Counted from the stretch's first letter, positions 1 through 64,000 are shown. The stretch: DNA of 64,000 nucleotides from Epithemia pelagica (GCA_946965045.2 OX337242.1:124001-188000), one strand, 5' to 3'. The notes: generated by a model not told the origin, from the sequence alone. Numbers and translations: made by a program.

Positions 1-1512
1 CCTAGGTAGTGCGTCTTAAGGGCCAAGTATGCAGCACGTCCATTGCGGGTGCGGGCGAAGGACATCACCCATCCCCAGCCAGGGCCGTCATGAGTAATAT
101 GTCGAATTACTTCCCATACGGCAACCATGTCAGTGGTTGCTGTAGGGCCTTGGTGCGATGCGCGCCGAATCATTTCAGCTAAAATGGTTGGGGTGCCAAA
201 CCCATTTGGATCTGTGGTTTCCGGTTGGACGTCGGGGTTTTCTCTCACATAGGCAGAAAGGGGAATTCCAGTTGCTCCACGCTTGCGTTCCAAATAGTTA
301 TCCAAATCTTCAAGAACGACTCGAATATTATCAACACTGCTGAGTTTCCCAGGTAGTTCAACTTCGTTGTCATACTCGTCTTCAGCTTCTTTGAACCGAT
401 ACAACAGGGTCAAGTCATTCATCGTAGGTGGAACTGCAGCGAAAGTGCGATTGATTTTCCCAATGTGAACGATGTAGTAACGGAGCATCTTGAGTTTCTT
501 TTCAACCAGGTGCCCGATGAGGACTCCTGGATTAGCTATCATTGCTGGTACTCCAGCCGGATCAGGGTTGGGGATGAGGCCACCAGGTTTACGAGCGTTG
601 GTACAAATTTCGGCGACGTCTGCCTCGCTGAGGGCTTCAAAGTCGTAGACGGAGGTTAGGCCTTGACCATTGAGAGCAGTACGAACTGCTGGATCGTTAA
701 TCTGCAAGACGACATCCAAATACACGTTCAGTAGTTGCATAGGATTCGGTGCTGCCATGGTTGCGATTGTTCTTCTTCTTTTTCGGACTTGTTCGGACTT
801 TCCAGCGAAGTGAGCTTCATTTGTTTTGGGGGAATTTTTCACTTCATGGTCTGAATTCTACTTGCGAGCGAGCGGTAGAATCGGAGTTGGAGTGCTTGCA
901 TAAGGTGCTAGGACGGCGCACGCCATTTAAGTAATGAACATGTCCGTATAGCGGCATCCTTCAACGGCAGGATGTGCGGCGCGTCCACCATTGCCCGGTG
1001 TGTGCGCATACGCTGACCACACACCACAATCATCCATCTCGAGCCCCGTTGCAGGCGAGATATTAGTGAGATGAAAGGGAGTACAGGTATCCAACCTAGG
1101 GCAGTCATTCTTCCAAGCGAATGATCTAGATATTTCGCGACCTTCCCAGGCCATGGTGGTGTGACATCTCCTTCATCGGTTGATGCATTTGGGTCTGATA
1201 AACCAAATTACGCGTGTGATACCAAGTGAAAAACTAAAATAGTGAGCATTAAGCTACGCGTCCCTCATGGGTTAGCTACTCGCCCAAAACTCGCTTAATA
1301 TCAGTCGCCTTTCTTGAAGTGAACCCAACATTTGTTGAGTGGTTTTGGCGAATAAACCACCAGCACCACTTCTCTCCTGATATAGAGACCTCAAAGAAGT
1401 AGTACGTGTCGAACGGTTTGTGTTGAACAAAGGCAGGCCGTGAGGGAAACCCGAACTCTAGGAGATGGTATATATCTGATATATTGGTTCCACAAAGCAA
1501 GCTGCGAATACA
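1..1512 (-). mobile_element. 5' end of a Ty1/copia element (candidate LTR ~1227-1512, candidate PBS 1211-1224)
   Basis: On the minus strand a segment beginning TG (1512) and ending ...TTTTTCA (1227) is followed 2 nt later by TGGTATCACACGCG, which resembles a tRNA-iMet PBS (TGGTATCA). The second LTR lies outside the window, so boundaries are unverified. Confidence 0.45.
3..758 (-). CDS. gag: Gag N-terminal part of a diatom Ty1/copia (CoDi-like) retrotransposon, truncated by the window edge
   Basis: My own translation (absent from the ORF track because there is no stop): MAAPNPMQLLNVYLDVVLQ...VVLEDLDNYLERKRGATGIPLSAYVRE...EMIRRASHQG...VWEVIRHITHDGPGWGWV...RNGRAAYLALKTHYLG. The frame is open for 252 codons and matches the G(I/V)PLxYV(I)R and DGRxAxxALxxHYxG motifs I recall from CoDi Gag proteins. 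Confidence 0.8.
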   Translation of the reverse strand, partial: MAAPNPMQLLNVYLDVVLQINDPAVRTALNGQGLTSVYDFEALSEADVAEICTNARKPGGLIPNPDPAGVPAMIANPGVLIGHLVEKKLKMLRYYIVHIGKINRTFAAVPPTMNDLTLLYRFKEAEDEYDNEVELPGKLSSVDNIRVVLEDLDNYLERKRGATGIPLSAYVRENPDVQPETTDPNGFGTPTILAEMIRRASHQGPTATTDMVAVWEVIRHITHDGPGWGWVMSFARTRNGRAAYLALKTHYL

Positions 1513-1514
1513 AC

Positions 1515-2109
1515 CAGGGCTGTGTGCTGTGTAGTACCAAAGTCCCATTTTTGGCATAGTATTGGACTTTGTACTGTACTTTGAGGACTTTGCCAAGTCC
1601 TGAAGTACAGTCCCCCCTTCTCATCCAAGATCCAAGGGACTGTTAGTCTTCTAAGTCTATTCTCCCTCCCTCCATCAACAGACTCGGCCTTAGGCTTCAT
1701 AGTCCCCCCCCCTCTCTAACAAGCGTACTTTTAGTCAGTCAGTCTAGTCCCCCTGTCCTCTATTTGGTACTATTAGTCTCGAGGTCAAGTACCACTCATC
1801 AGCATTATGGACTTTCGGAGTATGCAATAAATGGGGTAGACACGGACTATGGTACTTTAGAGTCCGATTTTTCGTCAAAAAGTACCATAGTATAGGATAG
1901 AAAGTACCAAAGTGCAGCGTACTTTTTAAGTTAGCCATAGTCACTGCAGTCACTAGGTACAGTCTATGGCTATGCGTCTATGGACTTCAGTACTGTGAAA
2001 AAGTACATCGCACTTGTGAGCATGTACTATAGTCTTTGAGCGAAATCGACTCGGATTCTACTAGTGTACTACTAGTCCTGAAGTATAGTCTTAATAGATT
2101 TTCAATGGA
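1515..2109. repeat. Orphan DNA-transposon-like end: CAGGGCTGTG start followed by dense AGTAC/GTACT/AGTCC/GGACT motifs
   Basis: Starts CAGGG like the TIR elements at 27978 and 53053. About 570 bp saturated with short AGTAC/AGTCC motifs in both orientations, including a 13-bp inverted repeat (1846-1858 / 1879-1891). No partner end found. Confidence 0.4.
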
Positions 2110-2172
2110 TATATCAAGTCGGGAATTGCGACCTAGGAAACTGGAAACAGGAAACAGGCGAACTTTAGCCCT

Positions 2173-2388
2173 TGCGGTACCCCTATATGGATCCCGCCAT
2201 ACGTGTCGCCACGTTCCATTCCCGGTTCGCGTTCTTGACACTGCGACATGACTCTTCCGCCATCTGGCTATTCCTCCTCCAGTCATTTCTCGTCGCACGT
2301 GGCACTGTGGATTCCTCATCCCCCCTAATTCCTCGTAATTCCTAAAGATCACAATTTTTATACCGTGCTATTTTACATGGGTATGGCA
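2173..2388 (+). repeat. 5' LTR of the gypsy element
   Basis: TGCGGTACCC...GGGTATGGCA, a direct repeat of 7671-7886 (215/216 identical). Confidence 0.97.
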
Positions 2389-2521
2389 CTCTGATCAGAA
2401 GCTTGAAAACTTCCCCCAACACTCTTTCACCATAACCACCTGCCGTTTTTTGGCCGATCCTCGTTGATCTTATCATCCTTTGATTCCTTTCCTTTCCTTT
2501 CCTTTCTTTTGCAGTCTCATC

Positions 2522-4045
2522 ATGAGCACAGGATCTTCCCTCGTCTCCCTTGCGGATGTTCAACGCTTTCAAAAGCGCTTTGATCAAGCCTCGGCTTCAG
2601 ATTCTTCCTCTGCTCTTTCCACCCTCAAGATGAAAGACGACGACGATGACAAGTACTACGCCCGTCTTTTGCCATTCCGCGATGGCGTGGACGAAGAGCC
2701 CTCAAATCTCTTCCTGTGGGTCCTCCATTTTGTTGACAAGGTCAAGATCTCCGGTCATCCAGAGCCCTTTGCTGCCTGTTGCACCTACTTTCCCCGTGTT
2801 ACCACAAGTCTCGTAGCGGACAAGTTTCATGATGCATTCCAGGCCTTGCTTGATGGCGCCGACCTCGATGAGGCGTGTTTCAAACGGTTGATTGCTACAA
2901 TCTTTGAACCCAAGTTGACGGTTTCTGAAGTCAATGCCTTTCGGGCACACCTTCTTAGCGGTCCTCGCAAGCCACCTGATATGACCGTGGATATCCATTA
3001 TCACACCCTCCAGAAGATTTCCAACGGTCTCCGTTACTTGTCTAACGACAACGCTGTCCAAGCCCTCACTGACGATGAGTTGAAGCAAGCCTTTTATCTC
3101 GGCTCCCCTGTTGCTTGGCGCAACGAGTTCAAGACGGCCAATCCCTTGGTTGCAGATTTGGTGAACCATTTCAACGTCACCAACCTCCTTCATGCGATGC
3201 GTGGCTATCAACGGGCCTCCCAAGAGAAGATGGCTGCCAATGCACAGTCCCAGGCCAAGTCCCGCAATCCTCGCGATGATTCCACTTCTCGTGGTTCTAC
3301 GAAGCGTTTCCGCTCCTCTAATGGTGGCCGTGGCGGTCTCCGCGGCGGCAATCGCCAGTCCAATGGTGGACGCCAAGCGTCCGGTGATCGTCCCGTCAAT
3401 GACGACGATGCCTGTCCTTACAAGGACGCGATTCCTTCGCACGCCAATCATACTTGGGCCAACTGCATCTACAACCCGCAGTCCTCCAATTTTAACCAAG
3501 AGCGTTTCAACGCCTCTCTTGCCCGTACCGGGTCTGGTCTTCGTACCCCTACTGGGTCTCACCCCAACAATGGTTCTCAGAACCAAGGCCGTAACGGCCA
3601 AGGCTCTCGTAGCCAGGGAACTCCCTCGTCTGGAGGATCGCGCCCTATTGGTTCCAGTTGGGGCGCTGTTCCCCGTCGTTCTGGATCTGGCTCCGACCAG
3701 CATGCCTCTGAAGGCACCAACACAGGCGACAATCCACCGGTTGATCCGTCGTTGGCCGAGCCGTTGCCTTCTGTGCAAGACGCGGCTTATCGTGCCCGTC
3801 AACGTCCTCTCGCTGATACGCGTGATTGGTCGAGTCTCCGTAATGCCAATCGAACGGTCCCCGGTATGTGCTCTTCTTCCTTTTTTACCTCATCCTCTCC
3901 GGATATTTCTCATCATCTTGATGTTCTTTTTGCTCAGCAATGTCACATCCAGACTGGCCCTCTACAGGCTATGCCGGCAGAGAATGCCATCCTCAGGCCC
4001 CAATTCTCGAGGTCTGCGAACAATTGTACAAGATCTACGGCGTAA
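2522..4045 (+). CDS. gag: Gypsy Gag
   Basis: First ATG at 2522 (the track start at 2480 is TTG). Retrotransposon gag-like core, Cys/His knuckle CPYKDAIPSHANHTWANC and a G/S/N/R-rich tail; lies between the 5' LTR and pol. Confidence 0.85.
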   Translation: MSTGSSLVSLADVQRFQKRFDQASASDSSSALSTLKMKDDDDDKYYARLLPFRDGVDEEPSNLFLWVLHFVDKVKISGHPEPFAACCTYFPRVTTSLVADKFHDAFQALLDGADLDEACFKRLIATIFEPKLTVSEVNAFRAHLLSGPRKPPDMTVDIHYHTLQKISNGLRYLSNDNAVQALTDDELKQAFYLGSPVAWRNEFKTANPLVADLVNHFNVTNLLHAMRGYQRASQEKMAANAQSQAKSRNPRDDSTSRGSTKRFRSSNGGRGGLRGGNRQSNGGRQASGDRPVNDDDACPYKDAIPSHANHTWANCIYNPQSSNFNQERFNASLARTGSGLRTPTGSHPNNGSQNQGRNGQGSRSQGTPSSGGSRPIGSSWGAVPRRSGSGSDQHASEGTNTGDNPPVDPSLAEPLPSVQDAAYRARQRPLADTRDWSSLRNANRTVPGMCSSSFFTSSSPDISHHLDVLFAQQCHIQTGPLQAMPAENAILRPQFSRSANNCTRSTA

Positions 4046-7000
4046 CATGGACATCGCCCACATCTACGATTTGTCCTCCCCTGGAGGCAACGACGAATAC
4101 TGTCGTTTCCCCTTGTCTTAATCCTACGGATGCTGTCATCGCTGACATCGTTGATCCCAATAATGGTTTTTTATCTAACCTAGATCACTATGAAGATGTC
4201 TACTCATCTAGTTCTGTCTCTGACGCTCCTAGTTTATCTAGTCCCCTTTCGGTCGCTCCTTCTGAGCCTCCGTCTGTTCCCCTCACCATTTTGATGGCTC
4301 GGTCCATTGGTGGAGTCGCGAACACCGTCCCGTTGCGTGCCCTGCTCGATTCAGGCGCCGACAAGACGATCCTGCACGCGCGCTGTCTTCAGCCCGGCAT
4401 GCATCCACGTGTAACCAATCGGTCTGTCAATACCACCATGGGTACGCGCGACCACGTCTCCGAGATTCTTCTCGAAGATTTGGTTCTCCCCGAGTTTTCT
4501 CGGACCAAACATATCTCATACCCCCTTTGGGCCGACATCTTTGATGCCCCCACTTGTCGTTATGACATCATTATTGGTCGCGATCTTTTACGTCGCTTGG
4601 GCATTGTGCTCAATTTTCACACTGGTCTCACAACTTGGGACTCCGTTGATGTCGCTATGCGCCATCGCGATTCATTCGCCACTGACCAGACATTCATGTC
4701 TCATTTCATCGACATCTTTGCCGACGATCCCATTATTGGTGATCAATTCCTCTTGGATTCTAATTACGTTCCTACGGATCTACAAGAGTTGATTAATCAA
4801 CAAGAACATCTTACCGATGCCCAAAAGCAAGATCTTCTTGCCATTTGGCAAGACTGTGGCAAAATCTTCGATGGCGAGCTCCGTGAGTATCCGGATCGAA
4901 CGCTCCATCTCCATCTCAAACCTGATGCCCAGCCGGTCCATCATCGTCATTTCTCGGTCCCTCGAAACATACACGATACCTTTACCAAGGAGCTGTGGCG
5001 CTTTGTCGACATCGGCATCCTAGAGCGCGTCGGTTCCACCGAATGGGCTGCTCCTCACTTTGCCATTCCTAAAAAGGATGGCCGTATTCGAATGATTTCG
5101 GACTTTCGTTCTTTGAACGCCCAACTCTACCGTCGGGTCTACCCCTTTCCTCGTATCGAGGACATGCTCCGTAAACGGAAAGGCTACAAGTATTTTACAA
5201 AGTTAGACATCTCCATGTGTTTTTACACATTCCGCCTCAATGAGGAATCCAGCAATCTTTGCGTCATTACTACGCCTTTTGGCAAATTCCGTTACCGTCG
5301 CTTGCCGATGGGTGTTAAACAGTCTCCTGACTTCTGTCAGGAGATCATGGAAGACGTCCTCAAGGACTTCAGCGACCATGTCGAAGTCTATATTGACGAC
5401 ATTGGCATCTTCTCCAATTCTTGGGAAGAACATGTGGACATCCTGTCCAAAGTTCTCCAACGTCTTCAAGACAAGAACTTCTCCATTAACCCTTCCAAAT
5501 GTGAATGGGCCGTTAAAGAAACGGAATGGCTCGGCCATTGGCTCACGCCCACTGGGATCAAACCCTGGAAAAAGAACATTTCTGCCATCTTGGCATTGGC
5601 TCCGCCAAAAACCATGAAAGAACTACGTTCCTTCATTGGCATGATCAATTTCTATCGCCACATGTATCCGCAACGATCTCACATTCTTGCTCCCCTCACA
5701 TCCATTACGGGTAACAAGACCCTCGTTTGGTCCCCGCAATGTCAACGTGCTTTCGAACAAGCCAAGTCCATGCTCGCACATGATGCCTTCCTTCGGTATC
5801 CCGACCATAACCTTCCCTTCCATGTCTATGTGGACGCCTCTGATTATCAGCTTGGTGCTGTTATCATGCAACAAGACGTTCCCGTCGCTTATTACTCTCG
5901 CAAGTTCAACCCTGCTCAACGCAACTACACTACTATGGAAAAGGAGTTACTCTCCATTGTCGAAACTCTTAAGGAGTTCCGCTCCATACTTCTCGGCTGT
6001 GCCGACCTGCACGTCCATACGGACCATAAAAATCTTACCTACGCTACGCTCAACTTGCAACGGGTCCTCCGTTGGCGGTTGTTCCTCGAGGAGTATAACC
6101 CTATTTTTCACTATGTCCCTGGCCAGGACAATGTCATCGCCGACGCCTTGTCGCGTCTCCCTCTCTCTGAAGAGGAGGAGAAGAGTGTCTCTCCGTCGTC
6201 GACCTCCTCTACGGATGCCTCGCCGCATCCACGATCGCTCTATGATCATAGCGGACAACACTCAGTGTTGCAAGTGCCTCATGGCCCTAATGATGACCCC
6301 CGCTCTCATCACTCGCGTGATCCTGACGCTTTCAAATCTCCCATCTTCATGGATGAGGATTTGATCGATGTCTACCTCAATCATCCTCCCATCAACGCAA
6401 ATCAACCATTGCCCGTCGATTACGCGACGATCCATCAACACCAACAAAACGATGCCGCTCTTGTGGCCAAGTTGACCGAACAACCACAGAGATTCCATCT
6501 CCAACCCTTCCCTACGGAAAACCCACAATACAACTTGATTTGTTATCGTCAGAATCCTAATGCCGTATGGCGTATTCGTATCCCAGACAGCCTCTTGGCA
6601 CATACCGTCAATTGGTATCACCTGTCCCTCAATCACTTGGGGTCTACACGTCTTCGTGAGATGATCTCTATGCACATGAGTCATCCTAATTTGGGTTTGT
6701 ATTGTGAACAAGCCGTGGCTAGTTGTGCCACATGCCAACGCTCTAAAGTCATACATCGCCATTATGGTGAACTCCCTCCTCGCGAGGTCCGAGGCAATCC
6801 ATGGGCTGACATCTCTGTCGACCTCATTGGACCGTGGAACGTCACCGTTCATGGGCAGAAATTAACATTTCAAGCCTTGACTATTATCGATAATGTCACT
6901 AACTTCTGCGAACTCATTCGCATCCATGACAAGACGGCACGTCACGTGGGTCTTCAATTGGAGAACGCGTGGCTCTCACGCTATCCACGTCCCGTTCGTT

Positions 7001-7590
7001 GCCTTTTTGATCAAGGCGGTGAATTTATTGGACATGCGTTCACGCAAGTTCTTCGAAACCATGGCATTAAGCCAGTGCCGTTGACGGCCAAGAATCCTCA
7101 ATCAAATGCTCTTTGCGAGCGCTTACATTTGACTGTTGGCAACACTCTTCGTGTGATCACCAACTATGAACCACCACAAGATGCACAAAATGCTGCACTT
7201 GCTGTGGATACTGCTCTGCAGACCGCTGCGTATTCCACTCGCACTGCCATTCATGGCGCCTTGAAATATTCTCCCGGCAGCCTTGCGTTCCACCGCGACA
7301 TGCTGTTCGACATCCCTATTATCGCGGACATGGAAACAGTCCGTCTGAAACGACAACAGATTGTCAATGAACGCGCTCGTCTCGCAAATCGTTCTCGTGT
7401 CTTTCATGATTACGCTGTCAACGATCGTGTGTTGCTCCGCGCCACGAATCCGGACAAGCTTGAGCTTCGCACAAGCCCCAATCCCTTTCGGATTACACAG
7501 GTCCATTCCAATGGCACTGTGACTATCCAACGTGGTCCCCACGTCACTGAACGAATCAACATTCGTCGCCTTGTTCCATTTCGTGAATAA
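3940..7590 (+). CDS. pol: Gypsy Pol polyprotein (protease-RT-RNase H-integrase)
   Basis: LLDSGAD (aspartic protease); YIDD (RT); VYVDASDY...DHKNL...ADALSR (RNase H); WYHLSLNH...CATC (HHCC); DLIGP...DQGGEF...CERLH (integrase D,D35E). No stops or frameshifts and no chromodomain seen. Confidence 0.97.
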   Translation: MSHPDWPSTGYAGRECHPQAPILEVCEQLYKIYGVTWTSPTSTICPPLEATTNTVVSPCLNPTDAVIADIVDPNNGFLSNLDHYEDVYSSSSVSDAPSLSSPLSVAPSEPPSVPLTILMARSIGGVANTVPLRALLDSGADKTILHARCLQPGMHPRVTNRSVNTTMGTRDHVSEILLEDLVLPEFSRTKHISYPLWADIFDAPTCRYDIIIGRDLLRRLGIVLNFHTGLTTWDSVDVAMRHRDSFATDQTFMSHFIDIFADDPIIGDQFLLDSNYVPTDLQELINQQEHLTDAQKQDLLAIWQDCGKIFDGELREYPDRTLHLHLKPDAQPVHHRHFSVPRNIHDTFTKELWRFVDIGILERVGSTEWAAPHFAIPKKDGRIRMISDFRSLNAQLYRRVYPFPRIEDMLRKRKGYKYFTKLDISMCFYTFRLNEESSNLCVITTPFGKFRYRRLPMGVKQSPDFCQEIMEDVLKDFSDHVEVYIDDIGIFSNSWEEHVDILSKVLQRLQDKNFSINPSKCEWAVKETEWLGHWLTPTGIKPWKKNISAILALAPPKTMKELRSFIGMINFYRHMYPQRSHILAPLTSITGNKTLVWSPQCQRAFEQAKSMLAHDAFLRYPDHNLPFHVYVDASDYQLGAVIMQQDVPVAYYSRKFNPAQRNYTTMEKELLSIVETLKEFRSILLGCADLHVHTDHKNLTYATLNLQRVLRWRLFLEEYNPIFHYVPGQDNVIADALSRLPLSEEEEKSVSPSSTSSTDASPHPRSLYDHSGQHSVLQVPHGPNDDPRSHHSRDPDAFKSPIFMDEDLIDVYLNHPPINANQPLPVDYATIHQHQQNDAALVAKLTEQPQRFHLQPFPTENPQYNLICYRQNPNAVWRIRIPDSLLAHTVNWYHLSLNHLGSTRLREMISMHMSHPNLGLYCEQAVASCATCQRSKVIHRHYGELPPREVRGNPWADISVDLIGPWNVTVHGQKLTFQALTIIDNVTNFCELIRIHDKTARHVGLQLENAWLSRYPRPVRCLFDQGGEFIGHAFTQVLRNHGIKPVPLTAKNPQSNALCERLHLTVGNTLRVITNYEPPQDAQNAALAVDTALQTAAYSTRTAIHGALKYSPGSLAFHRDMLFDIPIIADMETVRLKRQQIVNERARLANRSRVFHDYAVNDRVLLRATNPDKLELRTSPNPFRITQVHSNGTVTIQRGPHVTERINIRRLVPFRE

Positions 7591-7656
7591 ATGGGTTTTA
7601 ATGCTGGCCTCCAAGCTTTCCCATTCTTGTCCCGCTCGAACTCCCTAGGTCCGACC

Positions 7657-7670
7657 AGGGAGAGGTAGAG
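7657..7670 (+). other. Polypurine tract
   Basis: AGGGAGAGGTAGAG directly abuts the 3' LTR. Confidence 0.85.
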
Positions 7671-7886
7671 TGCGGTACCCCTATATGGATCCCGCCATAC
7701 GTGTCGCCACGTTCCATTCCCGGTTCGCGTTCTTGACACTGCGACATGACTCTTCCGCCATCTGGCTATTCCTCCTCCAGTCATTTCTCGTCGCACGTGG
7801 CACTGTGGATTCCTCATCCCCCCTAATTCCTCGTAATTCCTAAAGATCACAATTTTTAAACCGTGCTATTTTACATGGGTATGGCA
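7671..7886 (+). repeat. 3' LTR of the gypsy element
   Basis: Direct repeat of 2173-2388, followed by TSD GCCCT. Confidence 0.97.
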
Positions 7887-8435
7887 GCCCTTACCTACTA
7901 CCTATACCTATTACCTATAAGAGTACTCGCAGATGTAGTATGAAGTATGAAGTAGAGTGTGAAAGAAAGCGAATCTTCCCATCACTTCTTCTTGATTCTT
8001 GCATCCATGGCCTCAAGCGACAGAACCTCACGTATCGCAGAAGAGACTTTAGCCCCTTTGCTCGTGAAATGGAGCTCTTGAACTCGGGTCTCGGGTTGGC
8101 CTACCTAGACCATGCGAGCAAGCGGTTTGAGCCACAGTTGGATTCGGAATGTGTCCACCGGAAATAGAGAACAGACGATGGCGCTGCAGACCCGATACAA
8201 TGTGAACAGGTATCCGCCTACGGCTGTTCGAGACGAACGAGATAGCCCGGGGCGACATCCACAAGCTTTCATATTCCGTACATGACAAAATAGTTATACA
8301 ACACGTATACTAGGTAGTTTTCTATTTCGATATCACATGCACACTGCGTAGGAAGTCGACGGGATTTCCCCTCGACCACGACTATTTGGGTGCATTGACT
8401 CGATCGTTTGCCCAGTCATGTTGGCAAGACCACGG

Positions 8436-9395
8436 TTATGCGGCTGCCGCAATTTCAGGGCAGTTTTTCGAAGCGTAATATGAGGCGAAAAAGTCTTCGT
8501 CCACCATGGAACAGAGTCCGAGCGCGGCTTCGAGGGCTTCACTGGCCTTGGGGAAATGGTGTTGAATCTTGAGGACCTCACATAGACTATTCAAGGCCAG
8601 AGCCGACAAAAGTATGGACGGAAAGACTTCCGAGACATTGTTTCCTTGTCCTTGTTGTTCTTCGTGGCCCCAACACCGCGAATGCGACAAGTGTGACAAG
8701 GTCAGTGACCGGTAGGCAAGTGTCAAGGAACGATTGTGTAATCGATCTGGCGAAAGGGTCTTGTTAACTGCCAGTGAATGGCGGTATGGAGAAGTTTGCT
8801 CTTCTCTCAAGAACCTCAAAAGATGAGCCAGTCCATGATTATACAAAACAATACCAAACTGGCGCTCGGCGTCCATCTGACTTTGACTCCAACAGGAGGA
8901 GTCCTCTGCATAACAAGTACTTGTTGAGAACTGGGAATCTCGAACTCGAACGGGATAAAACTGTCCATGAGATGAACCAATCATGATGGCACTTCTCATT
9001 ATTGCAAAGTCTACTTCTTCCAATGGGTGTATCTGACCTTGGTGGTGCGGAAGATTACGACCAAATCGGAAAGATTCGGCCAGGCGTTGTTCCGTGGCAT
9101 GTAGTTTTTCTTGAGATACCTTGGTTTGGTGATTCAGTCTTTTCCAGTTGTCGACTGCCCCTTGTTGCTCGTCATGATGCGATGCCGCCGGATGAAAGCT
9201 TAATTTCAAGAGCGTCAACGAGTCACCAAGGGCCTTGGTGGCGTCTTGATAGTCTCCTCGTTCCAGAAGAGAAATGGCCATGTTATTCAAGGCCAACGCG
9301 GCCCGATAAGCCGGTGATAGTTGTGAGAAAAAGCCATTATTCTTGTCTCCACGAGGAGAATTGGAATCGGCTGGTTTCATCCAAGGTTCCGACAT
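8436..9395 (-). CDS. TPR-like alpha-helical protein of unknown function (319 aa), left-arm copy
   Basis: ATG at 9395. Motifs ALALNNMAISLLERGDY, FGIVLYNHGLAH, ALALNSL and a terminal AAAA resemble a diatom-expanded TPR-like family (from memory). Translation identical to 11061-12020. Confidence 0.8.
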   Translation of the reverse strand: MSEPWMKPADSNSPRGDKNNGFFSQLSPAYRAALALNNMAISLLERGDYQDATKALGDSLTLLKLSFHPAASHHDEQQGAVDNWKRLNHQTKVSQEKLHATEQRLAESFRFGRNLPHHQGQIHPLEEVDFAIMRSAIMIGSSHGQFYPVRVRDSQFSTSTCYAEDSSCWSQSQMDAERQFGIVLYNHGLAHLLRFLREEQTSPYRHSLAVNKTLSPDRLHNRSLTLAYRSLTLSHLSHSRCWGHEEQQGQGNNVSEVFPSILLSALALNSLCEVLKIQHHFPKASEALEAALGLCSMVDEDFFASYYASKNCPEIAAAA

Positions 9396-9906
9396 GCTTG
9401 AAAGGAAGAAAAGCGATAGAAGATAGAACCTAAAATGGCTTGAGGTTAACGAGTTCGGCTTTCCGCTCTCTGGAAACTTCAAAAAATGAACCTTTTCGCC
9501 GTTGACTGTTGACTGTTTTACGACAATCAGAGAAAAAGACCCAAAAAGATCAAGAAAGAGTGAGAACCTCCGAGACTCGGGTAGATCAATATTATGATGT
9601 ACGAGTCAGTGTTATTGGAAAAAATAAGAATAAATAATACGAGCTCGTAACGATTACTTCCATATTGGTGATACTCGAAGGAGTAGTATTTTCTATATTG
9701 GATCAGTATTCTCCAAAAGATAAGAACTGCTTCTCCGGCCGGATTGTAGAGCGGCCAAACAACGGCAAAATTGTAGAGCGGCCAAACAACGGCAAAATAT
9801 GGCTACGATATTGGCCGGAAATTGGGCGATCTAGCTACCGGTTCTTATCTTTTGGAGTATACTGATCCAATATAGAAAATACTATTCCTTCGAGTATCAC
9901 CAATAT

Positions 9907-10106
9907 NNNNNNNNNNNNNNNNNNNNNNNNNNNNNNNNNNNNNNNNNNNNNNNNNNNNNNNNNNNNNNNNNNNNNNNNNNNNNNNNNNNNNNNNNNNNNN
10001 NNNNNNNNNNNNNNNNNNNNNNNNNNNNNNNNNNNNNNNNNNNNNNNNNNNNNNNNNNNNNNNNNNNNNNNNNNNNNNNNNNNNNNNNNNNNNNNNNNNN
10101 NNNNNN
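9907..10106. other. 200-N scaffold gap flanked by a 526-bp direct overlap (9381-9906 = 10107-10632)
   Basis: The same 526 bp end the left contig and begin the right contig, as expected for an unmerged contig overlap. Confidence 0.9.
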
Positions 10107-10377
10107 CCAAGGTTCCGACATGCTTGAAAGGAAGAAAAGCGATAGAAGATAGAACCTAAAATGGCTTGAGGTTAACGAGTTCGGCTTTCCGCTCTCTGGA
10201 AACTTCAAAAAATGAACCTTTTCGCCGTTGACTGTTGACTGTTTTACGACAATCAGAGAAAAAGACCCAAAAAGATCAAGAAAGAGTGAGAACCTCCGAG
10301 ACTCGGGTAGATCAATATTATGATGTACGAGTCAGTGTTATTGGAAAAAATAAGAATAAATAATACGAGCTCGTAAC

Positions 10378-10642
10378 GATTACTTCCATATTGGTGATAC
10401 TCGAAGGAGTAGTATTTTCTATATTGGATCAGTATTCTCCAAAAGATAAGAACTGCTTCTCCGGCCGGATTGTAGAGCGGCCAAACAACGGCAAAATTGT
10501 AGAGCGGCCAAACAACGGCAAAATATGGCTACGATATTGGCCGGAAATTGGGCGATCTAGCTACCGGTTCTTATCTTTTGGAGTATACTGATCCAATATA
10601 GAAAATACTATTCCTTCGAGTATCACCAATATGGAAGTAATC
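10378..10642. mobile_element. 265-bp foldback/MITE-like element with 76-bp TIRs
   Basis: 10378-10453 and 10567-10642 are inverted repeats with 2 mismatches (GATTACTTCCATATTGGTGATACTCG...); internal 27-bp tandem duplication at 10469-10522; partial redundant copy at 9652-9906. No TSD visible. Confidence 0.75.
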
Positions 10643-11060
10643 TTACAATATGTATTGGAATTATGGAATAGTCTGTAGTCTGATATTGGATATTGGATGT
10701 GATCATGATTATGGAGGCTGACGTCATCTTTCTCCCTACACTCTAATTCTCTAATCTCTAATCTCTAATATCTCAATTCTCAATTCTCCTTTCCATTACG
10801 AGCTCGTATTATTTATTCTTATTTTTTCCAATAACACTGACTCGTACATCATAATATTGATCTACCCGAGTCTCGGAGGTTCTCACTCTTTCTCCTTGCT
10901 TCTTGATCTTTTTGGGTCTTTTTCTCTGATTGTCGTAAAACAGTCAACAGTCAACGGCAAAAAGGTTCATTTTTTGAAGTTTCCAGAGAGCGGAAAGCCG
11001 AACTCGTTAACCTCAAGCCATTTTAGGTTCTATCTTCTATCGCTTTTCTTCCTTTCAAGC

Positions 11061-12020
11061 ATGTCGGAACCTTGGATGAAACCAGCCGATTCCAATTCTC
11101 CTCGTGGAGACAAGAATAATGGCTTTTTCTCACAACTATCACCGGCTTATCGGGCCGCGTTGGCCTTGAATAACATGGCCATTTCTCTTCTGGAACGAGG
11201 AGACTATCAAGACGCCACCAAGGCCCTTGGTGACTCGTTGACGCTCTTGAAATTAAGCTTTCATCCGGCGGCATCGCATCATGACGAGCAACAAGGGGCA
11301 GTCGACAACTGGAAAAGACTGAATCACCAAACCAAGGTATCTCAAGAAAAACTACATGCCACGGAACAACGCCTGGCCGAATCTTTCCGATTTGGTCGTA
11401 ATCTTCCGCACCACCAAGGTCAGATACACCCATTGGAAGAAGTAGACTTTGCAATAATGAGAAGTGCCATCATGATTGGTTCATCTCATGGACAGTTTTA
11501 TCCCGTTCGAGTTCGAGATTCCCAGTTCTCAACAAGTACTTGTTATGCAGAGGACTCCTCCTGTTGGAGTCAAAGTCAGATGGACGCCGAGCGCCAGTTT
11601 GGTATTGTTTTGTATAATCATGGACTGGCTCATCTTTTGAGGTTCTTGAGAGAAGAGCAAACTTCTCCATACCGCCATTCACTGGCAGTTAACAAGACCC
11701 TTTCGCCAGATCGATTACACAATCGTTCCTTGACACTTGCCTACCGGTCACTGACCTTGTCACACTTGTCGCATTCGCGGTGTTGGGGCCACGAAGAACA
11801 ACAAGGACAAGGAAACAATGTCTCGGAAGTCTTTCCGTCCATACTTTTGTCGGCTCTGGCCTTGAATAGTCTATGTGAGGTCCTCAAGATTCAACACCAT
11901 TTCCCCAAGGCCAGTGAAGCCCTCGAAGCCGCGCTCGGACTCTGTTCCATGGTGGACGAAGACTTTTTCGCCTCATATTACGCTTCGAAAAACTGCCCTG
12001 AAATTGCGGCAGCCGCATAA
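11061..12020 (+). CDS. TPR-like alpha-helical protein of unknown function (319 aa), right-arm copy
   Basis: ATG at 11061; same protein as 8436-9395. Confidence 0.8.
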   Translation: MSEPWMKPADSNSPRGDKNNGFFSQLSPAYRAALALNNMAISLLERGDYQDATKALGDSLTLLKLSFHPAASHHDEQQGAVDNWKRLNHQTKVSQEKLHATEQRLAESFRFGRNLPHHQGQIHPLEEVDFAIMRSAIMIGSSHGQFYPVRVRDSQFSTSTCYAEDSSCWSQSQMDAERQFGIVLYNHGLAHLLRFLREEQTSPYRHSLAVNKTLSPDRLHNRSLTLAYRSLTLSHLSHSRCWGHEEQQGQGNNVSEVFPSILLSALALNSLCEVLKIQHHFPKASEALEAALGLCSMVDEDFFASYYASKNCPEIAAAA

Positions 12021-12738
12021 CCGTGGTCTTGCCAACATGACTGGGCAAACGATCGAGTCAATGCACCCAAATAGTCGTGGTCGAGGGGAAATCCCGTCGA
12101 CTTCCTACGCAGTGTGCATGTGATATCGAAATAGAAAACTACCTAGTATACGTGTTGTATAACTATTTTGTCATGTACGGAATATGAAAGCTTGTGGATG
12201 TCGCCCCGGGCTATCTCGTTCGTCTCGAACAGCCGTAGGCGGATACCTGTTCACATTGTATCGGGTCTGCAGCGCCATCGTCTGTTCTCTATTTCCGGTG
12301 GACACATTCCGAATCCAACTGTGGCTCAAACCGCTTGCTCGCATGGTCTAGGTAGGCCAACCCGAGACCCGAGTTCAAGAGCTCCATTTCACGAGCAAAG
12401 GGGCTAAAGTCTCTTCTGCGATACGTGAGGTTCTGTCGCTTGAGGCCATGGATGCAAGAATCAAGAAGAAGTGATGGGAAGATTCGCTTTCTTTCACATT
12501 CTACTTCATACTTCATACTACATCTGCGAGTACTCTTATAGGTAATAGGTATAGGTAGTAGGTAAGGGCTAAAGCTCGCCTGTTTCCTGTTTCCAGTTTC
12601 CTACGTCGCAATTCCCGACTTGATATAGTATCGCAGATCGCAGACGTCTTCAATCTTCACTCTTGATTGACTCTTGAAGAGGTCGGTCCAGCGGTAAGCG
12701 GTCACGCATCTCCAGCAGAAATTTTCTGTTGCGTGTAA

Positions 12739-13546
12739 GGCTATCTCCACCCGAGCGCCGCTATGCTCACGTGTATTGGGGCTTTTTGATTGGCCTCGCT
12801 ATCCGGATAGCAAATTAGCGGAGCCAAAGGGAAATAAACTCCACGATCTCCGTTAAAAGAACGCCGCTATCTCGCGTTGCACGTACACATTGCGCATATG
12901 CCCTCTCTTGTTTCGGTTAAAAAGGGGTGCGGCCACGGAAGTTGCGGAATTCAAACAAGACAATCAACGAGAGCAGAAAGCATAAACCAAAGATGGAGGA
13001 CTCGTTGTTCTCCCTCTTCATTGTTGACTGTCATGGTGAATCATGTTGTTGTTCATGGCCAATGTAGATGTAGGTTGTAGGTTGCAGTCCAATCGTCCTA
13101 TTGTCTTCCCTGTCCCTGTCCGATTTCCGATTGATTGGCTGATAATCGAACACATCAATAGTTTGAATGATGCATTTGTTTGATTGTTGCATTCCTTCCG
13201 ATCCGTGATCCTCGAATCATCTTGCTGTGCATGGTCCTTGTCCCATTGTAGGAAGTAGGGAACACAACAATGGAAAAAGAGATGGTAAGCGATCGTCACA
13301 AATCAATACGTGCCATTTGCCATTTGCCATTGCCATGTTTTCGACACGAGAGATACTGTTGGCAGCAGACGTTAATTTATTTATGCCGACGGTTATATTT
13401 TGCTCCGCTATCCGCTAGTTTCCCCACTATTCGGGGCCCCAAATAGCGGCAAAAATAGCGGATAGTGGAGCTGTTTAGCGGTTAGAGGAGATGGTGGAGT
13501 TCGATAGCGGTTTTTGGACCTTTAGCGGCCCCGGGTGGAGATAGCC
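12739..13546. mobile_element. Non-autonomous PIF/Harbinger (Tourist-like) element, 808 bp
   Basis: 15-bp perfect TIR GGCTATCTCCACCCG; TAA TSD on both sides (12736-12738, 13547-13549); subterminal CCGCTA/TAGCGG/GCTATCC motifs at both ends. Confidence 0.9.
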
Positions 13547-15365
13547 TAAGGTAAGCGCTACATTGGTCACCATGTGGGATGGGACTGCGCACTGGTCACT
13601 AGGAGTATTATTTATCCTTTCTCATTTGTTTGTTTCGTACTGGTCACCCTGTGTCATTCATTTGCTCCACACAGCCTTCCAAAATGTCTGATTGCAATGG
13701 CAATGATGACTCTTCAACGGTGGAAGAGTGCAATATGGATGGCAATCCGAAGCACACCCCGAAAATGAAGGTTCTGTAAGAGGACACGTATCAGTGTATT
13801 CTTGAAAGGAGAGAATATTGACATGACAACAAAACAAAAAGAGTCTGGGTACCAAGCAACTATTCCACCACTGGAAAGGAAAGCTTTCACCAAGATAGGT
13901 AGTAGCGAGGCATTTTTATCATGGTAGCACAGGTAGTCTTTTCTCCAGCTGGAGGCGCATACCTTGCTCCAGCAGAGTGGTCTCCAGCGCATACCTAGAG
14001 CTCCAGCAGAGATGAGCTGTTGCTGGACCGACCTCTACTCTTGAACCTTGTCCGTCGACGTTTGTTACGTCATCTTTCGACTTCGATTTGCTTTCTAGAC
14101 CGGTTGGGTAGCTATGGGCTTTGGCGGAGGCTTAGCTCCAAAGTACAATAAGTTCATCGACAATTTGAATCATGAATCATATTTTAACGCATGTCATACA
14201 TTCCCTGGCTAAAATATTAATATTCTAACTTCAATGTTTGGAGCCCCGTCATCATTGGATTCAACAGGTTTCTGAAGTGGAAGCCCTCAGTACGTAAACT
14301 TTAAAGTTTGAATCTGAAAGTTTGCGATGGCTATCACTCGATCATATTGAATAAAATACATGACACTTTGGATATCGGGCGTATCACCGGGACTACAGGA
14401 AAAGCAATAACTCTGAGACAGTTCCAACTTGTACTATCTTTTTCGCTAGGTTGCCCTGTATTCGTGTGTTGTGAGATCATGACTCATATTATTCAAGCAT
14501 ATTATTATTTCATATTGGTTATTGGTTCACTCGCGACTGGGATGCTGCAACCGGCAGAAGCAATCTGTTATTGTGTGTTGATTGTTAATAACAATACACA
14601 TGAATCATGGTGAACATAGACAATAGACACTGACACATTCGTTATCACAGTTATCTGTCATCTGCCTATCCGCAAGTCAAACGATAGGAGTCTCTCGGTC
14701 AACTGTTGTGCTGGATGTATCCAAGGGCCTTGGAACATTCAACAACTTTTTGGCTGCGTGTCGGATGTCGGATCGACAGCATCACCAGAATTTGGGTATC
14801 TGGATATAAGAAAAGACACGTCTTTCTGCCTTGTGAACCATTGCCAAGTACCTCTAGGAAGGTTATAACGAGAGAAAGTTTTTTGTCTGTTTGGCGAAAG
14901 TTCGAGACCTTTGGGGATCGGCATCCAATCCATATCACTGTGTTTGGTCTTGTGTAAGATCAGATAACAGCGGATATGCCGCTCTTCTGCAGTAAGAGAG
15001 TCAGCGGCTCGCCACTTTCAGCTGGTGTATTGAGAGTTTGGCTGTCATCCATTGTTGACTTTCGTTGGAATGGAAATGTTATTGACTACTCCTACTCCTA
15101 TTGACCGTTGCGCTACCTCTACACAAGGGATTGCGATACCTAGCATTCGGAAGCCCTCCGTACAGCATCTTAGTCGCGTTTAATGACGAAAATCGCGACC
15201 ATGAGAGAATGGGACGCGTTCTTGCCGTGTTGGAGAAAAACCGTGAGCAAGAAAAGATCTAATAGATCGACTCATTCTCCCAACCGAGAAAGAGCAACCA
15301 ACAAGTGGGTTGCTTCCGATCCACAGTCTCTCTCCTATAAACATTGAACAGAGAGGTTTCTCAAC

Positions 15366-16175
15366 ATGATTGACTTGATACAACAACGGTGGTTCCTTGT
15401 CATTCTTGTTGGATGCTCTTTCTCAACGAATCCAGGTGTTTTCGCCTTTGTGCCCACGGCCACACCCTCGACGGGTTCGCACTCGACCCTCTCGTCGACA
15501 GCGCCTTTATCGTCGCCGGAATCCACTACTACAAGTACTTCCAAATTTACCGCCGACGATTTGTTTGCCTTGTCCAAAGACTTTTTGAACAACAATGGAT
15601 TTTACGGTCCGGTCGAGGCCGATCGCTTGGCGGAGGACTTTGTCTTTCGAGGTGGGATTGTCGGTCCCCTCAACAAGCAAGATTATTGTACAACAATGAC
15701 CAAATTGGGTGTTTACCGGGCCTTTGACTTGCAATCCAATGCCTTTGGCTTTTGCATGGATCCCGACGATGAGCAAACGGTTCGATTCTATGTGCGCTAT
15801 TCCGGTCGGCAAGTGGCCGACTGGGATGTTCCCACCACGTTCATGAAGGCCCCCATGCCATCGTCGCCATCGGCACCACCTGTACAAGGCATGACGGAAT
15901 CCTTTTGTCTCAAATTTGACAAGGAGGGCAAGGTGCAATTCTTTTCGGCCGGCAATTTGGTCCCCTTTGGCAATCCCAAAAAGCCCACGGTCGGCAAGTA
16001 TGGTGCCGTCTTTGGTCTCTACAATTATGTCAATCAAGGATTTCGGGTCGACTGGGCCTTGATGAAACCCAATATTCGCAAATTGGGCAATTGGGCGGCC
16101 CAAGTCATGGGCGAAGAACAAGCACCACCCCGCACCAAATCCGATACCATTCCGGATTGGTGGAACGAACATTAA
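15366..16175 (+). CDS. Probable plastid-targeted NTF2/SnoaL-like protein (269 aa)
   Basis: Hydrophobic signal peptide ending VFA-FVP (ASAFAP-type), then an S/T-rich transit peptide, then LAEDFVFRGGIVGPLNK...FGFCMDP...VRFYVRYSG, resembling algal NTF2-like proteins. Confidence 0.75.
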   Translation: MIDLIQQRWFLVILVGCSFSTNPGVFAFVPTATPSTGSHSTLSSTAPLSSPESTTTSTSKFTADDLFALSKDFLNNNGFYGPVEADRLAEDFVFRGGIVGPLNKQDYCTTMTKLGVYRAFDLQSNAFGFCMDPDDEQTVRFYVRYSGRQVADWDVPTTFMKAPMPSSPSAPPVQGMTESFCLKFDKEGKVQFFSAGNLVPFGNPKKPTVGKYGAVFGLYNYVNQGFRVDWALMKPNIRKLGNWAAQVMGEEQAPPRTKSDTIPDWWNEH

Positions 16176-16373
16176 TGCGGATCATTGTACCATTCCAGAC
16201 ACACACAAGTGTCTGTAGATTTGTAAAGAAAACGAGAATGCAGACTGGGAAACGGATGAAGACACCTTCACAATCTACGTCACTGATATTTCTCCACCAA
16301 CATGTCACGCAAGAATTGGAAACCACAAGACTATATAGACTCTACCTAGTACATAGGCAAACCTATTGTTCGT

Positions 16374-19300
16374 TTACTTTTTGCCTTGTTTTTCCTTGTT
16401 TTTGGCCACTAATCGGGCCAACTTTTCGGCCCGAGCCGTGGCAGCGGCGGCCAATTTTTCGCGTCGCACTTGATTTTCCCGTTCGACTTCGCGTTCCAAT
16501 TCGGCCAAGAGACTGGCCTTGTAATCGTCAAATCCTTCCGTCCATTCCGTCACACCCAACTTTTCCACCACCCACAAGGTACAATCGCATTCGTCAATCA
16601 AGCGTTGGTCGTGTGTCACCACCACGACCCCGCCATTGAATTCGTTAATCGCATCGCACAAGGCGTCGATACTCTCTGTTGTTGTTGTGTTGTTGTGAGT
16701 GAACAAGAAGAGAGACACAGGACAGCGCCACATTGGCAACAAACGGAAAGGAGTGAGAAACGACAAGCTTGTCGAACTCTAGAAGTGTCGTCTCTGTCCG
16801 CCTGCTACAGTACATACCAATATCCAAATTGTTGGTGGGTTCGTCCAACAAGAGAATGTGTGGATTTTGCAAACTCAATTCGACAAAGACCACACGAGCC
16901 TTTTGTCCACCACTCAAATCCCGCATGGCCACTTCGTGCGCATGGCCCTCCAAGCCATATTTGCCCAGTCGGTTGCGGACCGATTGATAATCCTCATTTT
17001 GGAACCGGTCCCGCAAAAACTCGACCGGCGTCTTTTCCATGGGCAACTTGTCCACAAAATGCTGATTGTAAATGCCCATTCTGGAAACGAAATACGTACA
17101 CAGACACACATTTATGCACGAGAGCGAGTGAGTCGACCCAAAGGAACTACCAACAACCATTGTCATGTCACTCGAGATAGATACGTACCGCAATCGTGGA
17201 TTCCGTTTCACTTCTCCCTTGGTGGGTTCCACTTCGGATGTCAAGAGTTTGAGCAAGGTACTTTTTCCGGCTCCATTCGGACCGACAATGGTAATGCGAC
17301 TATCCATATCAATCCCAAAATCAATCAAGTCAAAAATCACGGGATGTTTGGGCGAGTACCGGAAATGCACCCGATTCACTTCCATGACGGGACGGGTCAA
17401 TTCATTGACTTCGGAAAATTCAAACCGGACTTGATATTCCCGGGGTCGTTTGATCAATTCCGTCGCTTCCACCGCCTCGGTACCAGCGGCCACGGCTTGA
17501 TTCTTTTTCTTTTGACTCCGTGCGCCCGCTTCGCGTTTGTTGGCCGTCTTTTTGACCGTTTCTTGAGCCTTTTGTTTGGACTGCCCCGACTTTTTGAGCT
17601 CCCGCAGTCGCTTTTCTTGCTTCTCCCACGCCTTTTGTTGCTGTTCAAACTTGATGCGTTCCGCCTTTTTGAAACTGTCGTAATTGCCCTTGTAGGAGAT
17701 GAGTTTGAGATCTTCAATGTGCAAGATTTCTTCACACACGCTATTCAAAAAATCCTGGTCGTGCGACACCACAAACAAGGTCTTTTTCCATTTCTTGAGA
17801 TATTCTTCCAACCAAATAACGGCATTCAAATCTGAACGAGCACCGAAACACCAAAAGACAGCATACAGAAAAAAGTGGTTGAGTTTCTCTTTCTCCGCTC
17901 GCGCTTGTTCCAACAAACCGGTCAATCCACGTGTACATACCTAAATGATTTGTAGGTTCATCCAACATGAGCAAGGTGGGTTCGACAAAGAGGGCTCGAG
18001 CAAGCTATAACAAGAATAGACCCAGAGCCACAAGACGACATTGGGACCCAAACGAAGAGCAAACAAACCGTGAGATGGGAGTCCAGAGCGTGTGATGTGG
18101 TCTCGGAGGATCAACCAGGGTTGCTCAGGACCACAACCCTGTATCTATATCTATACCAAAGTCACACACGTACCGAAATGCGCATGCGCCATCCTCCACT
18201 AAACATTTTGGTCGGTTTGGTTTGCATATCAATGGCAAATCCCAATCCATACAAGATTCGTCGCGCCTTGGCTTCGGCGGCATCGGCTCCCATGTTGGTC
18301 AATTCATCCACGACTTGTTGCAATCGTTCAATCAATTCCATCGAGGCACCACCGCCACCATCATCGTCCGTCGTTTCCGCATCATCAATGGCCTTGTTGA
18401 GACGTTCTTCTTCTTGCAACAATTCCCATCGTCGCACATCGGCTCGCAAGACGGCTTCGACGGCCGGTGTATCGTCGGCAACAATTTCTTGTTCCACATA
18501 CAAAAAGTCGATGCGGGGTGGCAATTTCAAATCATTCGAGGCAATCATTTTCAAGAGTGTCGATTTACCCTTGCCATTGGGGCCCACCAATCCATAACGC
18601 CGTCCATGCGCAATGGACAGGGTGGCATCTTGAAACAAAATTTTTCCCGCCGCACTAATGGAAAAACTGGGAATTTGGACATCAAGGGAATTTTGCCATT
18701 GGGGATCCTTTTCGTCCACGGCAGTTTGCGAACAGGCAAATTGGGCTCCTTCGCGCGAGGCTTGGGCGGCCGAAGCCGAATATTCCGCTTCCCGTTCTGC
18801 CGCTTGACGAGCCTTGAGCAATCGTTTCCGTTCCTTGTTGCTCAACTTTTTGCCATCGGGACCGTACAACAAGGAGGTATCTTCGTCAGTACCAGCGGCT
18901 GCCGCCGCGGCAGCATCGGCCCCAGTGGCGGTACCATCGCCAATCCCATACATTTCGACTGGTTCGTCCTCGTCCTTGTCCTCGTCACCCGCCTTTTCGT
19001 CCTCCTCCTCCTCCTCTTTTGATTTTGGTTGCGGTGCTTGTTGGGGTGGTGGTTTCAATCCTCCCTTGGCCGCCTTTTGTGGTTGTGATTGTGGTTGCGT
19101 TGGTTCTTGTTCCTCCTTTTTCTTTAGGGCTTGTTCCATTTGCAATTCAAACTTGGACTTGGCCCGAGGCGCCGCTGGTGCTGTTTCCGTATTAGGCGCC
19201 TTGGGTGGTTCCGGAGCAGTCTCTTGTTCGTCCGTCGCCGAGACATGAGTCGTGGTATCTTCTATATCTTCATCGTCATCTTTTTCGTGCGCTTCTCGTT

Positions 19301-20096
19301 CCTTTTTCTCGCGCTTCTTTTCCTTCTTTTCCTTCTTGGCCTCCTTTTTGGCTTTCTTGGCTTCCTTCTTGGCCTTTTTGGCTTCTTTGCGGGCCTTTTC
19401 CTCGTCATCATCTTTTTTGGATTTGGATTTGGATTTGGAGTCGCCCATGCCCCAATCATCGAGCATGACCGCCACTTGTTCCACTTCTTCGTCGTCATCA
19501 TCTTCGTTCTCGTCTTGTTCCGAGTCTTCTTCCTCGCTGTCGTCCAGAGCGGCCAATTTTTGCTTCCAACCACCACCACCACCCTTGTTCTTGTTTTTAT
19601 TCTTGTTCTTGCCCTTTGGTTGGACCTGCAATTCTTCTTCTTCGTCGTCATCATCATCGTCGGAATCCTCGTCATCTTTTTGGCCCTTGGCCGCGGCGGC
19701 AATCGGATCGACAAAGTCGTCGTCGTCATCATCGCCATGTTTGGGTCCACCCTTGCCCTTTTTGTTGTTGTTCTTTTGCTGCTTTCCCTTGGGCTTGGTC
19801 ATGGGTACATCCTCATCGTCATCATCGTCGTCGTCGTCATTTTGTTGCGCCGCAGCGGCGGCGGCAATCGGATCGACAAAGTCGTCGTCGTCATCGTCAT
19901 GTTGCTGTCCCCGTCCCCCCTTTTTATTCTTCTTTTTGCCCTTGCCGCCACCGCCAGTTTGTTGTTGTGCCGGTGCAGCCGCCGGTGCAGTTCCACCGCC
20001 TTTGTTGCCCGCGGCCGCAATGGGATCGACAAAATCATCCTCGTCGTCATCATCGTCGGCAAATTTGCCCCGATTTTTCTTCTTTCCGCGTGCCAT
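16374..20096 (-). CDS. ABCF: ABC-F family ATPase (ABCF1/GCN20-like), 5 exons: 18174-20096, 17941-18004, 17189-17831, 16818-17080, 16374-16675 (1064 aa)
   Basis: Two NBDs (GPNGKGKST, FSGGWRMR, LDEPTNHL; GPNGAGKST, LSGGQKAR, LDEPTNNLD), no TM domains, long K/D/E-rich N-terminus. Four GT-AG introns join into 3195 nt in frame. Confidence 0.95.
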
Positions 20097-20739
20097 TTTG
20101 TCGTGTCGCGTTGTTTGATGTTCTTTTGTGGTTGGAGAGAATCAGAATCCAAAACGAGCAGAGGCAGGCCTTGATCTATATAGATGTAGACTTTTGTGTG
20201 GTTCAGTGGATGCAATCGCAATCGACGACCATCATGGTCCAAAAACTTCTCTTGCAAACGTGTGATGTGCGTTTGAAGGACAGAGGAGCAGACGAAAATC
20301 ATTTTCGGTCGCATTTGAGGGGGCGTGACATCATGCCACGTCACGCCCCTGAACTGCGACCGACCCCACGTTTCCCCAGTGCCAAAAAAAGGGGGTCATG
20401 GGGTTTTTGTACCCCCACAAAAAGTGGCTCGTGGCCAAACGACGACGACGACACACAACAACGAGACCGTCCAACCAACAAAAAGGACAACGCCCAAGGA
20501 CACGTGAGAACCGAACGAACCACACAAGAATTGTCCTTCGTTGAAATCTCCTCTTCTTGCTGCAGCTGGATCCACTTCCTGCGACGAAAAAGGCCCTTGT
20601 GCATTCGGATGGATTCATTGAGGACCAACGAAACAGCAGCACACCTCTCCGCACCAACGAAACTCCGACCCACGTACAGTAAAGTCGTTGGTCCAAGAGC
20701 GATACTTTCCACGAATCGTCTAGTATTGGAACCTCTACC

Positions 20740-22098
20740 ATGGCCACTACCACCACTTCTACCACAACCTCGAGAATAGCCGCTAGTCCATCAAGTGTTG
20801 CGGCATCCCGATTGGCGTCGTCGTCGACTTCCGTGTCGTCGTATTCGGCCGCGGTGAATCGTTCTTCGGAACTCTTGTCGTGTGCCCAATCGGCTCTCAA
20901 AATTGCTCAACAAAAACAACACGCACAACCACAACAACACGCACAACGAACTGGAGCCTTGCCCTTGCTGCCGCAGGAATTGCACTTGGCAGCCATGCAC
21001 AATGACATGTCGTCGTCTTTGTCGTCGTCATCCTCCTTGATTGCTTGGCAAGAAGAGTGCTTGTCGTGGTTGCGGTCCTTGCAAACCATTTTGCAGCACG
21101 TTCAAGGCTTGGTCCGTCGCTCGGGACAGTCCAACGACCCGACACACGAATTGACGGTGCAAACCCAACGCTTTGAACAAGCCATTCAACACTTGAAACA
21201 AGCCCTGCACTTGCCTCAAGACGACAATGCCGACAGGAAGGCAGCGGCCAAACGACGATCGCAAGTCGAATCGCATCAATATTGGATTCGCGAATGGTGT
21301 GCCGCTGTCGCGCAACACTATGGACAAGAATGGCAAGCCACACTCAAAGTCCGAGCCCAAGTCTTGCAGCGACAAGCCAAGCGACGACAACAATTTGTCA
21401 CCACTACCAGCAATAGCAGCAGTAGCACAACGACAACACCCTCATCTCTGTCACGACGTCCGTTGAACAACACTACATCGGCATCCTTGCAACGCAATCC
21501 ACTCTTTGCGGCTACTGCCGCACCACCACCCTCTCGTCATTCGTATCGACCTACTACAACATCAGTGGGATCGGCACCTACTAGGACCACTGGATATCCA
21601 TCCTCCTCGTCGTCGTCCTACTATTATGGTGGTGGTGCGACCAACACGGGCGGTGCGAGTGGATATGGTGGTATATCCACAGGCATGCGACATCGCAAAG
21701 GAGGTGGGGGCGGTACCATGAGTAGTAGTATGCGCCACATGGATCCGGATGAGTCGACTGTGGAGTCCCACCACTCGCAGGCAAATACGCAAGTACAACA
21801 ACAACAATTTCAACCCCGCGCCTCGGCGCAACGTCGATTGCACGAAGCCCGTCAGGCCGAACAAGCCTTGCACAGTATTGGAACCATGTTTGGCAAATTG
21901 TCCAGTTTGGTCTCCCAACAAGCTGAAGTGTTGGAAAAGGTCGAAGACGATGTCGAAGCGGCCTCGGTCAATGTCCAAGCCGGACACGACGAAATTACCA
22001 CACTCCACGCCATCAAAAAGGGCAATCGCAGTCTCATTCTCAAAGTCTTTGGCATGCTCCTCTTTTTGATTTTGTTTTTGCGATTGTACAAGAAATAA
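20740..22098 (+). CDS. STX5: Syntaxin-5/Sed5/SYP3-like Qa-SNARE (452 aa)
   Basis: C-terminal SNARE motif (ARQAEQALHSIGTMFGKLSSLVSQQAEVLEKVEDDV) plus tail anchor NRSLILKVFGMLLFLILF; NRSSEL resembles the RDRTxEF SM-binding peptide. Confidence 0.85.
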   Translation: MATTTTSTTTSRIAASPSSVAASRLASSSTSVSSYSAAVNRSSELLSCAQSALKIAQQKQHAQPQQHAQRTGALPLLPQELHLAAMHNDMSSSLSSSSSLIAWQEECLSWLRSLQTILQHVQGLVRRSGQSNDPTHELTVQTQRFEQAIQHLKQALHLPQDDNADRKAAAKRRSQVESHQYWIREWCAAVAQHYGQEWQATLKVRAQVLQRQAKRRQQFVTTTSNSSSSTTTTPSSLSRRPLNNTTSASLQRNPLFAATAAPPPSRHSYRPTTTSVGSAPTRTTGYPSSSSSSYYYGGGATNTGGASGYGGISTGMRHRKGGGGGTMSSSMRHMDPDESTVESHHSQANTQVQQQQFQPRASAQRRLHEARQAEQALHSIGTMFGKLSSLVSQQAEVLEKVEDDVEAASVNVQAGHDEITTLHAIKKGNRSLILKVFGMLLFLILFLRLYKK

Positions 22099-22575
22099 AT
22101 GCTGGTTCGTCGTCTCGAACCCAAACCAAATAGGAGTAGACAACGACCCACAAGGTTCCTCTAGTAGGTAGGTAGAGCGGACTCCTACTATCTCTAGAGA
22201 GATAGAAGCACCCCACCACCGAGCAAACATAGAGAGTCAATCGAATCACACGACTCTGGCGCGAGATTGGGTGGGACATAAGGATGGACATTAGGAACCG
22301 GAACGGACGAATGTGACAACAACTAGTCTCTACCTAGGTAGGTAGTCTAGAAAGGGCGTGTCCGCTCGCTTCCACACTCCAAGCGACCCATAGGCGTTTC
22401 CGAGCATGCACTATTCATGCTCCGCGCCCGATTTTTCTGCGCGCAGGAGCGCGAAGAAGACATCTAAGTACGGAACGGTTGCTTCAGAAATTGTGCCTTC
22501 CGCTTCCATATTATTTATGCAAGTGTGGGCTGAGCATTTCTGGCAGATTATTTCAGCGCTGCAGTTTTTGGGACC

Positions 22576-23847
22576 ATGGCGGAACCGACAAAGACAACTC
22601 CCCCAACACAACCTCACCATCACGAAAGGACAATGCCATTGAGTAGTCGTCTTGCTGGTGCTGCAGCTGCAGAGGCTGTCTCGGAGGCACCAGGTGCAGC
22701 CGCACCAGTCGCAACAGCAGTAAACAGAGTGCATAAGTTTCTTTCCGACAAGGATCTGGCCACTGTGAACCAAAACAGGGTTACAGACATTCTTCGTGGT
22801 CAACGGGAGCATGGCTACAAATATTCTGCACCAAAGTCAGCTACAAGGCAGCGTCTCACCGACACTCGCAAGCAGGACTACCAGGCGGCCATGATTGCAG
22901 TGACAAACCTGAAGAATCCTGGGCGGAATCCATGGGACAATTTCACCCATGAACTCAAGTATCTGGCCCATTCGATTGATAAGAGTGCTGTACTCATCAA
23001 TGCATATGGAGAATACGTTTCAAAAAAGATACGTGCGTCTTTTTCAGTGACAGATGCACCCATTCGAAAGCCTGGTACAGGGATGAAGAAGAAGAATGAC
23101 TATGACCTGGAAGTCGGAGAGGTGGGGCCAAAGTCAGCTGGAATTGGGCTTCCGACAAACAAGGGGGATCCCGGAAAAAGCCTCAAGCCTTGCTCGATGC
23201 TCCGCTTCTCACTTGACAATGAACCCAAGTTCAAGATCTGGCTTGGAAAGACAATGCTTTTGTTTGTGGTGCAAAAGTCAGGGCTCAAAGACAGTGGTTT
23301 TGGCGTGTTTGCAGCACGGCACTACAACAAAGGTGACGTGATTGGTGTTTATGCTGGATTAGACATCACCTCGCGGCGTGTCAAACGAAATGAGTATGCA
23401 CGTCAGTTTGGAGTGGGCGATGAAGAAGACGAACGCACTGTTCAACCTGACAATGATGAATTTTTCTTCATGGGGATGCACATGATCAATGATCCCCAGC
23501 AGAACAAACAGTACAACGTTTGGGTCGACAGAAATCTCCTTGTTGTTGCAATCGAGGAGATCAATGAGGGCGAAGAGTTGTTTTTGAAGGGCACTTCCAG
23601 CAACAAGGAGCCGGTCATCCAAGCTGAGACCAAAGATGGTGATGATGAACCTGAAGACAGTGCAGAGAAGAAGCATGGTCGGCCCAGTGAGGAAGATTCA
23701 CCATGCAGTGAGGAAGATTCACCAAGAAAACTGCTACTTCCCCTCCTGATGCCACTGAAGCTGCCCCTGTTGATGATGGTTCTCCTCCTCCTGCATATGA
23801 ACATCCACCTTGTCACAGCAGTCCTGGACATCCAAACATATGGATAG
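22576..23847 (+). CDS. SET-domain protein, probably Crypton cargo; tail possibly frameshifted
   Basis: KSGLKDSGFGVFAARHYNKGDVIGVY...GMHMINDP...NV...VVAIEEINEGEELFL is a minimal SET fold. The last ~40 aa read as a Leu-rich off-frame tail after an 18-bp repeat (SEEDSP x2). Confidence 0.8.
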   Translation: MAEPTKTTPPTQPHHHERTMPLSSRLAGAAAAEAVSEAPGAAAPVATAVNRVHKFLSDKDLATVNQNRVTDILRGQREHGYKYSAPKSATRQRLTDTRKQDYQAAMIAVTNLKNPGRNPWDNFTHELKYLAHSIDKSAVLINAYGEYVSKKIRASFSVTDAPIRKPGTGMKKKNDYDLEVGEVGPKSAGIGLPTNKGDPGKSLKPCSMLRFSLDNEPKFKIWLGKTMLLFVVQKSGLKDSGFGVFAARHYNKGDVIGVYAGLDITSRRVKRNEYARQFGVGDEEDERTVQPDNDEFFFMGMHMINDPQQNKQYNVWVDRNLLVVAIEEINEGEELFLKGTSSNKEPVIQAETKDGDDEPEDSAEKKHGRPSEEDSPCSEEDSPRKLLLPLLMPLKLPLLMMVLLLLHMNIHLVTAVLDIQTYG

Positions 23848-24359
23848 TCTAGGAGTAGTTTAGATTGTCCACGCATTCCAACTTGTTCTGACTTCCAGCA
23901 GCCAGACAATAACTGTAAAGTGCAGTAGTAGAAATTGGACTGCCTATGCGGTAAAAAACGACGACTGAGTTCAGTAATGGGTAGACATAGTTGGGATGCC
24001 TTCTTTCGCTATATTCGAACAAACAATGCTCCAAACTATTGAATTTTTTCGTTCTACCAGTAGTTTGCTAAAGACCATTGCACATGTTGTTGACAAAAAG
24101 GGAAAAGAAGGATTACATTACATTCAATGACTCGGGCATCCGTTTAGAACTTGAGAATGACATGAAAGGGCCGACTTTTTCTTCTTGCACAATCGTCATG
24201 CCATCCATCACCTCTAACAAAGCACAGAGAATGTGTATACCAACAACAATCAAAACTGCTGTAGCATACCAGTAAAGATGGTGGGTTGAAGAAAGTATCC
24301 CTTGCTTCCATGACAATGGTAAAAAAGTCCTCTCCAAGGCCGAGATGCTTACGTATTAT

Positions 24360-24485
24360 TGTAAGGACCCTTACAAAAATGTGTAAGGGTCCTTACAAAA
24401 ATGTATAAGGGCCCTTACAAAAATGTGTAAGGGCCCTTACAAAAATGTGTAAGGGCCCTTACAAAAATGTGTAAGGGCCCTTACA
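24360..24485. repeat. Tandem array of a 22-bp unit (16-bp palindrome TGTAAGGGCCCTTACA + AAAATG), 5 full copies plus a final palindrome
   Basis: Read directly; copies 1-3 each carry one substitution. Confidence 0.97.
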
Positions 24486-24897
24486 TCAATAGTAGTGTTC
24501 AAATGCAACCATGGTGGTATATTCCCTTGGGCCTTGTACCAGGGTCCCTTGATTTTCACGGGGTCGATACCCCTCCTGAAAGGTATGCACCCCGCCCTGT
24601 CCCAGGGAATTCCAAAGGTATGGAACGCAACCTAAAGTTGCTACAGACAGTTGCGAAGGAGGGATAGAAAATGCAACTTCTGAATTCTTGTGCAGTGTAC
24701 CGGTTAATGTACTTCATGTCTGGAAATGCAACCAGACCAACCTGTTCTCTCAAATCGACTACATGACAATACTCTCTGAGCTATGAGCACTGAGAGAGCT
24801 AGGAGGGATCACGCATATGATCAACACTGTGGACTGAAAAAGAAGGTGATGACACCCAACAATAAAATAGGAACTGCAGCGTCAATGAACCTTTACC

Positions 24898-26985
24898 ATG
24901 ACAAACAAAGACTACAAACCAACCATTACTAGCATGTTGTCCTATCTGGACAATGTGCAGTATCCTTCTGACTTCGAGCCTCCACGGGCTCGACTCTTGG
25001 AGTTGAAGCCCAAGGACATAGTAAAATGGATGAAAATGAAAGCATATGGTACAGACACCCCGCCTCCTGAAGCAAATCCAACACTTTGCCGGTGCAATTC
25101 TCTTAAATTCTGGAAGAAAGCAATATCCTTTTTCATGCCTAATAAGATGATGAAATGGGATGAAGTGACTGAACGTGGCAATCCAACAAAGTCACATGAA
25201 GTAAATTCTTTTATTGCCCTTGTCACCAAGAAAGAAACCCGTCGTCAGGGTGCTCCCTCAAAAGCTCGTCGTCCACTCACAGAAGGTGAAATGCGGCAGA
25301 CTTTGCGGCTTTTCCGAGAATCCCCGGAAAGTGGAAACATTAGTCGATATGGCTTACCAGCTTTCATTACTTTCCAATCCAGTCTAATCAGCAGAATTGA
25401 TTGTGCATGCTATTGGCAGAAAGCTGTATTTGAGGCCCATGATCTCTTCCCGGAGTTTGCCGCAAAATGCCGATTGACATGGTCAAAGAATGTGTATGTA
25501 GAAGCGGACGCTCCATGGCAAATTATAATTGGTCCACTGGATCCAGCATTTTGTGTTCTTATTGGCCTTGCAGTGTGGTTGGAGTTCTATTTAAGTGATC
25601 AACAACCAGGTACCGAAGAACTCACTCCGTACATTTTCACATTTTCGAATGACTTCAGTGTACCAAAGGGTGGAAAGAAAAGCAAGAAAGTTATACAGCG
25701 GAAGCTACGAGCATTATACAACGGAGATGAATTTGTCAAGGAAAAGGATGGCCTTGTTGGAAGTCATAGTGTCCGTAAGTTTGCGTTCACACGAGCTCGC
25801 CGGTCTGGTGCCCACAAAGATGATGCTGACTACAGAGCTCGATGGAAACAAGACCGCAGAACTTCAGATGCTTATCAAGACCCTGAGCTACCGTACATAG
25901 ACGCAATGGTGGCAGGTCTTTTAAGTGTTGGAGGACCATGCAGTTACAGAATAAGGACAAACAGCCCTGTGACTGATGACTGGATCCTGGAAAATGTGGT
26001 CCCATGCATTTCAAGTTCATCGTATGGTCGATCACTGGGGAAAATTCTCGGACGTGCACTAACTTGGTTGATTTTTTCTGAGAAACGGCATTGGGCAACT
26101 CCTGCCCTTGTCGATCGTGTTAACAGAGAGTACCAAGTGTTGGTTGGTGCTAACGAAGAAATGGTTGCAACAAACCCCATTGAAAAAAGGCTTCTGGTGA
26201 TCACGGGGCAGGAAGCAGTGCTCGTGATAACAGAGGTTACAGGTGCAAACACAAACAGCAACAATCAACAGCAGAGCCAGGGCCATCAAGACGACAATGT
26301 GGATGCACCAATGCATCAATGGGACGATGGTGAGGAACTGGACCATTCAGTTCATGATGAAATGGTTGTTGAGGGTGGCCAACATCCCATGGTAGGACAA
26401 TTCAGTTACCAACAGAACCGTCAATTGCTTCTTTCTTTGGTGACTCAGGTGAACAATCTCAGAGCTGATTATGCTCATGCTGCCGAAGAAAGGGAAGCTG
26501 AACGACTTGCCATTATGGCTCAATTCAGAATTGTCAACAGCAACTTGCGCCAAATTGCCAACCAACCACTCCATTTGCTCAACCGTGCAGCAGCAGGCCA
26601 GGATGGAGCAGGTGTCCAGGCAGCCAATAATAATATGGGTGGAAATGCAGGCATCAGAGTGGCGGCACCATTGCGGCGTGCTGAATTGAGCCCAACCCCA
26701 CGCACACTGTATGATCTTTGGGAGGAGTGGACAGATAGCATAGGTGGCCGAAAACCTGCTTCTCAATTCAGCAGAGAAGACAGAGGAAGATGTAAGTATA
26801 AGTTTTGCCGTCTCAAAATTGCTTGGGATCGTATAAGACTTCTAGTCAATGCGGGATACACGGCCCAAGTTGCTTGCGACCGAATCTATCAAGTTTATGG
26901 AAGGTCGCTTTCAGTTACAAAAATCATCCAAAAACTTGGCACGGACACAAGGAACAACACTCTACATCAAGATCTAGTTGTCTAG
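24898..26985 (+). CDS. Crypton tyrosine recombinase with C-terminal GCR1_C-like domain (695 aa)
   Basis: Catalytic set R (ISRID), K (WSKNV), HxxR (SHSVRK), W (RARWK), Y (DAYQD); C-terminal LSPTPRTLYDLWEEW...RKPASQF...KIAWDRI...DRIYQVYG is GCR1_C/Hot1-like. Confidence 0.9.
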   Translation: MTNKDYKPTITSMLSYLDNVQYPSDFEPPRARLLELKPKDIVKWMKMKAYGTDTPPPEANPTLCRCNSLKFWKKAISFFMPNKMMKWDEVTERGNPTKSHEVNSFIALVTKKETRRQGAPSKARRPLTEGEMRQTLRLFRESPESGNISRYGLPAFITFQSSLISRIDCACYWQKAVFEAHDLFPEFAAKCRLTWSKNVYVEADAPWQIIIGPLDPAFCVLIGLAVWLEFYLSDQQPGTEELTPYIFTFSNDFSVPKGGKKSKKVIQRKLRALYNGDEFVKEKDGLVGSHSVRKFAFTRARRSGAHKDDADYRARWKQDRRTSDAYQDPELPYIDAMVAGLLSVGGPCSYRIRTNSPVTDDWILENVVPCISSSSYGRSLGKILGRALTWLIFSEKRHWATPALVDRVNREYQVLVGANEEMVATNPIEKRLLVITGQEAVLVITEVTGANTNSNNQQQSQGHQDDNVDAPMHQWDDGEELDHSVHDEMVVEGGQHPMVGQFSYQQNRQLLLSLVTQVNNLRADYAHAAEEREAERLAIMAQFRIVNSNLRQIANQPLHLLNRAAAGQDGAGVQAANNNMGGNAGIRVAAPLRRAELSPTPRTLYDLWEEWTDSIGGRKPASQFSREDRGRCKYKFCRLKIAWDRIRLLVNAGYTAQVACDRIYQVYGRSLSVTKIIQKLGTDTRNNTLHQDLVV

Positions 26986-27266
26986 TTAAAGAATTAACAG
27001 AAGTGACACGTATGCCTAGACTCATTCTCATGGAAACTTGAAATGTTGATCTGATGCAAAGGTCATGAGGCTGAACTATTGGATGCGAGTACTTCTGTTT
27101 GATTGTTAAGGTGGAACAGATTCGTGTGTGTCTGTTGTGTGGGTTCTTTGAGTGTGTGTGAGTGGGTGTTGTGTGAGTGTGAGCGAACGGTGGGCGGTAT
27201 ATCGTTTGTCAGAAGAAAAGCTAGGTCGCGAAAGGGTCATATAGCTAGTTGCATTTGGGAGAGATA

Positions 27267-27837
27267 CTCCCTCCTGAAAGAAAATACTGCACGTTTTTTT
27301 TTTGGTTATTTTAGTCGCATAAAAAGATTACGTAGGATCTGGTACAACTCTACAGGAGGACGGCCGGCTCATTCGGAGTATAAAAATTTTAGAATAATAT
27401 GGGGGAACATATTGGTTGACATGCGCGAGTCTACACTATTATAGGAAAAGTACAACTTTTTTGTGCGACGAGTGAGCAGAACCATGGCCAAAGGTGCCGT
27501 CGTTGACCATGGAATTCAGCATGGAAATGGCACGAATCTTGTCAGTTGCACGCATATTCCTACTCTTTGATGCCTCGAGGGGCCGCCCTGAAGAGGACGT
27601 GTTTGGAGCCGCCATAGAAGTGTCAACCGGTGGGCTTTGAAGACCGATGCTCAAAATCACGCCTTTTGAACAATCGTATCTCGTTCCAAAGCAAGAATCG
27701 AACATATAAATAATACACCAATATAGAGCTAATAAGTAGGGCTTTCTAACAAAAAAAATTTTATGGAAAAAGGACGTTCGCTCGTGAAAATATCGCTTTT
27801 TTGGTAAAATCGTGCAGTATTTTCTTTCAGGAGGGAG
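27267..27837. mobile_element. Stowaway-like Tc1/mariner MITE, 571 bp
   Basis: 27-bp perfect TIR CTCCCTCCTGAAAGAAAATACTGCACG; TA TSD (27265-27266, 27838-27839); internal minus-strand ORF remnant (TDKIRAISMLNSMVNDGTFGHG) is weakly like the N-terminus of a plant-type mariner transposase. Confidence 0.92.
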
Positions 27838-27977
27838 TACCTAAATAATCCGTGCATGCGTGGCCGGCGCTTCGATTTCTATCGATCTAAGGCAGGCTGA
27901 CGTATGACACGGCCGGCGCTATGGAAAAAACCACGTTTCCTTTCGGGTGACGGACGGACAAAGATACCCACCCGGTA

Positions 27978-28408
27978 CAGGGTGGCCGTTTAGATGGTCC
28001 AAGGGATTTTGCTTAGAAGTATAGGTATAATTATACTCTAATTATCCGTTTTAGAGTATAATTATACCTCTTAGCGAGTCTAAAACCATGGTGTCTCATT
28101 TTTTGTTCATGTAAGTGAAATGCTGCCATGACAGTCGGAAAATGCATCCTTTATCTCTTCTTATTGTTGTTGTCTTGGTGTCAGAGCCTCATTGAATGAG
28201 ACCTTGCATTTTACCGTCATTCTTGTCATTGATGTTGTTTGATATCCTCTAGGGTTAAGGTTTTCACCTTATTGGGCTCCATTAGGGTTACGGGATAGCA
28301 CTCTAAAAAAGTTTTAAAGTTTTAGAGTTTGAAATCAAAGGTATAATATAATTAGATACTTTTAGAATGGCTCTAAAATGTCAAGTATAATTAGAGGCGG
28401 CCACCCTG
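27978..28408. mobile_element. 431-bp non-autonomous TIR element with a 7-bp TSD
   Basis: 11-bp TIR CAGGGTGGCCG; flanking direct repeat CCCGGTA (27971-27977, 28409-28415); AT-rich interior with repeated GTATAATTA motifs at both ends. Confidence 0.85.
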
Positions 28409-28813
28409 CCCGGTAGCCCTAGCCTTCGAGGATATGTCCCTTCTTCTTCTTGTCTGTCTACCTAGTAATCCTACTTCTAGTAGGAGTACTCGAACAATTA
28501 GAGAGCGATGGACGGATCACCTGTTTAGAATGATGTGGTTTGGATGTTATCTCCCCCCAAAACGAGGACGACACCAAAGGACACACTTTGGTCCTGTAAG
28601 TGGTTGTGGTGGAGGTAACAACAAGCGAGAAATAAAACGAAACCAAAAGAACCATGAATACTACGAGGTAGAAGGGAAGCTGTCCCAGTTGGGGTCGCGG
28701 GAACCGAAAAGAATGGTTTCTCGTGACAACCAGAGAAGTGGTGGTCGTTCCCTAGACGACTACAGCAGCTATCAAAGAAGATCGAATTCTGTTATTCGTA
28801 CTCCTGGAGTATA

Positions 28814-31012
28814 TTAAATGTAGCCCAGTTTGTGCCGTCGGGTCCTCCATTTCGTTGTTGTCCCTCCTTCTCCTCGACCTGCTGCTGGCTGGGTGGAGGA
28901 GGATGTTTCTTGTTCTCGTGGGGAAGCATGCTCTTGTGGTTCGTGTTCTGTTGGAGAGGATTTCTCTTCCGTTGGTGTTTGGGTCGATTCTTGGATGGAA
29001 GACTCTTCGGACAAAATGGCATCAATCCCTTGGGCGTCTTCCAGTTCGGTTGGTGTTGCTTTTGCTGCTGCTTCTTGTTGGTGTCCTGGTTCCGGTCCGG
29101 GAATCGCAGGAGGAATCGACGACAACGAGGATGGCGACGATACTACGACATTTGGGTCTATGTTCGGCATGTCGAGAGTCCGAGAGGTTTCCTCCGTCTC
29201 ACCTGGACAAGTGTTCTTCTTCTTCTTTGTCTTGTTGCTACCCCACACAGTCCTCGTGGTTGTTCTTGTTGTTGTTGCTGTAGACGGAGTCGTGAACGCA
29301 TGGGGATTGGAGGATGGAGAACTTTGTGGACTACTACACGGCAATAACAAGAGAGGACTGTCCATGACAGTGTCTTCTTCAACTGTCGTCGTATCATCAT
29401 CCTGGTCGGATCGCAAGTCGTGACACAACAGGAGGGTGGTCGTCGTCGTGGTCGTGGCGGTGGTGCTTTCGTCGTTGGGTGGCGACGAGAGTAGTGGGTG
29501 ACAGCAATATGAATGTGGATGATGATGATGGGGAAAGGAAATGGGATCCTCCCACAAGGTTCCAAAGAAACGACCGAGTTGATGCGAGGGGTCCAATTGG
29601 TGAAACGAATCGTCGGTAAACGTTGTATCGTCCAAGGAGGACCATCGCGAGTTGTACTCGTCGTACGAGAAATAGTCTGGACAGGAATCGTCTTCGTCGT
29701 CGTCATCGTCGTCGTCGTCTTCGTGATCGGTCAAGCTGGCCGTGGCGTCGGTTTCAAATTCTCGAATCAAGGGAGCCTGCAAAAATGTCACTCGACGCTG
29801 TTTGGGTGATACGGGTCTAGTAAAAGAAGAAGCCCCTCGGAAGGATTCCTGTTTCATCTTTGAATCTTGCTTGTCGTGCGGCGCCCGGTATTCGGACACT
29901 TTTTGGTGATTCTTGTGGCTGTGAAACGACGAGACCTGGTGGTTGTGGTTGTGATGGTAATGATTCTTGGTTCTTGCAGGAGGAACGTGGCGGCTCTGAT
30001 TGGATTGGACAATGGTACTTTGCGATGCCAAACTCCCGTCACTGGTGATGGTGGTGGATGCGGAGCCTCGTGCCGCCGCGTTTCGTTTCGGATGTTGCTG
30101 TAGTACAAGACTGGATCGTCCGGATGGTCGATGTTGTTGTTGTTGTCGTCGTTGGAGGGGACGGACAAAAGGCTCCACGACAATAATACCGGCCATATCA
30201 TCATCACCCTTTTTGGTTGAATCGGAGGACCAGGACGAGGATGTGCTGCGAGAAATGCGCTGGATTCGCAACTGTCGTTGTGGTTTGACGATACTGTTGC
30301 TAGTCGTCGATGAAACAAGAGTGTCGCTCTTTCTCCACGAAAGGACAAGGTTTCGTTGCTTCTTGCTGCTCTTTTCTTGTCGTAGTAGTACGGTTGCTCG
30401 AGTGTCGTCCCGTTGTCTCTGTGCTTCGTTGTCTGTGGACGCATCATTGCTGGAGCTGCTGGTACTGGAAGCAGACGAAGTAGAAGAGTCGTGGCTTGGT
30501 TCCTTGGTATTCAGGGTACGGTCCTTCTCCTCCTCATTGTGTTGTTCCCTCGCTTGTTCCGTTTTCGGAGTTCCACCCTTTGTTCTCCATGCCAGGACCA
30601 TGGTTCCTTGCTTCTTGCTGGTTGCTTTCTCTGGCTCTGGTGGTGCCGTGTTATTTGTAGTGTCTCGGCCCTTTGTGTTGTTCTCGGTCGACACCACGTC
30701 CTTGGAACTGACAGACAAATCATGGCCTTGTGGACCCTCCTGGTCCTTAATGGGTGGTTCCGTCGTAGTATGTTTCGCGTTCTCGCGTGTCTTAGTTGTT
30801 TTGTTCTTGTTGTGTTTCTTCTTGTTGTGTTTCTTGTGTTTGGAGTCGGACTTGTACAACAAGTGTTGCACATCGTGTCGCGTGGCATTGGGAATGAGTT
30901 CAAAGGCTTGTCCGCCCCGTTTGCTCAAAATGGCCACAATCGGGTCTTGTGGTGGTTGTGGTTGTGGCGCTCCATCCTGGGAGATTTCAGATTTTGGCTT
31001 GGTGTGGCCCAT
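28814..31012 (-). CDS. Low-complexity hypothetical protein (732 aa)
   Basis: Long ATG-started ORF with S/T/Q/D-rich tracts typical of diatom disordered proteins; no recognisable domain. Confidence 0.65.
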   Translation of the reverse strand: MGHTKPKSEISQDGAPQPQPPQDPIVAILSKRGGQAFELIPNATRHDVQHLLYKSDSKHKKHNKKKHNKNKTTKTRENAKHTTTEPPIKDQEGPQGHDLSVSSKDVVSTENNTKGRDTTNNTAPPEPEKATSKKQGTMVLAWRTKGGTPKTEQAREQHNEEEKDRTLNTKEPSHDSSTSSASSTSSSSNDASTDNEAQRQRDDTRATVLLRQEKSSKKQRNLVLSWRKSDTLVSSTTSNSIVKPQRQLRIQRISRSTSSSWSSDSTKKGDDDMAGIIVVEPFVRPLQRRQQQQHRPSGRSSLVLQQHPKRNAAARGSASTTITSDGSLASQSTIVQSNQSRHVPPARTKNHYHHNHNHQVSSFHSHKNHQKVSEYRAPHDKQDSKMKQESFRGASSFTRPVSPKQRRVTFLQAPLIREFETDATASLTDHEDDDDDDDDEDDSCPDYFSYDEYNSRWSSLDDTTFTDDSFHQLDPSHQLGRFFGTLWEDPISFPHHHHPHSYCCHPLLSSPPNDESTTATTTTTTTLLLCHDLRSDQDDDTTTVEEDTVMDSPLLLLPCSSPQSSPSSNPHAFTTPSTATTTRTTTRTVWGSNKTKKKKNTCPGETEETSRTLDMPNIDPNVVVSSPSSLSSIPPAIPGPEPGHQQEAAAKATPTELEDAQGIDAILSEESSIQESTQTPTEEKSSPTEHEPQEHASPREQETSSSTQPAAGRGEGGTTTKWRTRRHKLGYI

Positions 31013-31343
31013 TTCGTTGTTATTGTTTGGTTGGTTTCGTATTTGTTTGGAATTGAATCAATGATTGGACATGGCGAAGGGCTCTTTGTGCGTTTTGGAA
31101 GGACAAGAACAAGACTGTCTGCAAAGATTCGAGACAGGAAACCAAGTGTTTTGGTTTCGTTTCGTTCCTTCTCTCTTTCTCGCGTTGCTGCTTTTTTAGC
31201 TTTGGATCCAACTACAGCCGAGCGATCGATCGTGGAACGCACAACCGCAAGGTGGTCCAGTCCAAGCAACGGTTCAAATTTTGGTGTTTGACACCAACAA
31301 GACCATGTCGTTGGCGAAGGAACCGTGCCACAAACTTTGGCCG

Positions 31344-31937
31344 TCACGAGCCGTTCACGACACGAAGGACATGGACACACACACATTCACCTTGTGTGTC
31401 GTTGTGCGTCGTCGAGCAAACGACGGGACGTTGCGGTTGCCGTAACAAACAAACAGTGGTGCAACAAGTTTTTTGAAAAAATGGGGACATTGCACGCCAA
31501 TTTTGGGCACGCCGAACGAATCTGCGACTGCTTCCGCTTCCGAATGAGAGGTCTACATGGGCATATATAATATAGGGGCCGCTCGCCAGGCGCTCACATA
31601 ATTCCGTCCAGATGATGCTCCAGGCGATGGCGCACCTCCTTGTTCGATTCGCTTCGATTCGATCCGTTGTTGGTATCTCATTCGGGGGACCTTGATTACA
31701 CGTGCATTCTGACATTTGGTCCGGTAGTGTCTCTATAAATCTCAAAAATCGGATGGAGCACACATACACACACTTTCTCCAAGAATCGCAATGTACACAA
31801 AGCACAACATCGCAATCCTCGTCGGGAGCGCCACAGAATTGAATGGTGGTAGGATCAAGAATCTCTTGGAATGGAACAGAGCGCACCTTGTGAAAGCCGT
31901 GTCTGAAGAATGGGCCATCTTCTATGTACAGGAACAT
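31344..31937 (-). CDS. Cys-rich hypothetical ORF or exon
   Basis: 197-codon ORF with a Cys cluster (CGAPDEDCDVVLCVHCDSWRKC) and a plausible splice acceptor just upstream; no clear family. Confidence 0.25.
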   Translation of the reverse strand: MFLYIEDGPFFRHGFHKVRSVPFQEILDPTTIQFCGAPDEDCDVVLCVHCDSWRKCVYVCSIRFLRFIETLPDQMSECTCNQGPPNEIPTTDRIEANRTRRCAIAWSIIWTELCERLASGPYIIYAHVDLSFGSGSSRRFVRRAQNWRAMSPFFQKTCCTTVCLLRQPQRPVVCSTTHNDTQGECVCVHVLRVVNGS

Positions 31938-32400
31938 GCCCCTCCACTATCAAACACAAAAGAGCAATAACTAGCATACTACTAGCAAGCTCTCTCTTGC
32001 CTATTCATTCCATCTCATGAATTGGTGGTGGTAGGACCACACAGATTCTGGTCCTGGCAGCGCACCTCCTGGGCGAGACACACATCCCCACTCACGAACG
32101 CAGCTCGATAGATCTGGTACTCCTAGGAACTGGCAGATAGCTCGTTCTCTAGTTCAAAGGGAAAGGAGGATTGGCTAGAGCCAGGTACGGTTACGTAGAA
32201 AGACCTTCTATTACCCAGATTGTCTCGCTCCACAGCATGGAATGGATCTAGAGAAGGAACGTGATTGCGACTCCCAACAATCTATTGTGGTACCCCTACA
32301 ACGAATGTGATTTAAAGTTCTAGGTAGGTGTTATTGTCAAGAGAAAGAGAGAGAGGGAAAAATAGTCTGGTGTATGGAACCCCCGAGTGCCGTCGTCGTA

Positions 32401-33012
32401 TTAGGCCGCTCCTCCTCGATTGAGAAAGGCACTCAAACTGGGTCGTCCTCCTGCGTTTGAATGATTCTTGTTGTTGTTGGACCGAGATCTCGAGCGCCGG
32501 CCCTGGGATGATCGTCCACTTCGTGGAGATACCGGCGGAGAATTGGTATAGGTTCGCTTGGTATGAGGCGTTTTGCGCGGTTCCAAAATCACGACACACT
32601 GGGCACTGGCGGCCTGCACTTGTCGTTCTTCTTGACGCGAGCGCAAGGGCGAGGCCAAGAGGCGTCGGCGTCGTTGTCGTTCTGCCGCCGCACTTGATCG
32701 GGGTTTGGGTTCGTAAATGACCAAGGTTTCCGAATGCGACGTTTTGGACAAGACTTCGTCGTCGTCATTCGAATCATGGTCGTAGTAGTCATGCTCGTCG
32801 TCCTGACTGCTGGGCTCCGTCGGATCGTCGGAAATGACGACAATTTCACCACCGGCCATCATGATGATATCTTGAGGCGGATTTTTGGTGGTACTGACTT
32901 CGGTGTGTTCGGGAAGGATTGTGGATGGAGGTGAGGTAGAACTGTCACGACGAGTCGTTGTCGTCGTAGTAGTAGGAGGAGAAGGACTGGATCGTTCGTG
33001 AAGACGAGTCAT
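32401..33012 (-). CDS. Disordered protein with SUMO-interacting-motif-like segments (203 aa)
   Basis: EIVVISDD followed by an acidic run, plus LVIYE and CVVILE; R/S-rich C-terminus. Confidence 0.45.
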   Translation of the reverse strand: MTRLHERSSPSPPTTTTTTTRRDSSTSPPSTILPEHTEVSTTKNPPQDIIMMAGGEIVVISDDPTEPSSQDDEHDYYDHDSNDDDEVLSKTSHSETLVIYEPKPRSSAAAERQRRRRLLASPLRSRQEERQVQAASAQCVVILEPRKTPHTKRTYTNSPPVSPRSGRSSQGRRSRSRSNNNKNHSNAGGRPSLSAFLNRGGAA

Positions 33013-36000
33013 GTTGGAACGTGTAGATGGGAAAGGTGAGTTTGTGTCTCGTTCAAAGAACTAAATTGGTGCGGTAGTAGTAGTGGTATCTTGAGAGCAA
33101 CACACAAACAAGAGCGAGGGATCGTTCACCAACTAGAGAAGCAACAAGAAATAAATCATGTGATTCCTCGTTTTGTGAGTCGTTTGCGTTTATGCTAGAA
33201 ACTGGCGTTGGGGAGATCAATCCGTATTTTGTCGTGTCGCTCGACTCGTGGGGTGCGTGTGGTATCCTCCATCCATCGATCCTTGATTCGTTTCATGGTT
33301 TGCTTTGGCTTTGACGGGTTTGCTTTCACTTGTGCCTCCCTAAACGATGCCTCACCATAAAATTTCAATCTCAACGCTCCTTGGGGATGATGGGTTCTTG
33401 TGCACGGAGGGCAGTGCTCCTGGTGACTTCCAATTATTCGTAAAACTGTCATTCCGGAATTGCCCTTCACATTTCACAATCCAACCGATGAGGGCCATTC
33501 CTTATGGTTGTGGTACAAAGTACAAAGAAGCCGGGTATGCGACGCACGCGCCGCCCGACCAAGCGTTGTGGTCTCATATCCTCAGATCCACACAAACAGA
33601 ACAAACTACTACCCTCGTCCGTATACCCACAAGAAGGCAAAGAGAGACGACTACCTACTCGGCACCCTCCCACCCAAGGGACAGGAGGACTGGGCAAGCG
33701 CTGGATATGGAACTGGCACTGGATGTTCTTGTTGTTGTTGTTGTGTGAGTGAGTCCCATCCATTCATAGTTTTTTATGGTTCCTCCACCACAATGGCAAC
33801 CGGCAATTCGAGTGGAATATCCATATCTATCTATCGAATGATTATCTAATAAAGGACACGAAAAACCGTACCTACCCGCACACTTGATTACCTCCACAAG
33901 CTACACATTCACTAGTACTCCAGAGAAAGAGAGAGTGGTGTGTTGCGAGTCATGCGCCGTTGCTGTGACTTAAGCGCGCACTCGCAGCTTTTTCACTACC
34001 GCCGTTCGACGATGGTGACGAGAGAACGACACTGACGGCACCATTCTTTGGGATTCGCGTCGTTTCCTCTACATGGAATCCAGCAACGACAGAACGCAGC
34101 ACATTGCGTTGCCCGTTGCAGTCTGTGGACCTGTGTGTGCGGAAAAGAAGGAATGGACCAACACGGTGGACAGAGCGGCCAAAGACTTCCAAGTTCGCCT
34201 CTCTCTTTCTCTAGTGTTGGTAGTCTCCTCCTCGTCGTCGTCGTCGTTCTAGCTACTACCTAGTAGTATGTTTTGTCCCAACGTTCCAGTCAACAAGTTT
34301 CCAGTGAGAGGCGAGTGACCCATGGGATTCCTATGTACAGTCGATGGTGTACAACCTGTAAACCCCGACCGGCGCGCTTGGGACCCAGTGTTGCGGCTTG
34401 TTGGGCTTGTTGCGAAGCAGTTTTCGAGAACCCTCGTTTCTCTTCTATATATCCTCAGCGGTTGAGATTATTGTGGGTCGCATATGAGAAATGAATGTTT
34501 CGAAAATATCATGAATTAGGACAACGCAACAGCGACCTATTTGTTGACACCCGCTGGGGTATTGTCAGTGGGTTCGCTCTTGCTCAAACACACTTGTCAC
34601 TGACACATTTTTGGACAAAATCTCTCTCTCTCTCATCGTTCTCCATAGAACTTGAAGGATGACAACCACCACCCAACACCAAGAGTAAAATGCCCTCTCT
34701 CTTTGCCCTGAATCATCAAGTCGCTTTGTGGATGTGCACATAGATTGGCAAGAAGCAGCAACTGTTGGTTTGGTGGACACACCAGCACAAGGAAGGAGAA
34801 GGAGAAGGCATGCCGTAGAGAGGTATCGAGTCCAGAATAGGGTCGTCGTCGTCGTCGTCGTCTTGGCCGTCGTGTTTGGTACTGCGAATGACGGGTTCTG
34901 GTCGATCATGGAGGCGCCCCAACAGTTCAATCAATAATGTCAGTGATCACAAACGAAGATCCGCAGTCGATCCGAAATCATCCTCCCAAACAAAACAAAA
35001 CCATGGACAAACGCGTGTGTGTGTGTTCCGGAGATTGTCGCTTTTGTTTCTCACCGCGTCGTCATGGAAATGACCACCACCATCACCACAGTTGAAACCA
35101 AGGAGGAGCGACGGCAAGCAAAGGAACATGGTCCCAAAAAAGAGGACACTTTTGTGTGTGTGTGCCTAAATGCACCATAAAAAAAGGAAAGGGCTCCGAG
35201 CAAACGATTGATACTTGCGACCATCAAAGAGTCGTCGGGGCTCACCTCCTATACATGGACCGTGTCGACAGCGTGCTGCGGTGCAAAAATAACACAAGTT
35301 GTTGTCCTTGTCGTCGTCCTTCTTTTTGGTGACCATGACCAACAAGATTACGTGGTGGCATCATCCCAAGTCGTCATTGTCGTTCAATGTTGTCCTTGTA
35401 AAAGTCCAAATTCTCGATCCACACTCTCCTCTGCAGACGACAGTTTGTCGCGACCTAGAGAGAGAGTGCCCCCCTTCGCGAAGCACAAGAGTTTGTGTTC
35501 TCTCGACCGAATCATGATGGAAACCACAACCGCATGGACGCCAGGAAGAAATCTCACACCAAAAAAGAAACACACTAGGACAACAAGGAAACCAACCATC
35601 ACCACAACAACCACCATTTGTGACGACAAGGAGTTTGGCTGGACGGACGACGACCCAACAACGGTTTGCAACGTTTCGCATGTTTAGTAGTGTCGTGTCG
35701 TGACCCAACGCCGAGGCGCCCAATGGAATGACGGACGACAGCGGAACGCAACGACCACCACAACAACACGACCAGCATTACTAGAATGTCAGGAACCAAA
35801 GTGATTGGTACTCGTTTGCCGTGTGGACTGGTTGTTGTCGTGGTGGACTAAAGAAATGTGTGCCAATCCTAAGTACCATTCATTCCTCTACACGCTGGTG
35901 GGTGAGACCATTATTCCTGTGACACCCAGAGGAGGCGCGCCCGATTCGAAACCAAAAAAAGGCCAAAACACTGGAGCATGGAGCAGCGGGATATCCGGAA

Positions 36001-38213
36001 AAAAGGGCAAGCCACCACATGGAGCCACCTTTACTACAGATGGTGGCCGAATAAACACGGTTGACGACGATCCCTATCGGGATAACTGATCCTTTACCAC
36101 AAACACTTGGAGAGCTGCTGGACGATACAACTTTACGACGCCAACAAGACACAAACACACACACAGACCCAAAGAGAAGAAGAAGAAGAGGAGGAGCAAA
36201 CCGAAGGTGGCATTCCAATCCACGACTCCACAGAGTATGGTGTGTTGCGAGTCATGCCGTTGGGACTTGCACACTGTTTGACAATGGTGACGAGAACGAC
36301 GGCAACACCGGCAACAGCATGGATGCGCTTCTATGCACCTTTGAAATCAGCCTGTGTCACGGAGCAGTCCAACTCACCCTTTTTTGCGCTACTGGATACC
36401 ATGGAATCGGATTCCTAGGGTCCAGAAACAAATTGGAATGACGCAACACGGTTCACTCCTCCTGGAGAGTCGAGACCAACGAATGCACAAAAGAGATGAG
36501 TGCCGTTTACGATCCCAGGATGACATGGCTGCCGAAAAGAAGGGGGTGTATGGGCCAGCGGGTAGAAATCGCGACACAAAAGAGGCTGGACCAACCCTCC
36601 TCATTCGAGAACATGGACGAGGATGCTGCTGTCCCGTTTTCGGAGAAACGGTTCCCTCAAACTCGTGAGTAGTAGAACCAAGAATCAAAAGTGGGAACCA
36701 GCAACCATGGATGTGTTTGACGAAACAACTGTGCATGACACACACAAGTCACGATAAAAGTGGGCATAGAAACGAAGAAAAATTGTCACGAATGAATGAT
36801 ATTGGACCCCAACGAGAAAGTGAAAAGCAATGATTCGGGATCGAGTTCAATGCGCCATTAACCAAAATCCATGAGCCATGAGCCATCAGCCATCCAGTCA
36901 ATTCACGACGACGACCACCAACATTAGTATGGTCGTTGAAGATGCCGCGTCAACCAAAAAAAACACATATGACAATTCGAATCCACATCGGTCCTCTCTA
37001 GTCATGAGACAACATGGGCTAGCCCTTTCGCATCACCGGCAAGCCAGTTCGGTTGGACGGTTGCCCCATTTTTCTGTCTTTGGCTGGTTTTGTTCCGGAT
37101 ACCAACTCCAAGTCCAAGGACAGCTCCATGCTCTGTCCTCAATTTGTTAATTGAAGAATCCAGAGACCAATGCTTTTGGCGGAGATGGGGCAAACCGGGT
37201 CTGGAATTGTGACTCTTTTTGGTTGGGCAGTTACTTGCTATGTCAATGGACTGAGTCCCGGTTGTTTCTCAGTCGTGGAGAATGTCTCATCCGAACCTTG
37301 GGGACACGCACTGCGTCTACGAAAAGTTGCTGGGTAACATCCAACCGTTGTGCCCATATGATTTGATATTGGTTGGGGAGTGAACGCAACCGGATGCCAT
37401 CGTGGCACAGAGTCATACTGGGACAATGGCTTGGGCCGTCCATGGCTCGGTTGGCCATACTACCTACTATCGGATCCTATAATAATTCTGATAGGATCCG
37501 AATCCACCAGTAGATGGCCGTATGGATCTGTCCGGACGGAGGTTGCTGTTTTTGGGAGACACATCCTGTCATTGTCATTCTTCGTTTCAATCATCTGTAT
37601 CGAAAAAGAAGGACACTTTTGGCAGTTTGTCAAAGAGACGTGCGAGAATCCACGGGGGTTTGGACGGAAATTTACCATAATTCGTTTTGAGATTCAACTA
37701 GGTGGCCTCTTGGCATTGGGGTGGGGAAACTAACCCCCTACTTCTCTTTTTTCCTCTTGGACATAATTGACAATTGGCAACCAACGCGGATGCATCGGGC
37801 CTAAGGGCAACAACAACACTACCAACGCCACTGAACGAATTCCGTGTTGGTAGTTGTGGTGTTGATGCAGCATATCCAAGAGAAGTGTAATTCTTTTGGT
37901 GTAGTAGTCCATGATTGGAGAGCGTTGCGGGTCTCACCTGAAACAAAAACGAGGACACCCAATTTCAGTTCGAGTATAGCATCATCAAGTTCTGTGATTC
38001 ACAATCCAACAAATTGATTTTCAATCCATCACACTTTTGCTTGACTCAGTCTTTGCGCCATTATCACACAAGAACCCAGGGTTGGCGTGTTCGAGGCCGT
38101 TTGTTTTTACAAAACCTGGTTTGTCATTGGGTTTTAGATTTGAAGTTTGTTGTGGTTGGTATTTGGAAAGTGTGGTGAGGAATCGTTTCTGCTCGAGTAG
38201 TAGAAGCCCCATC

Positions 38214-39863
38214 ATGAATCTCATGACCTCGGAAATGGATCCATCCCAACCACCTCAACCATACTACGGTAGTAGTAGTTCTAGTGACAGGTCTCCACCA
38301 GTATCACAAGACGAACCGAGTGCCGATCCAGCAGGGACAACTGGTACCACCAATGCTTTGGGTGCTACTCCTCCTAGTAGTACTAGTGCTAGTACAAGAC
38401 GAATGGGCCGCCCTCCCACTCGCTTGTACATGCCCCGCACGGATCATGGCTTGTTTTCTCCCTATCACGTTTTGATTCGTCAAAATGTGGAACTCTTTGA
38501 AGCGACAGTGGAACACGATGGGGCCCGGCAACGGATCCCACCCACTCGGGCCGTATCCTCGTCCCTCATGGCGGCCATGCGGAGATCCGTGACGGCGGAG
38601 GCGGGCGGTGGTGAGAGTACTACCGACGAAGAGGATGTTGTGCCAGTGCCAGTACCACCAGACAAGGCACACACGGCAGCGGATACTACATTTATCAGTA
38701 GCGAGAAATCCACTGCTAGTACCAGCAGCTCTCCAAGAATGTCGGGTGGTTCCACTACCACTTTGGTGAGAAGCAATCCAGATTCCTCGCCTCAAGCAGT
38801 AGCCGTATCATCCATGGCGGCAGCAACACCCGCTCCGGCTCCGGGCTATGGAGGTCTCTTGGCCGCAGGTCGCTCGATGTCCTTTACGGGTCGTCGAGAA
38901 GGTGCTCGTGGCAGTGCCACCTTGCGGCGCAGGGGTGGCCGTCGCCACAATTATCGACCTTTATTGGGGCAAGTGGGGTTGCGATGTTGTTTTTGTGCAC
39001 GGCAGATGGAACAACAAGAACAAGAACAACAAGACACACAAGGACCTTTGGAAGCGACCGTGTGTCTTCCTGCATCCGGGAGACGAGAAGACCAAACAAA
39101 GAACAAGAGGGAAACCACCAGTGGCAGTCCCCAACCCGTCAACCACATGGCCTCTTCGACGCATTATCCCTTGCAATTGGGAGATGTGGCACAAGCCGCC
39201 CACAGCATTGCCAATAGTCATTGGATTGATTATTGTCACAACATTCCCCCCTCGGTACGAATGGAACTCATGAACTTGCGCAGTACACAGAGTACGGGGA
39301 CGGTGAAAAAGGCGTGGGTGGACAGTCTCCGTGCCTTGGGAGTGGTGGAAAGTCATGAACCCCATGTCGCGTCCCAAATACAACACCATCCACAAGCACA
39401 ACAACACGACTCGGAGGATGACGATTGGTCTCTGGCTTCGAGTGCACGGCCTACGACAAGCGCGGCCACCGGTGCTACTGCTACCGGTAATAGTGGTGGT
39501 GGTGGAGGTCTCAAGTTTCTTCCCGTGTATACCAAAGAAAATCACCGTCCCGCATTCGTGTCGTTGAGTACGACTCGTGTGGACACGACCTTGCCCACGC
39601 GGTCCGACTTTCGGGTCGGTCCCCTAGTAATACCAAACGAATTGGTGCAACGCGAAGAAGCCAAGGCGGATGCCAGGGGAATGACCACGGGAAGAACAAG
39701 CCGCAGCAGCAGTCGATGGGATTCCAGTAATCGTAGTCACACCAAAAGTCCAGACCGGCCTTGGGCCGAAGGCAAAGAACAAGATCGTCAACAACAACAA
39801 CAACAACCGCTCCCCGTGACCCAGCGACAAGAGCTGCAAGACGAAAGCGAACAAGACAGTTGA
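38214..39863 (+). CDS. Diatom GQVGxxCxxC-family protein of unknown function (549 aa)
   Basis: First ATG at 38214. Blocks DHGLFSPYHVLIRQNVELF / GQVGLRCCFC / YPLQLGDVAQAAHSIANSHWIDYCHNIP / KKAWVDSLRALGVVE / GLKF are shared with 49624-52503. Confidence 0.8.
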   Translation: MNLMTSEMDPSQPPQPYYGSSSSSDRSPPVSQDEPSADPAGTTGTTNALGATPPSSTSASTRRMGRPPTRLYMPRTDHGLFSPYHVLIRQNVELFEATVEHDGARQRIPPTRAVSSSLMAAMRRSVTAEAGGGESTTDEEDVVPVPVPPDKAHTAADTTFISSEKSTASTSSSPRMSGGSTTTLVRSNPDSSPQAVAVSSMAAATPAPAPGYGGLLAAGRSMSFTGRREGARGSATLRRRGGRRHNYRPLLGQVGLRCCFCARQMEQQEQEQQDTQGPLEATVCLPASGRREDQTKNKRETTSGSPQPVNHMASSTHYPLQLGDVAQAAHSIANSHWIDYCHNIPPSVRMELMNLRSTQSTGTVKKAWVDSLRALGVVESHEPHVASQIQHHPQAQQHDSEDDDWSLASSARPTTSAATGATATGNSGGGGGLKFLPVYTKENHRPAFVSLSTTRVDTTLPTRSDFRVGPLVIPNELVQREEAKADARGMTTGRTSRSSSRWDSSNRSHTKSPDRPWAEGKEQDRQQQQQQPLPVTQRQELQDESEQDS

Positions 39864-40396
39864 GAGTCAACAACAACAATTAGGTTCACTGCCTATATCC
39901 CATGTGCGTGAGGGTCAAATGGAGCATGTCTTGTTGCGTGCCGACTATGAAGAAACACTCTTTTCAAACACAGCAAATCATTGTCATTAACAACTAGTGC
40001 AATCTGTTGTGTTTGGAAAACCCCAAAGGAAACTGTAGGACGCGTGTTCTATTTCTACCTCTAGAGACCCTTCGTCTTTGCCGATGCTTCATCATCCTTC
40101 GATAGCTGCCATATGGAGAGGAAAGTTGAATCGTTCTTCTGTCTTTGATTCACGAGGGAGGGTATGCGCGCGATCTATCTATGTGACGTTGACAATAAGC
40201 GATAGTCTAAAACGTACTTAGGGAAAGTTTGATCTTGGTGTCGCGGGACGGACGGCTATCGAGCGAGCCGCTACAGAAATCCTGGCGAGCTCCGATCACG
40301 CATCAATTTGCACCATGTTGTGCGAACCATGATGCTGATGTAGCGAAATGCATTCGGGAAAACACTCTTCTGTGTGTGTTTGGGAGGGTTGTGGTG

Positions 40397-41965
40397 TTAC
40401 AGAAAGATGCGATGTTTGGTACTGACCTTGGCCCGACACAAGGGACAGGCTCGGACGCGACACGATTTGCAAAGACAAACATGACCGCAGGGAAGCAGTA
40501 CATGATCGGCGGGCGCATCCAAACAAACAACACAGGATCGTTCTTCAGGTTTTGGCTCGGGGACCAATGTCCTGGTGGTGGCTGCTACAGAAGGATTTGA
40601 AGCCACGGATGCCAGGGGACGTTTGTTTGAACGGGTGGACGATTCCATCCTGGGTTTGGAATCCAGCCAGGCGGTTACATCTTGAGAGGACACTGTAAAA
40701 ACACCCGCCTCGTCATTCTCATTGGCACCATTTGCCCGGTCAATGACAAACAGACTCATTCGAGTTCCATGTGTGACACTGGTCACGGCATGAAGGACTT
40801 GTGGTGGATGCTGTGTGAGGGATCCCGGAGTACGAGGAGGGAACTGGATCTGCCCATTGACAAAAAAGCACAACCGGCCTCCTTTATACTCGTGTTCGGG
40901 GTTGAGAGGAATTTGTGAAGTACTGGTGGCATTCATTACATTGTCGCAGTGAAAATTGATGCACGAAAGCGTCGGTCCTCGTGTCATGCGCAACACAATT
41001 TTGGGACTGCATGAACGGTTGGTTCCTGGAACGTTGTAGTAACTCTTTTCGAGTTTGACCACAGATGCGATCGCCTTGGAGTGTTCCCTTTTGCTGCAAG
41101 AAATCTTGTTGGACGGCATCATCATCATGACTTGGATCAGTTCGGCGTCTTGGATCACGAGTCGTAGATCGACTCGACGACTGGGAACCGCCGTCCCTTC
41201 GGGACGAGATGCATCGGCAGTTCGGTGCCACATGAATTTCAAAAAGCTGCACAAGCGCTGGCGTTGGTCCGGTGCAAGAATGTTGCAGTTCCCATTGTAC
41301 ACATAGGTGGCATTGGGCTTGGCGCCACAAGCCTTGGCTCGCGCATACAAGGCTTCCAACGGGAGGGTGCGTTTGATTCGATACTCATCCGATTGCATCA
41401 GATATTGAATCAGCGGGTTTCGAAAGTCCTCCATGGCAAAGGTACTAATCATACCTTTGCTGCCTTGTGGCTCGGGTTGAACGGTCAAGTGCAGCGTGGA
41501 TCCGCTCACAATCATGGGGTAGTCACTCACGAGCCGACCATTGTCCAATGATTTTCCGGCAATGGCGAGATGCTGCTGGTCTTTCGAAAGACCCGTCAGA
41601 ACCCGAACCTTTTCCTTGACGTCTTGAATGGTATCCAATCGCTCCACCGAGTCAATCACAATGGTTTCACCGGTCGTGGTGTTTCGCACCTGCAAGTAGG
41701 TACGTGCGGGTGCGATTCTTCTGGTACTGGGGCGCGGCCGCAACTGCAACCTGGCATGGTTCGGGACATTGCACGAGCCCAATGTCCATTCATCTTGTAG
41801 CTCTTGTCCTCCTAGTTGGAGAGAGTGCTGCTCGAGGGGACTGTTCTTGTTGGTGCTGTTGTCGTCAATCGCGTAAATGCATTCCTTGAGGTATCCCACC
41901 TTGTTGGACTGACGGGCATGAACAATAAACCGGGTTCCCTCCATGGTCTCGATACAAACCTGCAT
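40397..41965 (-). CDS. Ubl-Ubl-2OG-Fe(II) oxygenase-RING fusion protein (522 aa)
   Basis: Two ubiquitin-like domains (MQVCIETMEG...LQLGGQELQDEWTL; TIQDVKEKV...DQQHLAIAGKSLDNGR); oxygenase motifs FHCD...YKGGRL...LHAVT...GTRMSL; C3HC4 RING CVVC...LPCGHVCLCKSC...CPLCR. Confidence 0.9.
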   Translation of the reverse strand: MQVCIETMEGTRFIVHARQSNKVGYLKECIYAIDDNSTNKNSPLEQHSLQLGGQELQDEWTLGSCNVPNHARLQLRPRPSTRRIAPARTYLQVRNTTTGETIVIDSVERLDTIQDVKEKVRVLTGLSKDQQHLAIAGKSLDNGRLVSDYPMIVSGSTLHLTVQPEPQGSKGMISTFAMEDFRNPLIQYLMQSDEYRIKRTLPLEALYARAKACGAKPNATYVYNGNCNILAPDQRQRLCSFLKFMWHRTADASRPEGTAVPSRRVDLRLVIQDAELIQVMMMMPSNKISCSKREHSKAIASVVKLEKSYYNVPGTNRSCSPKIVLRMTRGPTLSCINFHCDNVMNATSTSQIPLNPEHEYKGGRLCFFVNGQIQFPPRTPGSLTQHPPQVLHAVTSVTHGTRMSLFVIDRANGANENDEAGVFTVSSQDVTAWLDSKPRMESSTRSNKRPLASVASNPSVAATTRTLVPEPKPEERSCVVCLDAPADHVLLPCGHVCLCKSCRVRACPLCRAKVSTKHRIFL

Positions 41966-43060
41966 TCTGGAATGGTCTCTACTCGAGTGTTTTTGGGTGG
42001 GTTTGTTTGAAATTTTTTCCCTCTAACTTTTGTGACCCCAATCGGTGCCTAGTAGGGTTTCTCAGTCGCCCTCATTTCAGATTTATAGCCGAGGTTGCGG
42101 TGAAGAGTTGCGAGAAAGATCATGACATCAGCTACCTGTAAGAGAACGTGGTAGGTGACAGATTGAAAGGGACATCAATAACTTTTTCTTGTTCGGTCAT
42201 GTCTGTACGGTATAACACGATCTTCTTCATGGCTGAGATCACTCGTTTTCCCGGTCGCGTTCCGTGAGGCAAACGTTGGTGCGGCTGCCGCATCTATTCT
42301 CTAGCTCTAACGTCATCCGCATGTACTACTACCATACACAGCTCCCTTAGCGTTGATGTGGTGACATGTGACATGCATGATTCAATTGCAACCACGTGGG
42401 AGACAGTGAGATGGTCATGCTTCAATGTTCAAGGCAGTCAAAGTCTAGTTTAGAGGGTAACTTCTTGTGCGCGGTTCGGCAAGGAGCACATAGCCAAGAC
42501 CAAAAATTTTCTGGAATGACTCCTTAAGTAAGTGACGAGCCTATGTCTGACAGGCTTGATCTTGATGTTCCGTATTGTTAAATATTCGTCGCTAATATCG
42601 TAAGAAACCATTCTTAAAGTTATGACGAGCTCAGAATTTTGGTCTTGGTATATCTTGAAATGAAATACATACCTCTAGATAATTTCTTTCAAGTCGCTTA
42701 TCCGTATACAAATCGAATGTCCGGACAGTTAGCTAGATAGAGCGCCGGGCAGCCCAATTTAACGCATCCAAATTCGGCATGCCGTTGCGCGCCCTGCCGA
42801 CCCAATCTAGCGATGGAACCCAGGGACTGTCTCATTTTTTCTCAGTTCCTGCCGTCCGAGAGATTTTCTGGACACAGAAATTGGATGCCACCCGTCTGTT
42901 GCTCTGGTTGCCTTTGGTGTGAAATTGAATCGTAGTGGAAAGCCTCTCTTTGAGACGACAATCGTGAGAAAGAGAAGAGCGAGAGAGAGAGATTACACAC
43001 TCATACAACAACCAAGGCGCAACAACTATAATATTCTCGACTCGGTCAAGCGCAAACACC

Positions 43061-45472
43061 ATGGTGGCCCTTACTGCCGGTAGCAGCAGCAACAACAACA
43101 AGCCATTGGAAGCAACATCCGACGATGCGGAACAGCCCAATGTAGAAGTCATCAAGGTGGCCCGTAGCAATAGCAGCAACAACAACAACCACAACCAGGA
43201 AAAGAGGGAGGAGAGTTCGTACAATACCACTAGTTTCATGCCCAGCAATCGACGGGCCGAAGTACCCGTCTTTCATTCCGGAAGTTTTCCACCCTATCAT
43301 GGCCGGAGCAAGATCTTGAATTGGATTCCAGGTGGGGATGATGATGAAGGTAGTAGTGAAGATGGATCGTACGATGAGAGTGAAGCGTCGGAGCAAGACG
43401 CAGAAGAAGCATCATCCACCGATTTGATGGCCAAGGACTGGAAACAACGGTTTGGGATCGAAAGCAAGTCGTCATCCGAAAAACAACAAAAACAAAAACA
43501 AAAACAAGAAGAACAAGAAGAACAAGAAGAACAACAAGAACAACAAGAACAAGAAGAACAACAAGAACAACAAGAAACAGAATCCAGAGAGTTGGAGGAG
43601 GAGAGTACCAGAGAGACGGAAAGTACTGCATCGGAACGCCATTCATCCAGAGAACAGCAAGAGGTTCCACAACACCATGAAACGCCACGACCCGAATTGT
43701 TTTTGGACAATGTCTTGGAAATGATCAAGGAAGAAGATGATGAAGACGAAGAATCAGCCGACGGAGAAGAGGCCAACAAGGATTCTCCTGTCATGGCTAA
43801 GTATGCCGATTCGTCCACCACGGTCAATCTCGACAAGTCGTCCTCGTCCGTTTTTAGTCCCAAGATTCCAGACATTGAATCCGACGACAAGACACGATCG
43901 ACTTCCATTTTGGATTCCGACGAATCCGGTAAGGACTGTCAAGAGGAAGAAACCACCAAGGACACAAAAGAGGAATCCACCGAGTTGAGTTCCTCTTCGG
44001 GTGACAGTACTACGAAAAAGGAAGGTGGCATGTTTCGCAACATGTTGAGTTCCTTCAAGAAAATGATCAAGGGTGTTGGTACTGGCGACAAACGAGTCGC
44101 AAAAGGGGCATCCGAGGATTCGCAACCCTTGGCACTACAGGGTAGTATGAACGACGTCCAAGATGACGACGATGGCAATGGAATCCTGACACCCTTTACC
44201 TGTGCCAAAACGTCCGACATGGTGGGAACGTCGCTGGTGGATACAGTCTTGACCTCGTGGAAACAGATTGAAACCGTCTCCAGCTCGACCATGTCCAGTT
44301 TGACCTTGGAAAATGCCGAACAACGTGCTTCGGCCGGGGTGGACATGGCCGAGGCCCTGGTGCCACAACAAACGGGCAAGTGTCACAATACCATGTGTGT
44401 GGAACCCTCGTGCGAATCGGAAATGACACGCACCATGGACCTCCCCGATGCCACGACGGCCATTTTGGAATCGGGAATGGACATGGCTGGTCAAACCTAT
44501 CAAGCCACCAAGTCCTACATTGAAACCACGCTTTCTTGTATGGAACAAAACCAGGTCATTCCACTCGACCAACCTGAACAAGAACAACAAGACCCAATGC
44601 CATTCTCGACTCCGATTGACAAAAAGAGCATTCAATCCGCTCTGTTGCGCATGCAAGAAACTCCCGCCGATGAAGCCGTGGAAGTCGAAGTGTCGTCGGG
44701 AGACGAAAGTCATGAGGCACCCGAAACACGCATTGCCGTCTTGTTTGAACATGCCATTCAAAATGTTGTCATTTTGGATACGGCACCCCATGCCGAAAAT
44801 TCCAGTCGGCATCATCACAGTCATCATCACAATAGTAGTAAGAAGGGCAAGTCGTCGGCTGTCTTTCAGTCTCATCGAGAAGCCAAAGAGCAAACCGTAG
44901 GAGTCATCACGACTGAGGAACAGGCCTTGCCGGCGCAAGAAGCATCCACCACCACCAAAAAGGCCTCTTCCTCCTCCAAAGGCTTTCGAGGAGCCTTTCG
45001 TCGCAAGATACGAGCGGTAAGCAGCAGCAACAACCACAAAACCACAAAGGAACGCACCGGCAGCGAGAGCACCGCCAACAAGGGCAAGACGAAACTGTCT
45101 GGCCTCAAAAAACGGTTCAAGGGAACCATGGGTGGAGGGAAACGTGAAAAATTGGGCCCCATTGTCTTGGAAGAATCGCCCGAGTCCACCGGCGGCGCCA
45201 AGGAGGATTTGAAAGCAACGACACCCGAGTCGACTACAACTCCAGTGGCCGAAGCGGTTCCGTCGAACACGGATGGTGCCATGGGAGACCAAAAAGAGCA
45301 GCCGAACCAAGAGAGTGATGCTGCTGCGGATAGCAACGAGAAGGACAATGACACTGCCGCTGTCCCGGAACCAAGTAAAGCAGAATCTGTGGACAACAAC
45401 ACGTCCGAGTCACAAGCCGACGAACCTGTTGTGCTTGCAACGGAACAAAGTCCCCCTGTCGCGGCTCAGTGA
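43061..45472 (+). CDS. Acidic low-complexity hypothetical protein (803 aa)
   Basis: Long ATG ORF in good Kozak context with E/Q/S-rich tracts; no domain recognised. Confidence 0.7.
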   Translation: MVALTAGSSSNNNKPLEATSDDAEQPNVEVIKVARSNSSNNNNHNQEKREESSYNTTSFMPSNRRAEVPVFHSGSFPPYHGRSKILNWIPGGDDDEGSSEDGSYDESEASEQDAEEASSTDLMAKDWKQRFGIESKSSSEKQQKQKQKQEEQEEQEEQQEQQEQEEQQEQQETESRELEEESTRETESTASERHSSREQQEVPQHHETPRPELFLDNVLEMIKEEDDEDEESADGEEANKDSPVMAKYADSSTTVNLDKSSSSVFSPKIPDIESDDKTRSTSILDSDESGKDCQEEETTKDTKEESTELSSSSGDSTTKKEGGMFRNMLSSFKKMIKGVGTGDKRVAKGASEDSQPLALQGSMNDVQDDDDGNGILTPFTCAKTSDMVGTSLVDTVLTSWKQIETVSSSTMSSLTLENAEQRASAGVDMAEALVPQQTGKCHNTMCVEPSCESEMTRTMDLPDATTAILESGMDMAGQTYQATKSYIETTLSCMEQNQVIPLDQPEQEQQDPMPFSTPIDKKSIQSALLRMQETPADEAVEVEVSSGDESHEAPETRIAVLFEHAIQNVVILDTAPHAENSSRHHHSHHHNSSKKGKSSAVFQSHREAKEQTVGVITTEEQALPAQEASTTTKKASSSSKGFRGAFRRKIRAVSSSNNHKTTKERTGSESTANKGKTKLSGLKKRFKGTMGGGKREKLGPIVLEESPESTGGAKEDLKATTPESTTTPVAEAVPSNTDGAMGDQKEQPNQESDAAADSNEKDNDTAAVPEPSKAESVDNNTSESQADEPVVLATEQSPPVAAQ

Positions 45473-47958
45473 GAATGTGAATATGTACACGCATGGAACT
45501 TATCCACAGAACCACCTAGATCCTTCTTTGATTGTTGATGTTCTGTTGTGTGTGATATTACACTCTTATGTTTTACGAAACGACCACACGTGGCGCCCAA
45601 CTCGTTGTAGGACTACCTAGTCAGCTGGTCCATTTATTTTATTCCTTCACTTCCCCTCCTTGCACCAGCAATCATCTACCATGTGCGATTGCTGAAATAG
45701 ATGCCATGCTCCTCCCCTCGTAACGACAGTCGGCGTCGGCTATCAACATTGTGCGCACAGTGCACGCACCCCGGAAGCAGAAGAAGAATCACAAGACTTG
45801 CATTCTCGGATCTAAAATGGCTCCTCCGAGGTCCTTCCTCGTCCTTGCCTTGTGAATCATCATCGATAGGTAGCTGTACCAGTCCACTGGAACAGTTTGC
45901 TCCATGGCCGCAATCGAATCCAACGACCTTTTTGCTCCTCCAGCTCTCCACAGGTCGCATGTGTGTACATGGTATCATCCTCTTGCACAATAATTGACAC
46001 CATCAGGTTGCACGAGTCTGTCGACGAGAAGGATCCACTGGGTGTGGAATCCCGGCACCGGGACAAGAGTCTGTGTACTTTACAAGAGCAAACAGGCCCA
46101 CCGGGAGTCCTGGGACAAACCCTGAACCGTTTCCTTTTCACGTACCGTGTAACCGTACTCGGCTCTTGACGACGACAGACCCTTCTTCTTGATCACGGAC
46201 AATACCACCAGGACAATGAATTGCAGGACATGAGGTGCAATGCCATCATGGCGTCAGACACATATCATGAGGGTCTTGACTCCATGACAGGGATTCCTCG
46301 TTCACGGTAATTCTCCATTCCACCAGTCTCACAATGTACGGATGGAAAGGGGTAATCCAATCCAACACCCCACTCAATCCAAGGTAGAGCCCCCAAACTG
46401 CAATCAGGTATCGGGCCAATGCAAAACGAGTAAACCTGTCCACATCCGACAGAGTGCTGGATCCTTCCAAAGCTTGGTATTGCCAACGTTTGTTCTCCAC
46501 GACAATTTGCGTCCCACCAGTGCCAAGGTGTAGGAGGAAAGCTTCTCGATGGATTATGCCAGCTATGCTTTCTTGTTCAAGCGTTCTTTGTTGGACAAGA
46601 GTGAATTCCCACATGTCGATTTTGTGAGAACAATCTGCTTGTTCGGGTCATCCTCGTCAGGCGGACACTGATAGCAAAAAGTACCAGTATGCCATATATT
46701 GTATCCATCTCAGTCCCGTTCATTCGTGACAGATCTTCTCCCGATTCGCGCTTGACAACCGCAGCTCCAGTCGGTGGAATTGGAGAGAGTGAGAGAGTCT
46801 ATTGGTTTGTTGTCGGTCTTTTGATGGAGTGTCTATGTCCTTTGTTGGACAGAAGATACAGAATGCCCTTTTGGCGGGAGAGAACAGACGCAAAAACAGT
46901 GACCGACCCATTGACATGCACCCCTGTTGTGGCGATACCTTAATATGAATGACACTGCTCTGTCACGAGAGAGCTATATCAATCGAGAGGCTCGAGTAGA
47001 GGAGTGACTTGTGTGTCATGGAACCATTGCTCCACATTAGGAACCTTGAGGCGCCCAACCATGTTGCAGTGTATTGGACTACGCAACAACGGGAAACGAA
47101 GATGACATTCCGTCCTCCAGTGCTGTTGGTTGTCTAGTAAGGTTGTTCCGAAAGACACGGTATCGACCAAAGCACCTTGTGATTGGATTGCATTGTCACT
47201 TGTTTCACTGTTTGGGGTCTCAGGAAGAGGCACAATGCAAAATCTTGCTACAGCAAAAGGAGTTGAGGCGATGCACATGCAGTTGCCGAACCCTTTTCTG
47301 CTGTCCTGAAAAAGAGGGTAGGAGGGTGCACCAATAATATAATAGTGTGCAAAGCTGTTGGTGAGCCACCGACGATCCAACAACCTTCCTTCTTCTTGCT
47401 TCTGGAGAGAGAGTCGGTTGGAACGAAGATAGAGGATACCCTTCCACAAAATTTTGGAAATTTGTAACAGGGAGTTGGAGCGATGCACATACAACTCTCG
47501 TCACGCATCCCCCAAAGTCATTGCTACGTGGGAACTCCCCCACGCGCACGCATGCGGAGGCATCTTTGGGGAGTACAACAAAGTCCACAGTCGTAGTGAC
47601 CATACACAGCACTTATTCTGGGAGGGATTGGCCCTTCCGAAGGATGCCACGCGAGAATACCCAGACCCGAACGTGATCGTAAAACTTTGCCCTACAATAA
47701 GCGAAATTGGACAATCCCAACAGTGCATCCAAGAAGATGGTATTCGGCGCTGCGAGTTAACAATTCCACGATAAGAATTGGTGGGACTCACGGAGGCTCA
47801 CGTGTTTCCTTCCGGGGTCCACTTGGGGACTCGATCAGACCGATGGTGGCCACTCGACTACTGCCTCAACCATTATTGCAATTTCAATTGGGTAGGGCCA
47901 AAGCTAGCTAAAACATTCCATAGAGAATAGGTACTATTATTATGGGATTCTCGAAGTA

Positions 47959-48552
47959 CAAGCTGGTTCACGTTGCGAAGTGCATGAGTTTTTCAGAGTG
48001 GGAAATTGTATAATACACTTTATCCCACAGTACCCCAGCGTTTCGAACCAGTTACTTTTTCATGCTCCTCACATTTTGTCGCGCACATATCGTAAATCGT
48101 AAAATGCAAAATGCAATAACGACAAGTGACCGCTTCATGCGACAATGGCCATTCACCAGCCGAGATGCGAAGCACCACCCAACCTAATCGATAGGATAGA
48201 TATAAAAGTAGTAGGAAATCATAGGGGTGTCGCGCATCTCGACCTGTGGTTCAGTCTCCACAAGGAGTGAACGTATTTCCACTGCTGAGCATCGTGGACA
48301 ATCATTCTCCATCTCCTTAGCTGTGCCCATAAAAACAAATTAAACCTACTTCGTCTATTAGTTGCAGCAGTTCTTGTGCTTGCGGCCATGAATGGCATCG
48401 TATTTGCCCAAACATCGGGACGTCCCATTGTCATTGTCATTTTCATGGGTGCTGTGCTGCGGAAAATCACTATAGAATTTTATGTACGATTTTTTTCCAG
48501 TACAGTCTTCTACACTAATATACTCATGCACTGCGCAACGTGAACCAGCTTG
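47959..48552. mobile_element. Non-autonomous Tc1/mariner-like element, 594 bp
   Basis: 31-bp TIR CAAGCTGGTTCACGTTGCG(A/C)AGTGCATGAGT with 1 mismatch (47959-47989, 48522-48552); TA on both sides (47957-47958, 48553-48554). Confidence 0.88.
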
Positions 48553-49623
48553 TAGCATGTTTTTGGAGTCGGAGTGTCTGCTTCCGGATGAGTCCAACGG
48601 CATGAAGTATGAAGTGTCAAGCCGGAACATTCAATCTGACTAAATGACGAATTACAATTTGACGAAACGACATCTTGACTGTCCAACAGGTAGTACTCCT
48701 CTTCCAGATACTCCTAGGAGATTTCTTGCGCTCAAGTCATATCCCTCTTCACTATACTCTGGTAGATTCTCTCCATGGGACTCCTCCCCGAAGCAAAATA
48801 CGGAATGTGGAGCTTTGGGATCTACTCCTCTAGATAGAAGCTAGCTAGGTAGCTTCTTTTGCTGGAACGGGTCTATTGGACCAGATTTCCGGTCCATGTG
48901 GATTGACCAACCTTGACGTGAAATACAAGTGTTCGTTGTGGTTCCCCCCAACAGCCCTCCTAATAATTATTTGGCAGTGTAGGCACGCGTGTACTAGCAG
49001 TGATGCGACTCCACCTATTCCCCAAAACGAATGAGACGCCTCGTATTCTGAGAATGGTACGGCCAAACGATCCCTTTCTATTATAAACAAGTGCTACAAA
49101 ACAAAACACAAAAAGAGTAGAGTGTGTAGTTTGTAGTCCACAAACCAAAGTGTATGCCGTTGGGGCTCGTGAATTTCCATTCGTCCAACTTTTTCTCTCT
49201 CTAGTAGAGAGAAAAAAAGACAACTGTATTGATCCCTCCAACGACGACGACGACGACGAGGTCTCACTGCACAACACGAATACTTCACAGATACGCGATC
49301 TCGACAGTCTCTCTCTCTTTCTTTTTGAGTTAGGCGTCAATTCTCTTTTTTTTTTTCGTTCACGCACAAGGCGTCATTGTGATCCTTGTCATTGTAGTGG
49401 CGGTTGAGTGGCCTGAGATACTAGAAAGCAACCGTTGTTACCAGTGCCCAGCAAAATCAAGCAAGCAAGCAACAAGAACTCAATCTCTCTCATGAACGAA
49501 ACAACAACAAGAGCAGCAACCATTTTGAGACGCAGCATAATTCATCCATATCTGAAGTAAGAAGGAGGGCCAACACCAGCAGCAGCAACAACAACGCCCT
49601 GGTAGGTGTCGTCCATTCTCGGC

Positions 49624-52503
49624 ATGAATCGATTGCCCCAACCAACAGCACAGGATGGACCCGCACAACCACAACCAGCACAACATCAACAACAAGCACA
49701 ACAACAAGCACAAGGGCAAAAACGATCCGTCTCCTTTCCTCCTTCGGCCAAGGCCGCATTGTTTCATCAACAACAACGGCACTCGCAATCCCAATCCCAA
49801 TCACTGGGCCGGTTGGAACCATACTTGACATCAGCAGCAACAGGAACAACAACAACAACAACAAGACGAGGAGATCAACGATGGCTGGCACAACAAGAAC
49901 AAACTGTACCAGTATCACGATCCGCAATGGCAGGGGCCGAACGAGGAGGAGGCCCCGAGGCACAAACACCACAGTCACAAACACGTTCACGACCACGACC
50001 ACCGCGGCTCTTGTACGATCCCACTACCGATCATGACTTGTTTTCCCCCTATCATGTCTTGATTCGACAAAACATTCAAGTCGTACAAGTAGTACCACAA
50101 GCCGAGGAACCACCATCTGCTCAACCAGGACAAGAGGATGGCCGCAAACGGTGGCATCGTTCCAGTTCCCTGCAGAGACCCTTTGCCGGTCAGGTGGGAT
50201 TGCAATGTCGCTTTTGTGCTCAACAAGCCATGAAACAACGACAGGAGCAGCAGCAACAACAACAACAACAACAACATGCCACTGCGCAAGCAATCGACAG
50301 GAAAGAAAGACTACCAATATCACTGCCAAGTACCCACGACCAACAGCCATTCAGTGGAAAACAACAACAACAACAAAAACAACCTTCCTCTGTTGAATTG
50401 CCTCCACCAACCGGCGATTCAGGAGACAGCAGCACTGCAGATCCAGACTCGGCCAATTCTGTTTCACCCACCCACTCTCCCTTGTTGAAGGGTGTTGGTA
50501 GTGGGACGACTCGCAGCACAGTGGCTCCAGCAGCAGCAGCAGGAGCAGCAGCAGCAGCCGCTACAACCAATGACTTGATGAATGCCTCCACCTTGTCCTT
50601 GTCCATGAGTTCCCTCTATCTGGGATCCTCCTTTTCGTCCCGAACCTCCTCCACGAGCATTCCCAATTTGGAAGCCTCCTCTTCTTCCTTTTCGTTTGCC
50701 TCCTCCCAACAGTTACTCAACTTGGGTGCCTCCTCCTCCTCTCTGGTATCCAGCACGAGCAATCTACCAGTCACAGCATCCACGACACCACAAGCACAAG
50801 GTGCAGCGACACTGGATGGTGATGGTAGTGCTGCTGCTGGTGCTGCTGCTAGTGGTTCAGCTCATGTTCCCTTAGTCATTGCATCAGCACCCTTGGCAAC
50901 GACTCCATCATCATCCACAACCGTCTCTGGCACAAATCAAGCTCCTTCTCAGTCTCCAACCACCACAACCAGTGACACTAGCACCACTCTCTCACCAACA
51001 GCGCCGTCTCAATCTCCAACCACCACAACCAGTGACACTAGCGCCACTCTCTCACCAACAGCGCCGGCACTTTCGGATGCTTTGCCATCTCCTCCTTCTC
51101 CTCCTTTGGAACCACTGCTGTTGGATTCTTCGTCCTTGCCATTTTCCTCCTTGTTGTGGCCTCGTGTCGAGGAGTTGCCTCTGGGTGCCGTTCAATTTCC
51201 CCGCCAATTGAGTCATGTCGCACAAGCGGCCCAAACCATTGCCAATTCGCATTGGGTCGATCAATGTCATGCCATTCCTCCGGCCGTGCGCATGGAATTG
51301 TTCAATTTGCGAAGTACGCAGAATACGGGCACATTGAAAACGGCCTGGATGGATCGCATGTTGGCATTGGGCATTGTCGAAGATGTCGTGGAAGATGATG
51401 ATGATGATGATGATGATGAACCCTTGTCGTCGTTGTCTCTGGACCCAGCCGCAGGGACAACCACCAAACGTCCACGCAGTCGACGAAGAGGTCTGAGGTA
51501 TGCCCATGAACATGAAACCATTCGTCGCCGGCAGGACGAACTGGATGACTATGACAATGACGACCAAGAACACGACGCACAACAACACAACGACGACGAC
51601 GACGACGAAAGAGAACACCAGGACCCTGCGTATTATCCCACACACGCCATTTCTTCTTCATCATCTCGCTCTCTATCACCACCACGTCCCATTACATTAA
51701 CTTCAGTATGGCAGTCCATGACCATGGACCATTGGCCTCCGCAATTACGAGGGAGTAGTAGTAGTGCCACCGGTAAGGAATTAGACCTTGCTCCCAACCC
51801 AAATCGAGTCATGGTGGAAACCGAAGAAAACCAATTTCCAGCCATGCCAAAGGCCTCCACAGAAGTGGCAGCCAATGCCAGCCCCACTCGACAACATGGA
51901 AGGACGACAACATGGCAACCTTCGGATCCACATCAACAACTCAAAATTGACCAGATTCCTCTCTTGCCTCTTCCAGGGAGTCCCAAACGACTCAAAGAAT
52001 TTGTCTTGCAACAGCAACAACTGCAAAGAAGGAGTCGTGAAGGAAGAGGAGGATCACATTTGGAGGCCGAGTCGTCATCCTTGTCACAACAAAGCCCGCC
52101 CAAAGAAGTTCAACGCAAACCATCACCACTTCCAAGTAAGCTGCAGGATCATCATCAACATTCAGATGAGCACGACAAACAACGCCATCCTTCTCCGAAT
52201 CAACAAGTCGAATCGTCTTCCTCGTCGTCGGTCCTTTCGGTAGACGAACTCACCTTGTTGGGGGACAAGACGCATCCATCCACGCTGGAAGATGTCCGAC
52301 GAAGCAGCAGTAGCAGTAGCATCAGTATCATTATCAGTGGAAGCGATCTTGGAAGTGGAGACGACGACATGAGCAGCAGCAGCACGAGTAGCAGCTGCAG
52401 TATTACTTCCAATGTCAGCAGTAGTCACAGTCCTTCCCACGAAGCATCGCTCGAATCAGCCGTGGGAACCACCGAGCCCGACGCCCAAGAAGATTCGTGG
52501 TGA
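49624..52503 (+). CDS. Second GQVGxxCxxC-family paralogue (959 aa)
   Basis: First ATG at 49624; same conserved blocks as 38214-39863; 60-bp internal tandem duplication at ~50941-51066; poly-Q, poly-A and poly-D tracts. Confidence 0.8.
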   Translation: MNRLPQPTAQDGPAQPQPAQHQQQAQQQAQGQKRSVSFPPSAKAALFHQQQRHSQSQSQSLGRLEPYLTSAATGTTTTTTRRGDQRWLAQQEQTVPVSRSAMAGAERGGGPEAQTPQSQTRSRPRPPRLLYDPTTDHDLFSPYHVLIRQNIQVVQVVPQAEEPPSAQPGQEDGRKRWHRSSSLQRPFAGQVGLQCRFCAQQAMKQRQEQQQQQQQQQHATAQAIDRKERLPISLPSTHDQQPFSGKQQQQQKQPSSVELPPPTGDSGDSSTADPDSANSVSPTHSPLLKGVGSGTTRSTVAPAAAAGAAAAAATTNDLMNASTLSLSMSSLYLGSSFSSRTSSTSIPNLEASSSSFSFASSQQLLNLGASSSSLVSSTSNLPVTASTTPQAQGAATLDGDGSAAAGAAASGSAHVPLVIASAPLATTPSSSTTVSGTNQAPSQSPTTTTSDTSTTLSPTAPSQSPTTTTSDTSATLSPTAPALSDALPSPPSPPLEPLLLDSSSLPFSSLLWPRVEELPLGAVQFPRQLSHVAQAAQTIANSHWVDQCHAIPPAVRMELFNLRSTQNTGTLKTAWMDRMLALGIVEDVVEDDDDDDDDEPLSSLSLDPAAGTTTKRPRSRRRGLRYAHEHETIRRRQDELDDYDNDDQEHDAQQHNDDDDDEREHQDPAYYPTHAISSSSSRSLSPPRPITLTSVWQSMTMDHWPPQLRGSSSSATGKELDLAPNPNRVMVETEENQFPAMPKASTEVAANASPTRQHGRTTTWQPSDPHQQLKIDQIPLLPLPGSPKRLKEFVLQQQQLQRRSREGRGGSHLEAESSSLSQQSPPKEVQRKPSPLPSKLQDHHQHSDEHDKQRHPSPNQQVESSSSSSVLSVDELTLLGDKTHPSTLEDVRRSSSSSSISIIISGSDLGSGDDDMSSSSTSSSCSITSNVSSSHSPSHEASLESAVGTTEPDAQEDSW

Positions 52504-53666
52504 AATCAAGACCTCTCCTGGCGGTTGTTAAAGTTGATATCCAATCCAACTGTGAGGAGGAAAATGTCATTACAATGCTAAAATGATGCCTCCATGTGCA
52601 CTCGGGTGATATCGACCATTCAAGACCAACGTTGTACGGATGACTCTTCCATATGACGGCGAGCCAAGAGATCGAATAATGATCTCTTTCGGACTCGAAA
52701 CTGCTTTGTTTGCTATTCTATAGCACAAACCAGGAACTTGGCCAAAAGGGAAATAGAATACCCACAACAGAAGCTTTTCCGCATTTCTCTTGCGTAGTAG
52801 TTTGGATGATGTAGTTGTCCTCTAGAAGAACGAAGGGTATCTGCGCATCTACCCATCACGAGGATGTGTGTGTCGTAGCGATACTCAGAGCGACCTATAA
52901 GCGATTGAAATACGCGTGACGTCTGCCCGCTCCGGTCGCGCGGGGCGAAGTGACATGTAAGAACCCCACTTGACCAGAGGCCTCAATAGATGGAACTACT
53001 CCTAGTACTAGGTAGATCTCCTCTACCTGCATCATGTCATGTACCCACCAAGCAGGGTTTTGAATTCCGAATTGAGATTTTTTCTAATTCCCAAAATTGG
53101 GAAGAAATTTAAGCGAAATTCCGTTATTTCCGCCTATTTCACCGTCCATGAAATCCCAAATACACAATTTTAGTTCATTTTGACAGTTACGACAAGGAAA
53201 TTTCCTATTTTCCCTCCATTTTCCCCACCCCTCCCCTCACAATTCCCAATTCCCAATTTCATTTCAAGTACTGTCTTCGACAATTCTGAATTTCCATTCA
53301 TTTCCTCCCCACGTATTTCCAAATTCCCAATTTCATTCCATTTCGCCATTCCCTGCAATACGAATTCTCTATTTCAATTCAATTCACATTTCCCTAGCAT
53401 AGAATTCTATATTTCCTCGTATGTCTTGTATTGCCGATCCCAACCATACAAAATCTCATAGTGACAAGATACATCGTCTCCTCGTATATCAGCAACCAAC
53501 CAGCACCTCCTTGGTCATTGACCCACAGCAAGAAACATCCCTGATCCTTTCATCTTTCCCCCCTCATGCTAGGACGCACATGTCTTCATGCTTGTATCCT
53601 GGTTATTCGATCCATCAAAACAATCTTCAAAGCCCAGTTTCTCTATCGACTTTGTCTGATTCCACC

Positions 53667-56600
53667 ATGTCAAACAGCAACCCAAACAACTCGTCCCAGT
53701 CACCTCCTTCTTCCCAAAACAACGCAAGCAATTTGACCCAAGTAACCCAAGCCGACTCAAACAACAATCAAAATGTTGCTACAGTTCAAAATGAAGGATC
53801 TTCCTCTACCGTTGATGGTGTTGATGACAGTGACTTAGCTGATCCGGTTGCAGAGGAAGTACAAGAATTGTTCAAGAAAGAAAAATCCTATGTCAAATTC
53901 CGAGACCCACCAAAGAAACATTTCAAGAATCTCAACTCCTATTGGGGGAAAGTTGATCATCTTGATTTCACCCACCTTGTTAAACAACGACAGAAAATCC
54001 CATCACAAGAACTTGTTCCATACGAGGGCCTGATCAGATGCTTTGACATGATAAGACAAGCCTCCCGTGAAGATCAGGAAGCGCCGAAATCGACATGGGG
54101 ATCAATCTGTAAACGTCTGGTTGCATGTCCCATTTGCTTCAAGGACCCAAACGCCTCCTTCTTACAGTCGACTCTTCTCTGTGGCACCCAGCCAAAAGGT
54201 GTGTCATCCAACGTTGGACAACACCGACGAGACTTTCATCCGAAGCTCGTCGAAAAGGAAGAGGAAGAAGGCATTCAACACCCGACGAATGTGGAAAGCA
54301 GCCAGTCGCTCATGACATCATACAAAGGGGCGACCATGCTATCCAAAGAAGAGGCCCGATCCAAATTTAAGGAAGCAATCTACAGGTTTGTCAATGACAA
54401 CAGCCTTCCTACATCGACCGTAGAGAAGGAAAGCTTTCGGCAGCTGCTACAATTTGCCATACTGCAGGGCCCAAAATTATCCAAAAATGACGCAGTAATG
54501 AGCAATAAGGCCATTACGAAAATGCGACTTACTTCCTATAATTCGTTCATGCGGACCATTGCCATGTTGGGTAGAAACATTCGGAATGCGTACAAGGCAC
54601 TCTGCGGAAAGGCAATTCCCTTTGGAACAATTTGCCATGATATATGGCAAGGGCACAGGAAAGATATCCTTGGAATATGCATTTTCCTGGTCGACCCAAG
54701 GAACTGTGCAATGTACAGGATCCCTCTGGGATTGTGTGAAGTAGCTGGGCATTCTGCGGCCGCTGTCGCAAAGCACACCCTGGATATACTCGGATCAGTT
54801 GGTTTCACACAACGGGATTTGTCTTCGTCAGTGAACGATAATACGAATGCTGCTGTTTTAGCAGGAAAATATATCGTCGGTAATCAGACCGGCGGGAAAT
54901 GTGACATGCACCGTGCTGAGTTGATCCTGAAACACGGAACTGGTATTGCTGTGCGGCGCCGTGGTGGCTCAATTCAGGACGAGTTCCCTGACTTTGTCAA
55001 AGTCTACAAGGCCGCTCTCAAACTTGTGGCATTGGTAATGAACAAGCGTACCAAAAAGTTCGAGGAAATTCGCCAATATGCAGCAAAGCACAACATGGTC
55101 GCAATCGAATTACCCATTCCAAATTCTACCCGTGTCAATGGTTGTGTGATCATGTTCCACGGTCTGTTGAGAATGAAGTTTGTTTTTGATTCTTACTACG
55201 CAAAGGAATCTCCTGACAATGAGTTTAAGCGTGGTTATCTAACAAAGCAACAGTGGCAAGCAATTGCCGAATTTGAAGCAAAACTGGCTCCTCTAAGGCA
55301 TTGTGCCATGACTCTACAATCAGATGACCCATCATCATCTGCCGGTTCCTTGTTGGAGATTTTTGGATGCAAACATGGTATTGAATGCCATAAGAAAGAA
55401 GGTGTTCGAGTGCTTACTGTCAATCCATCGGATGACAACCTGGATTTCCAACGATGGGATGCAAAGCCAACCATAGAGAAGCTCAAGGGAAAGCGAAACA
55501 AGATCCAGTATGCAAATCTACTTGCCTCTTCCAAAGTCTTAATCAATCGCCTACTGAGGGAGTTCCGAACATACATGATGGCCGGCGACGACGTCCATGC
55601 AGAGAATGCGATTTGCGGACACCCCTTCCTATGCGCAATGGCACCCAGTGTTCTACAGTCAATTTCTATTTACAACGCCAACGATGTTGAGAGGTTGAAG
55701 AAGAATTTTGTTACCGACATGGTGACAAAATTCTATGTTCCAAAGAGATCTGGGCAGCCAACAACCCAGTCTAACGTTGCAAGAGCGGTGGCAGAGGGTG
55801 AAAGCCATCCTGAATCAGAGTCAGATTCGGATGATGACGGTGTTGTTGGTATGTTTAGTATCTTTAAGAAGCATAACCAAACACAGGAGTTGGCTGCGAC
55901 GGTACTGCAAACCGATCAAGCGGGACAGAATCCTACCCCTGCCCCTGCTACACCAGTCACTGACAAGGATAACTTGTACACCGAATGTGAGAAAGAATTC
56001 AACAGCTACAAAGACTTCTGCAATCGAATGATTGCCAAGAATTGGGAGAAATTGATCCGGGAATATCCAACGCCTTTGTTCTCAGAAGAAGAGCCCAAAT
56101 GGACCCCAGCCGAGAAAAAGAAGTTCGTGAAAGCATGCAACTCAACCGAGTTCAATAGGGTGAGCAAGTATTTTGATGTTCTTAAATGGTGGTCCGTGAA
56201 CAAGGGCAATTTCAGCAAAGTCTTCCCGAGTGCGATAATCTGGTTGTCAAAGCCGTCCACAAATGCATTCCAGGAGAGGATTTTTTCTTCTTCTTCCTGG
56301 TTTGACAGCAACCGGCTAATGCGTTGTCAGAGCAAGAAGCACTTTGAGGTCCGAACAATGGAACTGGTCACGCGCAAGGTGAGAGAGGAAATCAAGAAAA
56401 ATGAAGAACTATTAGAGGGGAACCAGTGGAATCCCATTACAGTCGAGGACAATGAGAATGAGCAGGAAGAAGAACCCGCGTCGGTCCCCACTGATCAACA
56501 AACAAGTGCTGCTGCTGGGGCTGTGGACAATGTAGCTCGTACCAATAATCAACAAACAAACAACGCTATTGCCATCGCTCCCATTGAGGAGGGTACTGCG

Positions 56601-57302
56601 GATGATGATGGGGTGGCAGTGGTTGAAGATGATCGAGATTTAACAGATGGAACATTCAAGGGTGATATGAAACGACTTGAAAAACTGCTCAAGGGTGTTG
56701 AGACTATGGACAAGCATCATGAGTCAGGAACTGAAGGACTCGAGGGGGTCATAGGATGCGAGTATAAGTTCAAGTCAAGCGACACAGATATGGACAAAGA
56801 AGAGACTTACGATGAAGTGGAACTACTAGATCTCGTGGACAAGAATGACGTGGACCAAATGTCAGTCATGGGTAGATTGAAGAGAGACGATGACCCATTT
56901 GCTTGTGACGATGATTCCTGCATCATCGAAGAAATAGAAGAACAGCAGTTCTTCTTTAAGGCGACCATGAATGTCACAGATTCGTCATTGCCTGGAGCTT
57001 CGGGCCAGGTCACGACTATGTCCACAACAGCTTCGAAGGGATCAAACTCGGGCCAGGACACAGGCAATCAATCTGTTAAAACTCCAGTAACAAAATCGTC
57101 CAAGAGAAAGGCAATCGGCAGTGGTACCAGGTCTGCAAGTTCCAAGAGTTCGAAACGGATGCGCCAGCAGTCCATTGGTACCATTACAACCAGTTCCGGT
57201 CGAAAGACGAAAGTATCTTCTAAAAAGGCACCTCCTGAACATCGAATGCAACAAGAGCAACAACAGGAACGACGAGTGAGTCCCCGGAAAAAGGACAAGT
57301 AA
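53667..57302 (+). CDS. hAT transposase (1211 aa from ATG 53667; frame open from 53421)
   Basis: BED-like CPIC...HRRDFH; catalytic D (CHDIW), D (NDNTN), CxxH (CDMH), E (FQERIFS); C-terminal dimerisation domain DVLKWW...FPSAIIWLSKPSTNAFQERIFSSS; long charged tail. Confidence 0.93.
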   Translation: MSNSNPNNSSQSPPSSQNNASNLTQVTQADSNNNQNVATVQNEGSSSTVDGVDDSDLADPVAEEVQELFKKEKSYVKFRDPPKKHFKNLNSYWGKVDHLDFTHLVKQRQKIPSQELVPYEGLIRCFDMIRQASREDQEAPKSTWGSICKRLVACPICFKDPNASFLQSTLLCGTQPKGVSSNVGQHRRDFHPKLVEKEEEEGIQHPTNVESSQSLMTSYKGATMLSKEEARSKFKEAIYRFVNDNSLPTSTVEKESFRQLLQFAILQGPKLSKNDAVMSNKAITKMRLTSYNSFMRTIAMLGRNIRNAYKALCGKAIPFGTICHDIWQGHRKDILGICIFLVDPRNCAMYRIPLGLCEVAGHSAAAVAKHTLDILGSVGFTQRDLSSSVNDNTNAAVLAGKYIVGNQTGGKCDMHRAELILKHGTGIAVRRRGGSIQDEFPDFVKVYKAALKLVALVMNKRTKKFEEIRQYAAKHNMVAIELPIPNSTRVNGCVIMFHGLLRMKFVFDSYYAKESPDNEFKRGYLTKQQWQAIAEFEAKLAPLRHCAMTLQSDDPSSSAGSLLEIFGCKHGIECHKKEGVRVLTVNPSDDNLDFQRWDAKPTIEKLKGKRNKIQYANLLASSKVLINRLLREFRTYMMAGDDVHAENAICGHPFLCAMAPSVLQSISIYNANDVERLKKNFVTDMVTKFYVPKRSGQPTTQSNVARAVAEGESHPESESDSDDDGVVGMFSIFKKHNQTQELAATVLQTDQAGQNPTPAPATPVTDKDNLYTECEKEFNSYKDFCNRMIAKNWEKLIREYPTPLFSEEEPKWTPAEKKKFVKACNSTEFNRVSKYFDVLKWWSVNKGNFSKVFPSAIIWLSKPSTNAFQERIFSSSSWFDSNRLMRCQSKKHFEVRTMELVTRKVREEIKKNEELLEGNQWNPITVEDNENEQEEEPASVPTDQQTSAAAGAVDNVARTNNQQTNNAIAIAPIEEGTADDDGVAVVEDDRDLTDGTFKGDMKRLEKLLKGVETMDKHHESGTEGLEGVIGCEYKFKSSDTDMDKEETYDEVELLDLVDKNDVDQMSVMGRLKRDDDPFACDDDSCIIEEIEEQQFFFKATMNVTDSSLPGASGQVTTMSTTASKGSNSGQDTGNQSVKTPVTKSSKRKAIGSGTRSASSKSSKRMRQQSIGTITTSSGRKTKVSSKKAPPEHRMQQEQQQERRVSPRKKDK

Positions 57303-57408
57303 AAGTCCAAGTAATTTCAGACATGCATACCCTAAAAATCCAACTCCATGACGAGGATTGATTAAAAGATAATGAAGTAGTGAGTAGTTCCATGAAGCAA
57401 TTCCATTA

Positions 57409-59277
57409 TTATATGCTGTAGGACCTATATATACGAATGAAATTGTTGTATAGGTTGTAGATTTGTTTTTTGTTCGGTAGATGGCGGTCCTTATCAAGGC
57501 GTCTGACGGTGAAATCCATATGAGCGTCAGTGCATTTCCATCGAGTAGCTGGATTTTGTAACAATTGGCCAAAGGAACCGAACATTGGATTGATGGCTTG
57601 CCATTCGTCTTTCGGTAGCCAAGATTCCAGGATGCAAGAGCCGAGGTCAGGGTCGCTTATCGTTTTTGGGATCCAACCAAGGGCAATGGAACATCTCAGC
57701 ACATGGACATCTGTTGGTATGCCGTCATTGCGGTCAAAGGCAAAATCTAACACGATGGTCGCTGTCTTGTACCCAATTCCATGAATTGTCACCAATTCAT
57801 CCACGGTGATTGTAGAGGGGATAATCCCATTGTGATTTTGTAAAAAATAATCCGCTGCATTGACAATGTTCTCTGCATTCTGGAAATACCGACCAGATTC
57901 AGATAGCAGTGAGCAAAGCATATCCATTCCAAAGTTTTGGGCGATTTCAATGGTGGCCTTGCTGGAAACAAAACCAGATTGAAAAATCCGAGGAACCAAA
58001 GTAGCCAGTTGCCTGTCGCTAGTGCTGGAGCTCATCAATATCACTACAAGGCACATGAAGGCACGGTCACAGTCTGCTGTTAGGTTGTCATCAATCCAAC
58101 ACCTCCAACTGTCCCGTGGAGATGATAATCCACAACTCAAGAAGTAGACATGTAAGGACTGCAAGTACCGAAGGTCCTCTGTCCATTTTTCAATTTCAAC
58201 TGGCGTGTGAGAGGGTATTTTGGATTTGTTGTATCTCGGCATTCCTCCAGCCTTTGTCTTGGGTTTTTCGCCAGGCATATGCCTACCAGTGTTAAGATAG
58301 CTAGTGGCCTGTCGAGCCTTTGAAGATTGTTGTATTAACGCTGCAGTGTGGGCATGTTGTCCACGTGTACAAATCCGGGGAGGAAAGTTTGGAGCTTTTG
58401 GTGTTGAAGGGGGGTTGTATAGAACAGATTTGTCGGAGTTGTCGGCATCTGCTTGGGTGGGTGGGGAAGGGGAAGTGACAATAGTGTCACCCATAACATT
58501 GGCTTGGTCATTGTTCGCACAGTCAGGTTGATTTTCACAGTTATGGTCATTATCCTCCAGGGTGGGATGCATTTCACGGGCAACTTGTTGCAGGAGATAT
58601 GATAGAGAGGGGGGATAAATAGGTTGTCCTTCAAGCATTTTGTTGTGTACCGAAATGGATGCATCCTCGCGAATCAGCCAGACAAGGAGAGCATCTGAAA
58701 CATCTGATTCGGTAATTTCACTCTGATTGTTATGTGACAGATGATCCTCTACAAAAGAATGAGCGGCATCGTATGAATGGTCTTGATTTATAAGAAACGT
58801 AGGAGAACAAGAGCATAGAAGGGAAAGATAGGGAAGATCATCCTGTGGGGGAGAGACGTGATATTGTCGGGATATGTTGGTTGAGTTTGCTTGTGGAGAG
58901 TTGAGATTGGGCAATACACTGTGGTCAACCAGTAGCGACATAAGATGCAGGAAATGTCCCATGGAAATGGTTTGTTTGACTGCACATGTATGACTGGAGA
59001 GTTTGTTGAGAGGACCGGTGGAGTATCGGACATCTGCGTCTTCTCGAATCATCCATACAAGAATTGTGTCCTTTATGGCTTCGATTCTTGATTCAAAGGA
59101 CTCCGAATCTGGTATAGAAATCTCTTGAGTGATAAACTCAAAAAAGGAAAAGGGAGCGTGTGTCAATGCAACAATTGGTTGACAGGTAACTTCAAGAGAG
59201 ATGGTTTCTTTGTCCATTCTTCCCAACTCTTCGGCATGATGGTTGCTTCTGTTTTTTGGTGTGTAGCCTGCAGCCAT
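57409..59277 (-). CDS. HhH-GPD DNA glycosylase/AP lyase (Endonuclease III/NTH1-like) inside the hAT element (622 aa from ATG 59277)
   Basis: FMCLVVILMSSSTSD...GRYFQNAENI...HNGIIP...ELVTIHGIGYKTATIVL...IPTDVHVLR...LESWLPKDEWQAIN...FGQ aligns by eye with Nth/NTH1. Catalytic Lys (57766-57768) and Asp (57709-57711) present; no 4Fe-4S Cys cluster. Confidence 0.9.
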   Translation of the reverse strand: MAAGYTPKNRSNHHAEELGRMDKETISLEVTCQPIVALTHAPFSFFEFITQEISIPDSESFESRIEAIKDTILVWMIREDADVRYSTGPLNKLSSHTCAVKQTISMGHFLHLMSLLVDHSVLPNLNSPQANSTNISRQYHVSPPQDDLPYLSLLCSCSPTFLINQDHSYDAAHSFVEDHLSHNNQSEITESDVSDALLVWLIREDASISVHNKMLEGQPIYPPSLSYLLQQVAREMHPTLEDNDHNCENQPDCANNDQANVMGDTIVTSPSPPTQADADNSDKSVLYNPPSTPKAPNFPPRICTRGQHAHTAALIQQSSKARQATSYLNTGRHMPGEKPKTKAGGMPRYNKSKIPSHTPVEIEKWTEDLRYLQSLHVYFLSCGLSSPRDSWRCWIDDNLTADCDRAFMCLVVILMSSSTSDRQLATLVPRIFQSGFVSSKATIEIAQNFGMDMLCSLLSESGRYFQNAENIVNAADYFLQNHNGIIPSTITVDELVTIHGIGYKTATIVLDFAFDRNDGIPTDVHVLRCSIALGWIPKTISDPDLGSCILESWLPKDEWQAINPMFGSFGQLLQNPATRWKCTDAHMDFTVRRLDKDRHLPNKKQIYNLYNNFIRIYRSYSI

Positions 59278-60266
59278 TGCACTTTTGGGTGTCGTAATCG
59301 AATACACTTTCTTGAAGGAATTATATTCTTAAATACAGAATGATATCACACAAGCAGGGGTGTGTGGGAGATGAGGAGTGGGCGATGGGTCGATACATGT
59401 ATCGTGAGGAACGCTTAATTTCGTTCATTATTCGGGAATTGAAATGAAATTGAAGAGGGAATTGAGAATTCCATTGCAGGATAAACGGGAATTGAGCATT
59501 TCCATTCAATTTCCATATAGTGAGATTTGGGAATTGAGAATTCAATTCCATTCCGTGTGTATGTAGATCCGAAATTGATGATTCAATTTCATTCCTAAGA
59601 TTCCATGGGAGGACTTGACCATTTCAATTCAATTTGAAATAATATTGTCGGTGAAATTTAATATTCTAATTCAATTGAATGGAAGTGCTATTCTGGAATT
59701 TTGTATTTTATTTTATTCGCATGCTTTGGAGAGAGAAATTATGACTTCAAATTTCATTGCACAGTTTCCACGATTAGGAATTAATTATTTTAATTTCAAT
59801 TCAAATACTTCATTTTGGAAATTCCAAACCCTGCCACCAAGATCTCTTTGGGAAACCAAATACCAAATCTTTTCTGCGAAAGAGACCAAGAAGAGAGCAT
59901 GAATGAGATTTCTTCCTTGCCCCCATTAAGTTGGGCTTTGCCTATCTACCATGGGTTCTGCGGCTAACAATTACCACCGCACGAGTATAGTCAGGTTCGC
60001 GGAACCTAGCAGCCGACAGGTCAGGTACTCTACCGTAGATCGATTCATAGATCCAACAACCATGTGTATATTGAAATCTCTGGAGTGAACAAACGAGTGA
60101 GTCGTCTCTTTCTCAGGAAAACTAGTTTACAACTACTCCGCAATTCACCCCTCTACTAGAAATTAGCCATCGTTATTCGTACTCACACATTCCACAAATC
60201 AACAAACCCAACACACCAGATACATATTATGTCACAGACACAGACAGACAAACATACACATACGAA

Positions 60267-61452
60267 CTAAATGCTGGGAACGTCTTGGAGCGGATTGTTG
60301 CTGTTGAAGGTAGTGGCGCGAGGGATATACATGGAGGCAGTTTCCGTTGCGTTGTCGTCGTTCTTGTCGATGCGATCCTGCGAGGGGATAGCGGGAACCA
60401 CCCGCCGTTGCCCCGGCGGGTCGTGTTCCACGGCAGGCAGGTACGTGGGTCCCGAGTGGTGCAGTGCCCCATCTCCTCCAAAGGTAGAAGAGGACAAGAG
60501 GGAGACGGAACTACTGGGTGGAAGCATCACGGACGATTTTCGGGTGCGACTGGACCACGAAACAAGATCGGCCGCAGCTCCACCGTTGGCGGTCGCCTTC
60601 CTTGTCGTCGTTGTTGTGGTTGTCGTGTCGGGCAAGGCTTTGGGGTGGTAGCACGCCTTTTGGAGGGGATCCAAAAACGTATCTCGTACATATTCCGCCA
60701 CGAGACGATCCGATTCGCCCAAGGCCCGGTCAAAAAATACCGCATCCGGTGGCGTATAGTCTGTCATGTCGTCGTCGAAGTCCAAATCCATGTCATTTCC
60801 CATGAGACTGTCCGCGCTACTACAACCACGACAGAGTCGTTGTTGCCGTTCGAGGGATTGCACATATTTGGAATAACCCAGTACTTCGGCCGAGGTGAGC
60901 CAAACATCGTTGAGAAATTGGCGCGGATTGGTTGTCAAGGACAAGGAGGGCAAGGTCGTGGACCGTACCAATTGCTCTTCGTTCTGCAGGGGTGCTTCCA
61001 GCGATATCATGCCACTGGGGACCGTAATATCTTCATCGTCAGAGTCATCCTCGTCCGTTTCGGCGGTACTCGAATCCATGGACGGCACAGATCGGTTGCG
61101 CAACGTTTGCAAATCGGCTGCCGGCGGCGCCGCCTTGGAACTAGAAGTAGGTGGTGTGGTTGGTGGTGGTGGGTCCACGACCAAAAGGGTACTCGATGGT
61201 TCAAATGCTTTGTTGTTGTTGCTGTTTTGACTGGAAAAAGATGCGTCCCTGGTGCTACTACTCTTGTCGTCGGTGGGAACTGCGGTGGGCCGGTTGGCCG
61301 CCGTATTCTCCTTATCCGTATGGGTCATTGTAGTACCAACATGTTTGCTGTTTGTGGTATTCGTACTGCTGGTAGATTTGCGACCACGCCAAGAAAATCG
61401 CCGAGAAGAGAGTGAAGTACTGCGTTTCTTGGAATCCGTCGCGAGTGGTGTC

Positions 61453-61505
<53 letters not shown>

Positions 61506-63794
61506 GGTTTTGGTAGTGCTGTTGCTGCTGCTCTCACTAGGAGCGTCTCCTCCTCGTTTGATGGTGGTAGAAGAAGGAGACACTGGAGAGGACCGTGGTG
61601 GTCGTGGTGGTACCCCGCCATGGGAAGAAGTGGTCCGAGGGGGAACCACCGTCTTGTTGTTGTATGTGTTGTTGTTGTCCTTGTCGTCGTGTGGAATGGT
61701 AGTTGTGGAAGAAGGAGGAGGAGGAGCGGTGACTATTCCTCCTGCCAAAGTATCACGCTGAGTCCGTTGACGAATCAATTCGTACGAATCTTCCTCAACA
61801 CAGGTTTGCAACAAGAGCAAGGTCTTTTGCTCCTTATTATTCTTCTTCTTGTCTTGTTCGACGGCGTGTTTGTTGTCGCTTTGTGGAACGGGTGGACCGG
61901 TCGATCCTGCCAGTCCCATGGTTGTCGTGTCGTTGGACTGGACTCTGGTTCCCGACGTGTCATTGTCAACGTTCTTGGTGGTGGGTATGGGTGGCAATCG
62001 TTCGACGGAATAGTGCCGATGGGGCGAGGGTGTCGGAGTCGCACTGCGATGTCGTGGAGAAGCAGCCGGCGTCGTGGTACGGGACGAGGGTGGCACCACG
62101 GATCGACCCCGCGAACGACGTCGGTTGTGTGGACGATCGACACTGTTGGACCGCGATCGAAGACGACGAGGAGGCGGACCCGGACGACGAACCGGACTGG
62201 GACTAGCACGACGAGGAAGAGGAGAATGTGACTGGTTGATATTGTTGTGGATCGCTGCATTGCTTGTTGTTGTAGTGTGGGACGAACGAGATTGACTGGA
62301 ACTCTTGCTCTCGTTGTTGTTGTTGTTGTTGCGGCGACGAGGGATCCCCAGACTGGTGGACCGCAGTGTCGATGGAGACGGAGAGGATCGTCCGGTCGTT
62401 GTTGGTGGCGATGTCGCAGAAGAAGAAGAAGAAGATGATGATGAGAAAGAGGAAGAAGAAGGGGCAGCTTGTACACTATTACTGCGAGAATGATCCCGAG
62501 TTGGTGGTAATGGTGGTGATGAGGCCTCCTTCTCCGAGAATTCCTGCGGCGTTTCCTTGTCGTTTGTCTCTCTGTGCGTTGGACGGTTCGAGGGAAAAAG
62601 TTCGTCGTCGTCATAATTGTCTTCGGGAGGTTCCAAACACGCTAGAGATGCCGAAATCACTGCCGCCAGGGTGTTGGTGCTTGGATTGCTTGCCACAACG
62701 GATAATGTCGAAGAAGAAGAAGAAGAAGAAGAAGAAGAAGAAGAAAAGGATGACGAGATGTCACTTGTTTGGTGAGCAGCCGGGACACTACTGCGAGAAT
62801 GATCCCGAGTTGGGAGTGATGAGGCCTCCTTTTCCGAGAGCTTCTGCTGGGTTTCCTTGTCGTTTGTCTCTCTGTGCTTTTGACGGCTCGTGTTTCTGGG
62901 AAAAGGTTGGTCGTCCTCAAAGTCGTTGTCGGGAGGTTCCAAACACGCTAGAGATGCCGAAATCACCGCCGCCAGGGTGCTTGTGGATGGCGTGTTGACC
63001 AGGACGGATCGTTTCTTGTTGTTGGTATTGTCCTCGTCGTCATCGTCGTCATCGGTAAATTGTTCCATGAGAATGGGTGGATGGACCGAGGCCCTCCGAG
63101 AATGGCTTTTTCCTCCTCGTTCCTTGTTTCCGCGGTGCTCGGATGGTCCAGCAGTGCTGGTCGTGTTGGTTGTACCGTGCTGGAGTGTCTTGTTGTAGTT
63201 TTTGTGGTTGCGTTCTTCCAGTACTGGTGGTGCTTCTTGTTTGGGTGGTGGTGGTGGTTCTTGTGTTTCTTTTTCATCTTGTTTTGGGTCTTGTTCCGTG
63301 TCAATTTCCACCACATAAAAGGGATCATCCTTCTTGTTGTTGTTGCCGTTGGCTGCTGGTGTAAATGGTTTGGCTGGCACACGAACGCTGTTGCTCCTAC
63401 TTCGGCTCCTACTGGTACGACGACCATGACGATCCAAGGAGGCGTTGCGGGTCGATCTTGTTCGAGACGGAGACGACGAAGCAGCAGAATGATGAGTGGT
63501 GGTTGCATGACTGCTGGCATCTTCTTTGCTGGTTCGAGAAGCTGTTTCCTCGTGGGGTTGCACACGGACGCTGCGACTGACACTGCGGCTGCTGGTACGA
63601 CGACCATGACGACGATCCAACGAGGGGTTGCGGCTCGGTCTCCCTCGAGAAGAAGAAGAAGCAGTAGAGTGGTTCGTGGTGGCATGGCTGCTGCCATCTT
63701 CTTTGCTCGTTCGAGACGCAGTTTCCTCGTAAGGCTGACTTTGTGGCAAAGAATACGAGTCTCGAACCATTGTGTTGGTAGTAAAAGGAGGCAT
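60267..63794 (-). CDS. S/T/R/P-rich hypothetical protein with internal duplications (1175 aa)
   Basis: Long ATG ORF with two internally duplicated blocks, poly-N and poly-S tracts, and a more ordered C-terminal segment (RQFLNDVWLTSAEVLGYSKYVQ...). Confidence 0.7.
61453..61506 (+). repeat. (TTG)18 microsatellite encoding poly-Asn on the minus strand
   Basis: Read directly. Confidence 0.95.
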
Positions 63795-64000
63795 GCTTCT
63801 AGAGAGAGTGTGTGTGTGTATTGTTGTTCTGTCTCTTTTTCTCGAAGCGAAAGAAGAGTGTTTCTCCCCAGATATCTCAAAAATCTCTCTCTAGTAGAAA
63901 ATGAGGAGAGGATTGCAATCCATCAACCGCTGTCGTTCTTGTTGCTGTGCCTGTGTAGAGATTTATCCCTTGTTTTGTCGCCTTCGTTCTTGATGCCGTC

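What the first reader, a model, noticed from the sequence alone, without database searches (positions are those of the whole stretch)
53045..59841. hAT transposon carrying an intact HhH-GPD DNA glycosylase: candidate transposon-encoded base-excision or anti-silencing system
Seen: TIRs, an exact 8-bp TSD and subterminal arrays enclose both a full DDE transposase and a convergent, intron-free 622-aa ORF whose C-terminal third is Nth/NTH1-like, with catalytic Lys and Asp but no FeS cluster. Established: hAT elements normally encode only a transposase; the HhH-GPD superfamily includes the plant 5mC glycosylases DEMETER/ROS1; diatoms methylate transposons; hAT excision leaves hairpins on donor DNA. 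Inference: the enzyme may remove modified bases (5mC or derivatives) from the element to escape silencing, or help process excision and insertion intermediates. By eye it resembles NTH1 more than DME, so substrate is open. I know of no described hAT-glycosylase pairing.
Basis: partly seen in the sequence, partly recalled or inferred. Interest (0 to 1): 0.92.

Follow-up and report, generated by a model that had tools for sequence, protein, structure and literature searches.

The report
hAT transposon with its own glycosylase
This is an intact cut-and-paste (hAT) jumping gene that, besides its transposase, carries a gene for an endonuclease III-like DNA base-excision enzyme. The two genes have been inherited together through a large, old transposon family, so the enzyme is part of the element and probably helps it against DNA-based silencing.

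Summary
Window 53053-59833 is a 6,781-bp hAT element with CAGGGT terminal inverted repeats, an exact 8-bp target duplication (CCACCAAG) and inverted subterminal motifs. It holds a 1,293-aa hAT transposase and a convergent 622-aa ORF.

The ORF's C-terminal ~190 residues are an Nth/NTHL1-like HhH-GPD domain. The catalytic Lys504 and Asp523 are present; the FeS cysteine cluster is not.

It is not a one-off capture. Seven further elements of the same genome, 29-55% identical in the glycosylase, have the same two-gene layout. Four have exact or near-exact TSDs. Glycosylase and transposase trees have the same topology. The glycosylases form one clade outside cellular NTH1. A sediment-metagenome contig carries a complete element of the same design.

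One nested relative in another assembly lost the glycosylase yet is high-copy, so the enzyme is not needed in cis.

The N-terminal ~225 residues are a tandem-duplicated domain with no detectable fold relative.

Function is inferred. Removal of modified cytosine to resist silencing is my leading reading (~0.4). Transposition-linked repair and anti-mutation are the rivals.

I found no paper describing a hAT-glycosylase pairing. This scan had already noted the family many times elsewhere in this genome, and one follow-up reached the same conclusion.

The parts
53045..53052 (.). Left target-site duplication CCACCAAG
   Evidence: Read directly; identical to 59834-59841.
53053..53071 (+). Left terminal inverted repeat, starts CAGGGTTTTGAATT
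   Evidence: Inverted pair I8. The end pattern is found only at the two ends of the element.
53072..53420 (+). Left subterminal region, A+T-rich, with repeated CAATTCCC / AATTTCA-type motifs. Presumed transposase-binding sites and ORF1 promoter.
   Evidence: Direct-repeat families D1, D4, D7 and inverted pairs I1, I11, I16 with the right end. Motif hits at 53238 and 53245. GC 0.39.
53421..57302 (+). hAT transposase ORF, 1,293 aa (true start may be an internal Met). BED-like C236/C239/H268/H273; D407 (HDIWQ), D473 (NDNT), C494-H497 (CDMH), E952 (QERIFS); long acidic then basic C-terminal tail.
   Evidence: ORF. Pfam Dimer_Tnp_hAT above cut-off. Hermes match at residues 892-958. The named residues are invariant in 6 diverged paralogues.
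56157..56294 (+). hAT C-terminal dimerisation block (residues 913-958), including catalytic Glu952
   Evidence: Pfam PF05699, E 1.7e-5. Alignment to the Hermes transposase.
57409..59277 (-). Second gene: 622-aa protein (stop codon included), convergent with the transposase
   Evidence: ORF. Full-length homologues at 31-47% identity. AlphaFold model with mean pLDDT 78.9.
57538..58095 (-). Nth/NTHL1-like HhH-GPD glycosylase/lyase domain (residues ~395-580), without an FeS cluster
   Evidence: PDB phmmer NTHL1 E 1.3e-14. Profile E 1.2e-21. Foldseek TM 0.72-0.73 by target. No Cys cluster.
57766..57768 (-). Codon of catalytic Lys504 (GIGYKTA, the helix-hairpin-helix lysine)
   Evidence: Translation. 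Invariant column. Aligned to the GVGPKMA lysine of NTHL1.
57709..57711 (-). Codon of catalytic Asp523 (GIPTDVHV)
   Evidence: Translation. Invariant column. Aligned to the GIAVDTHV aspartate of NTHL1.
58543..59214 (-). N-terminal tandem-duplicated alpha/beta domain (residues ~22-245) of unknown fold. Each repeat carries an invariant Trp (W75, W200) in a LVW-IRED motif.
   Evidence: Model pLDDT 84.9. Internal repeat BLASTP E 2e-6. No fold match and no atlas match.
59278..59814 (-). Right subterminal region with four GGGAATTGAG-type motifs; presumed promoter of the glycosylase gene
   Evidence: Families D5, D2, D3. Motif hits at 59434, 59457, 59487 and 59529. GC 0.35.
59815..59833 (-). Right terminal inverted repeat (reverse complement starts CAGGGTTTGGAATT)
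   Evidence: Contigs of other copies end exactly at 59833 and continue into a different flank (tables 7 and 8).
59834..59841 (.). Right target-site duplication CCACCAAG
   Evidence: Read directly.

Best explanation
Shown, about 0.95 sure: window 53053-59833 is an intact, recently mobile member of a two-gene lineage of hAT DNA transposons.

- Gene 1 is a large hAT transposase with a BED-like zinc finger, a DDE/CxxH core and the hAT dimerisation block.
- Gene 2, convergent with it, encodes a ~600-aa protein built of three parts: a tandem-duplicated N-terminal domain of unknown fold; a conserved basic linker (TR...SRSK..I.Y...RH.PG.PPKLK); and a C-terminal endonuclease III/NTHL1-like HhH-GPD domain.
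- That domain keeps the Lys and Asp of bifunctional glycosylase/AP-lyases but has lost the FeS cluster.
- The enzyme was acquired once, long ago, and has since been inherited with the transposase as a core gene under purifying selection.

Inferred, about 0.4: after expression from the element, the glycosylase is brought to the element's own DNA, most plausibly by its N-terminal domain or by the transposase bound to the subterminal repeats. There it excises a modified base, 5-methylcytosine or a derivative of it. Host base-excision repair then restores unmodified cytosine, which keeps the promoters and ends of the element accessible. In effect it would be an element-encoded demethylase, analogous to DME/ROS1 in chemistry and to the transposon-borne TET/JBP genes of fungi in purpose.
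For: Element anatomy.

Same layout elsewhere: seven further elements of the same assembly carry the same convergent pair. CAGGGT TIRs and exact 8-bp TSDs bound exactly the two genes in L001, L002 and L006, and near-exactly in L004.

Co-divergence: pairwise identities of the two proteins correlate (r = 0.93). The maximum-likelihood trees of glycosylase and transposase have the same topology, with all strongly supported splits shared.

Family size: 43 representatives at E < 1e-30, of which about 25 are full-length clusters at the 50% identity level. Members also come from other samples. A sediment-metagenome contig holds a whole element with transposase, convergent glycosylase and a CAGGGTTACGAA TIR.

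Selection: all eight glycosylase ORFs examined are open. The chance of 622 open codons at this base composition is about 4e-17. Lys504 and Asp523 are invariant. Between near-identical copies omega is about 0.34 for the glycosylase and 0.22 for the transposase (pooled binomial P = 4e-4).

Not a host NTH1 capture: the family is one clade (SH-aLRT 98) outside the NTH1-type GVGPKMA/FeS clade.

Recent mobility: element contigs are about 6-7 times deeper than the flank and about 99.4% identical to this copy. They end exactly at 59833 and continue into another flank.

For the anti-silencing step:
- The fold and catalytic dyad are those of bifunctional HhH-GPD enzymes.
- CpG transitions make up 7 of 33 differences between copies and CpG o/e is 0.64-0.76, so these elements are apparently targets of cytosine methylation.
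- Transposon-borne TET/JBP dioxygenases are a precedent, including in hAT7 elements (PMC12730594).
- From my own knowledge: VANC of VANDAL elements and TnpA of Spm are transposon-encoded anti-silencing proteins.
Against: - No substrate can be assigned from sequence or fold. The nearest solved relatives (NTHL1, endonuclease III) excise oxidised pyrimidines, not 5mC.
- The plant 5mC glycosylases retain the FeS cluster and have other signature domains that are absent here.
- The elements are as CpG-depleted as other transposons of the genome, so no lasting escape from methylation-type decay is visible.
- A relative nested inside the family (L013, from another assembly) has lost the glycosylase. 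Its transposase cluster nevertheless has 205 member sequences, so the enzyme is dispensable in cis.
- No RNA data could be obtained.
- I did not identify the host organism or its methylation system.
Confidence: 0.42

Rival explanations
1. Transposition-linked repair. The glycosylase/AP-lyase works with the transposase at excision or integration. It might process damaged or hairpinned donor ends, help repair the 8-nt gaps that flank a new insertion, or nick DNA at the ends. On this view it is an accessory transposition factor rather than an epigenetic one.
For: Strict co-inheritance with the transposase over deep divergence, and similar evolutionary rates, are what is seen for true transposition accessory proteins. 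The Lys nucleophile implies strand-nicking lyase activity. All transposases of the lineage read TRV/TRI where hAT transposases usually have the TRW tryptophan implicated in hairpin formation (role of Hermes W319 in PMC4763223). That could mean altered end chemistry.
Against: No known hAT, or any other DDE transposon, needs a glycosylase. Hairpins and gaps contain no damaged base for a glycosylase to recognise. The glycosylase-less L013 lineage is high-copy. The W-to-V equivalence rests on motif position only; no tool aligned it to Hermes. In Kat1 the equivalent Trp is not essential (PMC4763223).
Confidence: 0.2
2. Anti-mutation. The enzyme removes T or U opposite G (deaminated 5mC or C), or other lesions, from the element's DNA. 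This would slow the C-to-T decay that methylated transposons suffer and so prolong the life of active copies.
For: HhH-GPD enzymes include T:G and U:G mismatch glycosylases; the thermostable thymine-DNA glycosylase 1kea is a fold hit with TM 0.71 by target. CpG transitions are the main recognisable mutation class between copies, so the pressure exists.
Against: CpG o/e of the elements (0.64-0.76) is no better than that of other transposons in the same loci (0.55-0.71, one at 1.09) and is lower than the flanking genes (0.85-0.9). CpG transitions are roughly three times over-represented among differences between copies. No protective effect is therefore visible. To my knowledge the known mismatch glycosylases of this fold are monofunctional and lack the Lys, which is invariant here.
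Confidence: 0.13
3. Other or lost enzymatic role. The domain may serve as a DNA-binding or scaffolding module, or act on a base modification not considered here (for example 5hmU or an alkylated base). Alternatively the gene benefits the element through effects on the host, such as a damage response that induces transposition.
For: The large conserved N-terminal domain and linker have no known relatives. Substrate is open. Nearby FeS-less HhH-GPD proteins of unknown role exist, including P0035 and the two-domain protein P0048.
Against: Invariance of both catalytic residues and of the surrounding pocket motifs across about 30 diverged members argues for retained catalysis.
Confidence: 0.2
4. 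Chance passenger. A host NTH1-like gene was recently trapped between the TIRs of one hAT copy and has no function for the element.
For: Gene capture by DNA transposons is common (established knowledge).
Against: The same pair occurs in at least 8 diverged elements plus an environmental one, with congruent trees. The family forms a separate clade from NTH1-type enzymes, its ORFs are intact and its catalytic residues invariant.
Confidence: 0.01

Closest known systems
Classical hAT transposons (Ac, hobo, Hermes, Tam3)
   Same: 8-bp TSD; short TIRs beginning CAG; subterminal repeat arrays; transposase with a BED-like zinc finger, DDE plus CxxH motifs and the C-terminal hAT dimerisation block carrying the catalytic Glu.
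   Different: A second, conserved, convergent gene. The transposase is about twice the usual size (1,200-1,360 aa), with a long acidic/basic tail. The position of the usual TRW tryptophan reads V or I. Sequence similarity to Hermes is detectable only in the C-terminal block.
Fungal DNA transposons carrying TET/JBP dioxygenase genes (Kyakuja-Dileera-Zisupton, hAT7, IS3EU, Harbinger and others; PMC12730594)
   Same: Cut-and-paste transposons, hAT included, that carry an enzyme acting on modified DNA bases inside the TIRs. The proposed role is counteracting cytosine methylation.
   Different: The enzyme class differs: an oxidising dioxygenase there, a base-excising glycosylase/lyase here. The hosts are fungi. 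According to that paper the TET genes moved repeatedly between transposon superfamilies, whereas here the glycosylase has co-diverged strictly with one hAT lineage.
Endonuclease III / NTHL1 (Nth family of HhH-GPD glycosylases)
   Same: Best sequence and fold match. The HhH lysine and the GPD-loop aspartate of bifunctional glycosylase/beta-lyases are present.
   Different: No FeS cluster. NCBIfam nth scores 64-81 bits against a cut-off of 211.7. There is a 390-residue N-terminal extension with a novel tandem domain. The protein is encoded by a transposon and forms a separate clade.
DEMETER / ROS1 5-methylcytosine glycosylases of plants
   Same: Bifunctional HhH-GPD chemistry with Lys and Asp. 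Large non-catalytic regions are attached to the glycosylase core. The role in removing silencing marks is the functional analogy proposed here.
   Different: DME/ROS1 keep the FeS cluster and have characteristic extra conserved domains. No specific sequence relationship was found: none appeared among PDB or profile hits. Activity on 5mC is untested here.
Transposon-encoded anti-silencing proteins (VANC of VANDAL Mutator-like elements; TnpA of Spm/En) - from my own knowledge
   Same: A second ORF of a DNA transposon that is conserved with the transposase and reduces methylation of its own family.
   Different: Those proteins are sequence-specific DNA binders without known catalytic activity on DNA. 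Here the second ORF is an enzyme.

Membership tests
hAT transposon superfamily | 8-bp target-site duplication | tested here: met
   CCACCAAG on both sides. Exact 8-bp TSDs also in L001, L002, L006 and L013.
hAT transposon superfamily | Short terminal inverted repeats beginning with 5'-CAG / YARNG | tested here: met
   CAGGGTTT at both ends. CAGGGT in all related elements with identified ends.
hAT transposon superfamily | C-terminal hAT dimerisation domain (Pfam PF05699) with the catalytic Glu | tested here: met
   24.9 bits against a gathering score of 21.4. Aligned to Hermes around SERTFS/QERIFS.
hAT transposon superfamily | RNase H-like core with two Asp and the CxxH motif | tested here: inconclusive
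   Invariant D407 (HDIWQ), D473 (NDNT) and C494..H497 (CDMH) lie in the expected order and spacing. No tool aligned this part to Hermes.
hAT transposon superfamily | Conserved Trp of the RW motif (Hermes W319) used in hairpin formation | tested here: inconclusive
   The family reads TRV/TRI at the motif position in 17 of 18 transposases scanned; the pattern did not match in P0190. Equivalence to W319 is by motif only. The W182 equivalent (D-x-W) is present in 15 of the 18.
HhH-GPD DNA glycosylase superfamily | Helix-hairpin-helix followed by a Gly/Pro-rich loop with a conserved Asp; the two-lobed helical fold | tested here: met
   Foldseek NTHL1/EndoIII TM 0.72-0.73 by target, rmsd 2.5-3.1. 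Profile E 1.2e-21. Pfam PF00730 is below its cut-off for this copy (21.9 against 26.2 bits), but 4 of 7 members hit it, best E 4e-7.
Endonuclease III / Nth family (bifunctional) | Catalytic Lys in the HhH motif | tested here: met
   K504 is invariant and aligned to the NTHL1 lysine.
Endonuclease III / Nth family (bifunctional) | [4Fe-4S] cluster loop C-x6-C-x2-C-x5-C | tested here: not met
   Absent in all family members, present in most NTH1-type hits.
Endonuclease III / Nth family (bifunctional) | Score above the curated equivalog cut-off (NCBIfam TIGR01083) | tested here: not met
   64-81 bits against 211.7. The family forms its own clade.
DME/ROS1 5mC glycosylases | FeS cluster and the DME-specific flanking domains | tested here: not met
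   No FeS motif. The only Pfam matches are weak HhH-GPD and HHH hits, both below their cut-offs, and the N-terminal domain has no relatives.
DME/ROS1 5mC glycosylases | Excision of 5-methylcytosine | not testable with these tools
   Needs an enzyme assay.

The most novel reading that the evidence does not exclude
The glycosylase/AP-lyase is part of the transposition chemistry itself. Base excision and beta-elimination at or near the element ends would supply or assist a strand break. In ordinary hAT elements that break is made by transposase-driven hairpin formation, which in this lineage may be altered (TRV in place of TRW). This would be a cut-and-paste mechanism that recruits base-excision chemistry.
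Probability: 0.07. Interest if true: 0.95.

Novelty: new variant of a known kind. Interest (0 to 1): 0.75.

Why it matters
Eukaryotic DNA transposons are known to carry regulators and, in fungi, TET/JBP dioxygenases. I found no description of a transposon lineage whose second core gene is a DNA glycosylase.

If the enzyme removes methylated or otherwise modified bases from the element, it would be a second, independent enzymatic route by which transposons fight DNA-based silencing. It would also be a natural parallel to the origin of plant DME/ROS1-type demethylases from Nth-like enzymes.

The protein offers three further points of interest. It is an FeS-free Nth-like glycosylase. It is fused to a confidently modelled domain with no detectable fold relative, which may be a targeting module. 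And the family is apparently active, with near-identical copies, which makes it experimentally tractable.

The glycosylase-less derivative lineage gives a natural control for comparing methylation and decay.

Tried and rejected
- Recent capture of host NTH1: rejected by the congruent trees and the separate clade.
- RNA evidence: both run searches returned only three runs of unknown kind. They hold contigs up to 509 kb, so they are genomic assemblies, not RNA. Expression is therefore untested.
- JGI metagenome scan with the family alignment: it gave one unrelated 27%-identity locus.
- Word-indexed search with the glycosylase domain alone: it returned only family fragments, so no named cellular neighbour was found.
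- Fold of the N-terminal domain: nothing above noise in Foldseek PDB, AFDB clusters, VIA-align wide search or ESM Atlas features.
- Aligning the transposase core to Hermes by sequence: failed outside the C-terminal block.
- Ends of the L005 element: not found. A 1.6-kb direct duplication lies at its left side.
- Convergent partial ORFs in L007 and L008: they have acidic-then-basic tails like the transposase C-termini, but no detectable homology. They count as consistent only.
- Organism identity: not established. An RRP4 query showed only 'eukaryote'.
- Test for an empty site (an allele without the insertion): not attempted. The element is longer than the 6,000 letters allowed per read-laying run.


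Full report
**1. What is in the window**

The element spans 53053-59833 (6,781 bp).
- Its ends are imperfect 19-20-nt inverted repeats that begin CAGGGTTT (pair I8; sequence).
- The 14-nt end pattern CAGGGTTTKGAAWT occurs only at these two places in the 64-kb window, against 0.13 expected by chance.
- The repeats are flanked by an exact 8-bp direct repeat, CCACCAAG, at 53045-53052 and 59834-59841.
- The ~400 bp inside each end are A+T-rich (GC 0.35-0.39).
- These stretches hold short repeated motifs in opposite orientation at the two ends. Six of the eleven window matches to GGGAATTGAG (one mismatch allowed) lie there (families D1-D7 and pairs I1, I11, I16).

This is the standard anatomy of a hAT element.

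**2. The two genes**

ORF1 (53421-57302, +, 1,293 aa):
- It matches Pfam Dimer_Tnp_hAT above the gathering score.
- It matches the Hermes transposase over residues 892-958, where QERIFS aligns with SERTFS and its catalytic Glu.
- In an alignment of six paralogues only 29-43% identical to it, these residues are invariant, in the usual hAT order: a C-x2-C...H-x4-H pattern (C236, C239, H268, H273), D407 in HDIWQ, D473 in NDNT, C494/H497 in CDMH, and E952.

ORF2 (57409-59277, -, 622 aa from the ATG) converges on ORF1; the stop codons are 106 bp apart.
- Residues ~398-577 match human NTHL1 (E 1.3e-14) and bacterial endonuclease III.
- A family profile raises the NTHL1 match to E 1.2e-21.
- An AlphaFold model built on 30 family sequences has mean pLDDT 78.9.
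- The model superposes on NTHL1 and endonuclease III-DNA complexes with TM 0.72-0.73 by target and rmsd 2.5-3.1 Å.
- Lys504 (GIGYKTA) and Asp523 (GIPTDVHV) align with the catalytic Lys and Asp of NTHL1. They are invariant in seven homologues and nearly so in thirty.
- None of the family members has the C-x6-C-x2-C-x5-C cluster loop, which most NTH1-type hits do have.
- NCBIfam's nth model scores 64-81 bits against a cut-off of 211.7. The domain is therefore Nth-like but not an Nth orthologue.

**3. The rest of the ORF2 protein**

- Residues ~22-245 fold with confidence when modelled alone (pLDDT 84.9, pTM 0.73).
- The domain consists of two similar alpha/beta units. The duplication is visible in sequence: BLASTP E 2e-6, with a shared LVW-IRED motif and invariant W75 and W200.
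- It has no convincing relative. Foldseek against PDB gave E > 0.1. AlphaFold DB clusters gave E > 0.02 with TM < 0.25. A Foldseek-independent search gave a best Z of 5.2, which is within noise. ESM Atlas feature scores stayed below 0.5.
- A disordered stretch (245-301) follows.
- Next comes a conserved basic linker, with T304, R305, Y327, H333 and G336 invariant in the seven-sequence alignment.

**4. It is a family, and the pairing is old**

- A protein search found six full-length homologues at 31-47% identity. Five are in the same assembly as the window.
- Each lies immediately upstream of a convergent transposase gene of this same hAT lineage: 1,230-1,258 aa in L002, L004 and L006, and split into two or three ORFs in L005 and L001.
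- A further locus (L010) holds two such elements side by side.
- CAGGGT inverted repeats with exact 8-bp TSDs enclose just the two genes in L001 (7,070 bp), L002 (6,814 bp) and L006 (6,819 bp). L004 has a 7-8-bp TSD.
- Across the eight elements, glycosylase identities are 29-55% and transposase identities 27-61%. The two correlate with r = 0.93.
- Maximum-likelihood trees of the two proteins have the same topology, with all strongly supported splits shared. This indicates one ancient acquisition followed by joint descent.
- An exhaustive profile search found 43 representatives at E < 1e-30, about 25 of them full-length at the 50% identity level. The clusters I looked up have up to six members each, many on long contigs.
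- Members outside this genome come from a sediment metagenome, another metagenome and a Logan run.
- One 8.7-kb sediment contig (L012) carries a whole element: a CAGGGTTACGAA TIR, a 1,363-aa transposase and a convergent glycosylase.

**5. Selection and mobility**

- All eight glycosylase ORFs examined are open. At this base composition 622 open codons have a chance of about 4e-17.
- Three genomic runs of the same organism hold a ~99.4% identical version of the element. Its assembler depth is about 480-600, against 67-95 for the junction contig.
- Those contigs stop exactly at 59833 and continue into a different flank. This points to several near-identical copies at other sites, and so to recent transposition. 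Depth is only a rough guide to copy number.
- I classified the 33 differences. The glycosylase has 5 synonymous and 6 non-synonymous changes, omega about 0.34 (P = 0.08). The transposase has 10 and 8, omega about 0.22 (P = 0.002). Pooled, P = 4e-4.

**6. Origin of the enzyme**

In a tree of the glycosylase domain with 93 other top hits, the transposon family is a single clade (SH-aLRT 98). It lies outside the large clade of NTH1-type enzymes, which carry the GVGPKMA motif and mostly an FeS cluster. It sits near a few other divergent FeS-less proteins. It is not a recent copy of a host NTH1.

**7. Facts that bear on function**

- The elements have CpG o/e of 0.64-0.76, with excess TpG/CpA. Flanking genes have 0.85-0.9. 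Other transposons in the same loci have 0.55-0.71, and one has 1.09.
- Seven of the 33 differences between copies are CpG transitions, roughly three times the 7% share of CpG positions (a rough test).
- The elements therefore look like targets of cytosine methylation and do not visibly escape its mutational cost.
- In a second assembly (ERZ25042306, L013) there is an element with the same TIR (CAGGGTTTGGAA), an exact TSD (AGCACCAC) and a related 905-aa transposase.
- That element has no trace of the glycosylase, either by tblastn or by an unfiltered profile search of all six frames.
- Its transposase cluster has 205 member sequences.
- In the transposase tree it is sister to the glycosylase-bearing L012 element and is nested within the family (its branch is long, so the placement needs care).
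- This is best read as secondary loss. It shows the enzyme is not required in cis for proliferation.

**8. Mechanism**

Shown:
- a two-gene hAT lineage;
- a catalytically equipped Nth-like glycosylase/lyase domain kept under selection;
- joint inheritance with the transposase.

Inferred: what the enzyme acts on.

I rank removal of methylated cytosine or its derivatives from the element's own DNA first, at about 0.4. The reasons are:
- bifunctional HhH-GPD enzymes are the class from which plant 5mC glycosylases arose;
- second ORFs of DNA transposons repeatedly turn out to be anti-silencing factors;
- fungal DNA transposons, hAT7 included, carry TET/JBP dioxygenases (PMC12730594);
- these elements appear to be methylation targets.

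The other readings:
- A role in transposition-linked repair: about 0.2.
- Anti-mutation repair of T:G or U:G: about 0.13, weakened by the CpG data and by the invariant lysine.
- Another substrate or role: about 0.2.

One detail could hint at altered end chemistry. All transposases of the lineage read TRV/TRI where hAT transposases usually have TRW. The tryptophan in question, Hermes W319, is implicated in hairpin formation (PMC4763223). However:
- the equivalence is by motif position only;
- the equivalent Trp is not essential in Kat1;
- the glycosylase-less relative has the same substitution.

**9. Novelty**

Four full-text searches found no description of a hAT element, or of any eukaryotic DNA transposon, with a DNA glycosylase as a core gene. 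Repbase reports and subscription journals are not covered by that library.

Within this scan the family was noted many times on other DNA of the same genome. One follow-up (s1-242207) reached the same main conclusion. The present copy is a further, intact and apparently young member.

I file it as a new variant of a known kind: a hAT transposon with an unprecedented class of accessory enzyme.

Noticed in passing
L013:4950-12014 (assembly ERZ25042306): A related hAT element with the same TIR (CAGGGTTTGGAA) and an exact TSD (AGCACCAC). It has a C-terminally shorter 905-aa transposase and 3.3 kb of ORF-poor DNA in place of the glycosylase. Its transposase cluster has 205 member sequences. In the transposase tree it is nested in the family, which suggests secondary loss.
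   Followed up: partly
window 55134-55136 (V572 of ORF1); same column in A4 and in P0181-P0198: Where hAT transposases usually read TRW (Hermes W319, implicated in hairpin formation), this lineage reads TRV or TRI in 17 of the 18 transposases scanned, including the glycosylase-less one. The pattern did not match in P0190. The equivalence is by motif position only.
   Followed up: partly
L010:2892-8427 and L010:10001-15818: Two elements of different subfamilies (glycosylases 35% identical) lie about 1.6 kb apart in the same orientation.
   Followed up: no
L005:8128-8170 and L005:9731-9773: An identical 42-nt string (containing CAGGGGTGGAGAATATCCG) occurs twice, 1,603 bp apart, upstream of the glycosylase gene. 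The ends of this element could not be defined, and its transposase is split into 1,092-aa and 260-aa ORFs.
   Followed up: no
P0048 (796 aa, source unknown): A protein with two tandem FeS-less HhH-GPD-like domains, the second with GIGHKIG and AMDRHV. It falls among the divergent sequences outside the NTH1-type clade, on a very long branch.
   Followed up: no
window 56400-57299 and the C-termini of all family transposases; L007:2719-3273, L008:1902-2039: The transposases end in a poorly conserved acidic stretch followed by a Lys/Arg/Ser-rich tail. The partial convergent ORFs next to environmental glycosylase genes have the same character.
   Followed up: partly
window 54000-59900: Marine sediment, biofilm and marine metagenome runs hold 6-13% of the sampled 31-mers of the glycosylase gene. 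Near-identical pieces therefore occur in environmental samples.
   Followed up: no
window 49606-52503 and 60267-63794: The element sits between two long, low-complexity (Ser/Thr/Gln/Asn-rich) ORFs of 965 and 1,175 aa on opposite strands. It interrupts neither.
   Followed up: no
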